Positions 1 through 64,000 of a stretch of 64,000 nucleotides of DNA are shown here, in pieces. The translations under genes and the position numbers were made by a program. Origin of the DNA: Candidatus Jorgensenbacteria bacterium (lineage in GTDB: Bacteria > Patescibacteriota > Minisyncoccia > UBA6257 > GWB1-50-10); NCBI GenBank assembly GCA_030648515.1, contig JAUSHK010000005.1:48383-112382 (forward strand), in the 5' to 3' direction. How positions within the stretch are numbered: the first letter of the stretch is position 1; every line of letters begins with the position of its first letter. The notes under the pieces were generated by a model that was given only the letters and a program-made list of their open reading frames with translations, searched no databases and had not been told where the DNA came from.

Positions 1-64
1 GTTGTTTCGGATGGGAATTTCATATTCCCCTGCTGGTTAGCGCAATCGGCGCGTGGTAAATCTA

Positions 65-97
65 AAAAAGCCAAGGAAAAAGGATCCTTGGCTTTTT
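65..97. terminator. Intrinsic terminator, probably bidirectional
   Basis: AAAAAGCCAAGGA-loop-TCCTTGGCTTTTT inverted repeat flanked by A/T tracts, just downstream of the 113..241 ORF. Confidence 0.8.
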
Positions 98-112
98 GTT
101 TTACCGAGAAAT

Positions 113-241
113 CTACGCTTCACAGTCGCACGATTCGCACTTTCCTCCGTCGTGCTTTTCGTGATGGCACTCGTTGCAGTGGCAATCACATGAACCGTGA
201 TCATGCTCGTGTTCCTCGCCGCACTTTTTGCAGAATACCAT
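113..241 (-). CDS. Small Cys/His-rich metallothionein-like protein (42 aa; not in ORF track)
   Basis: Hand translation MVFCKKCGEEHEHDHGSCDCHCNECHHEKHDGGKCESCDCEA*; 9 Cys, 7 His; ATG start, own terminator. Confidence 0.75.
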   Translation of the reverse strand: MVFCKKCGEEHEHDHGSCDCHCNECHHEKHDGGKCESCDCEA

Positions 242-323
242 AGGTATGTTTTGTTTGTTTTATTTTATGCGCATCGACTCCTTGCGCATATCAGAACAAT
301 AAATACTGCACGCAATCCACTTA

Positions 324-647
324 CTATCTTGGGATCGCAAGGGCAAGGGACGCGAGAACTGCGACGGTAATAATAAGCAGAGCCGCTGCTGTATATATTG
401 CAAGTTTTAGCCCCTCTTTTTTCTTGCCGTCTAGATACCACATAATCGGCCGCGCAAAGACGAGAAGCCCGGTGATTGTCGCCGAAGCCACAAAAAGCAG
501 AAGAAAGCTGATGGGCCCGAACATGCTTTTATCCGCCACTGTTCCTAAAAGCGGGCCTACGTTAGTCATGAAAAACGCGACAAGTACGACATAGAGCGAG
601 GTTGCTACGGCATGCAAAACTGCGTACGAGATAATTTTCTTGTTCAT
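324..647 (-). CDS. Hypothetical membrane protein (about 3 TM)
   Basis: 107 aa, three hydrophobic segments. Confidence 0.75.
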   Translation of the reverse strand: MNKKIISYAVLHAVATSLYVVLVAFFMTNVGPLLGTVADKSMFGPISFLLLFVASATITGLLVFARPIMWYLDGKKKEGLKLAIYTAAALLIITVAVLASLALAIPR

Positions 648-656
648 ATATTTATT

Positions 657-1232
657 TTATTTCATCGGCTGCTGAGCCTGCTGATTTTCAACTAACTTGC
701 CGTTTTCTATTGTAAGATATTTTGATACTCCAACTGAAGGTTGTGCCGTCATCGGTTCGCCTGGTTTCCTATCCGCATAGTTTACAACAATCATCCCATA
801 ATGGCTATCCGAAGGCCTCGTTTCTGAAATCAAGTTAATATTTTGCGGGGCAATTCTGTCTCCTAAGTGTATGGCGTTTGTGCCTACGTATCCGCCGTTT
901 TCATTCAACGCCGCCGCGGCGTAATAAAATGTTCCACTCCCGCCGGGATTTTGAGCTATAAATACCGCCGCCTCATTTTTTCCATCTTTATTTAAATCTC
1001 CATAAACCGGATCGCCAAAAATTGACGTTGTTATTTTTGTTGCCGAATCAAACGATATTTCAATTTCCGATTCTCCGTTAACAAAAGTTATTCTGTTCCC
1101 GTCAATGATATACGTTGCGTTTAACGGACTCGCGGCTTGCGTGCTTGGCGCCGAGACCTGCGGCTTCTCCCATACAAACCAGCCTATACCGGCAATGATT
1201 ATTACCGCAATAAGAATTATTAACTTATTCAT
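657..1232 (-). CDS. Hypothetical secreted/membrane-anchored protein
   Basis: N-terminal hydrophobic anchor; GDLNKDG and GGSGTFYY motifs; extended -10 TGCTACACT 8 nt upstream. Confidence 0.75.
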   Translation of the reverse strand: MNKLIILIAVIIIAGIGWFVWEKPQVSAPSTQAASPLNATYIIDGNRITFVNGESEIEISFDSATKITTSIFGDPVYGDLNKDGKNEAAVFIAQNPGGSGTFYYAAAALNENGGYVGTNAIHLGDRIAPQNINLISETRPSDSHYGMIVVNYADRKPGEPMTAQPSVGVSKYLTIENGKLVENQQAQQPMK

Positions 1233-1256
1233 ATACGGTCAGTGTAGCACACGCGG

Positions 1257-2729
1257 TTAATCTGACACAGCTTTGTTAGCGGCATTAGCCATCGCCACGA
1301 TTGCGGCGCTGTCCGGCTTGTACCGATGAAGCGGCGCGAGTCCCTGTTGCCACGCCGTAATAAAGGGGTCAATGAAATGCCACATCGCGGCTATCTCGGC
1401 GCTTGAGACAAAGAGCGTCTGGTCTCCGCTCACGCAATCGAGAAGTAATTTTTCATACTCTTCCGTATATTGGCTTTTCGTTGATTCGCGGTCGCGGAAA
1501 TCAAATCGGAATGACCGCTCTTCAAGCTCAAGCGCATAGCCGGGCTTTTTGGCGTAGAAAGAAACAGTGATGCCTTCGTTCGGTTCCGTACGGATAATGA
1601 TACGGTTTCGAACATGATCTTTTCCTGGCGGGCAGAGACAGGGTTCGGGGTGCTTTAAAATAATCTCAACCTCCTTGAGCGGCGCGCCGAGCCGTTTGCC
1701 GCCTTCCATAATAATCGGGACGCTTTTCCATTGCGGCGCGGACAGAAATCCGCGGACGCGGAAATACGTTTCGGTATCGGAATCGGACGCGACGCCGCGG
1801 ATAGTGCGATACCCCTCGTACTGCGCGCGGAACGAGTTTGTCGCCGCATCAGCGATTGTCGGGGCAATGAGTGTCTTAAGTAGTTTTGTGCGCGCCGTGC
1901 GGATAGCGGCGGCGTCATAGCTCTCGGGCCGCTTCATAGTGAGAAGCGCAAGAATTTCAAGAAGATGGTTTTGCCCCACGTCGCGAAGCGCTCCCACGCC
2001 GTCATAAAATTCGCCGCGGTCCTCCACACCCTTACTTTCAAAAAGGCGGATATGAATACTTTGAATAAATTTGCGCCCCCACTCTGCTTCAAAGAGATTA
2101 TTTCCAAATCGAAACGCGATAATGTTCTGAAACATCTCTTTGGCGAGATAATGGTCAATGCGGTAGATTTGTTCTTCTTTGAAAAGTTTTGAAAGCTGTT
2201 TATCAAGCGCTTTTGCGCTTTTTCTGTCGCTTCCGAACGGTTTTTCAACGATAACCCGCGTCCATCCCTCACCTGACCCGCCGCACGGCTTTGTAAGTCC
2301 GCTTTGATGGAGATTATTAAAAATAACGCTATAGAACTGCGGCGGTACCGAGAGGTAAAAAAGCTTATTTGAGCACTGACCCCACTCGTCATCAATCTGC
2401 TTCAGTATTTTGCCGAGAACGCGATAGTTGCTTTCTTCGGAGAACGTGAGCTGGTGGTAACTTGTGAGATTTAGAAATCCGTTGCGCGCCAATCGCGCCG
2501 CTTTCGGGATTGCGTCACCGATAATTGATTTGACGTGCTTTTTAAAATCGCTGTCCTGCCAGTTGCGGCGCGATACGCCGACGAGCCGGAACCGAGACGG
2601 CAATGCTTGCTCCTTGTGCAAATGGAAAAGCGCCGGCACGATTTTTTTCGCCATTAAATCGCCCGTCGCGCCCAAGACGACCATGATGGTCGGCGCTCCT
2701 AAACTGGCAGGATTTATATTCTTTGCCAT
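1257..2729 (-). CDS. zwf: Glucose-6-phosphate 1-dehydrogenase
   Basis: GATGDL, EKPFG, RIDHYLAKE motifs; start moved to ATG 2729 (MAKNINP) to avoid overlap with upstream gene. Confidence 0.95.
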   Translation of the reverse strand: MAKNINPASLGAPTIMVVLGATGDLMAKKIVPALFHLHKEQALPSRFRLVGVSRRNWQDSDFKKHVKSIIGDAIPKAARLARNGFLNLTSYHQLTFSEESNYRVLGKILKQIDDEWGQCSNKLFYLSVPPQFYSVIFNNLHQSGLTKPCGGSGEGWTRVIVEKPFGSDRKSAKALDKQLSKLFKEEQIYRIDHYLAKEMFQNIIAFRFGNNLFEAEWGRKFIQSIHIRLFESKGVEDRGEFYDGVGALRDVGQNHLLEILALLTMKRPESYDAAAIRTARTKLLKTLIAPTIADAATNSFRAQYEGYRTIRGVASDSDTETYFRVRGFLSAPQWKSVPIIMEGGKRLGAPLKEVEIILKHPEPCLCPPGKDHVRNRIIIRTEPNEGITVSFYAKKPGYALELEERSFRFDFRDRESTKSQYTEEYEKLLLDCVSGDQTLFVSSAEIAAMWHFIDPFITAWQQGLAPLHRYKPDSAAIVAMANAANKAVSD

Positions 2730-2766
2730 GATATTGCCGTATAAGTAATACGGATTGGTCCGTTGT

Positions 2767-3144
2767 TTATTTTTTCCAGTACGCTTTGAAATTTTCAACT
2801 TCGGATACCAGCGTTTCTGCTGACTGTCCCGCGTATCGAATGGCTTTGTCGTCTATATATATCCACGCCACCGGTTTTCCGGGGTTTTCTCCCTGCATTT
2901 CCGGATTATGATTAATGAAATCAAAAGGAATTGAGAATTTCTCGCAATATTTTCTGATAAATTCATCCCCGCGCGTTGAATATATGAGAATCCTGAATCC
3001 TTTTTCTTTCAACAAACGCATTGCTTTTACCGTTTCCGTTACCGGTTCCTGAACGTCGCTGTGCGACACAAACCCGTTGTATTGCGCGATTGTTCCGTCA
3101 AAATCAAAAGCTATAATTCTTCCCTTTTTTATTGTTTGTTCCAT
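2767..3144 (-). CDS. Small HAD-superfamily phosphatase
   Basis: DFDGTI motif I, GKP...YIDDKA motifs III/IV. Confidence 0.8.
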   Translation of the reverse strand: MEQTIKKGRIIAFDFDGTIAQYNGFVSHSDVQEPVTETVKAMRLLKEKGFRILIYSTRGDEFIRKYCEKFSIPFDFINHNPEMQGENPGKPVAWIYIDDKAIRYAGQSAETLVSEVENFKAYWKK

Positions 3145-3157
3145 GCAGCAAATAAAA

Positions 3158-3892
3158 CTACATCTCCGCTTCTTTTCTTAAGATATAGTTGGTGGACATA
3201 TCACCGCCGTCAACTGTAATAGTAGTGCCGTTTATATAACTTGATTTATCAGAGAGCAAAAAACTTACAACTTGAGCGATTTCCTCGTAGGTGCCGACTC
3301 TCTTAAGCGGATTAAGCGACGCGACTTCCTTAAGCAGTTCTTTCGGAGCTCCCATGCCGCCACCTATCCACCCGGGGGCAATGGCGTTCGTTCGTATCTT
3401 TTTCGGAGCGAGAATATTAGCAAGGCTTTGGGTTATATTAATGAGGGCTGCTTTGCTTGCGGAATAAGCCATGCCTGAAAAAGAACCAATCATGCCGTCG
3501 GTGCTTGAAATATTTACAATTGAAGCATCTTTTTCAAGATTTTCTTTTAAACCCTCTATTAATAAAAGCGGGGCATTTAAGTTAATCTCAAAAGTTTTTT
3601 CCCATACTTTCATATCAAAATTATTAAGGTCAACATCAATAAAAACGCCCGCACTATTCACGATTCCCTTGAAACGAAATTTGCCTAATTTTTGTATTAA
3701 AGCTTCTGTATTTTTCCTGTTGCTGAAATCACATTGAAACATCTCAATGTTTTTAAGTTTATTCTTGAGCTTCTCGGCTTCTTCTTTTCCCGTGTTATAA
3801 ATTCCATACACAAAATAACCCTCTTTTACCAAAAGTTGCGCGACTGCCTTACCCATTCCACTTGATACGCCGGTTACGAGAATGTTTTTCAT
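3158..3892 (-). CDS. SDR family oxidoreductase (FabG-like)
   Basis: TGVSSGMG, YSASK, DGG motifs. Confidence 0.9.
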   Translation of the reverse strand: MKNILVTGVSSGMGKAVAQLLVKEGYFVYGIYNTGKEEAEKLKNKLKNIEMFQCDFSNRKNTEALIQKLGKFRFKGIVNSAGVFIDVDLNNFDMKVWEKTFEINLNAPLLLIEGLKENLEKDASIVNISSTDGMIGSFSGMAYSASKAALINITQSLANILAPKKIRTNAIAPGWIGGGMGAPKELLKEVASLNPLKRVGTYEEIAQVVSFLLSDKSSYINGTTITVDGGDMSTNYILRKEAEM

Positions 3893-3917
3893 AAGTTGAT
3901 TATAGCAATTTCTCGTA

Positions 3918-4382
3918 TTATAAAATTTTAAGTTCGGAGAGCCATTCTTTCCAGACGGGTTCTATGCCGGGCGATGATTGCCACTCCGTTTCGCTTATTT
4001 TCCCCAAAATATAGTTTTCTGTTCTCTCGGCAAGTTTGCGAATTTGCTCTTTTGTATACCAGCCGTATTGCTTGGTTTCACTTGGGCTTGCTGTAACCTT
4101 CCCTTCTGTTTTCACTTCAAAGATTTTCCAGTAATGCCATGTGCCGTCCTCGCGCCTGCAAGGATTTTCTTTTCTGCCTTCGGCAAGTAATGTAATTTTT
4201 TTGGCATTGAGACCAACTTCTTCTTCAACTTCCTTCCGTGCCGCATCTTCAAAAGACCCATGGTCGTCAATGTGGCCGGCGGGAGGAGCAAAACCATACG
4301 GCGGCTTGCGCCGTTCAATAAGAAGTAGTTTGTCGCCATCCCAAATAAGCATTCCGACGCTTTTATGGTCGCAAATCGCCAT
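3918..4382 (-). CDS. NUDIX hydrolase
   Basis: Nudix box PAGHIDDHGSFEDAARKEVEEEVGL. Confidence 0.9.
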   Translation of the reverse strand: MAICDHKSVGMLIWDGDKLLLIERRKPPYGFAPPAGHIDDHGSFEDAARKEVEEEVGLNAKKITLLAEGRKENPCRREDGTWHYWKIFEVKTEGKVTASPSETKQYGWYTKEQIRKLAERTENYILGKISETEWQSSPGIEPVWKEWLSELKIL

Positions 4383-4383
4383 A

Positions 4384-4791
4384 TTACGCTATTTTTGTAA
4401 GGTCGCCGTTCAGTACGACTGGCTCAACTGTCAGTATCTCGTCCTCAATATATTTTTGGCTGGGAATTGCGTTTAATAGATAGATTTTCTTATCCCGATA
4501 GTGCGCGAAACCAACTTCAAGAAACGTGTTTGCCCCGATGTAATTTTCAACTTCCCCTTTCGTAATATTCATGACAAGAATGGCGTCTGATTTTTCTATT
4601 TTATCCATGTGTTCCGATATAAGCCCCAATTTCTTTTTTGCCTGAACCCGGCCGGCATTATCCTTAGACCAATAATCAACGCCGTCGGCTTTTATTGGCA
4701 TGAGAACTGTGTGGCCCATTTGCTCAAGCTTACCTTTCACTCCGAGCATTTGGTCAAAGAATTTTATAGATCCGCAAACGGTAATAGTCAT
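4384..4791 (-). CDS. Nucleoside 2-deoxyribosyltransferase-like protein
   Basis: ITVCGS...SDAILVMN...YIGANTFLEVGFA pattern; similar to 16002..16412. Confidence 0.65.
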   Translation of the reverse strand: MTITVCGSIKFFDQMLGVKGKLEQMGHTVLMPIKADGVDYWSKDNAGRVQAKKKLGLISEHMDKIEKSDAILVMNITKGEVENYIGANTFLEVGFAHYRDKKIYLLNAIPSQKYIEDEILTVEPVVLNGDLTKIA

Positions 4792-4829
4792 GTTTGTATT
4801 ATACTTTATTTTTCGTTTTATTCTATGAC

Positions 4830-5861
4830 TTATACGGTCTGAACTGGCCCGCCTTGATTTGTGCGGTTCAATTTGCGCGAGCGCTGGTACGCTTCAATCT
4901 CACTTAATTTAAGCGCTGTTGTGGTGTTTCCTGTGCGCACATAGAAGTGTTCGTCATTGTCTGTTTTTAAATATACCGGCATTCTACTTTTAAGCGTCTG
5001 GACGACGCAGAGGTTTGTTTGCCCAGCGCTCGGAAACCATAGTTTCACAAGGTGGCGGAACTCCGGTCCGATCATGACGTTAAATACTTGCGTGAAATGA
5101 TTCTCAAATCCGTCGCTGTTCTGATGCTGGAGTGTTTGGTAATCATTCATAAGCCCAATCGGTTCCCGCGCGTTGTTTACGCCTATCACAAGCTCGCCGC
5201 CGTGCGAGTTCAAAAACGCGGCAACCGTTTTCATTGCCGCTTTTTCTAAATCGCGGTTCATTTTGCCGCTATGGTGGTCAAAACGAAGAGATGATTTGAA
5301 TTCAAGGTGCTCGTGCTCTTCAGTTCCAAGAAGTTTCTGCACGTCGGGCGCGGTAAAGCTGTCCCGTTCCGGGTTTATGCATTCTTCTATCGTCTCCACG
5401 AGTTCATCCGGCCGCGAAACATCTGCGATGACAAATGCCGTACCGGAAGAATCGTCTTTAATGCGAATTGAGCCATAATGAAACAGTTTCCCTGGTAGAT
5501 TAGAAGAAACGGTTGCCGTCATGGATTTTTTGAGTGAAACCGCAGTATTCTTTTTCAAGAAGACGCCGCGCTGATGCGAAATAATCCCAGGGCCCGCGGA
5601 ATATGACTCAAAATACCAGCGCGCGAACGCGTAGATAGTAACAAAAAGCTGTACGCCAGCAAGAAATATGAGCTTCGCAATGCTGTATGGAAGCACGCCG
5701 GAAAAGAAGAACGACTGCGTGTAGAGGTCGTATTTGTAGCTGCCGCCGCCGAGGACGAGGAGATATGCGATGAATATAAGAAGCTCTATCCCGATAAACG
5801 TTCGGACGAGAATAAATGGGCTTTTTTTGATTGTTACTACAGTATCGCCCAAACTCTTCAT
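4830..5861 (-). CDS. Membrane protein with bacterial PH-like domain and C-terminal Schlafen/AlbA_2 domain
   Basis: 2 TM; ISHQRGVF...FHYGSIRI (bPH-like); EHEHLEFKSS...AAFLNSHGGELVIGV...FYVRTGNTT (AlbA_2); likely start ATG 5861. Confidence 0.8.
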   Translation of the reverse strand: MKSLGDTVVTIKKSPFILVRTFIGIELLIFIAYLLVLGGGSYKYDLYTQSFFFSGVLPYSIAKLIFLAGVQLFVTIYAFARWYFESYSAGPGIISHQRGVFLKKNTAVSLKKSMTATVSSNLPGKLFHYGSIRIKDDSSGTAFVIADVSRPDELVETIEECINPERDSFTAPDVQKLLGTEEHEHLEFKSSLRFDHHSGKMNRDLEKAAMKTVAAFLNSHGGELVIGVNNAREPIGLMNDYQTLQHQNSDGFENHFTQVFNVMIGPEFRHLVKLWFPSAGQTNLCVVQTLKSRMPVYLKTDNDEHFYVRTGNTTTALKLSEIEAYQRSRKLNRTNQGGPVQTV

Positions 5862-5962
5862 GTATCTAGTGTAAAACAAAATTTAATTGGAGCAAAGGAA
5901 GATGCGACTTCTTCTTTGTGAACGAAGCTTTATTGCAAAAAGGCTAATTTTGATTTTTATGA

Positions 5963-6697
5963 TTAGTTTTGTAAGTCTTGTTGATGCGTCTTGGTTTCTG
6001 GTGTTTGAAGATTAATAATTTCTTTGTTGTTAGAATTTTTTTGCTCTATCTGTTGTTGTTTGATTTTAGTTTTATCTTCTGCTCTTTTTGAAAATAATGA
6101 CGACAAATCTTTGTTATGCAGCCATTCTTGGGGCGCTGGTATTATTTGATTTTTAAAACTCTCAGTAGTTTTATCTTCTAATGTCTGAATCATCATTCCA
6201 ATAATCATTAAAAAATTACCTCTTGGATTAATCATTTCCGACACTATGCGCCCCCTAGATCCTTCCGGAAATAAATTTCTACCTTTCTTGTATACTTCTG
6301 ATACGCTCTGAGAAGACGAGACTAGACTTTCTAGAAAATCTTTTATTCTTCCGGTATTAAAACTTGAGCCATAAACATTATGCGCAAAGTCATTTCTCAT
6401 TTTTCTTATTATGTTAAAATTTTGTGTAAATTTTGCACTTATTAAGCCAAGTCTAAATGCTAACTGAATCTTCGAATTAAATGTTGACACTGGCGCGTTA
6501 TTTTGATCAAATAGTTCATCCTCACTAGTCGTCGTAGGAGCCAAGTGAGATTTCAAGAGGGTGGTTAAAGTATTTTCTAATAATGATACCGATAATATAG
6601 CAGCAGCACGATCTGTTTCTTTTGAAAATTCATTTATAAGAAAGTCCCCTTTTTCCCACGTTGTTTCATGTGAAGATTGGTTATTTGCGTTTTCCAT
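5963..6697 (-). CDS. MtlR/MltR-like protein
   Basis: ETDRAAAIL...FNSKIQLAFRLGLI...RNDFAH; AT-rich. Confidence 0.65.
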   Translation of the reverse strand: MENANNQSSHETTWEKGDFLINEFSKETDRAAAILSVSLLENTLTTLLKSHLAPTTTSEDELFDQNNAPVSTFNSKIQLAFRLGLISAKFTQNFNIIRKMRNDFAHNVYGSSFNTGRIKDFLESLVSSSQSVSEVYKKGRNLFPEGSRGRIVSEMINPRGNFLMIIGMMIQTLEDKTTESFKNQIIPAPQEWLHNKDLSSLFSKRAEDKTKIKQQQIEQKNSNNKEIINLQTPETKTHQQDLQN

Positions 6698-6755
6698 GTT
6701 TTTATTTTATTATTTTAGTACTTCTAAATCTTTTTTGATACTACATTTATCCTAA

Positions 6756-7673
6756 TTAGCCTCTACTCAACCAATCAGCTATCGTTTTTGCCAGCTGTTT
6801 CTCGCGGCCCTTAAATCCGTGGTCCGCGCCTTTAATAATCCGGTAATCTAGTTTCGGTTGATACTGTTTCAGTATCTCAACAATTTTTGGCACATTGCCC
6901 CAGGCGTACTGGTCTTTATCTCCGTATACGACAAGGGATTGTTTTTTGATGGATTTGAAATACCGAAAGAGCGGTTTTGTTGAAAGCTTCTTTTTCCGAA
7001 GAACTTCGTAGAACGGAAATGTGTTATAGTCCCCATCTGGATTTGCTGCGTCATAAAATCCAGCGTAGGAAAATATTTCGTCAGGCAGAATTTCTTTGAT
7101 AATTTCTCCGCCTCGCTTGGCTTTTATTTTTCTTTTGGCCTCGGAGAGAAGTCTTGAGAACCTGGATTTTCCCAATATATCGTAATAGATGCCGGTATCG
7201 TCGCCTCCGCAAAGAAGAACGTATTTTTTGATGTCGTTTTTCGGCTTATAGAAGTTGTAAACGCAAATCTTATTCGCGCCCGTTGAAGTGCCGATGAGAT
7301 AAAACTCGCGATAGCCCCGTTCTTTAAGAAAAGAAATAGCTCCATCAATATCAGGCACGCATTCTTTTATTTTTTCGTACGCCATTCCAAACAGTTTCCG
7401 TTCATCTTTATTACCACGCTTTACATAAAGATTTTTAATAACGTGCGCTCCCCTATTATTGAAATAAAGGGTTGAAATATTTTTCTCGGCCCAGGCGGAA
7501 GCGAGTATGCTATTTTTTGCTTTGTTGTAAAAAACCGACGAGCCCATACCATGCAAACAGATAGCGACGGCTTTTCCCTTTTTCGCTTTGTATAAAAGCC
7601 CGGGAAGCGTAAGCCCGTCTTTTGTTTGAAATTCCACAAATTCCGGCTGTACGGCGGTGTTTTTCATACTCAA
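6756..7673 (-). CDS. Alpha/beta hydrolase (DUF1749-like)
   Basis: HG oxyanion motif, GTSTG nucleophile elbow, GADH. Confidence 0.8.
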   Translation of the reverse strand: MSMKNTAVQPEFVEFQTKDGLTLPGLLYKAKKGKAVAICLHGMGSSVFYNKAKNSILASAWAEKNISTLYFNNRGAHVIKNLYVKRGNKDERKLFGMAYEKIKECVPDIDGAISFLKERGYREFYLIGTSTGANKICVYNFYKPKNDIKKYVLLCGGDDTGIYYDILGKSRFSRLLSEAKRKIKAKRGGEIIKEILPDEIFSYAGFYDAANPDGDYNTFPFYEVLRKKKLSTKPLFRYFKSIKKQSLVVYGDKDQYAWGNVPKIVEILKQYQPKLDYRIIKGADHGFKGREKQLAKTIADWLSRG

Positions 7674-7737
7674 TTCAATTGTATGCCGTCGCGGAGAATT
7701 GGTCTACCTGCAGAATTTATGACATAATGACATTACA

Positions 7738-8598
7738 ATGAAAGTATTGAATACGGCATGGTTTATCGCGTTATTGCTTTGTGTTTCTGTGGTTCTAAAA
7801 AGCGCGAGCGCGGCGGCAGATTTTACATTTACACGTAATCTTTCTCTAGGAATTCGCGGAGACGATGTGTCCGCCTTACAACAATTTTTAATTGCCGGCG
7901 GTTTTCTAAAAATTCTTACCCCGACCGGCTACTTCGGCCCCCTTACAACAACCGCTCTTGGCGCGTGGCAGACATCAGTGAGTATTTATCCTCCCGCAGG
8001 TTTTTTCGGCCCTATTTCAAGGGGGAAAATCAACACGGTTGCTCAACAAGCGCCGATCAGTGCAACTTTGGCGAAAGATGCCGTAGGAACAACGACTATT
8101 ATTGCTGAAACAACGAGTACAGCGGTTGTAAATATTATTGACGGGTCTCCGGTTCGCCTCAAAATCCCAAAGCTTAACATTGACGCGGGCTTTCAATATA
8201 ACGGCCTTAAGTCCGATGGGACAATGGAGATACCAAACAATGTTACTGACGTAGGGTGGTTTACAGGCAGTCCGCGCCCCGGAGAAAAAGGGAGTTCTAT
8301 TGTTACCGGACATGTTGCCCAAATACGCGGAGGGATAATGACGAAACCTGGAGTGTTCAGTAATTTGAGCGAATTGAAAATCGGAGACAAATTGTACGTT
8401 CTAAACGACAAAGGAGAATCCATTGCTTTCGTTGTCCGCGAAAGCCGCGTTTATGACCCAACGGCCGACGCCACCGATATTTTTACGCCCGGAGACGGCG
8501 GAATTCATCTTAACCTTATCACCTGCGAGGGTTCCTGGAATCCGGAGAAATTAAGCTATACCCAAAGATTGGTGGTATTCACTGACGCCGTGCAATAA
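7738..8598 (+). CDS. Class F sortase fused to peptidoglycan-binding domain
   Basis: Signal peptide; G.RG.DV..LQ.FL...TGYFGPLT (PG_binding_1); GH...LITC...R sortase triad. Confidence 0.85.
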   Translation: MKVLNTAWFIALLLCVSVVLKSASAAADFTFTRNLSLGIRGDDVSALQQFLIAGGFLKILTPTGYFGPLTTTALGAWQTSVSIYPPAGFFGPISRGKINTVAQQAPISATLAKDAVGTTTIIAETTSTAVVNIIDGSPVRLKIPKLNIDAGFQYNGLKSDGTMEIPNNVTDVGWFTGSPRPGEKGSSIVTGHVAQIRGGIMTKPGVFSNLSELKIGDKLYVLNDKGESIAFVVRESRVYDPTADATDIFTPGDGGIHLNLITCEGSWNPEKLSYTQRLVVFTDAVQ

Positions 8599-8615
8599 CT
8601 TTCCTCCCCTGTTTA

Positions 8616-9503
8616 TTATTTTGTATAGTATCCAAAAAGCGCTTTGATGCCGGCCAAATTTCGCTCCCACTCAACCGTCTCGTGAGTTTTAAGCTCAACT
8701 GTGATTGCCGGAATGTTGATTGAAGCAAGCCACCCTTCGGCGTCGCCCGTAATCTCGTAGGCGCTAAAAGAATCAACTGCCGGATATCCCGACGCGTGCG
8801 AATACGCCCCAATAATTTCAAGCGTCTTCGGAAGAATTCCTCTTTCGCATTCTGACGCGTACACGGCGTTTGACTGGCTGTGCCAAAACACGACAGCGGC
8901 CGGATTATTTTTAAAAACAAAATCACGAATAGCACGAGTTTCCGGCTCGGAGAACGGCGCCGTCCCCGCGCTTACAACATTTCCCTGCCACATGCTTTCC
9001 GGCTTCCACTTACAATCAAAATTGCGATTCAGGTCAACTTTATGCGCGTTGAAGCGCCCCGGCGCTTCGGAGACGCCCACGGGCACATCTGGGGCGGTGA
9101 AGCGCCCTTCCTTGCCGATTACTTTATATACCCCATCAGGATTAGCGGACGGAATCACGGCAACGGTCAAATTCGCGGGAATGGCTTTTGGATTAGCGTT
9201 AAGATAATCCATAAATGCGTACGCTAAAAGCACGCTGTTCCACTCATAGCCGCCGTGCACGCCGCCCACAAATGCCAGAAGCGTTTTTCCGCTTCCGTAT
9301 GTATACGATTCGATTTGTCGGCCTTCCACTGATAAACCTATTACGTTGCGTTTTGGAGCGTAATTTTCTGTTTTAACCGGCACTATCGTTACTGGCTTTG
9401 GCGTGCTGCCGCTTCGCAATAAAATAAATATAAGCAAACCGACGCCGAGCACGGCAATAACAATGGCCGCAATGACACGTTTAGTCCGCAAGAGGCTTAC
9501 CAC
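8616..9503 (-). CDS. M14 zinc carboxypeptidase (MpaA-like), membrane anchored
   Basis: GGVHGGYE, NPDG, DLNRNF, SEPE, WHS motifs. Confidence 0.85.
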   Translation of the reverse strand: MVSLLRTKRVIAAIVIAVLGVGLLIFILLRSGSTPKPVTIVPVKTENYAPKRNVIGLSVEGRQIESYTYGSGKTLLAFVGGVHGGYEWNSVLLAYAFMDYLNANPKAIPANLTVAVIPSANPDGVYKVIGKEGRFTAPDVPVGVSEAPGRFNAHKVDLNRNFDCKWKPESMWQGNVVSAGTAPFSEPETRAIRDFVFKNNPAAVVFWHSQSNAVYASECERGILPKTLEIIGAYSHASGYPAVDSFSAYEITGDAEGWLASINIPAITVELKTHETVEWERNLAGIKALFGYYTK

Positions 9504-9506
9504 AAA

Positions 9507-10427
9507 TTATTTGGCGTAGTATTTAAGCAAGGCTTCAATGCCAGCCTGATTTTTACTCCATTCAGTATCCGTATGATTTTTAAGAAGAACGCTTATTGCG
9601 GGAATGTTGCTTTTCGCGAGCCAATTTACCATATCGCCGGTTATTTCGTAGAAGTTAAAACTCTCGTAGGCGGGGTACCCCGAGGCATCCGCAAATTTTT
9701 TAGTAATCGTGTTCGTCTCCGGCAAAACACCATTGTGACAGTTTGACGCGAATACACCATTTGCCGCGCTATACCAAACCACTACTGCTTTTGGTTTTTG
9801 AGTTTCAATATAATTTTTAATCGCGAGGCTTTCTGGCTCAGAAAATACAGAGCTTCCACCGCTCACTTTCGTATTCTGCCATTTTGCGCTTTCTTGCCAG
9901 TCACAGTCAAAATTGCGATTGAGGTCAACATTGTTCGCGTTAAAACGGCCTGATGTCTGGATGGCTTGCGACGATGACACCTGAGATGCTGTAAACCGCC
10001 CTGTCGTGCCGATAACTTTATAGAGTCCGTCCGGATTCAAAACCGGTATGACAGTTGCTCTCACATTTGCCGGAATGATGGTCGGGTTCGCCTTCAAATA
10101 ATCCATCGCTTCGTAAGCGACAAGCGCCGTATTCCATTCATATCCGCCGTGTATTCCGCCGACAAACAAAATCTCCGCGTCACCAGTACCATAATGATAC
10201 GCGGTAATATCGCGGCTCTCTACTGATTTTCCAATTACCGATTCTCCCTTGTTTGTAACCGACGTTTCGCCAGTTTGGGCGTCATCCTGCGACTGGGTTA
10301 CGCTGCCTGATATATTCGCATCCTGAACTTTCCCAACATCCGCCGTATTAAATGAGCCACGAATGACAAAATACGCACCGGCGCCAATGATAACCACGAC
10401 TAGAAACACGATGATGATGTTTTTCAT
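9507..10427 (-). CDS. M14 zinc carboxypeptidase paralog, possibly inactive
   Basis: GGIHGGYE, NPDG, DLNRNF, SEPE; WYS instead of WHS. Confidence 0.85.
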   Translation of the reverse strand: MKNIIIVFLVVVIIGAGAYFVIRGSFNTADVGKVQDANISGSVTQSQDDAQTGETSVTNKGESVIGKSVESRDITAYHYGTGDAEILFVGGIHGGYEWNTALVAYEAMDYLKANPTIIPANVRATVIPVLNPDGLYKVIGTTGRFTASQVSSSQAIQTSGRFNANNVDLNRNFDCDWQESAKWQNTKVSGGSSVFSEPESLAIKNYIETQKPKAVVVWYSAANGVFASNCHNGVLPETNTITKKFADASGYPAYESFNFYEITGDMVNWLAKSNIPAISVLLKNHTDTEWSKNQAGIEALLKYYAK

Positions 10428-10471
10428 AATGACTTTAGTGTAGCACTATATTCTCATATTTCCTATAGCCC

Positions 10472-11395
10472 TCAATCAAAAATATTAATGAGATATGCGT
10501 CAATGTCTCTCTGGTCCATATCGTAAAAATTCAGTTTGTTGTCATGGAGATACGTTGCGAATTTTACGCCTACAAAGCGCCAATGCCACGGCTCGTAGAC
10601 GTAGTGGGTATTGCCTTTCGGATAAGAAATCTCAAAGCCAAAACGATACGCATTAGCGAGAAGCCATTGATAGGCCTGCGTGTTTTCAAAGCCCTCGGTT
10701 TGGCCGCCAAGTCCGGTAGTGATGAAATCCAATGTCGTTCCAAGCTGGTGCTCTGAATAACCCTGGTCCGCCGCGAACGAGTTGGCGGTGCCTGCGCCGT
10801 AAATAACGGTATATAAAGATTTAAGCGATTGCTGTTCTGCAAACGACCGGTAAGCGGATTCCGCGTAGAGCGCAATTCCGTTTGATTTTGCCGCATCAAA
10901 TAAGTTTTTAAGAAACGGCCATGCCTCCGTTAGGAATTGTTCCGAACTTGATTCCTTGTATAAATAATCGGCCGGCATACTAATCAGGTGCGGCGGCGTA
11001 TAATTTTCATTCAAAAAATATACTTTGGAATATTTTTTGAGAAGTTCAGGGTCAATTTTTGAAAGTTTTTGAAGCGTGCCGACGGTGCCGGAAATTGAAC
11101 CGACGGTCTGTTCAACTCCGCCAACCTGCGTTTTAACGGCGTCAATATTTTGCTGAGCGCTTGAGAGCGTATCGGAAAGTCCGGTGGTTTGCGAGCGCAG
11201 GTCCGCAAGATTTTTCGCAAGCTGGCCCGTATTCTGTGATAGCGTCGCGGTTGTAGACGCGAACTCCGTTGTAAGAGACCCTATCTGTTCCGTTAACGCG
11301 GAAATCCGCAGAAACCCGTAAACAAAAAGGCCGCCGAGCACGACAAAAACAATCCCTGCGGGGATTATATACGGCAAAAATCTTTTATATCCCAC
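10472..11395 (-). CDS. M15B D-Ala-D-Ala carboxypeptidase (VanY-like) with TM and coiled-coil stalk
   Basis: SAYRS, SEHQLG, YEPWHWR motifs. Confidence 0.9.
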   Translation of the reverse strand: MGYKRFLPYIIPAGIVFVVLGGLFVYGFLRISALTEQIGSLTTEFASTTATLSQNTGQLAKNLADLRSQTTGLSDTLSSAQQNIDAVKTQVGGVEQTVGSISGTVGTLQKLSKIDPELLKKYSKVYFLNENYTPPHLISMPADYLYKESSSEQFLTEAWPFLKNLFDAAKSNGIALYAESAYRSFAEQQSLKSLYTVIYGAGTANSFAADQGYSEHQLGTTLDFITTGLGGQTEGFENTQAYQWLLANAYRFGFEISYPKGNTHYVYEPWHWRFVGVKFATYLHDNKLNFYDMDQRDIDAYLINIFD

Positions 11396-11443
11396 GCAAA
11401 AGATTATACCGCATTTTCACCCAAATTTGAATTCAATTGATAA

Positions 11444-12037
11444 CTATTTTTTTCTTTGAATCTCGAGCCAATCCGGCGTCGGGATAAAAGTAATTTCTTT
11501 CCACGCGTCTATTTCTTTTTCCGTAACATTAAAATATTTTTGGTACGCGGTTTCTACACTTCCATGCATAGCTTGCGACCAGTCAAAACCCAATTTATCT
11601 ACTCCATCCTTAACTTCTTCCTCGGTTGACGCTTCAAATTCTACAAAAGAGGGAATCCATGGCCACGTATCAATGGTAATTTCGCAATCATTTAGTTTCC
11701 AAGTTTCGCGGCGCGTTTCTTGATATGAGCTTTGTTTTAATCCTATTGCTAAAAAAATATTACAGGCATCGTCAAAGTTATCCGCCGTAATGGTTATTTC
11801 TTTGGTTCCATACAAAGAGCGGTCCAATAGGCGCTTATAGCTAACTGTTATTTTATCTCCTTCGTCCCGTACTCTAATCCACGCGCCTTCTTTTTCCAAC
11901 CGTTCATCCGGGAAATCAAAAACCTTGCGCTTCATAAGGCGCTCGGCAGTAATTAAAATTGCCCCGACCTCAATGAGTTTCTTGCGAAATAATACCGGGT
12001 CTATATCTAAAAATTTGGCTTCTAATTCGGTTTTCAT
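11444..12037 (-). CDS. CYTH domain protein
   Basis: ExExK N-terminus, WIRVRD, EFE. Confidence 0.85.
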   Translation of the reverse strand: MKTELEAKFLDIDPVLFRKKLIEVGAILITAERLMKRKVFDFPDERLEKEGAWIRVRDEGDKITVSYKRLLDRSLYGTKEITITADNFDDACNIFLAIGLKQSSYQETRRETWKLNDCEITIDTWPWIPSFVEFEASTEEEVKDGVDKLGFDWSQAMHGSVETAYQKYFNVTEKEIDAWKEITFIPTPDWLEIQRKK

Positions 12038-12040
12038 TAC

Positions 12041-12694
12041 TCAGTTGAATTCAAAGTATTTACCTCCGCCGATTACTTTAACTTTTCCGTCAACAACTTT
12101 CAAGGCAGATTGATCATCAAGGGCGTAGGTTTTTTTGGTTATTTCTTTTATAACTTCTTTTATGGTGGCATCCATTCGTGCTGGGAAGTACGGGGAATTA
12201 AGGTGCGGCAAAAAATAGAAATCTACAAAGCCGAGCCCCGCCATAGCACTTTCTTCGGTGTCGTCCCCATATATTGCCCGGGAGAGCCTTAGTCCAAGGT
12301 CGGGAGCAGTTACCATACTCCCCGCACTGACACCGACATAAACTTTTGTCTTGAGTAATTCCGGCAAAATCTTCACTAGTCCAGATGTGTTAATCCACCT
12401 CATAAGATGGTACGTGTTGCCTCCCTCAAAAAACAAAACGTCAGCTTCTTCAATCTGTGGCCTCCAAATGTTTTCCGGAACGGCAGAAATATCAACTATC
12501 GCAATGGACTTAAATCCCTGCTTTTTGATGTTTATAAGGTCATTAATAAGCCAGTCCTTGTCCCCAACTTCCACATTCGCGGCCGTTGGGATGAAAGCAA
12601 CTGAGGTCTCGGCCGCTGGCTTCCCAACTAATTCAAACAGCCCTTTTGCGATTAATTGATTGGAAATCCCGCCTGATGTTAGTAACAATTTCAT
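12041..12694 (-). CDS. Peptidase E (S51 family)
   Basis: FIPTAA, GGNT, GVSAGS, LPH; likely start MKLLLTS at 12694. Confidence 0.85.
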   Translation of the reverse strand: MKLLLTSGGISNQLIAKGLFELVGKPAAETSVAFIPTAANVEVGDKDWLINDLINIKKQGFKSIAIVDISAVPENIWRPQIEEADVLFFEGGNTYHLMRWINTSGLVKILPELLKTKVYVGVSAGSMVTAPDLGLRLSRAIYGDDTEESAMAGLGFVDFYFLPHLNSPYFPARMDATIKEVIKEITKKTYALDDQSALKVVDGKVKVIGGGKYFEFN

Positions 12695-12926
12695 AAAGTT
12701 ATTATACATTAGCTGGCACGATTGGACGAGTTTCGAATGACAGATTTGGCAAGTTTGTTTGAGGGTTTTAAAAAACCATGGAGAAAATCAAAGAATTATT
12801 TTGTTTACTTGTTTAGAATAGCGGGAATTTTACACAGGAGAAAGAATGGAAATATTGCCATAAATAAAAAACCGCCTTCCAAGAATACTCATTGGTCGGC
12901 GGCGAGATACAAGGGATTGATTTTTA

Positions 12927-13520
12927 CTACGAAGAAACAACCAGGACGAGCGGAATTTTGTATGCATCCGCGACTTCCTTGAGACGCTCCCATACGTCCA
13001 CATAACGGCCTTCCGGACAGTAATGCCTCATCACGCCATCGGTAATAATAGCAGCTGGAAGAGTCATTGGTTCTTTACCTGAAAAAAGCTGCTTGCAGTT
13101 GTAAAAACGTGTCCAAAAGAGCCCCACGTCGCGGCTGAATTCCCACGTGTTTGAACCATCGAATTTGAAACCGGCGTTCGCGCACGCATTGCTGACTTTC
13201 AGGGGAATTTGCCGAACGGGACTCGACGGCTTTACGCCGGCAAAACCCATTTTTTCAAATCCAATTGTTGAACTGCAAACAAGAATTCTACCGGATGAAA
13301 CCGCGTTCCCCGGCATGATACTCTCGCTCCACGGATTATTCTCCCAAGGATTCGCAGAAAATGCCTCATAACCGCCGTCACTGTTCTTGGGAGGGGGTGT
13401 TTGGCCATCTCCGGTTAGGACCATCCAATGCCAGAGATCATGGTTTGTTACTTCCCGTTTTTTTTCTCCTAAGCTCGAAAGCCACTCGAGCACTTCAATT
13501 CTTCCTTTTTCAAGATTCAC
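12927..13520 (-). CDS. Hypothetical orphan protein (cassette-like)
   Basis: 197 aa, GTG start with AAGGAG SD, own promoter. Confidence 0.65.
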   Translation of the reverse strand: MNLEKGRIEVLEWLSSLGEKKREVTNHDLWHWMVLTGDGQTPPPKNSDGGYEAFSANPWENNPWSESIMPGNAVSSGRILVCSSTIGFEKMGFAGVKPSSPVRQIPLKVSNACANAGFKFDGSNTWEFSRDVGLFWTRFYNCKQLFSGKEPMTLPAAIITDGVMRHYCPEGRYVDVWERLKEVADAYKIPLVLVVSS

Positions 13521-13572
13521 GGGACTTCTCCTTTTTTGGTATATGTTTGACTATTTGAATGTTTCTAAATGA

Positions 13573-13600
13573 ATTGTATCACATATATACCATTTGTCAA
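13573..13600 (-). promoter_or_regulatory. sigma70 promoter
   Basis: TTGACA-16 nt-TACAAT with TG extension. Confidence 0.7.
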
Positions 13601-13656
13601 TCAGCTAGATTTTTAATAGCTTTAGAGCTGTTTGTCTGTTATGATGGGTTTTAACA

Positions 13657-14919
13657 ATGGAAACTAAAAGAGATTTTTATGGGCTCGGTATCGCGCCTGG
13701 CATTCTCCAAGTTCTTACCAAACTTGGTTTTAATACGCCAACTCCGATTCAAGAGCAGGCTATTCCAATCGCGATTGAAGGCAAGGATTTAGTGGGTGTT
13801 GCCCAAACCGGCACCGGGAAGACCCTCGCCTTTGGCATACCCTTGATTCAGCATGTCCTTCGTGGCGCTGGCACAGGTCTTGTTATCGTACCCACGCGCG
13901 AGCTCGCCCTGCAGATTGACGAGACCTTCCGCGGAGTCGGTACGCCGCTTAATTTGAGAACTGCTGCTCTTATCGGCGGGGAATCCATTTCCAGGCAAAT
14001 TCGGGACCTCCATCGCAGCCCGCAGGTTATTATCGGTACGCCTGGCCGGATTCTTGACCATCTCGCGCAAAGAACGCTTTCTCTTCAAAAAATAAGCATA
14101 TTGGTTCTTGATGAAGCCGATAGGATTTTGGATATGGGTTTTGCTCCCCAGTTGAAACGCATTCTTTCTGCTTTGCCGCGTAATCGGCAGACGATGCTGT
14201 TTTCTGCGACAATGCCGGAACAAATCATTAGGATGGCCAAAGAATATTTGAAACTCCCAATTAGGGTTGAAATCGCGCGCTCTGGCACGACCGTGAAGGA
14301 CGTTACTCAGGAATTGTTTTTCGTTCTTCAGGAAGAAAAACCTCGACTTTTGGAAAAAATTCTTCAGGAATATCGGGGTTCAGTACTGGTTTTTTCGCGC
14401 ACGAAACACAGCGCGAAAAAAATAGCCGCCTTGCTGCGCGCTTTAGGGCATACTGCCGCCGAGATTCACAGTAATCGTTCCCTGGGTCAGAGGAAAGAAG
14501 CTCTTGAAGGATTCAAAACTGGAAAATATCGGGTCCTCGCGGCAACGGATATTGCGGCGCGAGGGATTGACGTGACAAATATCGAACTCGTACTGAATTA
14601 CGATTTACCAGAGAATGCCGAAGATTATGTCCATCGGATCGGCCGCACGGCCCGGGCTGGTGTAAGAGGCCACGCCATTTCCTTTGCCCGCCCGAACCAG
14701 AAGAGAGACGTTCAGGCAATCGAAAAACTGATTAAAAAAACATTGCCCGTTTCCAAAATTCCGACTCTTCCCCCGCCCACGCCCTTTAAATTCAAAATAG
14801 AAAGGCCAGAGCGCGGTTTTTTCCCACACGGCCGGAGAAGTTCTTTTCACTCTCGCGGCCGCGGAAATTCTAAATTCGGAGGCAAACGGCCGCATTCCAA
14901 TTTTTTCAGGGGAAAGTAA
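13657..14919 (+). CDS. DEAD-box RNA helicase (RhlE-like)
   Basis: AQTGTGKT, PTRELA, DEAD, SAT, HRIGRTAR, basic tail. Confidence 0.95.
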   Translation: METKRDFYGLGIAPGILQVLTKLGFNTPTPIQEQAIPIAIEGKDLVGVAQTGTGKTLAFGIPLIQHVLRGAGTGLVIVPTRELALQIDETFRGVGTPLNLRTAALIGGESISRQIRDLHRSPQVIIGTPGRILDHLAQRTLSLQKISILVLDEADRILDMGFAPQLKRILSALPRNRQTMLFSATMPEQIIRMAKEYLKLPIRVEIARSGTTVKDVTQELFFVLQEEKPRLLEKILQEYRGSVLVFSRTKHSAKKIAALLRALGHTAAEIHSNRSLGQRKEALEGFKTGKYRVLAATDIAARGIDVTNIELVLNYDLPENAEDYVHRIGRTARAGVRGHAISFARPNQKRDVQAIEKLIKKTLPVSKIPTLPPPTPFKFKIERPERGFFPHGRRSSFHSRGRGNSKFGGKRPHSNFFRGK

Positions 14920-14949
14920 GTATTATCTCTTTTAAAGTAAACTCTCGCG

Positions 14950-15912
14950 CTATTTTTCTGACTTAATAACGTTCAAGATTTTTTCCACTTTTTTGATGCT
15001 TTCGGAATCGTCCGTGGAAATCGCGATCGCGTCCGGCTTTATTTCTTTCAGCGCTTTTAATTTTGTCTCAACGGACTTTTTATCCATAAGGTCGCTTTTC
15101 GTGAGAAAAAGATATTCGCGCTTTTCGAGAAGTTTTTTGTTGTAAGCGCCGAGTTCCTTACGGATTATTTCATAATCTTTTTGGATTGAGGCGGACTCCA
15201 CCGAAATCAAATGGAAAAGTATTTTTGTGCGCTCCACGTGCTTCAAGAATTTTATTCCCATGCCTTTGCCCTTGGACGATTCTTCTATGAGTCCGGGGAT
15301 GTCGGCCAGAATAATTTCGTAATAAACGCCAAGATTAGGTTCCAAAGTAGTGAAAGGATAATTCGCCACTTTGCTTTTGGCGTTTGTGAGTTTATTAAGC
15401 AAGCTTGATTTACCTACGTTAGGAAGTCCTACGAAGCCGACATCAGCGATTAGTTTTAATTCGAGGCGAAGCGTAAAATTTTCTCCCTGCAGTCCGTGCT
15501 GGAATTGCTTAGGGGTAGTATTTCTGGACGAACGGAAGTGAAAATTGCCCTTTCCTCCCCTGCCGCCTTTAGCCAGAAGCAGGCGCTCGCCGATTTTTGT
15601 TGTTTCAACTTCTGTCCCGGTCGTCAGATTATGGATTACTGTGCCCACGGGAACCTTCAAAACAAGATCGTCGGCGTCCGCGCCGTCCTTAAATTGCCCT
15701 CTCCCTGGTCCCCCATTCTTTGCTTTAATTTCTTTTTTATATCTAAATTGGCCCAAAGCGTTCAAATCAGAAACACCCTCGCAATAGATGCCACCGCCCT
15801 TGCCGCCGCTCGTGCCCGTCGGCCCCAAACTCATCGAATTCGTATTAAAAGCTACTGCGCCGTTTCCACCGTTACCAGCGGCTACTTTTATAACAACGTC
15901 ATCGATTAACAT
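14950..15912 (-). CDS. obgE: GTPase ObgE/CgtA
   Basis: Gly-rich Obg fold, GLPNVGKS, YPFTTLEP, DIPG, TKSD. Confidence 0.95.
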   Translation of the reverse strand: MLIDDVVIKVAAGNGGNGAVAFNTNSMSLGPTGTSGGKGGGIYCEGVSDLNALGQFRYKKEIKAKNGGPGRGQFKDGADADDLVLKVPVGTVIHNLTTGTEVETTKIGERLLLAKGGRGGKGNFHFRSSRNTTPKQFQHGLQGENFTLRLELKLIADVGFVGLPNVGKSSLLNKLTNAKSKVANYPFTTLEPNLGVYYEIILADIPGLIEESSKGKGMGIKFLKHVERTKILFHLISVESASIQKDYEIIRKELGAYNKKLLEKREYLFLTKSDLMDKKSVETKLKALKEIKPDAIAISTDDSESIKKVEKILNVIKSEK

Positions 15913-16001
15913 AGAATTGTTTTAGTAGTATAAGGGTTCTTGTGTCAACTTTTCAATCTTATTCTTGTTGGCTGACACAATGGGACAATACAGGAATCCT
16001 T

Positions 16002-16412
16002 CTAAATGACTTTGTGTAAATCTCCATTAATAACCTCAACACCCATACCAATCAATTCGTCTTTGAAATTAGATTCAGGAATTGGATTATATAAATATGC
16101 CTTTTTCCCAGAATCAAATGCTCTAAAAATTTCTAGAAAAGTAGCCCCTCCAATATAATTCGGCTGTCCATTTTTTTCAAAATTTAATACTAAAACACAA
16201 TCATTTGCGTCTACTTTCTCTTTTTGCAACCGAATCATATTCCCTTTCCATTTCCTATGTTCCTCAATCCCTAAATTTTTAATTTCTTCCTCCTTCATTG
16301 GCTCATCATAACTATTTGGAACAGTTATGATGTGTCCCATAACCTCAAGTTCATTTTTGATCTTTGTAACATAACAATAGTTATGTTTACTTGCACAAAT
16401 AAGTATTTTCAT
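16002..16412 (-). CDS. Nucleoside 2-deoxyribosyltransferase-like protein
   Basis: KILICAS...DCVLVLN...YIGGATFLE; similar to 4384..4791; AT-rich. Confidence 0.65.
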   Translation of the reverse strand: MKILICASKHNYCYVTKIKNELEVMGHIITVPNSYDEPMKEEEIKNLGIEEHRKWKGNMIRLQKEKVDANDCVLVLNFEKNGQPNYIGGATFLEIFRAFDSGKKAYLYNPIPESNFKDELIGMGVEVINGDLHKVI

Positions 16413-16443
16413 AGATTGAATATGTTATGTATGAAATTAATTG

Positions 16444-16514
16444 CTGCGGGACAGGGATTCGAACCCCGATACCGTGCTCCAGAGGCACGAGTCCTACCAT
16501 TAGACGATCCCGCA
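16444..16514 (-). tRNA. tRNA-Gln(CTG), CCA not encoded
   Basis: TGCGGGA/TCCCGCA acceptor stem, CGTGC-CTCTGGA-GCACG anticodon arm, GTTCGAAT T-loop. Confidence 0.95.
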
Positions 16515-16760
16515 ATGATTCTCAATCTGCCTTATTATCGTTTCTTTTTCAATGCGACAATCCTTGACCTTATGTTCATATTCCCTTGCCTCCTTCTCCA
16601 ATTCAAATTTTCTCGTAAAAACTAGCTCAAAAGGTTTATAAGGTTTTGTCGATTTAACTCTACCACTATTATGCTCACAAAGTCTTTCGTCCAATCTATT
16701 GGTACTTCCTGTGTAATACCATTCTCTTTGTTTACTTTTTATAATATAAACATACCACAT
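16500..16760 (-). CDS. Stand-alone GIY-YIG nuclease (86 aa)
   Basis: MWYVYIIKS...YYTGST...RL.EHN.G...E..A...E; stop codon lies inside tRNA-Gln. Confidence 0.9.
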   Translation of the reverse strand: MWYVYIIKSKQREWYYTGSTNRLDERLCEHNSGRVKSTKPYKPFELVFTRKFELEKEAREYEHKVKDCRIEKETIIRQIENHCGIV

Positions 16761-16768
16761 GTTACAGA

Positions 16769-16808
16769 CTACCATTAGACCTGCCTGCGCAGGCAGGCGA
16801 TCCCGCAA
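16769..16808 (-). pseudogene. Duplicated 5' fragment of tRNA-Gln interrupted by an 18-bp palindrome
   Basis: TTGCGGGATCG[CCTGCCTGCGCAGGCAGG]TCTAATGGTAG; flanks identical to 16494-16515. Confidence 0.85.
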
Positions 16809-16853
16809 CATATAGAAATTAAACAGCAAAAACACTTAAAAATCAATAAAAAC

Positions 16854-16881
16854 AGCCCTTAGCATGAAAGCGCTAAGGGCT
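16854..16881 (-). terminator. Intrinsic terminator
   Basis: AGCCCTTAGC/GCTAAGGGCT stem followed by T tract on minus strand. Confidence 0.8.
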
Positions 16882-16901
16882 ATGTGATACGAGATATAAA
16901 A

Positions 16902-17582
16902 CTATACTGCCTGAGAAACCGGCTCTTCTTCCAAAAGTGCCAAAAGATCTTTCGCTTCGGCTATTTTGCTTTTTATATCTATTTCCGGGAATTTCTCCCT
17001 CGCCCATTCGGTGGCGAATTTTAAGTTGCCAAGGAACAAGTCTTGCATTTTTAGAATTTCGCACGGAGTCTTTCCCCATTCGGCGGCGAGACCTAAAACC
17101 ACTTGTTGTAACCACACAGGATCAAGCACTTGGCTCAAATCCGCGTCACGGATAATTTTGAGCGTTAGGCCCAACTGATCGGATGGAGTTTGGTAGGGAA
17201 ATTCAGTGGCCATGATAATCTCTATGATTTTAGGAAGCTCCTCAATATCTTCGTCCATAATATGCTCTTTTAGCGCTACGATTGCCCTCTCTATATTCAC
17301 TGAATCCGGGCCCGATTTACCCGTGTGATTAAAATCGTGGAACATTGCCGCAATAAAAATATTTCGGACTTCTCTCTTTGATAATGTCCCGTAGAAAATA
17401 CACGCTTGATAGCATAACCACAAAACGTGAAGCATGTGCCTCCCGTTGTGATATGGATTAAGAAGATTCCGTGCGTCGTAAAAAATTGCTCGGAAATAAG
17501 GTCTTAAGTCGCCCTCGAAGAGAAGTGCATCGTTTCTGATTATTCCAGCAATTCCTCCGCGAACTTTTGATTCTTGTTCCAT
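16902..17582 (-). CDS. HD-domain phosphohydrolase
   Basis: PYHN..H, MFHD, RDADL; AAGGAGG SD. Confidence 0.85.
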   Translation of the reverse strand: MEQESKVRGGIAGIIRNDALLFEGDLRPYFRAIFYDARNLLNPYHNGRHMLHVLWLCYQACIFYGTLSKREVRNIFIAAMFHDFNHTGKSGPDSVNIERAIVALKEHIMDEDIEELPKIIEIIMATEFPYQTPSDQLGLTLKIIRDADLSQVLDPVWLQQVVLGLAAEWGKTPCEILKMQDLFLGNLKFATEWAREKFPEIDIKSKIAEAKDLLALLEEEPVSQAV

Positions 17583-17648
17583 ATACAATTCCCTCCTTGT
17601 TAAGATTTACTTTATCCACATTAATTACGATTTAAGAGTTCTACCGGT

Positions 17649-17677
17649 AGGATACGCAGTGTTTACATTTTTGTCAA
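17649..17677 (-). promoter_or_regulatory. sigma70 promoter
   Basis: TTGACA-17 nt-TATCCT directly after hairpin 17681-17709. Confidence 0.7.
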
Positions 17678-17769
17678 TAGAAACACCGCCAAAATGTAAG
17701 CGGTGTCTTATGTGTGGACGACGATATTTTTAGTATCCTGGCCTGGGCTATATTTAGGTGGATTTATGG

Positions 17770-18390
17770 TTATTTAATACAAAACTCTCTCTCGACGGGC
17801 TTGATAACGACGATCATACCTCCCTGTTTTATAATTGAGTAGACGTTTTTATTTGGAATTTCACCGCTTGTAGACTTTACTATTACGCCCTTTTCGTAGG
17901 ATATTTGGAAAGCGGGTTCGTCAAAAAGTTTCATTTGTTTTTCTTTCTTCTCTTTTTCCTCTTTTCGTAGAATTTCTTCATCTCTGCACTGGGTCATGTC
18001 TATAATTTGAACCGTCAATTGGCCCACGACGTTTATACCTGGCAGAAATAAAAAAATTTCTCTTGGAATCCTCTCGATAAATAACCACACATTCTCTGAT
18101 ATGGATTTAATAGCTTCCGGCGATGGGAACTCCCACTTCTTATCGGAAAAATTAGGGTATTCCAGCACTTCCTGCGTGGGTAATTCTGATCTTATTATTT
18201 CGCAAGTGTCTTTTAGATAACGATTCTTGCCCCTTAGAATGGTTACTCCGCTACTATTTTCGTCAATCTCCTTTTTCATTTTCCCAACTGCGTGCTCAAT
18301 TTGTTCTTTTCCAATTGGTGATATCCCGTGGTTTGCCATAAAATCCCCAGGGGAAACCATGATTACTTTCTTATTCTTGCTTACCTCCAT
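17770..18390 (-). CDS. Hypothetical orphan protein
   Basis: 206 aa, AGGGG SD, own promoter and terminator. Confidence 0.65.
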   Translation of the reverse strand: MEVSKNKKVIMVSPGDFMANHGISPIGKEQIEHAVGKMKKEIDENSSGVTILRGKNRYLKDTCEIIRSELPTQEVLEYPNFSDKKWEFPSPEAIKSISENVWLFIERIPREIFLFLPGINVVGQLTVQIIDMTQCRDEEILRKEEKEKKEKQMKLFDEPAFQISYEKGVIVKSTSGEIPNKNVYSIIKQGGMIVVIKPVEREFCIK

Positions 18391-18435
18391 GATACCCCCT
18401 ATTTTTTAAGTTTTTTATGTTTAATAACTGGCAAA

Positions 18436-18464
18436 AGGATACATGAAAAGAATTTATTTGTCAA
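18436..18464 (-). promoter_or_regulatory. sigma70 promoter
   Basis: TTGACA-17 nt-TATCCT directly after terminator 18470-18497. Confidence 0.7.
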
Positions 18465-18590
18465 ATAAAAAAGAGCGCATTTAATACAGCGCTCTTTAAT
18501 AGTCGGCGGCTAAGCATTAAAAGTGGCAAATGATCCGCCGCGATCCCAATCACTTGCCTAGCATTTTAATATGCCAGCCGCCCTGATTCT

Positions 18591-19112
18591 TTAATTAAGT
18601 GCAGTAAGGTATTTATTTCTTACCCACTTCAAATTCGGGAAATAAAACGAAAAAATCCCAAGCGGTGTTATGATGAATAGCTGTTTTAGCTTTTCTTTGA
18701 AATCCCTTTTAAAACTGAATTTCGTCACTATAATTTGTCCATTAAAAAGCTTTTTAGCAGAAAGTTTTACAACGCTCGCGTATGCCTCTCCGCAAAAAAT
18801 AATAATTTCGTTTTCAATTGTAATATTGAACATTTCAATTTTTTCCAAATTTTTCCGTGCGGATTCCAGCTCTTCGGTGATTGCTGAATTGTTTCCCATT
18901 TCTAAAACGGTTCTGCCCATACTAAGCGACTCGTATTTTAGCAATAAACTTTTTAGTTTTTCTTCTTTTGGAACTGACTCTGCGCCTGTTTCAACAATTA
19001 TCATCCTCGTTGCGACATACGTCTTCATTTGCTCGGTAATAAAATCTACGAATCTTAAACGCTTTTCCAGGTTATTAAATCCGTTTCCTATCACAATAAC
19101 AAATTTTGCCAT
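18591..19112 (-). CDS. Hypothetical orphan protein (possible degenerate DUF218-like fold)
   Basis: 173 aa, GAGGAGGTG SD, AT-rich. Confidence 0.6.
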   Translation of the reverse strand: MAKFVIVIGNGFNNLEKRLRFVDFITEQMKTYVATRMIIVETGAESVPKEEKLKSLLLKYESLSMGRTVLEMGNNSAITEELESARKNLEKIEMFNITIENEIIIFCGEAYASVVKLSAKKLFNGQIIVTKFSFKRDFKEKLKQLFIITPLGIFSFYFPNLKWVRNKYLTALN

Positions 19113-19200
19113 TCAACACCTCCTCGGTAATTTTTACCTTATAGTTATATTTAGTTTTTTATTAAGCTAGGTTGGATTTTGCTCTTTTTGTGTTTAAAAG

Positions 19201-20196
19201 TCAAGCCCGCTCAATACCCGAATAGAGGAATGATTTTATGGCTTTTTCAGCCTCGGCGCCGGTTTTTGCTACCATGCACGCCGTGCGAAGCTCTTTTGCG
19301 CCGTCAAAACCGGAGATGTATGCCTTGAGATGCTTTTTCATAACATCAAAGTTTTTCTTCTTGTGAAAAATCTTTTCAAATAGTTTTGCGTGCTCAATTG
19401 CGACTCGGAGTTTTTCTTGGACCGTAGGCGGATTTTTTCTGCGCGCGTAAAAAAACCACGGGTTTCCGAAAATTCCCCTGCCGATCATCACGCCATCTGC
19501 GCCGGTCTCCTTTGCGCGCGCTTTTGCTTCAGTGAGGTTTTTTACGTCCCCATTTCCGATAATGAGCGTGCGGTTAGGCGACGAATCGTATTTATGCGCG
19601 ATTTTTACGGCTTCCTTTATCACACTCCAATCAGCCGGAACATCGGACATCCCTTTTCGCGTACGGGCATGGATGGTAATTGCAGACGGTTCGGCTTCCA
19701 ACAGATACGGAAGCCATTTTTTAATCTCGTTTTTCGCGTCACCTATCCTTGTCTTTACGGACACAGGAATCCGCCGGCCGGCGGATTCCGCGCCTCTTTT
19801 TGTTTCTTTTATAATTTCCCGCGCAAGCTTCGGGTTTTCGATAAGCGCCGCGCCAGCGCCTTGTTTTAGTATTTTCCGGTCCGGACAGCCCATATTGATG
19901 TCTATTCCGTCAAAGCCAAGCTTTTGGAGTATGCGCGCGGACTTATAAAAATGTTCAGGCGTTGCGCCAAAAAGCTGGGCCACAATCGGCCGTTCTTTTT
20001 TTGTATATGACAAATCAAGTTCAAATGCTTTTCTCCCCTTCGAACACAGTCCGTCAGCTGGGACAAATTCCGTCCATAAAATGTCCGGTTTGCCATATTT
20101 TGTGACAATTCTTCGAAACGCGGCGTCGGTCACATCAGACATCGGCGCAAGCGCAAAAAACGGCCTTTTTAGCTTTTTCCAGAAACCTTGGACCAT
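19201..20196 (-). CDS. dusB: tRNA-dihydrouridine synthase
   Basis: LAPM, DINMGCP, SVKTR, HAR, GNGD, GVMIGRG. Confidence 0.9.
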   Translation of the reverse strand: MVQGFWKKLKRPFFALAPMSDVTDAAFRRIVTKYGKPDILWTEFVPADGLCSKGRKAFELDLSYTKKERPIVAQLFGATPEHFYKSARILQKLGFDGIDINMGCPDRKILKQGAGAALIENPKLAREIIKETKRGAESAGRRIPVSVKTRIGDAKNEIKKWLPYLLEAEPSAITIHARTRKGMSDVPADWSVIKEAVKIAHKYDSSPNRTLIIGNGDVKNLTEAKARAKETGADGVMIGRGIFGNPWFFYARRKNPPTVQEKLRVAIEHAKLFEKIFHKKKNFDVMKKHLKAYISGFDGAKELRTACMVAKTGAEAEKAIKSFLYSGIERA

Positions 20197-20227
20197 TGTG
20201 TTATGGTAATCCAGTTAGCCAACAATC

Positions 20228-20254
20228 AAAAGCCCCGTCGGAGAGGCGGGACTT
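20228..20254 (-). terminator. Intrinsic terminator
   Basis: AAGTCCCGCC/GACGGGGCTT stem plus Ts on minus strand. Confidence 0.65.
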
Positions 20255-20278
20255 AGTGCGTCTAGTAAATTTTTACTA

Positions 20279-20596
20279 TTACGATGTAACCTTGTTAAGA
20301 AAATCAATGCTTGATTGCTTAAAGTCGGAAATTTCTTTTGCAACCATACCGTCAAAGTTCGGGATCTTTGACCGAAGAAACGTTATAATTGCTTCTGGAT
20401 TTTCCGTTTCCTTGCCAAGAATGGCGTCAAATGCGTCTTTATCTTCATCAGAAAGACTATCAAGGGCTTTTACAATAATCCGCTGATTGATAATTTCACC
20501 TATTTTTAAGAGCGTATCAGCCTGCTGATCCGCTGGTAGGGCATCTAACCCGAGTTCTTTTATTATGTTTTTAGACAGCGCGTCTTGTTGTGTCAT
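20279..20596 (-). CDS. DUF5663-like small acidic helical protein
   Basis: ELGLDALP...FL..KIPNFD pattern typical of CPR. Confidence 0.7.
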   Translation of the reverse strand: MTQQDALSKNIIKELGLDALPADQQADTLLKIGEIINQRIIVKALDSLSDEDKDAFDAILGKETENPEAIITFLRSKIPNFDGMVAKEISDFKQSSIDFLNKVTS

Positions 20597-20615
20597 GTAT
20601 CTATTATATCATTAT

Positions 20616-23600
20616 CTACTGCTTGAGTTGTGCGACCTTTTTAAAGAACTCATCGATCGTCATTTGTTGAGCTTTTATACCAGAGGGAAGGTGCTTATCA
20701 ACATTTTTAATATTTTCTTTTATAAGATGCGCTATTTTTACGAATTTCGGATCAATCCCCTTACTTTCATACATTTTTACGACATCACTGACTTTTATTG
20801 TCGGCGCCATCGCGTCATATTGGTATCTCACTAGGCCCGTCTTCTTAATCATCTTTTCGTAAATCTCAGTTGCGTGCCAGTGGGCGGCCTTAAGCGCCTC
20901 AATTTTCCGCTCCAACACATCAACAATCTTTATTCTGTCCGGTGTGGGATTCCACCCATTTTGTTTCATGTGTTTAAGATATTCACGAAACCTTGAAATG
21001 TCGTCGCTAAACACTTCATAACCAGACAATACCCTTTCTTGAGCCGCGAGCGAGCTTGTTTTAAAAGAATGTTCCGATTGGCGACTTAATGTTCCAATAG
21101 CTTTTTTGAAAATTTTTTCGTGGTCGTAAATCCACTCCTCCGATGGCAACGGCGGTTTTCCAATTACATAATCTGGGGCATTTGGATGAATTATTGCCTT
21201 TGGTATGCTGGGATTTTCTTTTAGCGATTCCATGAATTTTTCAACATTGCCATGCAGGCCTTGTTCAGGTATTGGCTCATCGCTTTCCATACCACCACTA
21301 ACATTGCGGACAGGTTCTGGCGGTGTCTCAATTTTTTGTTTCCATTCGTATGTTTTTGATTTAACATCCTCAATTCCAAGCTTCACCTTGTATTCATTAA
21401 GGTACACCTTCGCCCCAGGATGAGTCCTTACTTGTACAGTTCCGTCGGGCGACATGTATTTTTGGCTAATCAGTTCTTTCGTGGTGAATTTATCTATTAT
21501 TGCATCCACTTTTGCCTTATTACTAAGCTCTTCAGGACTTAAACCATATTTTTTGAAATCTCCATGCTCAATTTGATCTCTGATTTGCCGCGCTATAGCT
21601 TTCCATGGGCTGTTTTGTCCCTTACCAATGGTCGCAAGCTCTTCAATTCGACTCCTTTCTGCTGATGGGTCGCTTTCTGGCGCCACTTCCTTGCCTGTTG
21701 TTTCTTCAGGTTTTATTTGTGCCTTAGGGGCTTGATCATTGACTGGGCTTTCAGGATTTTGGCTCTTTAATCCAATTTGTTGATCCGTTTTATCAGTGGT
21801 GCTAATGTCCGGTTCTTTTTCTGTTCCGACAGACACCGGTTCACTTTGAGTGGGTTGGTCCTGATCAATAATTTTTGGCCTTACCACAGCTTCGCCATCT
21901 ATTTCAGTACCTGGCTTTGCGCCACCAACATTCTCACTGACAGCGCCACTCCCTTCCCCAGCCGCAGGAACCTCCTTTTCTATGCTATGAAAAGAAACTC
22001 CTGAGCTGTCCATACCAAGCGCATTTTCAAGCATTCCGGAACCTAAGAATGACGCGCCTCCACCGATGGCCACGGAAGCTAAAAGCTTTCCGATATTTAG
22101 CCATCTTTGCTTCCATTTTGCGGTAGATGTTATCTTTTCAATTTTATCGTGTAATTCATACATTTCTTCAATAAAGTCTGGAATCTCAGAAGATGGGCCG
22201 GATTTCTCGTTTTCAAATTCTAATGAACTTTCCTCATCAAGGTCTTCTTCGTTTTTTTCTTGGTTAGAGGTTATTTCATAAAGCTTTGCGATTTTTTCTT
22301 CTTTTCCTCTTTCTATTGATTCCACCCATTTTTTGACGCCCAATTTATCAAATCCCTTAGAAACCATCGGGATGAGTGAACCGCCGATAACGGAGCGAAT
22401 AAGCCTGATCTTGAAAACCGTTCCGACGCCCGCAGTAATTGCCCATGAAGCGCCGAAAAAGCCAGCTATTGCGCTTGCGCTTACCATAACCCCCGTACCG
22501 ATACCGGCAGCAATAATCCACTTTATTGGCGGTTTTAATTTACTATATCTTTCAAATGCTTTTCCTAGTATGCCCCTATCTTTTGAAGATTCACTTTCCA
22601 GCTTTTTAAGCATTACTTCCTCATCAACGAACCTTTGAGAAATTTCCGCTCTCACATATTTTTCCTCGCTGCCCTTGCTAATTTCTTCACGGTAAAGTTT
22701 TCTTGCTGCATTTACTTGTCCGAATTCGTATTCTGTTTTTGCAACATTCATCGCCTCTTTAAGTTTTTCCCCTTCATTTGTTTTTTTGTCTTTTCGCGGC
22801 AGATTATTCCATTCTTTGTAAAGTTTTAGATACGTGTTTCGCTTTTCGGTGATTTGGTCTAACTCAATTTTTTCTTCCGGCGCCATTTTTTCTACTGACG
22901 TTTCTTCTTTTTTCGGCTCGGATGTCGTAGAAACTCCTGCCTTAGACTGTTCTAATTCTGATTTTTCTTTTTCCCATTCCCTCATCGAGCTAAATGGAAG
23001 ATTTTCTTCTTCTCCGGGTGTTACTGGTTGAGATTCTGGTATATTTTCAATTTGTTTTTTTAAAAACGTCGGGATATCTAACTCTGGAAGATCTCCAGTA
23101 AAATAATCTCCGGCTTGTTTTGTTTCTTGTAATCCGGTTCCAGTAACGTCTTGTAAAACTTCTTGTCCTGTCCCTTCTGGTTTAATTTCCGGCGAAACGC
23201 TTTCGCTTTTTTCTGATTGCCCAACAACACTATTTTTCAATTCGGTTCTTACTGGATTATCTCCATGAAAAGGCGTTCTTTCGTTATCCGCATAATTAGC
23301 CACTCTTGCGATGAGGCCACGTTCAATTACCATTTTGGTTCCCCAGTCAATTTTCGCCGGCTTTAGAATTTCATAGAGTCCCTCTCCCTCTCCTTGTCGC
23401 GGTTTCTCCGTTATAAACTGAAATGCCATTTCCAGTACAATATCAAGAGCCATGTCTGGTTTTCGATTCAATATTGAAGGTTTAACAAATAAACCATTCC
23501 CCTGAATATAGAAGTAGTCGGCGTTTTCCTCGGGAACCAGTTTACCCTTCTCTATTTTAACGCCAATCCTTCCGGTTTCGGGTGAGCTATTTTTTTCTTC

Positions 23601-23759
23601 GCTAATAAAAGGCGCCTCCTCAGAGGTTCGCGGAACTTTTAGCTCAACCTTACTCATCGCATTATTAATAGCTTTGGCTTCCGGCGACGGCTCGCCTTTT
23701 ACCAAAACCTTTTTCCATTGAGGGCCCCCTTCGTGAGACAATAGATTTATATGGAGCAT
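20616..23759 (-). CDS. Large hypothetical membrane protein (1047 aa)
   Basis: Charged E/K-rich regions around central Gly/Ala-rich hydrophobic segments. Confidence 0.75.
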   Translation of the reverse strand: MLHINLLSHEGGPQWKKVLVKGEPSPEAKAINNAMSKVELKVPRTSEEAPFISEEKNSSPETGRIGVKIEKGKLVPEENADYFYIQGNGLFVKPSILNRKPDMALDIVLEMAFQFITEKPRQGEGEGLYEILKPAKIDWGTKMVIERGLIARVANYADNERTPFHGDNPVRTELKNSVVGQSEKSESVSPEIKPEGTGQEVLQDVTGTGLQETKQAGDYFTGDLPELDIPTFLKKQIENIPESQPVTPGEEENLPFSSMREWEKEKSELEQSKAGVSTTSEPKKEETSVEKMAPEEKIELDQITEKRNTYLKLYKEWNNLPRKDKKTNEGEKLKEAMNVAKTEYEFGQVNAARKLYREEISKGSEEKYVRAEISQRFVDEEVMLKKLESESSKDRGILGKAFERYSKLKPPIKWIIAAGIGTGVMVSASAIAGFFGASWAITAGVGTVFKIRLIRSVIGGSLIPMVSKGFDKLGVKKWVESIERGKEEKIAKLYEITSNQEKNEEDLDEESSLEFENEKSGPSSEIPDFIEEMYELHDKIEKITSTAKWKQRWLNIGKLLASVAIGGGASFLGSGMLENALGMDSSGVSFHSIEKEVPAAGEGSGAVSENVGGAKPGTEIDGEAVVRPKIIDQDQPTQSEPVSVGTEKEPDISTTDKTDQQIGLKSQNPESPVNDQAPKAQIKPEETTGKEVAPESDPSAERSRIEELATIGKGQNSPWKAIARQIRDQIEHGDFKKYGLSPEELSNKAKVDAIIDKFTTKELISQKYMSPDGTVQVRTHPGAKVYLNEYKVKLGIEDVKSKTYEWKQKIETPPEPVRNVSGGMESDEPIPEQGLHGNVEKFMESLKENPSIPKAIIHPNAPDYVIGKPPLPSEEWIYDHEKIFKKAIGTLSRQSEHSFKTSSLAAQERVLSGYEVFSDDISRFREYLKHMKQNGWNPTPDRIKIVDVLERKIEALKAAHWHATEIYEKMIKKTGLVRYQYDAMAPTIKVSDVVKMYESKGIDPKFVKIAHLIKENIKNVDKHLPSGIKAQQMTIDEFFKKVAQLKQ

Positions 23760-23836
23760 TTCTTAATGTAAAATATAATAAGCCACCTTTTTGATTATTG
23801 TAGCAAACTACGTTAGTAAGCTCTGTGCATATCTTT

Positions 23837-23902
23837 GAGCGTGATACCAGAATCGGACTGGCGCCACTGCCTACCAGCAGGCAGGTCGACCTTGGTCACG
23901 CC
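23837..23902 (-). pseudogene. Decayed tRNA-Gly-like remnant with palindromic insertion
   Basis: GCGTGA/TCACGC acceptor, CCAAGGTCGA half anticodon arm, GCCAG-TCCGATT-CTGGT T arm; D arm missing; CCTGCCTGCTGGTAGGCAG insert. Confidence 0.65.
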
Positions 23903-23915
23903 AAATTTTTTTACT

Positions 23916-23989
23916 TGGAGCGGGTAACGGGAGTCGGACCCGTGTCTCAACCTTGGGAAGGTTGCATAATACCGTTATACAATACCCGC
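23916..23989 (-). tRNA. tRNA-Gly(CCC), CCA encoded
   Basis: GCGGGTA/TACCCGC acceptor, CAACC-TTCCCAA-GGTTG arm, ends TCCA. Confidence 0.92.
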
Positions 23990-24028
23990 ATTCGTTAAAG
24001 CTTCGGCTGGCAAGCCCGCCTATTTCAT

Positions 24029-24340
24029 TTATTGCGTACTCGTGGCTTTTGAACTTGCGGTCGTTGTCGCGGTTTTTGTTTCAGGGACAACAATAATTAG
24101 TTTCTCGCCGGAATTTACCAGGTTCTGCTGTTTTTTTACTTCTTTCAGGCGATTTTCCGGATTGTTGAAATACTCAATATCCGAGGCTGTCGTGTCCTTT
24201 TTGTGCTGAAGCTTTTCGAATTTCGCCCGAAGATCGGCAACTTCCGCATCAAGCGCTTTACGCTGACCGTGGAGATTATAAATGCCGAACCCGAGAAGGG
24301 CAATAACCGCGAGTAATGCGACGGAGCGCCACGAAATCAT
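24029..24340 (-). CDS. Septum formation initiator (FtsB/DivIC-like)
   Basis: TM + coiled coil + NLVNSGEKLI motif. Confidence 0.7.
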   Translation of the reverse strand: MISWRSVALLAVIALLGFGIYNLHGQRKALDAEVADLRAKFEKLQHKKDTTASDIEYFNNPENRLKEVKKQQNLVNSGEKLIIVVPETKTATTTASSKATSTQ

Positions 24341-24353
24341 AGTTCAATAAATA

Positions 24354-24605
24354 TTATGCAACCTGGTGGTGTGTATAAAACCGTTCCGCAAATGTTTTTC
24401 CAAACACAATGAGCCACGCGGTAAGCGCGATATGGAGAAACATGAGAATGTACCGCGCGTTGTAGAGCGAGCTTGCAATATCAATGCTATATGAAACGGC
24501 GGCGTACACAAAAACGAGCTCAATGATGCACTGAATTAGCACGAACGTGAGCGCCGTTAAAAAAATCGCCCAGTAATGATGTTTTTCCATGACGCGCTTT
24601 GCCAC
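24354..24605 (-). CDS. Small membrane protein
   Basis: Two hydrophobic segments; start uncertain. Confidence 0.55.
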   Translation of the reverse strand: MAKRVMEKHHYWAIFLTALTFVLIQCIIELVFVYAAVSYSIDIASSLYNARYILMFLHIALTAWLIVFGKTFAERFYTHHQVA

Positions 24606-24617
24606 GCGTTCAGTATA

Positions 24618-26438
24618 TCATTTTTTCAGGAGTTCTTTGAATGTCTCTGGCGCGATATGAACCTCGGCGCGGGCGTTTAGGCGTTTTTTCCCGCGCTGCT
24701 GCTTTTTCCACAGCTTCATTTTGCGCGTGCGGTCTCCGCCATAGAGATAATCAGTGACGTCTTTTCGTAATGCGGCTATATCATCGCGCGCGATAATCCT
24801 TCCGTCCGCCTGTGCCTGTATCGGCTGGTTGAACTGCTGGCGCGGAAGAAGTTTTTTGAGCTTTGCGACCATTGCGCGCGCCTCGCGCTCAACTGAATCG
24901 CGCGGAAAAAATCTGCTCAGCCCAGGAAGTATCTCGTGCGAGACCAAAATATCAGTGCGCACCACATCCGCTTTTTCATAGCCCACAAGCTCGTAGCTGA
25001 ACGATGCAAGGCCGTGCGTTGCCGATTTCAATTGGTCGTCAAAATCGCTTACGAGCTCGGCGAGCGGCATTTTTGTGGAAAACTGCAGACGGTCGCCGAT
25101 TGTTTCCGTCGTGACGCCTGACATTCTAAATGTTTTTTGAAGCGCCATAATATCCGAGAGATTTTCCTGCGGCAAAATAATGTCTATCGCGATAATCGGC
25201 TCTAAAATTTCCTCATATTCGGCCGGCAGGTCTTCGGGTTTTACAATCTCTTTCCATCCTGACGGTGTTTTAATTTTGTAGAGCACCGACGGAAACGTGT
25301 TTACCGTTTCCACGTGAAACTCGCGGCGCAAACGCTCCGATGTAATTTCAAAATGAAGGCGCCCTAAAAATCCCACCTTAAATCCCCTGCCGAGAACTTC
25401 GTTTTGATCCGGCTCAATTAATAGCGCGGAATCGTTTAAGTGAAGCTTCTCAAGCCCGTGCTCTAAAAGCTCGTACTCGTCGCTTTCGCTAGGATAGAAC
25501 GAGACGAAAACAACTGGGCTCGGCTCTTTGTATCCGGGCAATGGCTTTACTAATGAAACTTGCTTTTGGTTTCCCGCGCCGACTTGTACTAACGTGTCGC
25601 CGATTTTAATTTTTTCAGGATCGCGCACGCCTGTCGCAACATAGCCGAACTCGCCCGTTCCGATTACCGCGCCTTTCGCAAGCAACCGAAGTTCTGGAGC
25701 AAAATAACCAATCTCTTTTATTTTTGAGCGCGTTTGCGTCGCAATCAAAAAAATATCATCTTCCGAGTTTATTACACCGTCAAAAACGCGAACTGAGGCA
25801 ACAACGCCTTTGTGGTCATCATAGAACGAGTCAAAAACTAGCGCGCGCGCGTGAGAAACATCGCTAGCCTCTGTCTGTCGCGGAGGCGGAACAAGCTCTA
25901 TTACTTTTTTAAGCAATTCTTCCGCGCCCTTGCCGGTTTTCCCCGACACAAAAAGAATTTCTTCTTGTTTCACGCTAATAAGCTTCGCGAGCCCGTCCAC
26001 AACAGAGCGCAGGCGCGGATCATTTTTATCTTCAAATAAATCAACTTTGTTAACTGCGCCGATTACCGTAAGTCCAGCGGCTTTTGCCAAACGAAAATTT
26101 GCGAGCGTTTGCGCTTGAATTCCCTGTGTGGCATCAACTAAAAGAATTGCGCCTTCAACAGCGTGCAGTGAACGCGAAACTTCATATGAGAAATCGGAAT
26201 GGCCTGGCGTGTCTATAAGGTTCAAAAGATACTCCGTGCCGCCAATTGCATAGCGCATTCGAACCGGCGCCATCTTAATAGTGATGCCGCGCTCGCGTTC
26301 CAAGTCAAGCTGGTCCAAAAATTGCGCTTTCATTTTGCGTTTATCAACCGTGCCGGTTATTTCAAGAAACCGGTCGGCAAGCGTGCTTTTGCCGTGGTCA
26401 ATGTGCGCGATGATTACGAAGTTGCGTATATTCTGCAT
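24618..26438 (-). CDS. lepA: Elongation factor 4
   Basis: AHIDHGKST, DTPGH, GFLGRLH, LYGGDRTRK.KL. Confidence 0.97.
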   Translation of the reverse strand: MQNIRNFVIIAHIDHGKSTLADRFLEITGTVDKRKMKAQFLDQLDLERERGITIKMAPVRMRYAIGGTEYLLNLIDTPGHSDFSYEVSRSLHAVEGAILLVDATQGIQAQTLANFRLAKAAGLTVIGAVNKVDLFEDKNDPRLRSVVDGLAKLISVKQEEILFVSGKTGKGAEELLKKVIELVPPPRQTEASDVSHARALVFDSFYDDHKGVVASVRVFDGVINSEDDIFLIATQTRSKIKEIGYFAPELRLLAKGAVIGTGEFGYVATGVRDPEKIKIGDTLVQVGAGNQKQVSLVKPLPGYKEPSPVVFVSFYPSESDEYELLEHGLEKLHLNDSALLIEPDQNEVLGRGFKVGFLGRLHFEITSERLRREFHVETVNTFPSVLYKIKTPSGWKEIVKPEDLPAEYEEILEPIIAIDIILPQENLSDIMALQKTFRMSGVTTETIGDRLQFSTKMPLAELVSDFDDQLKSATHGLASFSYELVGYEKADVVRTDILVSHEILPGLSRFFPRDSVEREARAMVAKLKKLLPRQQFNQPIQAQADGRIIARDDIAALRKDVTDYLYGGDRTRKMKLWKKQQRGKKRLNARAEVHIAPETFKELLKK

Positions 26439-26443
26439 AAATG

Positions 26444-26478
26444 TTCAGTATCAGGTATTTAGTATTAAGTATCAAGTA
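26444..26478. repeat. Degenerate 7-mer tandem repeat (5 units)
   Basis: ttcagta tcaggta tttagta ttaagta tcaagta, upstream of lepA start. Confidence 0.75.
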
Positions 26479-26533
26479 TAAATACAAAAAGAAAAGCGCC
26501 GTACCTTTCGGTAGAGCGCTTTGATCTTAATTA

Positions 26534-27040
26534 TTAATATCCTTTCTCAATCATCCGAGTGTCTGCCTCCAGCGCCTCTTTCTCCTCTTGGGTTACAACT
26601 TCCGGGATTTCCATTTTTTTAACCTCTTCGAGGATGAGATTGAGTTCCTCATTTCGCTGAGTTAATCCCGCCTTGAAGGTTTCTGTGAGTCTTATCATGA
26701 CTTTGACTCGGTCGCACATTTTTTGAATCCGATCAGATTGATCTTTGGACGTCTGTTCAGAAACATTCTCCTTTGTAACTCTTTTTTCGGCGACTTCGGC
26801 CTCCGCGATTTCTTTTTGCTTGAGAAGATTGGCACTTATTTTTGTAACTTCTTTTTTCCATTCCTCACTTTCGTAGTCCTTAAAATACTCCTCGAGTGCC
26901 TCAATTATTTCACTTTGACCTTTAGGAATCTTTGTATCACTGATGAGCGACATCAAAAACTCCATATCTGTAATGGATAAGCCGGCTTTAATCTTACTCA
27001 AAGCCACTTCGTGAAAAGGACGATATTGTTTCTTAGACAT
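26534..27040 (-). CDS. Hypothetical orphan coiled-coil protein
   Basis: 168 aa, GGGAGG SD, promoter TTGACA-17-TATTGT at 27099-27127, terminator 26493-26522. Confidence 0.65.
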   Translation of the reverse strand: MSKKQYRPFHEVALSKIKAGLSITDMEFLMSLISDTKIPKGQSEIIEALEEYFKDYESEEWKKEVTKISANLLKQKEIAEAEVAEKRVTKENVSEQTSKDQSDRIQKMCDRVKVMIRLTETFKAGLTQRNEELNLILEEVKKMEIPEVVTQEEKEALEADTRMIEKGY

Positions 27041-27174
27041 TTACGTTCCTCCCTTTAATTAAGTAGGTATTAAATTTTGATTATTAATTACTAGTTTAAC
27101 AATAACAAAACCTGCTGTTTTTGTCAAATCCCCTTTAGAAGCGCCCTACTACAAAATAGCAAAGCAACAGTAGC

Positions 27175-29292
27175 CTAGGGGCGACTTACTTCTAACAGGG
27201 CAAGCGTGAGTTTTATTATCGTCCTTCCTTCGGGATTTTTATCTTCGTATGTAAAAACAGTATTTCCTGTTTCTTGCCATACATATCCAAGCGGAGCGGA
27301 AATTGTCGCCTGAAATTCATTTTCCACACCAGACTGCTTTTCAAATATAAACTCAAATATGTTTCCAGGCGCGACCACGGCAGAATCAGACTGCGTGGTT
27401 TGATACCGCAACTCAAGGTCTTTTGACTCGCCCGCCAATACTGTGAACCACGTTGCGAAAACGTTTTTGCCGTCCTCAATCATACTCCAAACTTTATGTT
27501 CCGTGAGATATTTCTCCGTTTCTTCAATCGCAAGAAGATCGGGGTTGTGCTTGTAACCGCCTGTTTCGTAATCAAACGAGCTTACCGAGTTCCGATCTAT
27601 ATTCCCCTTCGCGTTCAAAAGCATCGTCTCGGGATTCGTAAAAATCTTGATGTAATCCTGATTCGGCGATTTCCACCACGAATCGGTTTGCGTATCGCCA
27701 GAGTGCGCGCGGGTTACCGTGAGATTCGTGAGCGCGCTGCCGTCGGTGCCGATATCAATCGCCGCGCGCACTGTTTCTTTTACAAACGCGTCGCTTTTCC
27801 CGCCAGCGATGTTTGTATTCACAACAGCGAGGTAACTTCCCCAGAAACTGCTCGGCAACTCATACACCGCACCGCTTAGTCCAGACGAAGCGATGAAACT
27901 TTGGATTTTATCGTCTTTCGCGTACACCATAATGTCTTTTTTCGCGAAGTGCTCCTCAAAACGCGTGAGAAGCGCCTTTTGTTCCGTTTGCGTGAGCGCG
28001 CCCAGGCGTTCAAAGAGAATTGGCGCGAGAATTTTTAAAATCCGCTTCGGGTGCCCTGCTTTATTATCCTTCCCCGCCTCTACCTCACGCTGGATTTCGT
28101 GCAGAAAGTTTTCGCTATCAATAGTTAGCTTATATTCATCAAGCGGAATGGAGCCTGTAACGTCTAGAAGCGTTTCAAGCACGTTAATGTTAATTGCGAC
28201 AGCCGCGTCAAATTTTATACCGCGTTCCTCATACATTTTTGACGACTCAAGAAAACCAAGAACTGTTTTCGCGGACGTCGGGAAATCAAAGAACCAGTTT
28301 GCGTCGCGCGCTTCCCAATCGGTTGTCGTTTTCTGAAGCGGTTTAGGCGGGATAATTTTTGAGAACACCCAGCCGTCGGGGTCGTAAATATCGCGCACAT
28401 CAAGCGAGACCATCTGCCCGCCACGGACCGTTATATCTGCGTAGCTTCCCAAGAAACCTCCGCCTGGTCGTATCTCCGCCGGATTCTGAAACAAGATAGC
28501 AACGTGCGTATCAGTGTCGCGTTTTAAGAGTGCAAGCAAATTATTTAAAAATTCTTCGGCGCCATAGAGCGCCGCGCTGTGCGCTATGTATTGGTTGCCG
28601 ATAAGGCTGTCAATGCCGTCAAAAAGAGAGGCGGTCTGTTTGAGGCTCGCGGTCGTATTTTTAATATCTTGCGTTTTTGCTAGAATCGCGCTGATTGCGT
28701 CGCGCGCTTCCCCGAGACGCGCAAGAAGCGTTGCTCCGTCGCTTTCAAAATATTTGAAGCCGTTTTGTTTTGCGTCCGCGATGATTTGCGAGATTTTAAG
28801 AAGTTCTATATTTAATCCAGTGATTCCCCCAATGAGAGAACCCGAACTTTTGAAAGCCGGGACGACCCACCCCAATGCGGCTGTGAGCGTTTTTCCGCGC
28901 CCATTTTCCAAGAGCGCATCAAGCGTTGCGAGATCCTTGTTATTTTGGGTAAGGCTTTGCTGCGCGGCTTCCGGGTCAAGATTGCTTAACGCCTCAACTG
29001 ATTTTTGAAAATTACCCGATATAGCGGAGCTTGAATTTTTAATTACGTCGCGCGTTTGAACGGCTGTCTTCGCGACAAAAACAAAAAGAATTCCGACCAT
29101 AATAAAGGAGAACGCGCCGATGATTTTTGCCACAGCACCGCTCGTGTTGCGCTTTGGCGCCTGCGGGATGCGGGCAAGGTCAAGCGACGGCGTGCGCATA
29201 ATGCGCTCATAGTTAAGGTCGGGATGCCGCACGTCAAAAAGAACCGGGTCAATGTTTTTCGCGGAAACTTTTCTCTTTATCGGGTGTTCCAT
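27175..29292 (-). CDS. DUF4012 domain protein
   Basis: TM then FQNPAEIRPGGGF, RDANWFFDFP, GGKSD motifs. Confidence 0.85.
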   Translation of the reverse strand: MEHPIKRKVSAKNIDPVLFDVRHPDLNYERIMRTPSLDLARIPQAPKRNTSGAVAKIIGAFSFIMVGILFVFVAKTAVQTRDVIKNSSSAISGNFQKSVEALSNLDPEAAQQSLTQNNKDLATLDALLENGRGKTLTAALGWVVPAFKSSGSLIGGITGLNIELLKISQIIADAKQNGFKYFESDGATLLARLGEARDAISAILAKTQDIKNTTASLKQTASLFDGIDSLIGNQYIAHSAALYGAEEFLNNLLALLKRDTDTHVAILFQNPAEIRPGGGFLGSYADITVRGGQMVSLDVRDIYDPDGWVFSKIIPPKPLQKTTTDWEARDANWFFDFPTSAKTVLGFLESSKMYEERGIKFDAAVAININVLETLLDVTGSIPLDEYKLTIDSENFLHEIQREVEAGKDNKAGHPKRILKILAPILFERLGALTQTEQKALLTRFEEHFAKKDIMVYAKDDKIQSFIASSGLSGAVYELPSSFWGSYLAVVNTNIAGGKSDAFVKETVRAAIDIGTDGSALTNLTVTRAHSGDTQTDSWWKSPNQDYIKIFTNPETMLLNAKGNIDRNSVSSFDYETGGYKHNPDLLAIEETEKYLTEHKVWSMIEDGKNVFATWFTVLAGESKDLELRYQTTQSDSAVVAPGNIFEFIFEKQSGVENEFQATISAPLGYVWQETGNTVFTYEDKNPEGRTIIKLTLALLEVSRP

Positions 29293-29293
29293 G

Positions 29294-30442
29294 TTACAGA
29301 GTTTTAAAAAGATTCAGTACGTCTCTCGCGGTTTTCTCCCACGAGAATCTTTTCGCGTTTTCAAATCCTTTTTCAATATAGCGCGAACGCACTGACGCAT
29401 TTCCAATAACCGCCTCAAGCGCCGCAATCTGCTCGTCTATATTCCACGGATCAACCAACAGCGCGGAATCCCCGAGAACTTCAGGTGTGGACGACCTGTT
29501 TGAGGCAACAACCGGCGCGCCGCACATTTGCGCCTCAAGCGGCGGAAAACCGAACCCTTCAAAAAAAGACGGGTAGAGAAGCGCTTCGCACGCATTATAG
29601 AGGCACGTGAGTTCTTCATAATTTCCGTCGCCCCACAAAACAATATCGTCCTTCGCGCGCGAATCGGTAATCTCTCTAAAAATTGTATCATAGCTCCATC
29701 CTTTCCGCCCCACGAACACTAGTTTTAAATCGTGAAATGCCGGTTTTGATTTCAACACGGAGAACGAACGGATGATGCTCGCGACATTTTTTCGCGGCTC
29801 AAGAACACCTACAAAAAGAATGAACGGCTGTTTGAGGCCGTGCCGCGCGCGGAAATCATCAACGGCTTCTTTGCTTACTTTTTTGTACGCGGGATTTATT
29901 CCCGGATAGATGACGGCAACTTTTTCTTTAGGAACACGCAGGGTTTGCACGATATCGCGCGCGGTGAAATGTGAGACAGTCAGGATTGCGCTCGCTTCGT
30001 CCGCTCCGCGCTTATAACGCTGGAGAACGTGCCACAAGCGCGCGCGCCATGAATAAAACTCGGGGAAATGAAGAAATGAGAGGTCGTGGAATGTGATGAT
30101 TCGTTTTGATTTCCGCGATGTTGAAAGCAAATTGATGTTTGGGCTTAAAACAATATCTGCTTGTGCCTTTCGATCAAGAAATGGGCGATGAAACACGATG
30201 TTTGAAAAATCAAGAAACTTGTTCGGCATCCGCCACGCGAGCCGCGAAGCATTCGTTTTGCTTTCAAACGTTTCCGGAAAAAACGGCTTTCTTAGGCCAT
30301 TTGTAAAAAAGATGTAATGGTTTTCATGGTCCGCCGCGAGGAGATGCTCGGACAAAAGCCGCGTGTATTCCTCTACGCCGGATTTTCTCCCCTTGCCCAG
30401 CACGCGGGCGTCAATCAAGATACGGAGCGGCGTACGGCTCAT
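29294..30442 (-). CDS. Glycosyltransferase family 4
   Basis: [15 protein letters not shown]. Confidence 0.92.
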
Positions 30443-31563
30443 ACGATATTAGTCGGCTCACTATCAACGCAGAAACCGCACTTCCCGAGTTTCTTAATGA
30501 AATTCTTTTTGAAGTTCTCTTTTGAAAATCTCTGGGCATGGTGCGCGATGTACGTTCTGTCCCATTTTATGCCATCGCTTTCATGTATCGCCCTTATAAC
30601 CGCGTCAGTGGTTTGTTTATCAAACAAAAGTCCCGTGCGGCGCATTTCTACAATCTCTGGGCCACCGCCGACGTTATACGCGATAACCGGCACTCCGCAT
30701 GCTTGCGCTTCGGCCGCGACAAGCCCGAAGTCCTCAATCTGCGGAAAGATAAACGCTTTCGCGTTGCTGTAGAGCCGGCGCAATTCTTCATCCTCCGGAT
30801 GTTTTATAAAAGAAACATAGTTCGGATCCGCAATCTGCTTCAATTTTTCAAATTCGGGACCCATGCCAATAATTTTTAATTTCTTTCGCAGTTTGTTGCA
30901 CGCGAGAATTCCAAGGTCAAACCGCTTGTAATACAGGAGACGTCCCGCCATCATGTAATATTCTTCGCTATTTATTACGTTGCGCTCGGGATAAAACGTT
31001 TTTACGTCAACTGGCGGATATATGACTTCCGCATTGCGCTTATAGTACGCGCGCACTTTTTCACCGATGTATGAGGAGTCCGCAAAAAACACATTTACGC
31101 GCGATGAGCTTTTTACATCCCATGCACGAAGCCATTTCGCAATCGGCCGAATCACCATTTCTTTCAATGGCCACGGCGAGAACGGCAAATCCTTAAGATA
31201 ATCAATTTCCCACGCGTACCGGAGCGGACTCAGGCAATAGCAAACGTGGTACGGCGACTCAACGCGGAATCCTTTTCCATAGCCAGCGGTTGAGGAAATT
31301 ACTAAATCGTATTTTTCTTTTGATTTTAAAAAGCGCGACGCGAGCGGCATAAATGGAATAAACATCCGATGCTTTCGGCGTACGAACGGAATATTTAAAA
31401 AACTGACTTTCTTTATATTGTTTTCAAACTTTCCGAACGTCCGCGCTTTGTCATAGAGTAAAGTATAAATATCCGCTGACGGAAAAATTTCAAGCAGAAC
31501 TTCCAGCACGCGTTCGGCTCCCCCATATTGGTTTAAATAATCATGTAAAATCGCAACGCGCAT
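30439..31563 (-). CDS. Glycosyltransferase family 4
   Basis: HDYLNQYGGAERVL, EDFGLVAAEA. Confidence 0.92.
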   Translation of the reverse strand: MRVAILHDYLNQYGGAERVLEVLLEIFPSADIYTLLYDKARTFGKFENNIKKVSFLNIPFVRRKHRMFIPFMPLASRFLKSKEKYDLVISSTAGYGKGFRVESPYHVCYCLSPLRYAWEIDYLKDLPFSPWPLKEMVIRPIAKWLRAWDVKSSSRVNVFFADSSYIGEKVRAYYKRNAEVIYPPVDVKTFYPERNVINSEEYYMMAGRLLYYKRFDLGILACNKLRKKLKIIGMGPEFEKLKQIADPNYVSFIKHPEDEELRRLYSNAKAFIFPQIEDFGLVAAEAQACGVPVIAYNVGGGPEIVEMRRTGLLFDKQTTDAVIRAIHESDGIKWDRTYIAHHAQRFSKENFKKNFIKKLGKCGFCVDSEPTNIV

Positions 31564-31677
31564 TGGGATTATTCTATATCTTTCGCCTTTGTAACGCCAA
31601 ATTGAAAAAGAAAAAACCGCCCGGGTGTATTTATCCGAGTGGTTTTGATGTTTTTCTCCTGCAGTTTGTAATAAATC

Positions 31678-31872
31678 TTAGTGAGTTGCTTTTAAGATGC
31701 CGGCAAGAATGAAAAAGAAGCCGACTATCATCCCAAACGCAGGCCATGGAATTTGGAGAGTGTCTGCTGCACAAAATCCTGAAATTATAAGCAAACCTCC
31801 TACTAAAATGAGGGTAGGAAATTTTGTAGAAGATTCTATCTTTCCAATTTTGATTTTCTTTATTCTCACCAT
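31678..31872 (-). CDS. Small orphan membrane protein
   Basis: 64 aa, 2 TM, AAGGAGG SD, promoter TTGACA-17-TACAAT 31939-31967, terminator 31613-31646. Confidence 0.65.
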   Translation of the reverse strand: MVRIKKIKIGKIESSTKFPTLILVGGLLIISGFCAADTLQIPWPAFGMIVGFFFILAGILKATH

Positions 31873-31969
31873 TCGAAGCCTCCTTTGCCAATATTAAGCA
31901 CAAATCTCAGTTTTATTTATTTAAAAATGACTGAGTGAATTGTAGCATCTGTATTACTTTGTGTCAAAC

Positions 31970-32560
31970 CTACACCCCCGTCGGGTCAGAGAAGAAAATC
32001 CAGATAGTTTTGAAGAGAATCTTAATATCCAGCCAGCATGATTTGTGCTCGGCATAATATTCGTCAAATTCAAGCTCTTTGCGGAACGGAAGAGACGAGG
32101 CGCCGTTCACCTGCGAAAGCCCTGTGAGTCCCGCCTTTGTGAAACGGAGGTTTTTAAACTCCAGCGGATAGGCATCAATTTCCTCCGGTTCGTGCGGGCG
32201 CGGGCCGACGAGCGAAAGGTTGCCCATGAGTACATTAAAGAATTGCGGGAACTCATCCAGGCGAAACCTGCGCAGAAACTTCCCTACTTTTGTAAGGCGC
32301 GGGTCATTTTTAATTTTAAAAAGCGGGCCGTCGGTCCGCTCATTCAAATGCGCGAGTTCTTTTTTCTTTTCGCGCGCGTTTTTTACCATCGAGCGGAATT
32401 TATAAACTTTTATAATCTTTCCTTCACTTACCCTATCGAGCGCGACAAAAATCGGAAACCCGGTTTCTAATACAATGGCGAAACCGACAAATGGAGTGAG
32501 TACAATAGTTAAGCAGGTTCCAACTAGCCCGCATATTACATCAATGAGCCGTTTTAACAT
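31970..32560 (-). CDS. Polyprenyl-phosphate sugar phosphotransferase (Bac_transf)
   Basis: KRLID, KFRSM, DPRLT, LDEFPQ, SLVGPRP. Confidence 0.92.
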   Translation of the reverse strand: MLKRLIDVICGLVGTCLTIVLTPFVGFAIVLETGFPIFVALDRVSEGKIIKVYKFRSMVKNAREKKKELAHLNERTDGPLFKIKNDPRLTKVGKFLRRFRLDEFPQFFNVLMGNLSLVGPRPHEPEEIDAYPLEFKNLRFTKAGLTGLSQVNGASSLPFRKELEFDEYYAEHKSCWLDIKILFKTIWIFFSDPTGV

Positions 32561-33231
32561 TACAAAATTACGATAACAAACTCTCCTTTTTCCTTTTCGC
32601 CCTTAAAATGGAGGAGCGCGGATTCAAGCGTTCCACTAAAAATGTCTTCATGGATTTTAGTGAGTTCTCTGCCAACGACTATCGCGTGTTCTTTTCCATA
32701 AACAACCGACAAACTCTCCAGCGCTTTCCTTGCGCGAAACGGGGATTCGTAGAACACGACGGGGCGGGCTTCAATTTCCTTTGTCTTTTTGAAAAACGTT
32801 TCGCGCCCCTTTTTGTGCGGGGCGTATCCTAAAAACGTGAACTCCCCCGCCGAAATTCCAGAAACGGAAAGTATTGAAGTGATTGCTGAAGCGCCCGGGA
32901 TTGGAACAATTAAGATTTTTATATCTTGTTCACGCAGAAATTTAACTAGCTTTGAACCCGGGTCTGAAATTCCCGGCGTGCCGGCGTCCGATACAAATGC
33001 GATGTTTTCGCCATGTACTAGGCGTTCCTTAACTGATTCAAAGAAAGATGCGTTTGCGTATTCATCGCACCGCAGAATTGGCTTTTTGATTTCATAGCGG
33101 TCAAGAAGTTTTTTCGTCACGCGCGTGTCCTCGGCTAAAATAACATTAACGCTTTTAAGCGTTTCAATCGCCCGTATTGAAATATCGCCTAAGTTTCCTA
33201 TCGGCGTCGCAACAATGTATAAAGTGCCCAT
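32560..33231 (-). CDS. rsmI: 16S rRNA C1402 2'-O-methyltransferase
   Basis: ATPIGNLGD, AEDTR, DAGTPGISDPG, RELTKIHE. Confidence 0.95.
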   Translation of the reverse strand: MGTLYIVATPIGNLGDISIRAIETLKSVNVILAEDTRVTKKLLDRYEIKKPILRCDEYANASFFESVKERLVHGENIAFVSDAGTPGISDPGSKLVKFLREQDIKILIVPIPGASAITSILSVSGISAGEFTFLGYAPHKKGRETFFKKTKEIEARPVVFYESPFRARKALESLSVVYGKEHAIVVGRELTKIHEDIFSGTLESALLHFKGEKEKGEFVIVIL

Positions 33232-33263
33232 AGGAAAAGTATATTGTGTTTTGGATTAAAATA

Positions 33264-33285
33264 ATAGTTCGACTTCGCTCACTAT
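33264..33285. repeat. Short REP-like element, copy 1
   Basis: ATAGTTCGACTTCGCTCACTAT; near-identical to 47362-47381. Confidence 0.6.
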
Positions 33286-33328
33286 AATAAAAACAGGGCG
33301 GAGATGTTTTTCCGCCCATTATCTTTAT

Positions 33329-33493
33329 TTAACCACCACACCTAAATGAGTTTTTTGTGAAATTTACGGTGGTTATATTTCCACAAAACGGAACGCATCT
33401 GAATGTGCCTTTGTTGCCCGAAAATTTCTCTTGTTTATTTTTCGGGACTACCCTCCGAGAACATTCGGGTGGGTTTTTATCTTTTTTCTCCAT
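33329..33493 (-). CDS. Small basic orphan protein (54 aa; not in ORF track)
   Basis: MEKKDKNPPECSRRVVPKNKQEKFSGNKGTFRCVPFCGNITTVNFTKNSFRCGG*; GGAAGGAGG SD; promoter TTGACA-17-TAGATT 33543-33571; terminator 33296-33317. Confidence 0.55.
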   Translation of the reverse strand: MEKKDKNPPECSRRVVPKNKQEKFSGNKGTFRCVPFCGNITTVNFTKNSFRCGG

Positions 33494-33610
33494 TTGTTCC
33501 TCCTTCCTGTTTTATTTTTAGATTCCTTATGTTTCTTATATTAATCTAAACTCCAAAATTTCATGTGTCAATTAATAATAAAATGTGGGCGGAGAATATA
33601 TCCGCCCAAT

Positions 33611-33817
33611 TTACAGCTCGGAGATTGATGGAACTTCGCGGGGAAGAGGAGGATTTTTGGATATTTCTTTTATGAGCTCAGCCATCCCCGGTGGAAATTT
33701 TCCTCTAAAATTCCTTAAAAAAGCTTTTCTAACACCTTTTCTGCGCGCCGTTTCCGCGGTCTGTGTGTCTTCAGAGAGCCGCGTTGTCGCATTACCACTA
33801 TTCGATTTTGGGCTCAT
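33611..33817 (-). CDS. Small orphan protein (68 aa)
   Basis: AAGGAG SD; terminator 33586-33608. Confidence 0.55.
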   Translation of the reverse strand: MSPKSNSGNATTRLSEDTQTAETARRKGVRKAFLRNFRGKFPPGMAELIKEISKNPPLPREVPSISEL

Positions 33818-33892
33818 TTTTCCTCTCCTTTTAAATTATTTTCGGTTATTGTGTTCTGCTTTAAGTCTAGCTGTTTGAACAATAAATACAAA

Positions 33893-33910
33893 CCGCCCAC
33901 GAATGGGCGG
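33893..33910 (-). terminator. rplS terminator
   Basis: CCGCCCA-TTCG-TGGGCGG then TTT on minus strand. Confidence 0.75.
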
Positions 33911-33911
33911 C

Positions 33912-34244
33912 TTATTTTGCCTCTTCTGTTTTCTTTAAACGTTCTCTGGCTTTCTTGCTTGAAAATCCTCTAAGGAAGTAAAGCTTTGCGCGGTGAACTT
34001 TCTTGGGCGAGGAAATAACATCAACTTTTGCGATTGACGGAGAATGAATCGGAAACACTTTTTCAACCCCTATCTCGTCAAGCACTGCGCGGACGGTGAA
34101 CGTGGCGCCGGATTCTTTTCCGTGTTTGCGCGCAAGCACCGTGCCCTCAAATGCCGACAGGCGCTCTTTGTCGCCTTCTTTTACCTTTTCCCAGACGCGG
34201 ACTTTCGCGCCCGGTTTGATTTTTTCCATTATTGTTTGATCCAT
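33912..34244 (-). CDS. rplS: 50S ribosomal protein bL19
   Basis: KEGDKER, FEG, GVEKVFPIHSP, RAKLYFLR. Confidence 0.97.
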   Translation of the reverse strand: MDQTIMEKIKPGAKVRVWEKVKEGDKERLSAFEGTVLARKHGKESGATFTVRAVLDEIGVEKVFPIHSPSIAKVDVISSPKKVHRAKLYFLRGFSSKKARERLKKTEEAK

Positions 34245-34286
34245 AATTCGTTTTTCAAGTTTACCTCGCTTTTCTCAAATCGTCAA

Positions 34287-34353
34287 CCCCGATTAGAAAT
34301 ACCCGCCCCGGGGCAGCTCCGCTGTTTTTATAGAAAGGCGATTTCTAACGGGG
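34287..34353. mobile_element. MITE-like element (short copy)
   Basis: Ends CCCCGATTAGAAAT ... ATTTCTAACGGGG; abuts -35 of rplS promoter (TTGACG-17-TAAACT). Confidence 0.6.
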
Positions 34354-34366
34354 CAGGGAAACGCTG

Positions 34367-35092
34367 TTATTTGTTTCGTAAGGTGTTGAGAAAAGACGAC
34401 AATTCATCTGGTAACGCGCTTTCAATCCGCAGGCGCTTGCCGTCAGCTTTTATAAACTCTATCGCCGACGCGTGCAAAAACTGGCGGTTCAGTCCGAACG
34501 GATTATCTCTCGGCCCATACAGCTTATCGCCCACAATTGGATGCTTTATTGACGCAAGATGAACGCGAATCTGGTGAGTCCTCCCTGTTTTTGGCGTAAT
34601 TTTAAGCAATGTTGTTTCTGAGAACTGTTCCATTGGGGAATATTCAGTAACGGCATCTTTTATCATCTTCATATTTCTCGCGTTCACGCTTCGGCGCGTT
34701 GACCCTGAACGGAGCCCGATTGGCTTATTAATTATGCCGTGTCCCTCAATCTTTCCGCGGACAAGCCCGATATATTCCTTTTTAACCTCGTGGTTTTGGA
34801 ATTGTTTCTTTAAAAGATCAAAAAATATCTGCGTGCGGGCAACCACCACAATACCGGACGTTTCTTTGTCCAGCCGGTGCACGATTCCATAGCGCTCCAA
34901 CTCGTCATGGTTTTTGTCCGTGTCTCCAATGTCCAGCACTTCCGGGTACCGTTTAAGAATCCAATCAACAAGCGTTTCCTCGCTTGTATGGGCGTCTTTT
35001 GCAATTCCGCCCCTTGTTTTATGCACTAAAACCCCAGACGGTTTGTTTACAGCAACGAAATCTTTGTCCTCATAGATAACCTTTATTTCCAC
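34367..35092 (-). CDS. RluA/RluD-family pseudouridine synthase
   Basis: NKPSG, HRLDKETSG, TGRTHQIRVH, FLHA. Confidence 0.93.
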   Translation of the reverse strand: MEIKVIYEDKDFVAVNKPSGVLVHKTRGGIAKDAHTSEETLVDWILKRYPEVLDIGDTDKNHDELERYGIVHRLDKETSGIVVVARTQIFFDLLKKQFQNHEVKKEYIGLVRGKIEGHGIINKPIGLRSGSTRRSVNARNMKMIKDAVTEYSPMEQFSETTLLKITPKTGRTHQIRVHLASIKHPIVGDKLYGPRDNPFGLNRQFLHASAIEFIKADGKRLRIESALPDELSSFLNTLRNK

Positions 35093-35224
35093 TGTTTAAG
35101 TATGCACGAAAGTGCGAAAAATGCAATAAAAACGAGGTTTTTAGCCCATTTTCATACCCCCTTGATTTTTCTAGAACTATGTGCTAGTATATGACTATAC
35201 ACCCTTAGGTCCGGGTGTTTTTAT

Positions 35225-35641
35225 ATGGAAACAATTTTACCGGCACTTATTAGTTTTGTTATGGCAATTTCACCGCAGACCGCGGGGATTTCTGCCACAA
35301 CGCAAATCTCAATCCCTATAGTTCAGGCCGCGCAGGAGCGCGTTTCTGCTCCCCGCATTTTTGACGTGTGGGTTACCGCATACTCAAGCTCACAGGATGA
35401 AACCGACAGCACTCCTAATATAACAGCTTCAAACAAAGCGCCACACGACGGCGTGCTTGCCGCAAACTTTCTTAAGCTTGGTGAGAAGGTAAAAATTCCG
35501 TCTCTCTTTGGCGACAAAATTTTTACCGTTGAGGACCGCATGAACAAACGCAAAAAGAACTTTGTTGACATCTGGATGCCAACAAAACAGGACGCGCTTA
35601 AGTTCGGCATCGCGAAAGCGGATATTGTACTTGTAGATTAG
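35225..35641 (+). CDS. 3D domain protein
   Basis: TAYSS...TDSTP.ITAS, VEDR, VDIWM...A..FG. Confidence 0.85.
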   Translation: METILPALISFVMAISPQTAGISATTQISIPIVQAAQERVSAPRIFDVWVTAYSSSQDETDSTPNITASNKAPHDGVLAANFLKLGEKVKIPSLFGDKIFTVEDRMNKRKKNFVDIWMPTKQDALKFGIAKADIVLVD

Positions 35642-35967
35642 CGGTTGTCGCCGTCCCCCGAAATTACGCTTCGCTCTTTGCGAAAGCGTAATTTTTCTAT
35701 ATTCGCATCCCCGATTTCTTCCAAAGACAGATTGAGCTCGCGGGCTAATTGCGAAATGTACCATAACATATCTCCTAGTTCATTCGCGATTGCTTTTTTT
35801 ACTTCTTCATCCAGAATGTTTCCTTTGTCTCTTTGTATTTTCTTTATCTTATTCGCAACTTCCCCGCCTTCTCCTACCAATCCTAGGGTTGGGTAAATAT
35901 AATTGTTTCCGACGTTAGGATATTGCGCCGTTTCGGTCGCTTTTTTCTGATATTCATCAAGAGTCAT
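35638..35967 (-). CDS. MazG-like nucleotide pyrophosphohydrolase
   Basis: GEGGEV...ELGDMLWY...N..KL..R...GDGDNR. Confidence 0.9.
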   Translation of the reverse strand: MTLDEYQKKATETAQYPNVGNNYIYPTLGLVGEGGEVANKIKKIQRDKGNILDEEVKKAIANELGDMLWYISQLARELNLSLEEIGDANIEKLRFRKERSVISGDGDNR

Positions 35968-35976
35968 AAAAAGCGT

Positions 35977-36591
35977 TTATTTTCCAAAATTATTTCCGAC
36001 TTTTTCCCAGTTAACAATGTTCCACCAGTTTTCTATATATTCCGCCCGGCGGTTTTGATACTTAAGGTAATACGCGTGTTCCCACAAGTCGAGCGTGAGA
36101 AGCGGCATCTCTTTGATTGAAATCGGAGAATCCTGATTTGGCAAGGAATTTACCTTGAGTTTGCCAGCAGCATCGCGCGTGAGCCATGCCCAACCGCTTC
36201 CAAAATGCCCCGCGGCGACTTTCGTAAACTCCGATTTAAATACGTCAAAACCTCCGAATGTTTTTGTAATAGCTTCAAGCAGGACCCCTTGCGGCATTCC
36301 CCCGCCTCCCCCGCTAGCTGGCGGATTCATAACCGTCCAAAAAAATGAGTGGTTGAAATGACCGCCGCCATGGTTTTTAACCGCGGTACGGATGTCCTCA
36401 GGCATTGTCTCAAGCGACATAAGCAGCGATTCAACCGTCTGGCCCTCGAGCTCGGGGTGCTTCGCTATTGCCTCATTCAGCTTCGCCACGTAGGTCGCGT
36501 GGTGCTTCGCGTGATGCAATTCCATTGTTTGCGCGTCGATGTAAGGCTCAAGCGCGTTGTATGAGTATGGAAGTTTCGGAAGCTCGTACAT
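35977..36591 (-). CDS. sodA: Fe/Mn superoxide dismutase
   Basis: HHAKHH, GGHFNH, FGSGWAW, DLWEHAYY. Confidence 0.95.
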   Translation of the reverse strand: MYELPKLPYSYNALEPYIDAQTMELHHAKHHATYVAKLNEAIAKHPELEGQTVESLLMSLETMPEDIRTAVKNHGGGHFNHSFFWTVMNPPASGGGGGMPQGVLLEAITKTFGGFDVFKSEFTKVAAGHFGSGWAWLTRDAAGKLKVNSLPNQDSPISIKEMPLLTLDLWEHAYYLKYQNRRAEYIENWWNIVNWEKVGNNFGK

Positions 36592-36598
36592 GATTATT

Positions 36599-36838
36599 TT
36601 ATCCGTTTATTCCGAGAAGCCCCTCAATATTGCTCTTATTAAAACCGATAACAATAGAGCCGTTGATTTCAATCACGGGCACGCCAAGCTGGCCCGTTTT
36701 TTTAATCATTTCCTCCTGCGCTTTTAAATCGCTTTCCACGTTCATTTCGCGATACTCTATGTTGTGCGACTTAAAAAACTCCTTCGCCATCTTGCAATAA
36801 ACACAGCTCGGTGTCGTATAAATGGTTACGTTCGGCAT
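36599..36838 (-). CDS. Glutaredoxin/NrdH-like redoxin
   Basis: CVYC, GVPV, GF. Confidence 0.9.
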   Translation of the reverse strand: MPNVTIYTTPSCVYCKMAKEFFKSHNIEYREMNVESDLKAQEEMIKKTGQLGVPVIEINGSIVIGFNKSNIEGLLGING

Positions 36839-36893
36839 ATAAAATTCTTTTGATTAATAATTAATTTTTCGACCGATATATAGTATACACTAT

Positions 36894-38567
36894 TTATTTA
36901 GTCATTTTCCGAAAGAGCGCTAGGTCGTGTTCTTTAAGCTGCCTTAAGATTTTCATATCAGGATCAATGGCAATGGTTTTCCCGAGGTACTGTCCGGAAG
37001 TGAAGTGCGGTAAAAGCACGTAGTCGGCGCCGGCCTTATAAAGCGTGCGCGCGTCTTCTTCGGTTTCCGCCCGTATAATTGTTTTCGGGCGGCCCTTGCG
37101 CCTTGAAAGCTCTGATAGCAGCGTGAGATTGTTTTCAAGGTCGGGACTTGTCGAGATTATCAAATTCGCATCCTTCGTGTTTGCCTTTTCGAAAATCTCC
37201 GCGTCTTCAATATCGCCAAACAAACATTCGTACCCGCGCTCGCTCATCGCGCGAATCACGTCCGGATCAAAATCAACAATGAGCAGGCCTTTTTTGGGCA
37301 AGCTCATTGCGATACTTTCCCCCGTCCGATGGCACCCTATAAGAATAATCGGTTTATGAAACTCTTCTTCTGGTACACTAAACTCGGATGTTTTCTTTCG
37401 CTCAAAAATCCGCAGGAGCGGGTGAATATGCTTAAAAATGGCGTCCGAATGTGTAATGAGATACGTCGAAAGGGCAATGGTAATAATGCCGACCATGGTG
37501 ATGAGCGCTACTACATTCTCAGAAATATGCCCAATCTTAAGCCCGAGCGCCGCAAGCACCAAACTGAATTCAGAAATCTGCGCGACAGTCACGCCGGCAA
37601 AGAAGCTTGTCCGGCGCCGATATCCCATAGCGCCCATAAGGACGAGAACTATGATTGGATTCCCTATCAAAACAAACAGAGAAAACACAATTACTGGAAT
37701 TGTAAGCCCCCCAAAGTTTGACAACACAATGGAAGAGCCGAGAATTACGAAGAAAATGAGGAGGAAGAAGTCGCGGAGCGGTTTTACGCGGCTCGCGATT
37801 TGAAAATGCTCTGATGAATTTGCGAGCGCGAGGCCCGCAAGAAATCCGGCTATCTCAACGGAAAATCCTATCCAGTACGCACCCGCCGCAACCAAAAACA
37901 GCCACGCGAGAGAAATTAAAAAAAGAAGTTCCTGTGAGTGCGCGACGTAGCCGAATATTCGCGGAAGAATTTTTCTCCCGAGAAGAAGCATGATGATTAA
38001 AAGTCCTACACCTTTTCCGATTGTCGCGAATGCCTGGACTGCCAAGTGCCCGCCGCCAGACGCGAGACCAGCTAAAAAAATCAAAAGAATCGCCGCCACA
38101 AAATCCTGCACAAGGAGAAAACCGACTGCGATTTTCCCATATAAGCTGTTAAGGTCTTTTTTGTCGGACAAGAGCTTTACGACAATAACCGTACTTGAAA
38201 ACGTGAGAGCTATCGCAATATAGAGCGCTGGAACCATTGAAAAACCGAATGCCACAGCGATGAGATATCCAATTGCGGCGGTAAATATGATTTGTCCTAA
38301 TCCGACGATAATTGAAGTTTTCCCTACAAGGCGCAACGCTGCGTAATTGATTTCAAGCCCGACCAAAAAAAGCAGAAACATTATCCCTAGATTTGAGAAA
38401 ACGGAAAACACCTCGTTATTTACAAGGTTCAGCGCGCCGAGCGAACCGATTACGATTCCAGTCAAAAGATACGCGAGTATAATCGGCTGGCGCAAAAGTT
38501 TTGCGATTACACCAAGAACCGAGGCAATGAGTATGATAACCGCGAGTTCAAAAATTCCCGATGCCAT
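36894..38567 (-). CDS. CPA2 cation:proton antiporter with TrkA-N domain
   Basis: About 12 TM, FLVGLE, SSTVIV, QD, QISEFS; C-terminal IGCHRTG...GDIED. Confidence 0.9.
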   Translation of the reverse strand: MASGIFELAVIILIASVLGVIAKLLRQPIILAYLLTGIVIGSLGALNLVNNEVFSVFSNLGIMFLLFLVGLEINYAALRLVGKTSIIVGLGQIIFTAAIGYLIAVAFGFSMVPALYIAIALTFSSTVIVVKLLSDKKDLNSLYGKIAVGFLLVQDFVAAILLIFLAGLASGGGHLAVQAFATIGKGVGLLIIMLLLGRKILPRIFGYVAHSQELLFLISLAWLFLVAAGAYWIGFSVEIAGFLAGLALANSSEHFQIASRVKPLRDFFLLIFFVILGSSIVLSNFGGLTIPVIVFSLFVLIGNPIIVLVLMGAMGYRRRTSFFAGVTVAQISEFSLVLAALGLKIGHISENVVALITMVGIITIALSTYLITHSDAIFKHIHPLLRIFERKKTSEFSVPEEEFHKPIILIGCHRTGESIAMSLPKKGLLIVDFDPDVIRAMSERGYECLFGDIEDAEIFEKANTKDANLIISTSPDLENNLTLLSELSRRKGRPKTIIRAETEEDARTLYKAGADYVLLPHFTSGQYLGKTIAIDPDMKILRQLKEHDLALFRKMTK

Positions 38568-38640
38568 ATATGACTAATGATAACAAATAGGATTGCGCTC
38601 TCCGTAAAACAACGCCGCTTCTTGTGCTATCCTTTAAGCA

Positions 38641-39189
38641 ATGGGAATTTTTTATACTGGAAAGGGCGATAAAGGGAAAAGCATTATCGGGAAAAGGAAA
38701 GTGGATAAGACCTGCCTTGAGATTTCCGCGCTCGGGGATTTGGATGAGCTAAATTGCCTGCTTGGCGCGGTTCGGAACGAGAAGCTCCTCCCCTACCACA
38801 AAAAAGTAATCAGCGAGGTTCAGGAGAACCTCTTTATCATTCAGGCAAATGTTGCGGGCGCAACGTTGTTTTACGGAGAACACAAGAGCCCCGATTTTCC
38901 AGCAGGAAAAATAACAGAGATTGAAAAAATAATTGACGGGCTTGAGCGCGAGATAAAACCGGCAAAAAAGTTTGTTATACCGGGCGAGACGCGCGAGTCA
39001 GCGTGGCTTGATGTCGCGCGCACGGTTTCTCGCCGCGTTGAGCGCGAGGTTTTGAAAGTGCACAAGAAACGCCCGCTTCCACCCACAATTCCCGCTTACC
39101 TCAATCGCCTTTCGAGTTTGCTCTTCGCGCTCGCGCGCGCCGAAGCAAAACGTGTCGGCAAAAAAGAGCGGCATCCGAGATATAAATAA
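38641..39189 (+). CDS. ATP:cob(I)alamin adenosyltransferase (PduO-type)
   Basis: YTGKGDKG, GDLDELN, RRVER, YLNRLSS. Confidence 0.9.
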   Translation: MGIFYTGKGDKGKSIIGKRKVDKTCLEISALGDLDELNCLLGAVRNEKLLPYHKKVISEVQENLFIIQANVAGATLFYGEHKSPDFPAGKITEIEKIIDGLEREIKPAKKFVIPGETRESAWLDVARTVSRRVEREVLKVHKKRPLPPTIPAYLNRLSSLLFALARAEAKRVGKKERHPRYK

Positions 39190-39190
39190 T

Positions 39191-40606
39191 TTAATTGATG
39201 GCTGGAAATTGTTTTTCTGCTGATTTGGGGATTAACTCAACGAGGCCGTCCAAGTCGCCGGAGGTTAATATAAGGATCGCGTCGTCCGCCTTCCATTCAT
39301 TTTGAATCAGCTTTAATCCTTCTTTGACATCCTCAAACCCCGTGACTTTTGTGCCAGACTTTTTCACGCGATTTACTATGTCACCTAGTGTGAGTTGATT
39401 ATGGGTTGCGGCGCCCTGCAAGGGCGGTTTGTAAATAAATACTTTATCCGCGCCTTCAAAAACATTGTCGTACTGGCTAATGTAGTCACTGTTTCGCCAA
39501 CTGAACGTGTGCGGCTCAAAAATTATAATCAGCCGTTTATCAGGATAATGAAGCTTTATTGCCTCAATCGCTGCGCGGGCTTTTGTAAACGACGAACCGA
39601 ACCCCTCGTATATTTTAAGCGTGGTTTTTTCGGACTTCAGGTCAAGGCGGCGCGCGAGCGTCTGAAACGTTTCAACCCCGCTTGCTAGTTCTTCGGTAGT
39701 AACCGCGTTTTCGGAAAGCAGAAGCGCCGAGACACCGATAATGTTTTCTATATTATGTTTGCCAAGAAGGCCTGTTTTGAGTGAGACAATCTTTTTTCCA
39801 TTGTGAACAAGATTAAAAAATGTTTGCGCGCCGTATTGTATGTCTTGAGCAGTCCAGTCAGCTGAATTTTTTAATCCATACGTTACCGCGCCCGGAAAAT
39901 TTTTATCTATAAATTCACGGACATTTTCTCCATCAACACACGCTATGAGTTTGCCTTCCCTAGGAATCATCTTAACGAGTTTTGAGAACGGCTCTAAGTA
40001 GCTTTCAAGTGTTTTAAATACGTTTACATGGTCATGGACCAAAGAAGTCAGAAGAACGTGCTTTGGGTTGTAATACAAAAATTTTGAAGATGTGTCCCAG
40101 TTTGATGCTGGGTACTCATCCCCCTCCAAAACAAAATACCGCCCCTTGCCCAAGCGCGAGCTGCTGTCAGGCGTTTTAGGCACGGCGCCTATGAAGTAGC
40201 TTGGGTCTTTCAGGGCGCGTTCCAGACACCACGCGGCGAGCGCGGTACAAGTTGATTTTGCGTAACTGCCGACGATTATCATATTCTCCGTTTCTTTCGT
40301 AAGTTCGCTTAAAACTTCAGGAAATGATTTGACTGTGATTCCGCTTTCGAAAGCCGCTTTTACTTCTTTGTTGTCTTCCGGCGTGAGTTTTGCGTTCCTG
40401 CCGATAACAATCATATCGGTGTCTTTAGGGATATTGTTTTCTGAATAGTACGGGACGCACGGAATGCCGAGCTCCGTTAGATATGCACTCACGGGAGGAT
40501 AGAACCCCTCGTCCGAGCCGGAAATCTGCCACCCTTTTGATTTCAAGAGATTTGCGACCGCGCTCATGCCGGCCCCGCAAATTCCTATAAAATAAGCTTT
40601 CTTCAT
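39191..40606 (-). CDS. Mur ligase (Mpl/MurC-like)
   Basis: IGICGAGMS, SGSD, EGDEY, DH, FEPH. Confidence 0.88.
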   Translation of the reverse strand: MKKAYFIGICGAGMSAVANLLKSKGWQISGSDEGFYPPVSAYLTELGIPCVPYYSENNIPKDTDMIVIGRNAKLTPEDNKEVKAAFESGITVKSFPEVLSELTKETENMIIVGSYAKSTCTALAAWCLERALKDPSYFIGAVPKTPDSSSRLGKGRYFVLEGDEYPASNWDTSSKFLYYNPKHVLLTSLVHDHVNVFKTLESYLEPFSKLVKMIPREGKLIACVDGENVREFIDKNFPGAVTYGLKNSADWTAQDIQYGAQTFFNLVHNGKKIVSLKTGLLGKHNIENIIGVSALLLSENAVTTEELASGVETFQTLARRLDLKSEKTTLKIYEGFGSSFTKARAAIEAIKLHYPDKRLIIIFEPHTFSWRNSDYISQYDNVFEGADKVFIYKPPLQGAATHNQLTLGDIVNRVKKSGTKVTGFEDVKEGLKLIQNEWKADDAILILTSGDLDGLVELIPKSAEKQFPAIN

Positions 40607-40608
40607 GT

Positions 40609-41367
40609 TTATAAATCAAAGGTTTTGAGCCCGCCTTTCCAAATGTCGCGCAAGCCGATGATTCGGTTGTTGTCCTCGCGCCCGAGCTGTTTAATTTTTT
40701 TAATATCAGCTGTCCAGTTGTCACCATTCCAATATTCAATGTTTTCAAAAGCGGTTTTATATAATGCCTTTTGGCCATAGACCGTACCGACATAAAAATA
40801 CTCAGCTCCGCGAGTTTTCGCCTGCCGCGCGCTATCAACCATAAGCCACGTGCCGAGCGATTGATTTGCCAGCGACAAATCATAGAAAGAAAACCAAAAG
40901 TGGGTCATTCGCCCGTCAGAAACTTCAAATACGTACGCGACCGGCTCGGTTTTGTTTTTGTAAGAAACGATATTGGCGATGATTCCTGAATTCAAAATTG
41001 TTTTCAGGCGCTCAAGAGGCATTACGCCAGGGCCGTGTCGTTTTAAGAAATATTCAGTGCAAAATGAAAGAAAAGAATCATCGTCCGTTTTAAATTGATT
41101 TATCGGAGTAGAAGTTCTCTCGAAACTTCCGTCAAATTTCCCCGCTACTCGCCTGTTCTCACTTGACATATTGAATGAATTCAGCGGCACTCTGGCGCTC
41201 CGCGCCATGTAGAAAATATTTTTTGCTTCCGGACTGCCAGAGTACGGCAAATAGCCAAGATTGTATATGTCCGAAAGCTTGTCGTTTTCTTCACGGACGC
41301 AGTAATTGGCGTACGCAAAAGTATATGTATTGTAATTGTGGCCGGTTTCGCTTGAAAATATTTTCAT
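40609..41367 (-). CDS. Arginyl/leucyl-tRNA-protein transferase-like (ATE_C/GNAT fold)
   Basis: FYD....SLG......A...G..Y.Y.G......YK pattern. Confidence 0.6.
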   Translation of the reverse strand: MKIFSSETGHNYNTYTFAYANYCVREENDKLSDIYNLGYLPYSGSPEAKNIFYMARSARVPLNSFNMSSENRRVAGKFDGSFERTSTPINQFKTDDDSFLSFCTEYFLKRHGPGVMPLERLKTILNSGIIANIVSYKNKTEPVAYVFEVSDGRMTHFWFSFYDLSLANQSLGTWLMVDSARQAKTRGAEYFYVGTVYGQKALYKTAFENIEYWNGDNWTADIKKIKQLGREDNNRIIGLRDIWKGGLKTFDL

Positions 41368-41407
41368 AGATTATTTTTCTCCTGCGATTTCAAACACCTC
41401 GCTTAAT

Positions 41408-41602
41408 TTATAAAAAGTATGTTTTGTAAACAATCGTTCCGTCGATTAAAAGCCCGAGTATTCCTATTACAAGTAATAGTACAAAAACCCATCTTGGTAT
41501 ACGCTTTTTAGTTTTAATCGCCCGCACCGATTCGATTGTAATAAATAAAAACACGGCGATTCCAAAAAGATCAAAAAATTCTGGCCGGATAAATGATGGC
41601 AT
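41408..41602 (-). CDS. Small membrane protein
   Basis: 64 aa, two hydrophobic segments. Confidence 0.6.
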   Translation of the reverse strand: MPSFIRPEFFDLFGIAVFLFITIESVRAIKTKKRIPRWVFVLLLVIGILGLLIDGTIVYKTYFL

Positions 41603-41609
41603 AAGGATT

Positions 41610-41686
41610 TGGTGGACCCGGGGAGATTTGGACTCCCGACCTCCTCATTGCAAATGAGGCGCTCTACCAGGCTAAGCTACGGGCCC
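41610..41686 (-). tRNA. tRNA-Ala(TGC), CCA encoded
   Basis: GGGCCCG/CGGGTCC acceptor with G3:U70, CCTCA-TTTGCAA-TGAGG arm. Confidence 0.93.
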
Positions 41687-41765
41687 TAACACCAATTGAG
41701 GATAAATTAAAATTCCCTTTCTGTGAAGACCTCGATTGGTGTGGGAACAGGCCCTCTTTTATATG

Positions 41766-41837
41766 TGGGTGTGGAAGGAATCGAACCTTCGACTTCTGTC
41801 TTATCAGGACAGCGTTCTACCACTGAACTACACACCC
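41766..41837 (-). tRNA. tRNA-Ile(GAT), CCA not encoded
   Basis: GGGTGTG/CACACCC acceptor, CTGTC-CTGATAA-GACAG arm, GTTCGATT. Confidence 0.95.
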
Positions 41838-41887
41838 GGCAAAACCGGGTAAATTAATGAGGTAATCTAACCACCAGCCGCTAATTA

Positions 41888-42103
41888 CTAGCCTCCTAAA
41901 TTTAACTTTTCAAACCCCTTAATGTCAAACTGCTTTGTTGGCGGCGGAGGCGTCGTCACGTTTAATACGCCACTCAGGTTTGAAACGAGGAATGTAAGAA
42001 GATAGGCGCATATCCCGATTGTAATGAGCCCAAGAAGAACGGCTCCCGTGAGAAATATTGCCTGATGATCAAGTTTTGCGTTCCATTTTTTAAGTTTCTC
42101 CAT
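41888..42103 (-). CDS. Small single-TM protein
   Basis: 71 aa; ATG contributed by the end of the adjacent MITE. Confidence 0.65.
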   Translation of the reverse strand: MEKLKKWNAKLDHQAIFLTGAVLLGLITIGICAYLLTFLVSNLSGVLNVTTPPPPTKQFDIKGFEKLNLGG

Positions 42104-42215
42104 CCCATTAGAGACAGGAAGCGCTTTGCGCGATTCCTGGCATAGTATTATTTCCCATAACCTTTTCTTTTATTGTACATGATGTTGGCATAGAACATTA
42201 TCGTCTCTAACGGGA
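42103..42215 (-). mobile_element. MITE-like element
   Basis: TIR TCCCGTTAGAGAC ... GTCTCTAATGGGA; interior aligns with 43667-43854. Confidence 0.75.
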
Positions 42216-42224
42216 CAAGTACCA

Positions 42225-42749
42225 TTATTTTTGAAAAAAGATTTTCCCGCGGATTGAAACGTTATTCCCCCCGTCTTTCGTGCGGCCGACAGCAAAACTT
42301 TCAAGCCGCGTGAGATACCGGAATTGCTCCAAGCTTTTTACAAATATTTCAATGCCTTGAATATCCCCGTCGGCCTGAAGGCGAAAACTCACGGCCCCTA
42401 AGCCACTTCCACTAACGGAGTTTTCTCCGGTAAAAGCGAACGTATGATTAACGCCGGCTTGTGTCGCTAGAACCTGAAAATCGCGCGAGATATTAAAGAG
42501 ATCCGCCTCGCGCGGTATCGCGCCGTTTATCATAAGCGAGTAATCCTTCGCTTTTTTATATTGCGACTCCAAACTAGCAAGCTCTCCTAGAGACGCGCTC
42601 CGCGACGCAAGCTCGCTTCTGGCAGTAATGAGATCCCTGCCGTTCGTTCCGATACTGCTTGCAAAAACCGCGATTCCAATTGCCAGTAAAATTATTGCGA
42701 CTCCCGCAATTGAAACCTGTATAGTGAGCTTTTTTTGAAAGGCCGTCAT
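42225..42749 (-). CDS. PilO-like type IV pilus assembly protein
   Basis: TM, coiled coil, ferredoxin-like tail (G....I..F...LE...Y). Confidence 0.6.
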   Translation of the reverse strand: MTAFQKKLTIQVSIAGVAIILLAIGIAVFASSIGTNGRDLITARSELASRSASLGELASLESQYKKAKDYSLMINGAIPREADLFNISRDFQVLATQAGVNHTFAFTGENSVSGSGLGAVSFRLQADGDIQGIEIFVKSLEQFRYLTRLESFAVGRTKDGGNNVSIRGKIFFQK

Positions 42750-42802
42750 GAGACAAGTGTATAATGAATTGAAATCGCTTCATTCCATTTTACCACATTA
42801 GA

Positions 42803-43666
42803 GTGACGCAAAACATTTTTTCAATAACAGCGAACGACGCATTATATCCTCCGCTTCTCCGCGAAATTCCGGGCGCTCCGCAGAAGTTGTATTATCGCGG
42901 TGAAATACCCCGCGCGTGGACGCACACCGTTGCGATTGTCGGCACGCGCAAAGCGACGCGCGATGGCATTCTAACCGCACGTGAGATTGCGCGCGATCTT
43001 GCTTCCCGCGGCGTTCTCATTATAAGCGGCCTCGCGCTAGGAATTGATGCCGCGGCGCACGAAGGGGCGCTTGCGGGCGGAGGGAAGACGTATGCGGTCC
43101 TCGCGAACGGACTTGATACCATTTATCCGCCAAGCCACGAGTCGCTCGCAAGACAAATTCTTGAAACCGGCGGATGCATCTTTTCCGAATATCCAGAAGG
43201 AACGCCGAGCTATCCAAGCCAGTTTCTTGAGCGCAACCGCATTGTAAGCGGTTTATCGCTCGCAACCGTGGTTATTGAGGCGCCTGAGCGTTCTGGGGCG
43301 CTTGTAACCGCACGCAACGCGATTGAACAGGGGCGTGACGTGTTTATCATCCCCGGGCCGGTTCATCACAGCAACTACCGTGGGTCGCATTTTTTGGTCC
43401 GCGAGGGCGCGCGGCTTGTTACGTCCGCCGAAGATATTATTCGCGATTTAGGCATTGAAGCGCAAAAGAAATTGCCAGAGTTCTCTAGCGAGCAAGTTAA
43501 AGTTTTTTCCGTAATAAAAGAACAAAAAGTACCGCTTGACGTTGACAGAATCGCAGAATTGGTTACACTAGAACCTCACGTTGTGCAAAGCGCACTTACT
43601 TTTCTCTCTCTTGAGGGTTATATTGAAGAAGCGAGCGGAAAGTTTTGTATAACAAAAACATTATGA
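42803..43666 (+). CDS. dprA: DNA-processing protein DprA
   Basis: YP.LL.EI, IVGTR, SGLALGID, FLERNRIVSGL, SGAL.TA. Confidence 0.95.
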   Translation: MTQNIFSITANDALYPPLLREIPGAPQKLYYRGEIPRAWTHTVAIVGTRKATRDGILTAREIARDLASRGVLIISGLALGIDAAAHEGALAGGGKTYAVLANGLDTIYPPSHESLARQILETGGCIFSEYPEGTPSYPSQFLERNRIVSGLSLATVVIEAPERSGALVTARNAIEQGRDVFIIPGPVHHSNYRGSHFLVREGARLVTSAEDIIRDLGIEAQKKLPEFSSEQVKVFSVIKEQKVPLDVDRIAELVTLEPHVVQSALTFLSLEGYIEEASGKFCITKTL

Positions 43667-43854
43667 ATCCCGTTAGAGAAGATACTGTGCTATATCTATG
43701 CCTTATACAATAACCAAGACCAAAAATAACATACTCATCATGCTCAGCATATACGGAAGCGCCTTTCTAAACGCGATTGATATTTTTATTGCGAAAGGTT
43801 CGAACAAGTACCATATCAGGAATCGCGTAAGGCGCTTCCTTTCTCTAACGGGAT
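43667..43854 (+). mobile_element. MITE-like element (188 bp)
   Basis: Perfect 14-bp TIR ATCCCGTTAGAGAA / TTCTCTAACGGGAT; right end contains the first bases of the topA ATG. Confidence 0.8.
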
Positions 43855-46027
43855 GAAACTCGTCATTGTAGAATCACCTACAAAAGCGAAAACCATTTCG
43901 CATTATTTGGATTCATCATTCAAAGTGATGGCGAGCGTAGGACATATTCGCGACTTGCCGAAAAAAAACAGCGGCGCAATTGATATCGCGCATGGCTTTG
44001 TTCCGCACTACGAAGTCGTAAAAGGGAAGGAAAAAATTGTCGCTGAAATCAAACAGCTTTCAAAGAAAGCGAGCGAAGTATATCTCACAACCGACCCTGA
44101 CCGCGAAGGCGAAGCAATAGCGTGGCACATCAAAGAAGCGTGCGGACTTAAAGATCCAAAACGCGCCGTCGTGCACGAAATCACAAAAGAGGCCGTTATG
44201 GAGGCGCTCGCGCACCCGAGGCACATAGACGAGGATTTACGGAAGGCACAGGAGGCGCGACGCGTGCTGGATAGATTATTTGGTTATGACTTAAGCGGTC
44301 TTATTTGGAAAAAAGTTCGTTACGGGCTTTCCGCCGGCCGCGTGCAATCTCCCGCGCTTCGGATTCTCATGGAGCGCGAGCGCGAGATCCGCGCTTTTGT
44401 GCCGGAAGATTTTTGGGTTATCACCGGCGAATTCAACACCGAGAAAAATTCAACGATTACACTTGTCTGCGATGAAACTCCCGCGAAGGAAACTGAGGCG
44501 GAACGGATTATCGCTGCTGCGAAGAAAAATCCGTGGCATGTCATTGAAGTAAAACAGACGGAAGCAAAACGCTCTCCGCGTCCCCCGTTTATTACATCAA
44601 CCTTACAACAGGCGGCGAGCTCCGAGCTTGGGTTCGCGCCGTCGCGGACGATGCGCATCGCCCAGCATCTTTTTGAAAACGGGTTGATAACCTATATGCG
44701 CACTGACAGCACGAACTTAAGCGCCGCGGCTCTTGCGGAAATTTACGGAGAAATTGAAAAGACGTACGGCAAACAGTATCTCTCGCCACGCGCGTATCAT
44801 ACGAAAAGCAAAACCGCGCAGGAAGCGCATGAAGCGATACGGCCAACAAGCGCGCGGAAGCGTCACGCTGGCAGCGGCGAAGCAGAACGGCTTTACAACA
44901 TGATCTTGGAGCGAACTGTCGCTTCGCAGATGGCTGATGCTAAAACTCTGCGTACAAAAATCTCCGCGAACATTATAGGCAAGGGTGATGCTATTCCAAA
45001 TTTTTCAGTAAACGGAAGCGTGATTGTTTTTCCCGGGTGGTTTGCCGCGGATCCCGGCGCTCGCGGGGAAGAAACTGAGTTGCCGAAGATTATGGAGAAC
45101 GATCCGCTTACGCTCAAAAATATAGCGAGCGAGGGAAAACAGACGGAACCGCCTGGTAGGTACACGGAGGCGGGGCTTATCAAGGAACTTGAGAAACGCG
45201 AGATCGGGCGGCCGAGCACGTACGCGTCCATAATTCAAACGCTTTTGACGCGCGCGTACGTTCTAAAAAATGGCAGAGCACTCCAGCCGACCGACGTCGG
45301 CGAGGTGGTTAGCACGTTTCTTGAAAAGAATTTTGAAAAATACATAAGCGACTCATTTACAGCTGATATGGAAAACAAGCTGGACCTTATCGCTGACGGC
45401 AAGGAAAATTATGTGACAACGCTTAAAAACTTCTACACGCCGTTTTCAAAAGACGTTGCCGCGAAGGCAAAAATAGAAAAGCTTACCACGCTCGGCGAAG
45501 CGGACAAGAAATTCAAATGTCCAGTCTGCGGTTCATCGATGGATATAAAACTCGGGCGGAGCGGAAAATTCCTGAGCTGCAGCCGGTTCCCAAAGTGCAA
45601 GGGCTCGCTAAAAATTGACGGGGCTCCGTTTGAAGAACCGAAAGAAACCGGCGAGATGTGCCCTGAGTGTAAAACCGGAAAACTCGTTGAGCGCGAAGGC
45701 AAGTTCGGAAAATTCATCGCGTGCAACAATTATCCGAAATGCAAATATATTAAAGAAGATCCGGCGGAGGTTGCAAAACGGAAAACCGGCGTCACGTGCC
45801 CGCTTTGTAAGGAAGGCGAGATTACCGAGCGCCGCGGACGATTCGGCTTTTTCTACAGCTGTTCAAATTATCCGAAATGCAAATTCGCTATGAAGGCGCG
45901 CCCGACAGGCAATATCTGTAAACTATGCGATTCTCTTATGATGGAAGGGACAAAAACAATTCCCGAACGTTGTTCTAATAAAGATTGTCCGAACCATAAT
46001 CCTCTTAAAGCCGCAAAGAGGAAATAA
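43853..46027 (+). CDS. topA: DNA topoisomerase I
   Basis: IVESPTK, DPDREGE, SAGRVQS, ITYMRTD, C4 zinc ribbons. Confidence 0.97.
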   Translation: MKLVIVESPTKAKTISHYLDSSFKVMASVGHIRDLPKKNSGAIDIAHGFVPHYEVVKGKEKIVAEIKQLSKKASEVYLTTDPDREGEAIAWHIKEACGLKDPKRAVVHEITKEAVMEALAHPRHIDEDLRKAQEARRVLDRLFGYDLSGLIWKKVRYGLSAGRVQSPALRILMEREREIRAFVPEDFWVITGEFNTEKNSTITLVCDETPAKETEAERIIAAAKKNPWHVIEVKQTEAKRSPRPPFITSTLQQAASSELGFAPSRTMRIAQHLFENGLITYMRTDSTNLSAAALAEIYGEIEKTYGKQYLSPRAYHTKSKTAQEAHEAIRPTSARKRHAGSGEAERLYNMILERTVASQMADAKTLRTKISANIIGKGDAIPNFSVNGSVIVFPGWFAADPGARGEETELPKIMENDPLTLKNIASEGKQTEPPGRYTEAGLIKELEKREIGRPSTYASIIQTLLTRAYVLKNGRALQPTDVGEVVSTFLEKNFEKYISDSFTADMENKLDLIADGKENYVTTLKNFYTPFSKDVAAKAKIEKLTTLGEADKKFKCPVCGSSMDIKLGRSGKFLSCSRFPKCKGSLKIDGAPFEEPKETGEMCPECKTGKLVEREGKFGKFIACNNYPKCKYIKEDPAEVAKRKTGVTCPLCKEGEITERRGRFGFFYSCSNYPKCKFAMKARPTGNICKLCDSLMMEGTKTIPERCSNKDCPNHNPLKAAKRK

Positions 46028-46056
46028 AAACCGCCCCTTAAATTAACGGCGGTTTT
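46027..46056. terminator. Bidirectional terminator
   Basis: AAAACCGCC...GGCGGTTTT between convergent genes. Confidence 0.8.
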
Positions 46057-46528
46057 ATGTAAACTCAATTTTTTCCACATTACCAAGTGCGTCTTTGAAA
46101 AATACGTTCGCCCTTATTATTTCTCCTCTTAAGATTTTTGGCAGCCATTGAATATCATCGGGCCACATTTTCGCATATGGGATATCTTTTATCTTAAACC
46201 ACTGCGGCTTCATCTCATCGCTTTCCTGCAAAATACCTCTCCATTCGATTACTGTAAAAATGTGCACGCGCTGATTCCATTCCGGTTTTGTGAGGAAAAA
46301 AAAATTTATTACTCCTGCATTTCGGATACTGCCCGGTTCAATAATTATTCCAAACTCGTCCTTTCCCTCCCGGATTAAACAACCTTCTACTGTCTCTCCG
46401 TTTTCCAGTTTTCCACCGAACCCGTTCCAGTACCCTGCGCCGAAACCCCTTTTCTTGAGCCCGAGCGCTATTTCGTCACCAAAAATAAGAAAACCGAGCG
46501 AGCGCTCTGAACGAATGCTGAGATCCAT
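46055..46528 (-). CDS. 8-oxo-dGTP diphosphatase-like NUDIX (NUDT1-type)
   Basis: KKRGFGAG.WNGFGGK, ESDEMKPQWF, MWPDD; start ATG 46528 with AAGGGGG SD. Confidence 0.88.
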   Translation of the reverse strand: MDLSIRSERSLGFLIFGDEIALGLKKRGFGAGYWNGFGGKLENGETVEGCLIREGKDEFGIIIEPGSIRNAGVINFFFLTKPEWNQRVHIFTVIEWRGILQESDEMKPQWFKIKDIPYAKMWPDDIQWLPKILRGEIIRANVFFKDALGNVEKIEFT

Positions 46529-46604
46529 AGTTTGCCCCCTTGTTAATTTGTGGTTATAACTACAGCTATATAACCACGGAAATCGTCCTGCGTCCAATTC
46601 TAAC

Positions 46605-47363
46605 CTATAGCGTCAAAATTTCCGGCTCTCCGTATGTGATAAGAACCGTGTGCTCAAAATGAGCCGTGAGCGAACCGTCTTGCGTTGCGAAGCTTTCGTC
46701 GTCGTTTTGAATAACGTCCGAAGAACCAGCGGAGAGCATCGGCTCAAGCGCGAGCACGAGGCCGGGTTTTAGAACAAGCCCTTCCCCTTTTCTCCCATAG
46801 TTATAAACAGTTGGGTCTTCGTGAACGGCAAAGCCGACACCGTGGCCTGTTAAGCCGCGAATCACTTTGAATCCGCGCCGTTTCGTTTCTTTTTCAATTT
46901 CAAATCCGATGTCTCCGATATGGTTTCCTGCACGGCATGCTTTAATAGCGTTTCTGAGCGCTTCTTCGGTTGCCCGAATAAGTTCCCGCGCTTCTCCTGT
47001 AATTTTTCCGATACCGACCGTAACTGCGGCGTCAGTGAAATAGCCGCGATAGTTTACGCCAAGATCTATCTTAAAAACGTCGCCGCTTTTCAAAATCCGC
47101 TTCGTTGGGATACCATGAACGACTGTTTCATTTAACGAGGCGCAGATTGCTGCCGGGAACGGCTTATCGCTTCCGTCTGGCATATAGCCCAAAAAGGCAG
47201 GTTTTGCGCCTGCCGCGCGGATAAGCTCCCGCGCTTTCATTTCCAGATCAATGAGAGCAACGCCCTCTTTAGCTAAATCTTTTAAGGCGCGTAATACTGA
47301 CGCTAAAATCTTTCCCGATACCCTGAGTCCCGCGATATCCTTTTCTTTTTTAATAGTGACCAT
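46605..47363 (-). CDS. map: Methionine aminopeptidase type I
   Basis: VVHGIP, D.G....D, GHGVG..HEDP, LEPM, HFEHT. Confidence 0.97.
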   Translation of the reverse strand: MVTIKKEKDIAGLRVSGKILASVLRALKDLAKEGVALIDLEMKARELIRAAGAKPAFLGYMPDGSDKPFPAAICASLNETVVHGIPTKRILKSGDVFKIDLGVNYRGYFTDAAVTVGIGKITGEARELIRATEEALRNAIKACRAGNHIGDIGFEIEKETKRRGFKVIRGLTGHGVGFAVHEDPTVYNYGRKGEGLVLKPGLVLALEPMLSAGSSDVIQNDDESFATQDGSLTAHFEHTVLITYGEPEILTL

Positions 47364-47381
47364 AGTTCGACAAGCTCACTA
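47362..47381. repeat. Short REP-like element, copy 2
   Basis: ATAGTTCGACAAGCTCACTA overlapping the map start codon. Confidence 0.6.
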
Positions 47382-47389
47382 CAAACTAT

Positions 47390-48076
47390 CTAGCCGGTTA
47401 GTTTTAGGGCTTTTTTAACGGATTCAAACACTTTGTATGGTAACGGCTCCCCATTGATTTCACAAACCTTAAACCCATGTTTTTTCATTTCTTTTATAAC
47501 TGGGTATGAACGTTCGCGATATTCCTTAAGGCGAACTTTTATAACTTCGGGCTTGTCTAGTGTGCGTTTACGGAGCGGCCCAGAGCACAGAGAACACTGT
47601 TTTGCTTTCGCCGCTTCAAGTGCCTGCAGTCCGCAGACGGAACATATGAGTCGGCCAGTGTTTCTTTGAAGCGAGCTTTTGTCTGCGACATTAAGTCGAA
47701 TGACAATTACGTTCTTTTTTCCATACTTTCGCACCAATAGAGGGACAAGCCCCTCTTTTTGTTTGTCCCCAAATGCTTCATATACAGTCCTTAAGGAGCC
47801 GCTGAGAACTATATTATGGCCAGAGTCGGCTATCCCACTTATAATACCGTGCATAAATTTCAACACCCACGACGGGGACGATAAAATTCCGGCGTCAAAA
47901 AGTTTCTTCTCTTTCTGAAGTTCCGGACTTTTTTTCGCATCCGGGTCGCGTAATGCAGATTCTATGTAGCGACCCGAGTCTATATTGATAAATAAATACC
48001 TGCGCGCTAAAAGTTCAGCTTGCGTTCCTTTCCCCGAACCAGGCGGGCCAAATATCACAACGGCTTGTTTCTTCAT
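47390..48076 (-). CDS. adk: Adenylate kinase family protein
   Basis: GPPGSGKGTQ, Cys4 lid, position between secY and map. Confidence 0.88.
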   Translation of the reverse strand: MKKQAVVIFGPPGSGKGTQAELLARRYLFINIDSGRYIESALRDPDAKKSPELQKEKKLFDAGILSSPSWVLKFMHGIISGIADSGHNIVLSGSLRTVYEAFGDKQKEGLVPLLVRKYGKKNVIVIRLNVADKSSLQRNTGRLICSVCGLQALEAAKAKQCSLCSGPLRKRTLDKPEVIKVRLKEYRERSYPVIKEMKKHGFKVCEINGEPLPYKVFESVKKALKLTG

Positions 48077-48106
48077 GATGTGTTTTATTGTACCACGCCC
48101 TGGATT

Positions 48107-49378
48107 TTAGGAAATCGTGTCGTACTCGCGAACTGTGAGTTGAGAATCCACTTGCTTCATAATTTCAAGAGCGACTCCGACAACAATTAAAAGTGCTGCA
48201 CCGCCGACTGTGAATACCTCGAGGCCCGTAAGCATCTGCGTTATGTTTGGGAGAATTGCGATGATACCAAGAAAGATCGCGCCGAAAAACGTTGTCCTGC
48301 GCGTAATCGCAGCAATAACATCCGATGTGGACTGCCCGGGCCTGATTCCTGGGATAAACCCGCCGCTTTGCTGGAGATTTTTTGAAATTTCCTTCGGATC
48401 AAACGTGACCGCCGTGTAGAAATAAGTAAACAAGAACACGAGAACGAAATATATTCCGCTGTATAAAAACTGGTTATTGAAAATCGCCGTAACAATCTCG
48501 TTTAAGCGCAGCGATAGATTGCTTGAAAATACAGAGCTCGCCTGCGCGATAAATTGCGGGAAAAGCAAAATGGAAATTGCAAAGATAATCGGAATCATTC
48601 CGGCTTGGTTCACCTTGAGCGGAAGATATGTTGAAACGCCGCCGTACATTTTATTGCCGCGAACTTGCTTTGCGTATGTTACAGGAACTTTTCGCTCGCC
48701 TTCGTTTACGAAAACCGTCGCAGCTGTAACAATTACTCCCAACACTATAAATATGAGGTATGTCGGAAGCACTGATGGGTTGTAGTTTAAAAACGCGTTT
48801 GCGGCGGTACTGGGAATTGAACTTACAATTCCGGCAAGAATAAGAAGCGATATGCCGTTTCCGATGTTGTATTCAGAGATGAGCTCACCAATCCACATAA
48901 GGAGGAGACTGCCGGCCGTGATGATAATTACGTTTGCTGCGGTGTTAAAGAAGTCCAGACGCGTAACCACGCCCTGCGACATAAGGAGGTTTAAAAAACC
49001 GTATCCTTGGAGTAAAGCGATTGGAACCGTTATCCAGCGAGAATAGCGGTTGAATTTTGCACGGCCTTCTGCGCCCTCTTCGTAGTACGCTTTTTTAAGC
49101 GACGGGAAGATGATGGTCAAAAGCTGCATGATGATTGTTGAAGTAATATACGGGCCCAAGCCAAGCATTATAATGGAGAGGTTATTAAGCCCTCCGCCTG
49201 AGAAAATATTAAGAAAACCGAATAATTGGTTTGATGAGAGAAAGTCTTGGAGACGGATAGCATCAACTCCAGGAATTGGAATTGCCGCTAGAATCCGGAA
49301 CACAACAAGCCACATAATGACCATCAGGACTTTTCTACGCAGATCCGGGATTTTAAAGATTTTTAAGAATTTTTGCAT
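48107..49378 (-). CDS. secY: Preprotein translocase SecY
   Basis: LGLGPYIT, GNGISLLI, GGFIPGIRPG. Confidence 0.98.
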   Translation of the reverse strand: MQKFLKIFKIPDLRRKVLMVIMWLVVFRILAAIPIPGVDAIRLQDFLSSNQLFGFLNIFSGGGLNNLSIIMLGLGPYITSTIIMQLLTIIFPSLKKAYYEEGAEGRAKFNRYSRWITVPIALLQGYGFLNLLMSQGVVTRLDFFNTAANVIIITAGSLLLMWIGELISEYNIGNGISLLILAGIVSSIPSTAANAFLNYNPSVLPTYLIFIVLGVIVTAATVFVNEGERKVPVTYAKQVRGNKMYGGVSTYLPLKVNQAGMIPIIFAISILLFPQFIAQASSVFSSNLSLRLNEIVTAIFNNQFLYSGIYFVLVFLFTYFYTAVTFDPKEISKNLQQSGGFIPGIRPGQSTSDVIAAITRRTTFFGAIFLGIIAILPNITQMLTGLEVFTVGGAALLIVVGVALEIMKQVDSQLTVREYDTIS

Positions 49379-49413
49379 GTGACTTTATTATAGACGCTTC
49401 CGCCAGCCAGTTT

Positions 49414-49836
49414 TTACTTTTTAACAGAGCCACCAGCCGCTTCAATTTGTTTTTTTGCGCTTTCAGACACACGAATACCTTTTATTGTGAATGCGCGACG
49501 CACTTCCCCGCCGCCTAAAAGCTTTATTGATATTGATATTTCTTTAATCAGCCCCGAAGCAAGGAGCGTTGCTTTTGTAACGTTCGTATCCTTCATTTTC
49601 CTTTCGAGTTCTCCAACACTAATAGCAATCGGCTTTACGTTTTGTATTTTGCGTTTCGAACCGCGAAGCTTCGGTAGTCGCATAATAAGGTCGCGTTCTG
49701 CTGGCCGAATCCGGTGGCCAGCGCGCGAACCCTGCCCTTTCTGGCCGCGCCCGGAATACGTTCCGCGTTTTCCACCGCGCCCAATGCGTTTTCTTCCCCT
49801 CTTTTTAGTTTGTGGAACAATTGTATGAAGTTGCAT
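49414..49836 (-). CDS. rplO: 50S ribosomal protein uL15
   Basis: RIGRGG, GRGQKGQ.SR, IEAAGG. Confidence 0.95.
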   Translation of the reverse strand: MQLHTIVPQTKKRGRKRIGRGGKRGTYSGRGQKGQGSRAGHRIRPAERDLIMRLPKLRGSKRKIQNVKPIAISVGELERKMKDTNVTKATLLASGLIKEISISIKLLGGGEVRRAFTIKGIRVSESAKKQIEAAGGSVKK

Positions 49837-49839
49837 ATA

Positions 49840-50340
49840 TTAGATGTTTTCTGATTTTTCTACTGCCTGCGAACGCGGGGTAAGATCCATTTGTTTTAAT
49901 GCTTCTATAGTAGCAAGAGCGTTTGCGATTTTGTTTTTTGTCCTGCCTAAAATCTTTGCAGAAACATCGCGCACTCCTACAAGCTCAAGCACAGTGCGGC
50001 ACGAACCACCGGCAATAAGCCCGTGCCCCTTCTTCGCTGACTTGATCCGCACGTGCGCCGCGCCGTATTTTGCCTCAGTTTCATATGGAACTGTGCGTCC
50101 TTCAATAAGCGATATCATTACTATATTCTTCTCAGCTTGGCGGCGCGCTTTATCAACGGACGAGCTGAAGTCCAATCCCTTTGCAATACCAAGGCCAACG
50201 CGGCCCTTCTGATCGCCCAAAACAACGGTCGCGCGGAAGCTAAACCGCTTTCCGCCAGCCATAACGCGGGTTACCCGGCGCACTTCAAGCACCTTTTCCT
50301 TAAATTCGCTTTTCTGATTTTTCGAAAAAGTACGTCTCAT
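49840..50340 (-). CDS. rpsE: 30S ribosomal protein uS5
   Basis: RVTRVMAGGKRF, G.GLIAGG. Confidence 0.97.
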   Translation of the reverse strand: MRRTFSKNQKSEFKEKVLEVRRVTRVMAGGKRFSFRATVVLGDQKGRVGLGIAKGLDFSSSVDKARRQAEKNIVMISLIEGRTVPYETEAKYGAAHVRIKSAKKGHGLIAGGSCRTVLELVGVRDVSAKILGRTKNKIANALATIEALKQMDLTPRSQAVEKSENI

Positions 50341-50341
50341 A

Positions 50342-50701
50342 TTAAATCTTTAATCCTGCCTCCCGCGCGGCGTCTACGACTGCTTTTACCCTTCCATGAT
50401 AGCGGTATTTTCCGCGGTCGAGAACTGCTGTGTTTATGCCGGCTTTTTTAGCCTGTTCCGCGATGTGTTTTCCGATAACGCCGGCGCTTTCAATTTTCTT
50501 ACCCGCTTTTGCTCCTTTTTCTTTATGAGAAGAAGCCGCCGCAAGCGTTTTACCAGCTTCATCATCAATGAGCTGGGCGTACGTAAAGCGATTACTTCTA
50601 AAAATAGAAAGTCGCGGTTTTTCTTTTGTTCCGGAAATCCGCGCCCGCACGCGATGCGCGCGACGCGCACGTATTGCATTTTGTTTTTTTGCTTTATTCA
50701 T
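50342..50701 (-). CDS. rplR: 50S ribosomal protein uL18
   Basis: PRLSIFRS, DRG.Y.YHGRV. Confidence 0.97.
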   Translation of the reverse strand: MNKAKKQNAIRARRAHRVRARISGTKEKPRLSIFRSNRFTYAQLIDDEAGKTLAAASSHKEKGAKAGKKIESAGVIGKHIAEQAKKAGINTAVLDRGKYRYHGRVKAVVDAAREAGLKI

Positions 50702-50714
50702 ACTGTTTTATTTA

Positions 50715-51272
50715 CTACGCTGCTTTGCCCGCGGTCGCCGCGGCTTTCTTGCCGGCCTTTCTCTGGATGACCTCGTCCGAGTAGCGAAATCCTTTTCCTT
50801 TGTATGGCTCCGGTTTTTTAAGCTCCCGTATTTCAGCTGCGACTTGTCCGACAAGCGCTTTGTCAAAACCGCTGATTTTTACGATTGAATTTTTTTCTAC
50901 TTCAAAACTAACTCCTTCCGGCTTTTTATATTTTACAGGGTGCGAAAATCCCAAGCTCATTGTAAGGTCTTCTCCCTCTTTTGTGACTTTAAAACCGACC
51001 CCCTCTAAAATGAGTTTCTTTTCAAACCCTTTCACAAGGCCCTCAACAGCGTTCGCGACAAGCGCGCGCACCGTTCCCCAATTGCTCCTTGTCTGTTTTG
51101 TGTCGTTTATGAGCTCAAACCGGATTGTGTTTCCCTCGCGAATAGAACGCACTCCGCGCAGAAGCGGAACTTCAAGCTTGCCTTTTGGGCCGTTCACAAC
51201 AATGTTATTTTCACTAACATCTAGGGTGACGCCTTCAGGGATTTCTATAATTTGTTTTCCTATTTTTGACAT
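50715..51272 (-). CDS. rplF: 50S ribosomal protein uL6
   Basis: MSKIGK, LGFSHPV, PEPYKGKG. Confidence 0.97.
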   Translation of the reverse strand: MSKIGKQIIEIPEGVTLDVSENNIVVNGPKGKLEVPLLRGVRSIREGNTIRFELINDTKQTRSNWGTVRALVANAVEGLVKGFEKKLILEGVGFKVTKEGEDLTMSLGFSHPVKYKKPEGVSFEVEKNSIVKISGFDKALVGQVAAEIRELKKPEPYKGKGFRYSDEVIQRKAGKKAAATAGKAA

Positions 51273-51281
51273 AGTAAATTT

Positions 51282-51653
51282 TTACCAGATTTCGCAAAGA
51301 AGCTCGCCTCCGACTTTTCCGCGCCGCGCCATTTCGCCCGTCATAATCCCTTTTGGCGTTGAGAGAATTATAATGCCGTGTCCGTGCTTTACTGGCTTCA
51401 TTGCCCGATAACCGCCGTAGCGTCGCACTGACGGTTTACTCAAGAATTTTATGCCTCGTATCGGGCTTTTTACATCACAGTCAACCTCAATGATTTTTTT
51501 AAATGATTTTCCCTTAACCTCCGCTTTCTTTAAAAATCCATGCGCGCAAAGAAGCTCGGCTATCGCGAGGTTCATTTTTGAATAGCGAACTTTGAGGGGC
51601 TTCTTTCCTGCCGCCTGCGCGTTTTTAATTTTGATTAAAAGGTCAATAAACAT
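51282..51653 (-). CDS. rpsH: 30S ribosomal protein uS8
   Basis: SKPS.R.Y, STPKGIMT, GGELLCEIW; start ATG 51653. Confidence 0.95.
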   Translation of the reverse strand: MFIDLLIKIKNAQAAGKKPLKVRYSKMNLAIAELLCAHGFLKKAEVKGKSFKKIIEVDCDVKSPIRGIKFLSKPSVRRYGGYRAMKPVKHGHGIIILSTPKGIMTGEMARRGKVGGELLCEIW

Positions 51654-51654
51654 A

Positions 51655-51840
51655 TTACCAGGAAGATTTTTTAACACCCGGGATCATTCCGCGCGACGCA
51701 AGCTCGCGGAAACAAATGCGACACACGTTGAAATCGCGCATATAACCGCGTTTCCGCCCGCAACGAAAACACCGCCGGACGATCCGTGTCGTGTATTTCG
51801 GCGTTTTTCTTGCTCGTGCTTTTACTGATGTTTTTGCCAT
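51655..51840 (-). CDS. rpsN: 30S ribosomal protein uS14, zinc-binding type Z
   Basis: 61 aa, CFRCGR...CRICFR, KSSW. Confidence 0.97.
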
Positions 51841-51871
51841 ACAATACGATTTCCGCGTTTATTACAACGCT

Positions 51872-52375
51872 TTATTTCTTCAAGGGTACCCTAATCGACC
51901 GGTAAAAATCAATCGCCTTCACCCGATTGCGCACTTTTGGCACGCAGGTCACTTGGAGCCCGAACGGTATCCTCGACTTTTCCATGTTAATTTCCGGGAA
52001 CACATATTGGTCGTGAAACCCGATGTTTAGGTTGCCGTTTGTATCAACGTTTGAGAGTTCAAGCCCGCGGAAATCTTTCACGCGAGGAATGACTACGGCA
52101 ACGAGCTTCTTCAGAAAATCGTCCATGCGCGAACGCCGGATTGTCACCTGAAGCCCAATAATATCGCCCTCGCGGGTGCCAAATCCGGCAATTGATTTCT
52201 TTGCAACGCGATTTGCCGGTTTCTGGCCGGAGATAACTGCGATTTCTTTCGCAATCTCAGGCAAAACTTTTTCTTCAAAATTCGCCTGGCCCTTGAGACG
52301 CCCCAAACCTACGTTCACTACGATTTTCTCGAGGAAACGCCGCGCAGTATACTGTTGTTTTGTTATTTCTTTCAT
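51872..52375 (-). CDS. rplE: 50S ribosomal protein uL5
   Basis: KIVVNVG, GQKP, PRVKDFRG, FPEI. Confidence 0.96.
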   Translation of the reverse strand: MKEITKQQYTARRFLEKIVVNVGLGRLKGQANFEEKVLPEIAKEIAVISGQKPANRVAKKSIAGFGTREGDIIGLQVTIRRSRMDDFLKKLVAVVIPRVKDFRGLELSNVDTNGNLNIGFHDQYVFPEINMEKSRIPFGLQVTCVPKVRNRVKAIDFYRSIRVPLKK

Positions 52376-52381
52376 ATGCGG

Positions 52382-52693
52382 TTATTTTTCAAGAATGTTT
52401 TTGCACTTTTTGCAGTAGCGCTTTTTTACGCCGTCCTTGACTTCGAAGCCGACGCGGACCGTTTTATTGCATGACGGACACACCAACTGGACGTTTGCGA
52501 TTGGAAGCGGGCGCGCGATTTCAACAATCTGGCCCTTCTCGCCCTGCTTGCGCGGCCGCACGTGTTTTTTAAAGCGATTCAATCCTTCAACCACGACCTT
52601 CATGGCGCTTACATCAACACGAAGTATTGGCCCCGTCTTTCCGCGGTCTTTTCCTTTCATTATTTTTACCGTGTCTCCTTTTCGTATGCGCAT
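52382..52693 (-). CDS. rplX: 50S ribosomal protein uL24
   Basis: KGDTV...GKDRGK KOW motif. Confidence 0.97.
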   Translation of the reverse strand: MRIRKGDTVKIMKGKDRGKTGPILRVDVSAMKVVVEGLNRFKKHVRPRKQGEKGQIVEIARPLPIANVQLVCPSCNKTVRVGFEVKDGVKKRYCKKCKNILEK

Positions 52694-52711
52694 AGTAATA
52701 AGTTTGCTAAT

Positions 52712-53077
52712 TTAGACGAGTTCTTTCGCCAGCGATGCGATTGTTGTATATCCCTTTTCTTTTATTTCGCGCGGGATTGGACCGAAGATGCGGGTGCCGC
52801 GCGGCTCGCCTTTTTCAATTAATACAACGGCGTTGTCGTCAAATCGTATATATGAACCGTCAGACCTGCGAAGCTTGGCGCGATGGCGCACTACAAGCGC
52901 CCGCACAACATCTTTTTTCTTTACTTGTTTTCGCGGCTCCGCGGACTGCACTGAAGCGATGATAATATCCCCGATTTTTGCATATCGCTTTCGGTCGCCT
53001 CCCAAGACGCGAAAACAGCGAACGAGTTTCGCTCCGCTATTATCTGCAACTTTTACTACGCTGCGTTCTTGGATCAT
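52712..53077 (-). CDS. rplN: 50S ribosomal protein uL14
   Basis: VADNSGA, FDDNAVV, GTRIFGP. Confidence 0.98.
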
Positions 53078-53080
53078 AAA

Positions 53081-53115
53081 TAAATAGAAATTAGTAAATG
53101 GTAATTAGTAATTAG
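53081..53115. repeat. Degenerate 7-mer tandem repeat (5 units)
   Basis: taaatag aaattag taaatgg taattag taattag. Confidence 0.75.
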
Positions 53116-53125
53116 GAAAATTGGA

Positions 53126-53398
53126 TTACTTCGATTCGGATTTCTTTTCTTCCGGCTTTTCCAAAGCGCGTTTTATCAAGGCAACGATTTTCCACCGTTT
53201 CTCCTTTGAAAGCGGGCGCGTTTCCTGAATTGTAACTCGGTCACCGGATTTGTATTCGTTGTTTTCATCATGCGCTTTCATCCGCTCCGAAACTCGGTAA
53301 CGCTTTTCATAGCGCGGGTGACGCACGAGGCGCTCAACTAAAACGACGCGCGTTTTGTTCATTTTGTCCGATACTATGGTACCTTCGAGTTTTCTCAT
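53126..53398 (-). CDS. rpsQ: 30S ribosomal protein uS17
   Basis: SDKMNKT, AHDE, ETRPLSK. Confidence 0.97.
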   Translation of the reverse strand: MRKLEGTIVSDKMNKTRVVLVERLVRHPRYEKRYRVSERMKAHDENNEYKSGDRVTIQETRPLSKEKRWKIVALIKRALEKPEEKKSESK

Positions 53399-53402
53399 AA
53401 AT

Positions 53403-53606
53403 TTAGAATCCTTTTCCTTCTGATTGCGCTATGGTATGCAATTGCGCGATTGTTTTTCGAACCTTTCGCGCTTCGCGTACATTCTTCGCCTTTCCAAGAG
53501 CAATATCAAATTTCAATTTATTCAGCGTCGCGTAGGCATCGCCGAGCTCCTTGCGGATTTCCGCAGCTGTTTTATTTTTCCACATTGTCATGTCTTTCTT
53601 TTTCAT
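53403..53606 (-). CDS. rpmC: 50S ribosomal protein uL29
   Basis: Position and RKTIAQLHT motif. Confidence 0.9.
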   Translation of the reverse strand: MKKKDMTMWKNKTAAEIRKELGDAYATLNKLKFDIALGKAKNVREARKVRKTIAQLHTIAQSEGKGF

Positions 53607-53610
53607 AATT

Positions 53611-54030
53611 TTATAAGTTAGCCGCAGATACGAATTTAGTTTTTATCGGCAATTTATGCCCGGCCTTTCTCAGCGCTTCCCGCGCAGCCACTTCGTCTAC
53701 GCCGCCGATTTCAAATAAGATGCGGCCTGGCTTCACTGGAAAAACATAGTGGTCAACCTCGCCTTTTCCACCTCCTAATGTCACCTCCGGAGGAAGCTTT
53801 GTCACTGGCTTATCAGGGAACACGCGTATCCAGACCCGCCCTTCGCGCTTAAGGGAGTGCGCGATTGTTTTCCGCGCAGCCTCGAGCTGGTTGCCCGTAA
53901 TCCATATCGCTTCAAGCGCCTGAAGGCCGAACTGGCCAAAACCAAGCGTCATGCCACGCGTTTCAACTAGACGCCTTCGGGAGCGCCCTTTCTGCTGTTT
54001 GCGATATTTTTGTTTCTTAGGTTGCAGCAT
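53611..54030 (-). CDS. rplP: 50S ribosomal protein uL16
   Basis: MLQPK, WIRVFPDKP, GGGKG. Confidence 0.97.
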   Translation of the reverse strand: MLQPKKQKYRKQQKGRSRRRLVETRGMTLGFGQFGLQALEAIWITGNQLEAARKTIAHSLKREGRVWIRVFPDKPVTKLPPEVTLGGGKGEVDHYVFPVKPGRILFEIGGVDEVAAREALRKAGHKLPIKTKFVSAANL

Positions 54031-54035
54031 ATGTA

Positions 54036-54713
54036 TTAGGATTTCTTGCTATTTTTAAAAATTTCTCCCTTATAAATCCAGACTTTGACGCCAACCGTTC
54101 CGTACGAATTAAATGCTGTCGCGGTTCCATAATCAACATTCGCGCGCAATGTCTGAAGCGGCATGCTTCCATTTGCAAGAAAATCTCTCCGTGAAATTTC
54201 CGCTCCGTTTAGCCGTCCTGATAATTTTATTTTTGCCCCTTTTACTTCGCGATTTTGCATAACGCTTTCAAGATACCGCTTCATAATACGACGGTACGGC
54301 TGGCGCTTTTCAATATCAAAGGCGATGTTTTGCGCGACAACGGGCGCCGAGATTTCCGAGCGTTTCAGTTCTTCTATCGTGAGGTTCAGTGAGAATTTCG
54401 GCTTCACGGAATTTTTCTTTCGTAGTTTTGCTATTGCAGTAGCGAGCCCGGTTTTAAGCTCTTCTATCCCCTTGCCGCCGCGTCCTATAATTAAACCCGG
54501 CTTACTTGCCTGAATCGTCACGCGTATCGCGTCTCCCATGCGTTCAATAGCAATTCCGGCGATTCCCGCCTGAAGGATTTTCTTCTCAATAAATTTGCGT
54601 ATGTCGTGGTCTTCTTCTATGAAATACCGCGTAGACTTTTTCCAAAACCACCGGCTGACCCACGGAATCGTGACGCCTAATCTATGTGTAATTGGGTTGA
54701 TTTTCTGTGCCAT
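54036..54713 (-). CDS. rpsC: 30S ribosomal protein uS3
   Basis: KPGLIIGRGG, GRLNGAE, PLQTLRA. Confidence 0.97.
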   Translation of the reverse strand: MAQKINPITHRLGVTIPWVSRWFWKKSTRYFIEEDHDIRKFIEKKILQAGIAGIAIERMGDAIRVTIQASKPGLIIGRGGKGIEELKTGLATAIAKLRKKNSVKPKFSLNLTIEELKRSEISAPVVAQNIAFDIEKRQPYRRIMKRYLESVMQNREVKGAKIKLSGRLNGAEISRRDFLANGSMPLQTLRANVDYGTATAFNSYGTVGVKVWIYKGEIFKNSKKS

Positions 54714-54718
54714 ATGTA

Positions 54719-55267
54719 TTAAACAGCTTTTCTCCTAAAGACCTTCGGTAGAAATCCCTTTTTCTCGACTGGTTTTTCAGACGCCGATTTTGCTTCTGGC
54801 TCCGCATGTTCATGCGCGTGCTTTTCGCCCTTCTTCATATGTTTTGCGTCTTCCGTAAGCTTCTTTTCTTTTTTGCCGTGAATAACAAATCTCTCGCCAG
54901 CCTTGCCTTCTGCAATTGATACGCCCTCGCGCACCGCAATTACAAGACTAACATGACTTGTTTTCTTTTCTATGCGAGCACCTCCGCCGCGCGCGCGCGG
55001 TGTCCACCTGCGGAGTTTTGGCCCCTGGTCAACGCGAATTTCTTTTACGTACATAGTCCCAGGATCAAGCTTCATAGTATTCTTAGCATTTGCAACCGCA
55101 CTCCTTAAAAGTTTCAAAATCGGAATACCGGCTCGCTTTGCGAGCGAAAGGAGGCGAGCCTCCGCTTCATTTATAGAAAGGTTCTTAATAACGTTCGCCG
55201 CAAGTCGCGTTTTTCGCGGGGCAATCCGTAGGTATTTAAGTTGTGCTGTTGCAAATTTCTGTTCCAT
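54719..55267 (-). CDS. rplV: 50S ribosomal protein uL22 with C-terminal extension
   Basis: APRK.R, SAVANA, PRARG, KKTSH. Confidence 0.96.
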   Translation of the reverse strand: MEQKFATAQLKYLRIAPRKTRLAANVIKNLSINEAEARLLSLAKRAGIPILKLLRSAVANAKNTMKLDPGTMYVKEIRVDQGPKLRRWTPRARGGGARIEKKTSHVSLVIAVREGVSIAEGKAGERFVIHGKKEKKLTEDAKHMKKGEKHAHEHAEPEAKSASEKPVEKKGFLPKVFRRKAV

Positions 55268-55272
55268 AATAA

Positions 55273-55596
55273 TTATTTCTTAGCACCTGCTGCGGCCGGC
55301 TGGGCCGCCTCGGTTGCGCCTTTTTCAATATCTTTTTGAATCTTTCCGCCGTGCTTAATGAATTTCCGCGTCGGTGAAAATTCTCCAAGCTTATGGCCAA
55401 CCATATCTTCATTAATTCTGACTTCAATGAAATTTTTTCCGTTATGAATCGCGAAAACAAAACCAACCATCTCAGGAGAGATTTCAGAATCCCGCGACCA
55501 TGTTTTAATCGGCGTCAGGTCCCCTTGCTTCATTTTGCCCATCTTTTCCACAAGCTTCGGGTCAACCCACGGTCCTTTTTTTGATGATCTGCTCAT
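55273..55596 (-). CDS. rpsS: 30S ribosomal protein uS19
   Basis: [23 protein letters not shown]. Confidence 0.98.
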
Positions 55597-55642
55597 AATA
55601 AATCAGGTTGGTAGTATATCCTGTTAGAAGGCTTTGGACAAG

Positions 55643-56470
55643 TTATTTCCTCCGCTCTACGACGAATTTACCCGACCATTTTTTCTTATTGCGTGTTTTG
55701 TGTCCGCCGGTAATCTTGCCCCATTTCGTTTTTGGACGGCGCGTGCCGCGCTGCGTGCGTCCTTCACCGCCTCCGTACGGATGGTCGCGCGGATTCATAA
55801 CCTTGCCGCGGACGGTCGGCCTTATGCCGAGCCATCTCGAGCGTCCTGCTTTTCCTATTACAACCAGGTTATGCTCCGGATTTGAGACTTGTCCGATTGA
55901 GGCATAGCACTCCCATGAAACTTTCCTGATTTCTCCCGATGACATTTTGAGATGCGTGTAGCCGTCTTCATTCGCTAGAATCTGAACCGAAACTCCTGCC
56001 GAGCGAGCAATCTTCGCTCCTCCGCGCGGATGAATTTCTATTGAATGCACGAATGTTCCGACCGGAATTCTTTTTAATTTCGTGCGATTTCCGGTTGTAA
56101 ACGCCGCATCGTCGGATGTGATAATAGCATCACCAACCTTAAGCCCGTTCGGAGCCAAAATATACCGGCGTTCTCCGTCGTGATAAACAACGAGCGCGAT
56201 GAACGCGGTGCGATACGGATCATATTCAATGGATTCAACGCGTGCCGGAACGCCGATTTTCATCTGCATAAAATCAACATCGCGGTACAGCGTTTTATTG
56301 CCTCCGCCCTGATGCCGCACAGTGATTCTTCCCTGGGTGTTGCGTCCGGCATGCTTTTTAATCCGCCATGTGAGCTGTTTTTGCGGTTTCGCGCGCGTAA
56401 GCGTGCTGTAATCAGTAACGCTGTAATGGCGCCTTGAAGGAGACGTCGGCTTGTATTGTTTGATTGGCAT
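55643..56470 (-). CDS. rplB: 50S ribosomal protein uL2
   Basis: IEYDPYR, ARSAG, RPTVRG.VMNP.DHP.GGGEG. Confidence 0.98.
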   Translation of the reverse strand: MPIKQYKPTSPSRRHYSVTDYSTLTRAKPQKQLTWRIKKHAGRNTQGRITVRHQGGGNKTLYRDVDFMQMKIGVPARVESIEYDPYRTAFIALVVYHDGERRYILAPNGLKVGDAIITSDDAAFTTGNRTKLKRIPVGTFVHSIEIHPRGGAKIARSAGVSVQILANEDGYTHLKMSSGEIRKVSWECYASIGQVSNPEHNLVVIGKAGRSRWLGIRPTVRGKVMNPRDHPYGGGEGRTQRGTRRPKTKWGKITGGHKTRNKKKWSGKFVVERRK

Positions 56471-56471
56471 A

Positions 56472-56846
56472 TTAGTTTTCTATTTTTTGGCCGGCAGCGA
56501 GTGTGACGATTGCCTTTTTTATAATCGGTTTTTTTCCCGCTTTTCCCCTCCAGTGCGTTTCTCTCCCTTTCTTTATAACTGTATTTACGGAACTGACTTT
56601 AACGCCGTATCGCTCCTGGATTTCTTTTTTGATTTCCGGCTTTTTCGCATTCCTCGTAACCAAAAACACGTATCTGCCATTAGCTTCGTCTTGCGCCGCT
56701 TTTTCACTGATATGCGGCTTAAGAATTATGCTTTTTGTGATTCGTGAGCGCGTTCCAGAAACCGACGCTATTGGCGCCTGTTTTTTTACCGCATCAACCG
56801 GCTGGTTTTCTTTCTCTTTTGGTTTGTTTTTTGTAAAAATACTCAT
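56472..56846 (-). CDS. rplW: 50S ribosomal protein uL23 with N-terminal extension
   Basis: P.ISEKA, K.EIK, VNT, KKAIVTL. Confidence 0.95.
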   Translation of the reverse strand: MSIFTKNKPKEKENQPVDAVKKQAPIASVSGTRSRITKSIILKPHISEKAAQDEANGRYVFLVTRNAKKPEIKKEIQERYGVKVSSVNTVIKKGRETHWRGKAGKKPIIKKAIVTLAAGQKIEN

Positions 56847-56850
56847 GGGA

Positions 56851-57486
56851 TTATTTATTCAATCGCGACTGCACTGGAATTTCGTTTAACGCATTTTTCT
56901 CAAGAATAACGAATTTATGCGATGCGCAGTCATACACATTTAAATTCGGCGCTTGAAGCACGGCTACCTGCGGGATATTCCTTCCAGCGCGTGAAAAGAG
57001 CGCGTGCTCTTTTGCCGGGACAAACAGAACGCTAGTGCTCTTGCCGATAAGTTGTTTAACTACATGCGCGGCAAGTTTTGTTTTGTACGCTTGAAGTGAA
57101 AGGTCGTCAATAATTTTTACTTCTCCGTCTTTGAGCTTCCTTGAAAGGAGCGAGGAGAGAGCGACTTCGCGCATCTTCTTATTAATCTTCTTTATAAAAT
57201 TGCGTTCCTTAGTCGGTCCGAATGTCACGCCGCCTCCTTTCCATAATGGCGAACGCGAAGAACCTTGCCGGGAACGGCCCGTATGCTTCTGCGCATACGG
57301 CTTTTTACCTCCACCGCTTACGTCTCCGCGCCCTTTTGTGTGCGCGAGCGGTTGCCTGCGATTTGAAAGTTGCGCAAGAATAACCTGGTTCACAAGATCA
57401 GGATTCCACTTTTGAGAAAATACAGCATCTCTTAGTTCAACTGTTCCGATTTTCTCGTTTTCTTTGTTGTAGAGATCAGTGATCAT
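56851..57486 (-). CDS. rplD: 50S ribosomal protein uL4
   Basis: GGGKKP..QKHTGRSRQGS, GGG..FGP, RNIP. Confidence 0.97.
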   Translation of the reverse strand: MITDLYNKENEKIGTVELRDAVFSQKWNPDLVNQVILAQLSNRRQPLAHTKGRGDVSGGGKKPYAQKHTGRSRQGSSRSPLWKGGGVTFGPTKERNFIKKINKKMREVALSSLLSRKLKDGEVKIIDDLSLQAYKTKLAAHVVKQLIGKSTSVLFVPAKEHALFSRAGRNIPQVAVLQAPNLNVYDCASHKFVILEKNALNEIPVQSRLNK

Positions 57487-57487
57487 A

Positions 57488-57529
57488 GTGATAGTAAATA
57501 GTAATTTGTAATTAGATATTAGAAATTAC
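57488..57529. repeat. Degenerate 7-mer tandem repeat (6 units)
   Basis: gtgatag taaatag taatttg taattag atattag aaattac. Confidence 0.7.
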
Positions 57530-57957
57530 TTTCGGATTTCAATTTTCGTTCCGCGCATACCCGGTACGGCGCCGCGCACCATAATAAGGCGTTCCTCCGG
57601 CACCATTCTGGCAATCTTTAAATTTCTCACCGTTACGCGCTTTGCGCCCATGCGCCCAGCCATCTTTCTTCCTTTAATAACGCGCTGCGGAGCCGTCGGA
57701 CCCAAAGATCCCGGGGCGCGAAGCCTGTCCTTTTGGCCGTGACTCTTAGGACCTCCGTGGAAACCGTGCCTTTTTACAACGCCCTGAAACCCCTTACCAT
57801 GCGAAATGCCGGAGACACGAACCATATCCCCGGCTTTTAGTTTTTCTATTTCTCCTGATTCTATTTTGGGAGCAAACTCAAGAACCGTCACAGGAACGAC
57901 GGTCTCTCCATCCCAGATCTGGGTCATATGTTTTTTTGTAGCAATGATTTTTTCCAT
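57526..57957 (-). CDS. rplC: 50S ribosomal protein uL3 (short, 143 aa)
   Basis: MTQIW...VPVTV, GKGFQGVVKRH, MAGRMG, GAVPG. Confidence 0.95.
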   Translation of the reverse strand: MEKIIATKKHMTQIWDGETVVPVTVLEFAPKIESGEIEKLKAGDMVRVSGISHGKGFQGVVKRHGFHGGPKSHGQKDRLRAPGSLGPTAPQRVIKGRKMAGRMGAKRVTVRNLKIARMVPEERLIMVRGAVPGMRGTKIEIRK

Positions 57958-58084
57958 ACAAAACTATATACACATGCCGCGTACGTGGCATTATCTAGGA
58001 CAAACTCACCTGATATGAAAACGGCAGGGGCAAGCCCTGTCGTTTTCCTTAGACTTAGATAGGCTAAACCCGTTATGGGGTATG

Positions 58085-58417
58085 TTAGCTCATCTTAATT
58101 TCCACGTCAACACCCGCGGGAAGGTTCAAATCCGTCAGCGATTCAATGATTTTCTGCTGAGGATTTAGAACGTCAATCATGCGCTTATGCACGCGAATCT
58201 CAAACTGGTCGCGGGATTTCTTGTGTACAAACGTCGAGCGGTTTACCGTGTACTTTTTGAACTCGGTCGGTAGCGGGATTGGGCCGACAATCTGCCCGCC
58301 CTGCCGCTTTATGGCTTCAATTATCTGATGGACTGAACTATCAATAAGCTTCGCATCGTATGACTTTATGCGGAGGCGGAGCTTTTCGCGCGGAAGTTCT
58401 GCTTCTTTTTTTGCCAT
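58085..58417 (-). CDS. rpsJ: 30S ribosomal protein uS10
   Basis: GPIPLPT, KKSRDQFE.R.HKR. Confidence 0.98.
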   Translation of the reverse strand: MAKKEAELPREKLRLRIKSYDAKLIDSSVHQIIEAIKRQGGQIVGPIPLPTEFKKYTVNRSTFVHKKSRDQFEIRVHKRMIDVLNPQQKIIESLTDLNLPAGVDVEIKMS

Positions 58418-58468
58418 GATTATTGTTAATATTTCAACCGAGTTTCAAAGAGCGGCATTCGAAAAACT

Positions 58469-59668
58469 TTACTTCAGTATTTTTGTGACCGCGCCCGCTC
58501 CAACCGTCTTGCCTCCTTCGCGGATAGCGAACCGCTGTTTCTCTTCAAGCGCTACTGGCGCCATAAGTTTTACAGTAATGCTAACCGTATCGCCAGGCAT
58601 AACCATCTCAGTTCCCTCCTTGAGGATAACTTCTCCGGTAACATCCGTGGTTCTGATATAGAACTGCGGCTTGTATCCCTTGAAGAACGGCGTGTGCCTT
58701 CCTCCTTCTTCTTTTGAGAGCACGTAGATTTCTGCTTCAAATTCAGAATGCGGCGTGATGCTGCCTGTCTTTGCGATAACCTGGCCGCGTTCCACGTCTT
58801 CTTTCTTAAGTCCGCGGAGAAGGATTCCGACGTTGTCGCCGGCGCGTCCTTCATCAAGCGTTTTCTGAAACATTTCAATGCCAGTTACCACCGTCTTCTG
58901 CGTCGGCTTCAAACCGACAACTTCAACTTCCTCGTTTACCTTAATGACACCGCGTTCCGCACGGCCAGTTACCACCGTACCGCGCCCTTCAATTGAAAAG
59001 ATGTCTTCAATCGGCATAAGGAACGGCTTATCGGTTTCACGAACCGGATCAGGAATGTAAGCATCCAAAGCATCAACAAGATCCAAGATCGGTTTTACTG
59101 CCGGGTCTTCCAATGTCTTCGCTTCAAGCGCTTTTAGCGCCGAACCGCGAATGACTGGAGTTGCGTCGCCATCAAAGTGATACTTCTTAAGAAGCTCGCG
59201 CACTTCTGACTCCACGAGATCGACGAGCTCTTTATCGTCAACCATATCAACCTTGTTCAAGAAAACCACAATCTTCGGAACACCAACCTGGTATGCCAAA
59301 AGAATGTGTTCGCGCGTCTGAGGCATTGGGCCGTCAGTTGCAGCAACTACAAGCACCGCGCCGTCCATCTGAGCCGCGCCGGTAATCATGTTTTTGATGT
59401 AGTCCGCGTGTCCTGGGGCATCAATGTGCGCGTAGTGGCGCTTCGCTGTTTCATATTCAGAGTGATGAAGGGCGATAGTAATACCGCGCGCCTTCTCTTC
59501 GGGAGCATTGTCAATCATATCGACTGACTCTTCCTTCTTTGCAAAGCCTTTCATGTGGAGAACATGCGTGATGGCGGCCGTAAGGGTCGTCTTTCCGTGG
59601 TCAACGTGTCCAATCGTGCCGACGTTTACGTGCGGCTTTGTTCGCTGAAATTTTTCTTTTTCTGCCAT
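58469..59668 (-). CDS. tuf: Elongation factor Tu
   Basis: [28 protein letters not shown]. Confidence 0.99.
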
Positions 59669-59734
59669 AATTTTGGTTAATGTATATTAATGTATTTTTC
59701 GACCTATATAGTACCAGTTATAATAACAAGAGTG

Positions 59735-59762
59735 ATTGTATCCCTTACGCCCTAATTGTCAA
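59735..59762 (-). promoter_or_regulatory. Internal tuf promoter
   Basis: TTGACA-16 nt-TACAAT in the fusA-tuf spacer. Confidence 0.6.
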
Positions 59763-59819
59763 GCCATTGCTTTAAAAAACAACGCGGCGCGTTCGCCTAC
59801 TCTTTCAGTATATCATACT

Positions 59820-61928
59820 TTATTTCTTTCTGCCCTCAACTATCTGCTGGGTGATGCTTCCCGGGACCTCGTCATAATGCGAGAACTCCATATTGAAATT
59901 GCCGCGCCCCTGCGTAATTGAACGGAGATTCGTGACATATCCGAACATTTCGGCCATCGGCACGGTTGAATTTACAATTCTTAAATTGCCGCGTTCTCCC
60001 ATGTCGGTTATTTTCGCGCGCCGCGAGCTGAGGTCGCCGGTTATGTCTCCCAAAAATTCCGCCGGCGCTATTGTCTGCACTTTCATGACTGGTTCAAGTA
60101 AAACCAATTTTGCCTGCCGCGCCGCTTCCTGAAGCGCCATTGATGCGGCGATTTTGAAAGCAAACTCAGACGAGTCAACTTCGTGGTACGAGCCGTCAAA
60201 CAGCGTAACTTTCAAATCAACGAGTTTGTAGCCAGCGAGAACGCCCTTATCCAGCGCTTCCTCAACGCCTTTTTCAATAGGCGAGATAAATTCGCGCGGA
60301 ATTGCACCTCCCTTAATCGCGTCAACAAACTCAAATCCTTTTCCGCGTTCAAGCGGTTCAATCTTAAGCCACACGTGCCCGTATTGTCCTTTTCCGCCGG
60401 ACTGCCGGATGTACTTACCCTCCGCTTCGGCTTTGCCTTTAATCGTTTCCTTATAAGCAACCTGCGGGCGTCCTACGTTCGCTTCAACGCCGAATTCGCG
60501 CTTCATGCGTTCCACAATGACTTCAAGGTGAAGTTCGCCCATGCCACCGATGATCGTTTCGCCGGTTTCTATGTCGCCGCTCACACGAAACGTCGGGTCT
60601 TCATCAGAAAGCCTATGAAGCGCAAGTCCCATTTTTTCCTGGTCGGCTTTTGTCTTCGGCTCAATACGAATTGAAATGACCGGTTCAGGGAAAACAATGC
60701 TTTCAAGAATAATCGGATGCTCCGGATCAGCAAGCGTGTCGCCCGTTGTCGTATCTTTCAATCCAACAATCGCGCATAGGTCGCCGGCGTAAATTTCTTC
60801 CGCCTCTTCGCGATGGTTTGCATGCATAAGAACCACGCGCCCAATGCGTTCCTGCGTATTCTTTTTAACATTTAAAACATAGCTGCCGCGCTTCAAAATA
60901 CCCGAGTACACGCGAACATATGTGAGTGCGCCCACAAACGGGTCCGCGGCGATTTTAAACGCGAGGCCAGAGAACGGCTCATTGTCATCGGGGTGCCGTT
61001 CCTCTTCAGTATTTGTTTTGGGATTTGTGCCCTTGACCGGCGGAAGGTCTATCGGGGACGGGAGATAATCAGCAACCGCGTCCAACATAAATTGCACGCC
61101 CTTGTTCTTTAGAGCCGAGCCGCAGAGAATCGGAACGAGCTTGACCGCAAGCGTCGCTTTGCGAAGCGCTTTTTTTAAATCTTCAAGTGGGATTTCTTTT
61201 CCTTCAAGATAGATGCCTATGAGAGCATCGTCGGTTTCAGCGATTTTTTCAATAAGGTCTTTTCGTTTCTCGGCAACAAGTTTTTTCATATTTTCCGGTA
61301 TGGGAATTTCCGTAATGCGTTCGCCGTGTTCACCTTCAAAGCGATACGCTTTTTCTTCAAGAAGATTTACCACACCCTCAAAATGCTCCTCGGCGCCTAT
61401 CGGGAGCTGAAGCACAATCGCGTTCGGCGTAAGCCGTTCGTGGATGGACTCAACGTCTTTTTCAAAATTCGCGCCCATGCGATCAAGTTTGTTGATGAAA
61501 CAAACGCGCGGCACGCCGAACTCATCCGCATACCGCCAGTTCGTTTCCGACTGAGGTTCAACGCCTGCTACTCCGTCAAAAATAACAACTGCTCCGTCAA
61601 GCACGCGAAGCGAGCGTTTTACCTCAACTGTAAAGTCAATATGTCCCGGCGTATCAATTAGGTTAATGCGGTATTCATTTGTCTTCTTATTCTCTTTTGT
61701 GTACGTCGGAGTCCAAAAACACGTTGTCGCGGCTGATGTGATTGTAATGCCGCGCTCGCGCTCTTGTTCCATCCAGTCCATAACCGTGTCGCCCTCGTGC
61801 ACCTCGCCGATTTTATGGGAAATTCCGGTATAAAATAAAACGCGCTCTGATACCGTTGTTTTGCCGGCATCAATGTGCGCAATAATACCAATGTCCCTAA
61901 CTTTTTGAATCGGGTATTGCCGCGGCAT
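59820..61928 (-). CDS. fusA: Elongation factor G
   Basis: [30 protein letters not shown]. Confidence 0.99.
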
Positions 61929-61934
61929 ATAGCT

Positions 61935-62423
61935 TTATTGCCGAACTGTTGGCTTTCTCAAAAGCGACGCGAAAGCGCGGTTCGCTTCGGCCATGCGGTG
62001 CATGTCCTGCTTTTTCTTGATAGCTATGCCTTCGTTCTTTGAGGCGGCGATGATTTCATCGGCAAGTTTTTCCGCCATCGGTTTCCCCTTCTTTCCGCGC
62101 GCGGCTTGGATAAGCCAGTGCGTCGCAAGGAAGAATTTCCGTTCCGGCCTGATTTCGCGCGGAATCTGGTAATTTGCTCCGCCGATACGCTGAGAGACAA
62201 CCTCAAGCATCGGGGTGGCATTTTCTATCGCTTTTTCAAAAATAGAAACTGGGTCTTGTTTCGTGACTTCCTGAAGTTTTTCCATCGCGCCGTAAAACAC
62301 AAATTCCGCGCGGGTCTTTTTTCCGCCAGTCATTAAATAATTAATGAAACGCGCAATATCCACGCGTGTGAATTTGTGGTCGCTATCGTGGTCTCTTTTT
62401 TTATAATATCCTTTCTTACGCAT
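61935..62423 (-). CDS. rpsG: 30S ribosomal protein uS7
   Basis: RIGGANYQIP, HRMAEANRAF. Confidence 0.98.
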   Translation of the reverse strand: MRKKGYYKKRDHDSDHKFTRVDIARFINYLMTGGKKTRAEFVFYGAMEKLQEVTKQDPVSIFEKAIENATPMLEVVSQRIGGANYQIPREIRPERKFFLATHWLIQAARGKKGKPMAEKLADEIIAASKNEGIAIKKKQDMHRMAEANRAFASLLRKPTVRQ

Positions 62424-62436
62424 AAAATATGTTCGT

Positions 62437-62853
62437 CTACTTTTTTACGTGCTTTGCGCCGTATTTGCTTCTTTGCTGTTTTCTGTCTTTTACGCCTTCC
62501 GTATCAAGAACGCCGCGAACGATGTGGTACCGAACGCCCGGCAAGTCCTTTACGCGGCCGCCGCGAATTACCACCACAGAGTGTTCCTGAAGATTGTGCC
62601 CCTCACCTGGAATGTACGCCGTGACTTCCATGCCGTTTGTGAGGCGGACGCGGGCGACTTTCCGAAGCGCTGAGTTCGGCTTCTTTGGAGTCGTGGTAAA
62701 CACTTTAACACATACTCCGCGCTTAAATGGCGACGATGAATCCACTGGCCTATTTTTGAGATAGTTAAAATAAAAACCAAGCCCCGGCGTCTTGTCTTTC
62801 GGTTTGCCGGTCCTTCGTTTGTGTTTTTTGAGTAATTGATTGATTGTCGGCAT
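62437..62853 (-). CDS. rpsL: 30S ribosomal protein uS12
   Basis: [21 protein letters not shown]. Confidence 0.99.
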
Positions 62854-62863
62854 ATGTGAAAAA

Positions 62864-62898
62864 CAGTTAGTAGTTGGTAGTGAGTAGTTTGTAGTGAG
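62864..62898. repeat. Degenerate 7-mer tandem repeat (5 units)
   Basis: cagttag tagttgg tagtgag tagtttg tagtgag. Confidence 0.75.
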
Positions 62899-62948
62899 TT
62901 ACCTCTGATTCATTCAAAAACGCCAACCGTTTGGCGATGTATGTGTAT

Positions 62949-62976
62949 ATAGTAACCGACCTGCCTAAGAAGTCAA
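62949..62976 (-). promoter_or_regulatory. str operon promoter
   Basis: TTGACT-16 nt-TACTAT upstream of rpsL. Confidence 0.6.
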
Positions 62977-63011
62977 GATAATGGCCGTAGAATAAAAAAA
63001 TCGTTTGATTC

Positions 63012-63611
63012 CTACCCCATTCCGCCCATGAGGATGCGGTAAATAAAAAAGATTATGAAATCAATGACGCGCGAGCCGAGGAAGATGATGATGAGCAGAA
63101 AAATGAATCCCTGGCGTTCAAACATGGCATACCATGCGTCGGTCCGCGGAGAATGCGGGAGTACTGCATAGAGAATTTTTGAGCCGTCGAGTGGCGGAAT
63201 TGGAAGCGCGTTAAAAATCGCAAGTGCGATATTTACCTGAATAACCATAAGGAAAAGCGGAGAGGCGGAAACAACGCGATAGAGAAAAATAAAAACGAGC
63301 GCGATGATGAAGTTGCTTGCCGGGCCTGCGAGCGCGACGAGCCCTTCATCGCGCCGTGGATTCTTTAGATTCCGCGGATCAAACGGAACTGGCTTTGCCC
63401 AACCGAAAATGACTCCACCAGCGAGAGCAAGAAATCCGGGGACTAAAAAGGAACCTACAAGATCTAAATGTTTTATTGGATTGAGCGTCAAGCGCCCCGC
63501 CCTGCGCGCGGTGTCGTCTCCTAAATGTTCCGCCATATACCCGTGTGACACTTCATGAATTACAACGGAAAATAATAAAATCACTAGGGCAAATACAAAC
63601 GTCATATCCAT
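63012..63611 (-). CDS. Site-2 protease (M50 family)
   Basis: HEVSH, AGP, FNALPIPPLDG. Confidence 0.93.
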   Translation of the reverse strand: MDMTFVFALVILLFSVVIHEVSHGYMAEHLGDDTARRAGRLTLNPIKHLDLVGSFLVPGFLALAGGVIFGWAKPVPFDPRNLKNPRRDEGLVALAGPASNFIIALVFIFLYRVVSASPLFLMVIQVNIALAIFNALPIPPLDGSKILYAVLPHSPRTDAWYAMFERQGFIFLLIIIFLGSRVIDFIIFFIYRILMGGMG

Positions 63612-63635
63612 ATTTTTATGATATACTAGTTTGTA

Positions 63636-64000
63636 ATGGAAAGAAAAAGCGATGCGCCGATTTATATAACAATTGTTGTTTTTGCATTTCTTGTCGCGGG
63701 AGGATTTTTGTTAATGTCCGACCGGATTGGCTCGCTTTCAACGGACCTCAAAAATACGCAGTCACAGCTTGAGATGGCAAACGGCTCAATAAGCTCTCCG
63801 CAAACTGGTTCGCAGCAAACAAATACGACGCCGGTTCAAAATGTGACTCCTCAACAAACGGCGCCGCAGAATAGCGTTAGCATTCCCACCGCGATTATTT
63901 TTACCACGCAATCCAGCCCAGCACTCTCGCCGCAAACAAGCATTACTGTGACAGTGGAAGACGCGCGGAGGGAAACAGACGGAACGCTTACATTGGATCT
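63636..64000 (+). CDS. Hypothetical membrane-anchored protein (3' truncated by window)
   Basis: Open frame MERKSDAPIYITIVVFAFLVAGGFLL... to window end. Confidence 0.65.
   Translation, partial: MERKSDAPIYITIVVFAFLVAGGFLLMSDRIGSLSTDLKNTQSQLEMANGSISSPQTGSQQTNTTPVQNVTPQQTAPQNSVSIPTAIIFTTQSSPALSPQTSITVTVEDARRETDGTLTLD

Follow-up and report, generated by a model that had tools for sequence, protein, structure and literature searches.

A mobile cassette that targets tRNA genes very probably occupies the minus strand of the DNA stretch analysed here (the window, 64,000 nucleotides), in which a 293-bp unit between two repeats of the start of tRNA-Gln holds a GIY-YIG open reading frame (ORF) as its sole gene, as judged from the sequence and Pfam. 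The explanation preferred for this locus, with a probability of roughly 0.6, is a selfish, integrase-free cassette whose nuclease would nick hairpin or D-arm DNA and which would then be copied into place by host repair. The layout described in the initial annotation, namely a promoter-like site, a copy of the tRNA start, 8 nucleotides, an 86-aa ORF, and an intact tRNA, was confirmed feature by feature (Table 1).

Table 1. Features of the cassette locus (positions in the window)
Feature	Positions	Strand	Details or evidence
Terminator-like hairpin and T run, 13-pair stem; ends the upstream gene and is not part of the cassette	16852..16883	-	
Weak sigma70-like site	16818..16846	-	TTGATT 16846-16841, 17-nt spacer, TTTAAT 16823-16818
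Dead copy, tRNA-Gln nt -1 to 10	16798..16808	-	
Perfect palindrome of 18 bp, at the nt 10/11 junction in the dead copy's D arm; dispersed mini-element	16780..16797	.	
Dead copy, tRNA-Gln nt 11-21	16769..16779	-	
8-nt spacer before the start codon	16761..16768	-	
86-aa single-domain GIY-YIG gene, ATG at 16760	16500..16760	-	Pfam, alignment, model
Overlap of ORF and tRNA: final four codons and TAA stop (16502-16500) are tRNA nt 1-15	16500..16514	-	
tRNA-Gln(CTG), intact, anticodon CUG, CCA not encoded	16443..16514	-	ARAGORN; Rfam 57.4 bits

The claimed 22-bp direct repeat is present, but it becomes exact only once the inserted palindrome is removed from the 40-bp upstream copy, referred to here as the dead copy. 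Similarly, the promoter-like site keeps both hexamers and their spacing in a second genome of the same genus (G001), whose neighbouring genes are different, but it is weak, and a consensus promoter scan of positions 16300–17000 returned no sites, this one lying below the threshold; it is likely the tRNA promoter belonging to the host. ARAGORN and Rfam found the tRNA-Gln uninterrupted and no intron core RNA, so that a group I intron is not indicated, and across the whole 64-kb window, Rfam returned only four tRNAs above the cut-off and no intron or other RNA family. The folding of the dead copy, whether as DNA or as RNA, is unexceptional overall (z −1.3 to −2.3). The neighbouring genes are, downstream, a 136-aa ORF without a Pfam match (16002–16412) and, upstream, one of 228 aa whose phosphodiesterase match is weak and below the cut-off (16902–17588); a variant of the palindrome lies at 23867–23885, about 30 nt 3' of tRNA-Gly(CCC).

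Homologs of the nuclease occur in 178 of the 251 genomes of the order, with up to nine per genome. Across 130 loci, taken from the 131 best of 479 matches and including the window's own locus, the start of a same-strand tRNA falls within −137 to +60 nt of the stop codon in 72, whereas in the host genome (G000; 5 contigs, 690,800 bases), 4 of 572 ORFs adjoin a same-strand tRNA, which serves as the baseline. A further 16 loci have another tRNA or a tmRNA within 150 nt, 37 have none, and five are cut off; at all 88 loci that adjoin a tRNA or tmRNA, gene and RNA lie on the same strand. A lack of tRNA association among the homologs, which had been named in advance as evidence against the reading, is contradicted by these counts, and the central claim of an integrase-free, tRNA-targeting unit, with an intact tRNA behind it and placed under the tRNA promoter region, is supported. 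The survey that had been proposed, for short GIY-YIG genes abutting tRNAs with duplicated ends, recovered the identical layout with diverged proteins at 16 further loci from other genomes and metagenomes.

At least three layouts were seen among the homologs, i.e., a dead 5' copy followed by the ORF and the tRNA; a tRNA followed by a hairpin, the ORF, and a duplicated tRNA 3' end; and genes that lie apart from tRNAs between inverted repeats. The first of these extends beyond the order as well (e.g., L178, Winogradskyella record). The second, at L039, L052, L063, L069, and L112, is the mirror arrangement of tRNA, hairpin, nuclease gene, hairpin, and duplicated tRNA 3' end, and the third prevails in a 31-member branch whose members mostly lie in intergenic DNA, bounded by short inverted repeats at their ends, and resemble minimal insertion sequences (L040, L053, L061, L067, L089, L145, and others). 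Apparent targets other than tRNA were also encountered: at L051, what is duplicated is the 3' end of a probable protein-coding gene, and by eye, L119 adjoins an apparent 16S rRNA sequence and L157 the apparent start of an RNase P RNA. At L158, a cassette with a 20-bp palindrome precedes a tRNA-Tyr that holds a 245-nt intron. The host genome contains two GIY-YIG genes of this family, the second of which (C3:41614-42060) lies directly 5' of tRNA-Leu(GAG) and is preceded by a copy of nt 1–35 of that tRNA, which hairpin insertions of three different kinds interrupt.

On either side of the palindrome, the sequence of the dead copy tracks that of the local tRNA. In the 17 loci that have both the palindrome and a downstream tRNA (L161 was removed as a duplicate, and L009 falls outside the Gln clade described below), nt 1–10 of the dead copy equal those of the local tRNA in 16, with eight variants among them, as compared with a shuffled mean of 2.9 and none of 100,000 shuffles reaching 16. 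Position 16 of the D loop, on the other side of the palindrome, agrees in 14 of the 17 (shuffled mean 8.0, nominal p 0.001), and the exact tract of the copy ends anywhere between nt 15 and nt 28. Because the agreement persists although synonymous sites in the nuclease gene are saturated, the copy has likely been renewed from the host tRNA; a neutral relic of such age would be decayed, from which we infer that the dead copy is either renewed or selected. A test of acceptor-stem pairing at 104 loci, meant to show which of the two tRNA starts is host-derived, gave 57 with equal pairing, 14 in which the downstream start pairs better, two in which the upstream start does, and 31 without a detectable copy, counts that favour no mechanism.

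A FastTree phylogeny built from 249 loci, which after removal of broken, short, and duplicate sequences left 205 distinct intact proteins, sorts by tRNA and hairpin, with Leu or Ser accompanied by a 20-bp palindrome and Glu, Cys, and Ala by other hairpins; the inverted-repeat genes form a clade as well. A C-terminal motif, which we take to be that of cd10448, is absent from all 205 proteins and serves as a lead only. Ssn nucleases, discussed below, are recognised by assignment to this CDD family or by a blastp match to N. meningitidis SsnA with E<1e-10. The protein of the window is one of 19 members of a clade (support 0.99), each of which stands beside a tRNA-Gln sequence; the 18-bp palindrome lies within 160 nt upstream in 16 of them, and in the remaining three, it is nested (L035) or placed in a neighbouring tRNA-Gln copy (L200, L162). 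Nuclease clades are paired with particular tRNAs and hairpins. The Gln clade is found in 5 of the 251 genomes, spread over four host families, and in G001, the same tRNA and promoter are occupied by a broken nuclease of 38% identity with a different hairpin. Together with the patchy, multi-copy distribution of the homologs and with tandem cassette copies at L124, these last observations argue for mobility. No syntenic empty allele was found, the genes that flank the locus differing even within the genus, and four runs (X1–X4) contained no convincing joint that skips the element; X2–X4 cover only short parts of the stretch, and the joints listed there, which have sides of fewer than 30 letters, likely come from tRNAs of other organisms. 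No RNA run was listed with the stretch, which has no bearing on whether the gene is expressed. At L032, L033, L201, and L008, the D-loop AGGA carried over in the copy stands 2–7 nt before the start codon, where, from its position in the sequence, it could be usable as a ribosome-binding site; the window locus lacks an AGGA ahead of its start codon.

The initial annotation had further proposed that tRNA maturation, by removing the stop codon of the ORF (tRNA nt 13–15), acts as a built-in limit on nuclease expression. The same idea had already been put forward for the segB gene of phage T4, whose stop tRNA processing was hypothesised to remove (PMC2330249). This arrangement is not conserved: the stop lies within the tRNA at five of the 17 loci, three of them at the same TAA, and the other 12 genes end 1–9 nt before +1. 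In the survey of the order, the stop is inside the tRNA at 31 of 72 loci, and all 11 Gln or Glu loci that are in frame with the tRNA stop use it, which leans toward the proposal; in the close clade, the in-frame L003, L202, and L204 keep stops of their own, and the majority of loci are out of frame. A selected, conserved design was therefore rejected, and the position of the stop is incidental, even though RNase P cleavage at the window locus would leave a stop-less message, likely to be handled by tmRNA.

The initial annotation gave the palindrome too little weight, for it is a dispersed mini-element with 11 exact copies in the host genome. It is not a product of chance, since its pattern found no match in 100 shuffles of the window. 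A loose form of the pattern is present in 145 of the 251 genomes (a reversed control gave 0–1 per genome) and the exact 18-mer in 23, including all five with a Gln-clade gene, which leaves 18 that have the exact palindrome and not the gene. Among 71 exact sites, made up of 60 in 59 regions and the 11 of the host genome (three in known cassettes and 19 unlisted ones were left out), about 10 lie by eye within copies of a tRNA D arm and about 61 are dispersed elsewhere, and the hairpin is consequently not specific to tRNAs. Target duplication is absent from 51 of the 71 and amounts to one base in 14, and a G precedes the palindrome on its 5' side in 54, against a background of 39%, a weak flank rule only.

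The same palindrome also occurs in ORF-less duplications of tRNA 5' ends, i.e., at two tRNA-Thr genes of the host genome, at tRNA-Cys (L317), and at an Ala-like gene (L278), as well as in spare tRNA-Gln genes of full length, at nt 10/11 (L200 and L162); these occurrences favour copying from the local target and insertion of the hairpin directed to the D arm. In both tRNA-Thr modules, the 18-bp palindrome separates nt 11 from nt 12; the spacer is 3 nt in that of tRNA-Thr(CGT) (C5:37058-37176) and about 100 nt in that of tRNA-Thr(TGT) (C5:47443-47643), and a profile search of the two returned no GIY-YIG remnants. A degenerate tRNA-like cluster of the host genome (C3:196514-196900) includes one gene with the palindrome in its D arm, and the anticodon of that gene is TTA once the palindrome is omitted. 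Palindromes inside palindromes were noted at L207, L035, and L198, which points to repeated insertion at one spot.

If the locus is a selfish cassette that moves by nicking and repair, its protein would be a structure-selective nickase, comparable to Slx1 or SsnA, that attacks single-stranded or cruciform DNA while DNA is taken up or replicated; the host genome has ComEC and no match to a Y1 transposase, both counted in favour of this explanation. Repair would then switch template between the host tRNA gene and a donor that bears the cassette, so as to leave the start of the host tRNA under its promoter with the hairpin inside and rebuild the full tRNA downstream. Survival would be limited to events that rebuild a working tRNA, and the junction would for this reason be fixed at +1. 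The same enzymes may also spread the hairpin alone, thereby giving rise to the ORF-less duplications of tRNA starts and to the dispersed copies. Against nicking at the D arm counts the intact host tRNA gene, which stands beside the nuclease and is left uncut. A broader and rather doubtful proposal is that such loci form a distinct class of ~300-bp elements, in which a GIY-YIG nickase of 80–90 aa might recognise a clade-specific hairpin and tRNA arm, insert itself into tRNA genes while copying the host tRNA start, without an integrase, transposase, or reverse transcriptase, and seed the hairpin as a non-autonomous element.

A classical homing endonuclease, the framing that the initial annotation had adopted, fits poorly and appears unlikely. 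The catalytic residues of the family are retained: the 86-aa ORF matches the Pfam GIY-YIG model PF01541 (E 2.9e-16, 60 bits against a cut-off of 22.6), and Y5, Y16, G18, R26, and E62 are invariant in a family alignment of 25 sequences, as expected of the GIY-YIG superfamily. Homing would also agree with the tie of each clade to one tRNA, with the fixed position of the palindrome in the dead copy, and with the precedent of SegB, which cuts tRNA genes and sits among them (PMC2330249). However, the protein is a bare GIY-YIG domain without a DNA-binding region fused to it, and it scores 13.5 bits against the intron-endonuclease model TIGR01453, below the cut-off of 56. Its predicted structure (pLDDT 85.9) consists of one domain with three strands and helices, in which the tRNA-encoded C-terminal residues are unstructured, nor are these conserved. 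A fold search with this model placed UPF0213 BH0048, Slx1-Slx4, and HIGLE above I-TevI, which ranked 14th; sequence-based structure matches were limited to 1ZG2 (E 2.6e-9) and 1YWL, and the ESM Atlas returned generic GIY-YIG clusters only. The modelled fold is accordingly nearer to Slx1/UPF0213 than to I-TevI. Moreover, the tRNA that should serve as the target is intact directly beside the gene, although as regards the rule that a gene-bearing allele lacks an intact preferred target, T4 also keeps weaker SegB sites (PMC2330249). The flanks upstream of +1 vary among loci, and no relative was found in viruses or phages, where none of seven candidate stretches in viral contigs held up, no phage matched, and the junction pattern occurred 0 times.

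Alternatively, the locus could harbour two unrelated guests, in which case a REP-like palindrome moved by another enzyme (e.g., Y1/RAYT) would gather in the neutral dead copy, while the cassette inserts by its own route with target duplication; this too is improbable. The majority of palindromes do lie away from tRNAs, and nested or multiple hairpins accumulate in dead copies (L207, L035, L198, and the tRNA-Leu of the host genome). A residual link to Y1 transposase, which is present in 67 of the 251 genomes, can be seen for the exact 18-mer, found among genomes without a Gln-clade gene in 10 of 66 with Y1 against 8 of 180 without it (p 0.01, overstated, like all p-values here, because the genomes are kin). 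By contrast, the same palindrome keeps the same position throughout a clade with saturated synonymous sites, and other clades carry hairpins of their own. The loose palindrome follows the GIY-YIG gene, occurring in 128 of 178 genomes with it and in 17 of 73 without it, and does so even where Y1 is missing (85 of 125 against 13 of 59, odds ratio 7.5); Y1 has no significant effect on the loose palindrome once GIY-YIG is fixed.

A domesticated YhbQ/Slx1-like repair nuclease, co-transcribed with tRNAs, for which the dead copy would be a regulatory leader and RNase P cleavage a means of control, is a highly improbable explanation. The ORF is evidently under purifying selection, as suggested by pN of 0.20–0.30 against pS of 0.64–0.98, with synonymous sites saturated, between this gene and 18 clade members; the predicted fold is Slx1-like, the gene always lies on the tRNA strand, and the host genome has a tmRNA as well as a gene resembling RNase P RNA that scores under the family cut-off. 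A domesticated gene is at odds with the patchy and multi-copy distribution, with broken copies and ORF-less remnants (L004, L005, L006), with the fact that one site carries different nucleases in members of a single genus, and with the unconserved stop position. The RNase P RNA-like gene (C5:37210-37741), situated immediately upstream of the tRNA-Thr(CGT) module, is 532 nt long where the model has 367 positions, which together with its score below the cut-off suggests insertions. An assembly artefact or a chance overlap, a concern that had been raised about the duplication, can practically be dismissed, for although the full stretch was found in one run only (X1), which may be the source sample and whose assembly graph is separate while its data are perhaps not independent, the element forms a 308-nt contig there at a depth of 18.2, even with its flanks at 21.8 and 19.4, and the layout recurs with diverged proteins at the 16 other loci.

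Bacteria with small genomes commonly carry short, unexplained genes labelled as GIY-YIG nuclease family proteins, as the presence of such genes in 178 of the 251 genomes illustrates. If they are self-mobile, tRNA-targeting cassettes, one model would cover the short nuclease genes, the dead tRNA fragments, and the palindrome; the finding on Ssn nucleases would be extended to another branch of the superfamily, and one could test whether domains of the Slx1 type behave as molecular parasites. Each clade would supply an enzyme of 80–90 aa with a predicted DNA substrate, which can be assayed directly and might be useful as a compact nickase, and if the distinct element class is real, its dozens of clades would constitute a natural collection of very small nickases with site specificity. 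The open literature, subscription journals being largely uncovered, yielded no account of GIY-YIG cassettes that duplicate tRNA 5' ends or of this palindrome, and the cassette is a real, recurrent, and apparently unpublished variant of selfish GIY-YIG elements.

Several known systems share parts of this arrangement. Integrase-driven islands insert into tRNA genes between attL and attR sites, and a duplicated piece, usually the 3' end, rebuilds the gene; likewise, the 22-bp repeat restores the tRNA here, but the 293-bp unit holds no recombinase, the 5' end is duplicated, and the tract length is variable. REP/RAYT and IS200/IS605 hairpin systems comprise short dispersed palindromes that insert mostly without target duplication, as the palindromes do here, whereas no match to a Y1 transposase was found in the host genome, and the partner is a GIY-YIG protein. 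Slx1/UPF0213 (YhbQ-like) nucleases, which give the best sequence and fold matches of the cassette protein, are known or presumed repair enzymes. Parasitism by Slx1-like domains is raised only as an open question in a phylogenomic survey (PMC1564403). T4 SegB is similar in that a GIY-YIG gene lies in a tRNA transcript, tRNA genes are targeted, and removal of the stop by processing has been proposed; its cleavage site, of 27 bp in double-stranded DNA, lies in the T arm at the 3' ends of tRNAs, it brings about conversion of a region between phages, and the paper nowhere contains "duplicat" (PMC2330249). The present cassette differs in its bacterial chromosome, its 86-aa protein, its use of the D arm and 5' end, and its duplication plus hairpin.

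By analogy, the system working most like this cassette would be that of the Ssn single-stranded DNA nucleases with NTS/SRM hairpins (Chenal et al. 2025, PMC11893778), yet the SRM feature fails, the motif being found in the 500-bp flanks of one of 249 loci, the window locus not among them, and once in the whole host genome. Ssn repeats flank the gene, as opposed to one hairpin on one side here, and the fixed tRNA target with its duplication sets the cassette apart; the word "tRNA" is absent from the main text of the Ssn paper, which discusses REP/RAYT and IS200/IS605 hairpin systems. Like the Ssn nucleases, the protein is small and single-domain (86 aa, within the Ssn limit of <150 aa) and has next to it a palindromic repeat of which further copies are scattered over the genome, and the Ssn authors compare their own NTS-ssnA-NTS arrangement to an insertion sequence (PMC11893778).

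Follow-up and report, generated by a model that had tools for sequence, protein, structure and literature searches.

Two short, related repeats lie in a 64,000-nucleotide stretch of a Candidatus Jorgensenbacteria genome (G000; the whole stretch is called the window here), each placed at the start codon of a gene, and they raise the question of what kind of DNA they are, what moves them and how translation passes across them. A preliminary description of the window had proposed two homologous elements with shared ends, each beginning shortly after an ATG that overlaps the upstream stop and reading GGG-ATG into the downstream open reading frame, and our analysis bears this out at both places. 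Element 2 (43668..43853, plus strand) consists of a CCC..GGG core of 184 bp (43669-43852) and its own outer T/A pair, and a perfect 14-bp inverted repeat is formed by 43667-43680 and 43841-43854. Upstream lies dprA (42803..43666, plus; TIGR00732 above cut-off), whose TGA is overlapped by an ATG at 43663-43665, with the CCC of the element starting five bases on. Downstream lies a host gene that we take to be topA from its sequence (43853..46027, plus; homologues in 39 of 41 genomes), and the ATG of this gene takes its A from the final base of element 2. TGAA stands on both sides as a 4-bp target duplication; the left copy (43664..43667, plus) holds the dprA stop, and the right copy (43854..43857, plus) contributes the TG of the topA ATG.

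Element 1 (42103..42215, minus strand) comprises a CCC..GGG core of 111 bp (42104-42214) and the outermost T/A pair; its right arm carries one mismatch, and its inverted ends pair at 12 of 13 positions. It follows a PilO-like gene (42225..42749, minus; named from an earlier reading of the sequence, with no NCBIfam match), whose TAA is overlapped by an ATG at 42225-42223, the CCC lying 11 nt beyond. The final A of the element is the A of the ATG (42103) of a conserved 71-residue host gene (41888..42103, minus), and in relatives a homologue of this gene immediately follows the PilO-like gene. A clean 4-bp duplication is lacking, with CTTG on the left and TGGA on the right. The right ends of the two elements can be aligned over 54 nt at 81% identity (blastn E 6e-8), and element 2 is longer by 73 nt, close to the 75 or so extra internal nucleotides first estimated. 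In both cases the new ATG takes its A from the last base of the element itself, as had been proposed for a non-autonomous element that rebuilds the start codon.

The pair is not a product of chance, since the paired-end pattern recurs in 16 of 41 related genomes with none for a reversed control (0/41), and the RNA folds of the two elements have z-scores of -6.0 and -3.9. Further copies had been anticipated, and a genome-wide search located a third close copy in G000 (G000:C1:89337-89528) with TGAA on both sides; a 52-bp member (G000:C3:17030) lies within the last codons of a gene rather than at a start. Both window elements are in place in related strains at roughly 90-95% identity, with interiors that drift between strains, and among the joints listed in two comparisons with related-strain contigs none skipped element 2 precisely. 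The empty dprA-topA alleles predicted at the outset do exist: 28 of 29 topA loci in relatives lack the element, and at the scorable junctions the stop lies within 10 nt of the start in 18 of 27, with an exact ATGA overlap in 5 of 27. The element is likewise absent from the PilO-like loci of the 19 relatives examined, and in another family (L027) the topA start is occupied by a member with an unrelated interior. Cores of 111 and 184 bp, inverted ends, a target duplication (in element 2 and the C1 copy), dispersed copies, empty orthologous sites and only remnants of a parent gene are all features of MITEs, and they support the conclusion that the window repeats are members of a non-autonomous mobile family. 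Of 121 genomes in the class, 76 carried an exact 12-base end motif, with as many as 72 ends in a genome where controls gave 0-4 matches. When GTDB was scanned as a whole for a subfamily-specific inner motif, only 3 matches came up, two of them in other phyla; viral contigs gave 0 matches to the full-length pattern and 0 to the short ATG pattern, and plasmids yielded only 3 distant homologues.

A long autonomous partner with an open reading frame had also been predicted. A long, ORF-bearing element exists, but its frame encodes a GIY-YIG nuclease and not a known transposase. This full-length element of Patescibacteria measures 267-297 bp (about 275), has the same inverted ends and holds a sole gene for a nuclease of about 86 residues (86-87 aa), with no DDE frame; of 147 end-pairs in this size range, 127 enclose the gene (PF01541). 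In a check that started from the protein, the best 20 of 30 homologue loci all had element ends, allowing for a 1-nt insertion at one locus and a compensated variant on both sides of another. The nuclease frame is intact in 117 of 123 copies with distinct flanks, and Tyr, Tyr, Gly, Arg, His and Glu, which we take to be the GIY-YIG active-site residues, are 99-100% conserved. Across 85 nuclease pairs with pS 0.05-0.5 the median dN/dS was 0.20, and this codon comparison indicates that the parent nuclease is under purifying selection. Two full-length copies in genome G020 differ by one base and occupy unrelated sites.

The parent protein (87 aa, PF01541; structure model pLDDT 92) is a single GIY-YIG domain. 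It matched 1zg2 at E 7e-12 by sequence and E 6e-5 by fold, followed by the folds of HIGLE (7wme) and Slx1; its best matches in both respects are UPF0213/YazA and Slx1/HIGLE, repair-type enzymes not known to be element-borne, and the yazA locus compared here lies between trmNF and rsmI without mobile annotation. Separately, the window itself holds a small GIY-YIG gene of another clade (16503-16760), which was overlooked in the preliminary description.

Traces of the parent can be read in both window elements. The right end of the full-length element is made of the last codons of the nuclease gene, and a 52-codon frame of element 2 ends in ...RRFLSLTG-stop, like the parent nuclease. With its ends removed, element 2 matches positions 9-95 (E 9e-5) and 225-252 (E 2e-3) of a 252-position profile of full-length interiors, as expected of a gene-less deletion derivative. 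Element 1 is a more deleted and older derivative, and its interior shows a weak match (E 0.02) to the 3' end of the parent gene. No full-length copy was found in G000, and the copies there are thus relics.

The ends of the full-length copies reveal how the start codon is rebuilt. Of 123 copies, 54 have a 4-bp duplication, mostly TGAA, flanking the outer pair, compared with a permutation mean of 21.8 and maximum of 30; the other 69 lack an exact one. A 6-bp duplication at offset 0 (7/123 against 3.7) was rejected in favour of the 4-bp model, which fits best; a 2-bp duplication at offset 2 occurred in 62 copies against 35.8, but cannot account for the TGAG and TGGA cases, which call for 4 bp. 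The outer pair is complementary in 121 of 123 copies despite being T/A, C/G or G/C, and inner positions 10 and 12 are variable, yet complementary in 239/248 and 227/248. The insertion point lies between A and TG, and the A in the rebuilt ATG belongs to the element: an ATG is formed in 61 of the 65 full-length copies that end in A, and in 25 of 30 gene-less T/A-ended copies found with a search pattern that contains no ATG. Where scorable, these ATGs open at least 80 codons in 50 of 54 full-length copies compared with 172 of 858 control ATGA sites, and the new ATG lies at the 3' end of the nuclease gene in 61 copies versus 2 at the other end. Most copies have TG or TA at +2/+3 of the right flank, since this flank must give the nuclease its stop. 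Members ending in C/G are often away from starts (GTG in 20 of 52; a long frame in 9 of 18). The preference for coupled starts claimed in the preliminary description did not hold up: 25 of 87 start-codon copies lie at coupled starts, the crude baseline being 86 of 652 genes. The excess is thus no more than about two-fold, and in G000 the third copy is not at a coupled start.

Translation across the elements is probably not uncoupled, contrary to what was first supposed. At element 2, the retained original ATG overlapping the dprA stop opens a 16-codon frame (43663..43713, plus), followed by a 52-codon relay frame (43698..43856, plus; no NCBIfam family) whose TGA, held within the right TGAA copy, overlaps the topA ATG as ATGA; in one low-depth related-strain contig a net +2 indel in element 2 probably breaks the 52-codon frame. 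At element 1, the ATG overlapping the PilO-like stop (TAATG) opens a 25-codon frame (42148..42225, minus), and a 16-codon relay frame (42108..42158, minus) starts 8 nt before the stop of that frame and ends 4 nt before the new ATG. A relay of short frames to the new ATG was found in 31 of 41 gene-less copies, both window copies included, against 8.6 from interior shuffles, a count that treats related copies as independent (8 of the 31 from G020) and uses a distance window chosen after the sequences were seen. The third G000 copy shows no such relay. Among 39 full-length copies, the host ATG shares the nuclease frame in 28, and the frame stays open as far as the ATGA in 23. SD-like motifs are few in G000 (88 of 658 crude genes). 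When the left arm was freed in folding, the AUG of element 1 opened and that of element 2 re-paired; gating of the topA AUG by the left-arm hairpin alone thus received no support from folding.

The preliminary description reported no transposase in the window, consistent with whole-genome searches of G000 for four families (DDE_Tnp_1, rve, Y1_Tnp and IS1595), which found none. No end-pair spanning 300-3000 bp was seen among 282 listed end positions, paired by eye from their coordinates, and the transposase loci fetched from element-rich genomes were not bounded by these ends. Nevertheless, rve-type or Y1 transposases are encoded in G020, G014 and G118, and a long partner bearing a transposase may lie among the 705 further ends of one census of 855. 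Since no known transposase was found with these ends, the GIY-YIG nuclease is, on sequence grounds, the likely mobiliser of parent and miniatures. GIY-YIG domains cut and are not known to perform strand transfer.

We consider it moderately likely that the repeats are deleted copies of the GIY-YIG element, that this element inserts at start codons and rebuilds the ATG, that the nuclease moves it and that relay frames keep the host genes translated. The element would be handled as a single strand with its two ends paired, as the co-variation of the ends suggests. Nicks by the nuclease would fall at the foot of the paired-end stem and, staggered by 4 nt, at a Y-N-N-R target, after which polymerase and ligase of the host would complete the joint. 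The parent would use the original ATG of the host to make its nuclease and return the ribosome through the ATGA stop-start overlap; the miniatures would retain this hand-over, so that dprA-topA and pilO with its next gene would stay coupled. More finely poised is the reading that the family constitutes a new insertion-sequence class, of about 275 bp with an 86-residue GIY-YIG transposase acting on a folded single strand, start-codon choice, translation from the host ATG, ribosome return and relay-keeping miniatures; on the same reading, the relay would allow CPR genomes to tolerate dozens of miniatures before essential genes such as topA.

Inverted ends with a short fixed duplication are the usual signature of DDE enzymes, and the copies could be ordinary MITEs or cassettes on which a DDE transposase, itself unseen, acts in trans, with the GIY-YIG nuclease as cargo or as a helper that damages empty sites. 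The mutually unrelated interiors of short members and the rve-type transposases of G020 and G014 fit this account. We nevertheless consider it unlikely, given the lack of a long end-pair among the 282 listed ends and the fetched transposase loci without these ends, the conservation of the nuclease at 123 unrelated sites with its last codons as the right end, and the strict co-variation of the ends, which fits pairing better than separate protein binding. A different possibility bears solely on how targets are chosen and would still allow the nuclease to be the mobiliser: insertion may be blind to start codons and occur at any TGAA-like site, the survivors being copies that rebuild an ATG. Because the gene calls are crude, survival surely contributes to the start-codon bias, and the stop that the right flank must supply, the 87% coding content of G000 (a crude call), the gene-end member at G000:C3:17030 and the C/G-ended members off starts all point the same way. 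However, purging of coding insertions predicts about 41% starts (333/806 ATGRR; 13% for 4-mers) as against 50 of 54, and survival alone would permit both orientations, since both ends end in A, as against the count of 61 to 2; blind insertion is possible, if doubtful.

It is very unlikely that the dprA-topA and PilO-like copies have since been domesticated as cis-regulators, with hairpins that keep the AUG hidden until an upstream ribosome opens them. Stable folds that bury the new AUG, the presence of the elements in related strains, the relay frames and the scarcity of SD-like motifs would suit such a role, but the copies are absent from nearly all relatives' topA loci and every PilO-like locus examined, and their interiors drift between strains.

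The closest published system to the GIY-YIG element favoured here is that of the Ssn single-strand nucleases with their NTS/SRM hairpin repeats (Chenal et al. 2025, PMC11893778), which is of a different clade. In the parts of that article covered here, as in our family, a single-domain GIY-YIG gene of about 90 aa lies between repeats and many gene-less repeats occur in the genome; its authors liken NTS-ssnA-NTS to an insertion sequence and suggest that a mobile element has been domesticated. The SRMs described there are local hairpins of 20-50 nt, whereas here the element in its entirety is closed by a single inverted pair of 13-14 bp, and those parts do not mention target duplication or start-codon targeting. 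The main text gave 0 matches to 'CPR' and 'Candidatus', and 12 of the 14 supplements 0 to Parcubacteria, Patescibacteria, Paceibacter and Saccharibacteria. Three NTS-associated proteins scored 23-34 bits on the element-nuclease profile, compared with 52 for YazA. They grouped on a branch of their own (100/99), away from the element proteins, in a tree with long branches and 89 columns, by which clade membership was judged by proxy, the three proteins standing in for cd10448. Unlike Ssn genes, the element is not flanked by SRM/NTS hairpin motifs; an NTS-like motif (up to 4 mismatches) occurred in 2 of loci L073-L259, both representing a single place some 350 bp beyond the element.

A homing endonuclease or group I intron was rejected (123 distinct flank pairs; TIGR01453 at 20 bits versus a cut-off of 56), as was an integron cassette. 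The attC order is RYYYAAC...GTTRRRY, accompanied by an integron integrase; here the motif order is reversed, and the only tyrosine recombinase that G000 encodes does not adjoin the element ends. We liken IS200/IS605 and REP/RAYT to the present family for their likely single-strand hairpin handling, very small enzyme and many gene-less derivatives. IS200/IS605 elements use HUH tyrosine chemistry, without terminal inverted repeats or target duplication, and, in a further difference, a Y1 transposase was not found in G000. The Correia elements of Neisseria resemble the present miniatures in the same features as Type I bacterial MITEs do. Those MITEs, in the parts of a review covered here (PMC10969869), are likewise short and non-coding, with inverted ends, target duplication, a deletion-derived interior and gene-adjacent hairpins; the present family differs in a parent without a recognised transposase, start-codon insertion, ATG rebuilding and relay frames, and the review gave 0 matches to 'start codon' and 'nuclease'. 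Non-intron GIY-YIG insertions in CPR rRNA genes are also small, sporadic GIY-YIG genes, placed outside homing by their authors (PMC11270868). They differ in being confined to rRNA genes, and the parts of that article covered here do not mention ends, duplication or miniatures; the article as a whole gave 0 matches to 'inverted repeat'. The literature searched, with subscription journals and ISfinder outside its scope, held no description of the element family, of its nuclease as a transposase or of a transposase class made of a lone GIY-YIG domain.

If the nuclease moves the element, few self-mobilising DNA elements would be smaller, and the published Ssn guess that repeat-flanked small GIY-YIG genes are mobile could be tested directly. 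Since the family is common (76 of the 121 genomes), it can shift start-codon calls in CPR annotation. It also shows a route for selfish DNA in very compact genomes without splicing, by landing on a start codon, rebuilding it and relaying the ribosome.

The two window elements, element 1 behind a PilO-like gene (42103-42215, minus strand) and element 2 between dprA and topA (43668-43853, plus strand), share 81% identity across 54 nt of their right ends. The CCC..GGG core spans 42104-42214 (minus strand) in element 1 and 43669-43852 (plus strand) in element 2, where it lies within a perfect 14-bp inverted repeat. An ATG overlapping the upstream stop precedes each element, and both right ends read GGG-ATG, element 2 into topA and element 1 into a 71-aa gene; coordinates and sequence agree here with the preliminary description of two homologous elements. 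Further copies, expected of a mobile family, were found in the window's genome, G000 (691 kb, five contigs), where a relaxed census gave 12 distinct end-pairs: elements 1 and 2, a third copy on contig C1 (89337-89528; 72% identity to element 2, ATGAAT on either side), one 52-bp member whose own outermost base pair is T/A, and eight C/G-ended members (64-79 bp), some degenerate. Degenerate, gene-less short C/G-ended members with the same ends lie at 27131-27199 and 34289-34352 of the window. The 52-bp T/A-ended member (contig C3, 17030-17081) is inserted, with a TGAG duplication, among a gene's last codons; it gives that gene a new stop, and its own ATG opens only 6 codons.

Sixteen of 41 relatives have the short paired-end pattern, against none with the control pattern. 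End-pairs of 275-278 bp fetched from the related genomes G014 and G020 enclose an 87-aa GIY-YIG frame; its final codons (KRFLSLTG) form the right end, and the TGA within the flanking ATGA serves as its stop. In an ends-first search, 26 of the 251 genomes searched in the class had pairs spanning 267-297 bp (none for the control), and metagenomes added no fewer than 121 loci; among the matches listed, 127 of 147 distinct pairs of this size carry the GIY-YIG gene, and they represent the long, ORF-bearing partner that had been sought. In a protein-first search, the ends were present at each of the best 20 of 30 fetched loci; loci of more distant homologues show different inverted ends, or else a tRNA 5' end in direct repeat. 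Among named homologues, those closest to the family are from Patescibacteria. Trimmed of their ends, element 2 and the C1 copy are colinear with a parent-interior profile over its first ~95 and its last ~28 positions, and element 1 weakly matches the 3' part of that profile. Three short C/G-ended copies gave no match to this profile, and no full-length copy was found in G000. We show here that the elements are relics of a nuclease-only element, rebuilding start codons. Within element 2, positions 43761-43788 inversely match its own sub-terminal right end (43822-43840), forming a second long stem whose halves go back to the parent-gene codons for RKR and KRF.

The nuclease frame is intact in 117 of 123 full-length copies with distinct flanks. 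Mean amino acid identity is 63%, and two Tyr, Gly, Arg, His and Glu, which we take to be the typical GIY-YIG site residues, are kept in 99-100%. Median dN/dS was 0.20 for the 85 least saturated pairs, the predicted structure (pLDDT 92) matches the UPF0213 and Slx1/HIGLE folds, and at least 1844 proteins are related. Judged by conservation and the structural model, the nuclease looks functional.

The base immediately outside CCC/GGG is complementary between the ends in 121 of 123 full-length copies, though it may be T/A, C/G or G/C, and thus belongs to the element. Beyond it, a 4-bp direct repeat is present in 54 of 123 copies and absent from 69 (permutation mean 21.8, maximum 30). Elements of every size, 248 in total, give 120 exact repeats; 63 of these are TGAA or its complement, and nearly all of the 120 fit Y-N-N-R. 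Since the outer base is element-owned and the repeat is of the TGAA type, an A-ended element entering A|TGAA would leave the old ATG on its left and make a new one with its last base. The proposal that the element supplies a replacement ATG held for 61 of 65 A-ended full-length copies as well as both window copies. This ATG lies at the 3' end of the nuclease gene in 61 cases vs 2 at the opposite end, and opens at least 80 codons in 50 of 54 scorable cases (control 172 of 858); with a query lacking ATG, 25 of 30 gene-less T/A-ended copies also read it. The proposed preference for coupled starts proved a mild excess and not a rule (25 of 87 copies; baseline 86 of 652). Purging of coding insertions alone predicts ~41% at starts, a value from G000's own sites and crude gene calls, so that a true preference for start codons is likely to some degree, reinforced by survival.

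Both ATGs are present in 39 full-length copies; in 28 of them the nuclease shares its frame with the old ATG, and in 23 of the 39 the reading from that ATG stays open as far as the ATGA. Of 41 gene-less copies, 31 connect to the new ATG through a chain of one to three successive frames, with each start lying -14 to +13 nt from the stop before it, where shuffling the interiors between fixed ends gives an expectation of 8.6; the copies counted are related to each other, and the distance window was set after inspection. One-step chains number 18 vs 4.0 expected. In element 2, a 16-codon frame is followed by one of 52 codons that ends in an ATGA overlap with topA, and element 1 has 25 codons and then 16 ending 4 nt before the ATG. 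The C1 copy lacks such a chain, and element 2 has a net +2 indel in one low-depth contig of a related strain. Folding buries the new AUG in both elements, and blocking the left arm frees that of element 1, not that of element 2. The parent gene may be the source of some of the open frames. Translational uncoupling, as originally suggested, is not borne out by these chains, and a ribosome relay is the likely reading.

Empty alleles were found where expected: among topA loci of 29 relatives, 28 have no element before topA. At one locus of another family (L027), a member with an unrelated interior occupies exactly the same topA ATG. The G000 dprA-topA spacer is 186 nt; at 27 scorable empty junctions, a count that omits one locus without dprA and two filled loci, the stop is within 10 nt of the start in 18, with the anticipated ATGA overlap in 5 and TAATG in 3. 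Downstream of the PilO-like gene, the motif was absent at the junction in the 19 relatives' loci fetched (one unplaceable), and a long frame begins 2-13 nt from the stop in 13. Contigs of related strains, ~90-95% alike, carry both elements in place, indicating that the elements are old. Separately, a 221-nt motif-free dprA-topA spacer (L016, genome G018) duplicates the first ~34 nt of topA before a different, palindrome-rich insert, an element of another type sited at this start codon. The topA match at L026 (G030) has two in-frame TGA stops and may be a broken gene or lie on a recoded contig.

Searches of G000 for DDE_Tnp_1, rve, Y1_Tnp and IS1595 gave no match; the genome has one tyrosine recombinase. 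The element-rich genomes G020, G014 and G118 encode transposases of the rve or Y1 type, and none of eight such loci fetched is bounded by element ends. Among 282 end positions listed (132, plus 150 of 855), no facing pair lay 300-3000 bp apart. In G020, two full-length copies that differ at one base occupy unrelated sites. The ends co-vary at inner positions 10 (239 of 248) and 12 (227 of 248) and in a doubly changed variant (L252), which suggests that the two ends pair in single strand. The nuclease would then nick the folded element and a Y-N-N-R target, which host repair would join; strand transfer is not known for GIY-YIG domains.

An 86-aa GIY-YIG gene of another clade lies in the window at 16503-16760 (minus strand), before tRNA-Gln (16443-16514, minus strand). 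The first ~21 nt of that tRNA are directly repeated on either side of the gene, and an 18-bp palindrome divides the upstream copy (~16769-16808). This site looks like a second nuclease-only element, which duplicates the tRNA 5' end. A small GIY-YIG gene of the same architecture precedes a tRNA of Leu type, as judged by eye, on C3 (41700-42000, L071); the tRNA 5' end is directly repeated over ~37 nt, and several small palindromes interrupt the upstream copy. L268 and L269, from other genomes, share this architecture. Loci in G001 (L048, L049, L054) and G020 (L062, L066) include elements nested within elements, and the palindrome of the tRNA-Gln site inserted inside start-codon family members. 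Full-length elements with a G/C outer pair occur at L079/L265 (G172), L192 and L083. At L265, which adjoins tRNA-Pro, the tRNA's first bases appear to be rebuilt by the GGGC end of the element, parallel to ATG rebuilding; L192 and L083 resemble L265 by eye.

Of published systems, Ssn/SRM (PMC11893778) comes nearest, and its authors suggest a mobile origin for it. Profile score and a tree, the latter with long branches and built on a short alignment, place the element nuclease in a different clade from Ssn, and it is without the SRM hairpins of that system. It may work like Ssn but does not belong to Ssn/SRM. In PMC11270868, GIY-YIG insertions other than introns are noted for the rRNA genes of CPR bacteria, with their ends left undescribed. 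We found no description of the start-codon element family in the literature searched. By structure, the two copies are MITEs on four criteria; as to a fifth, a parent bearing a transposase, their parent encodes a GIY-YIG nuclease that may or may not be one. The finding is real, and of more interest than a plain MITE.
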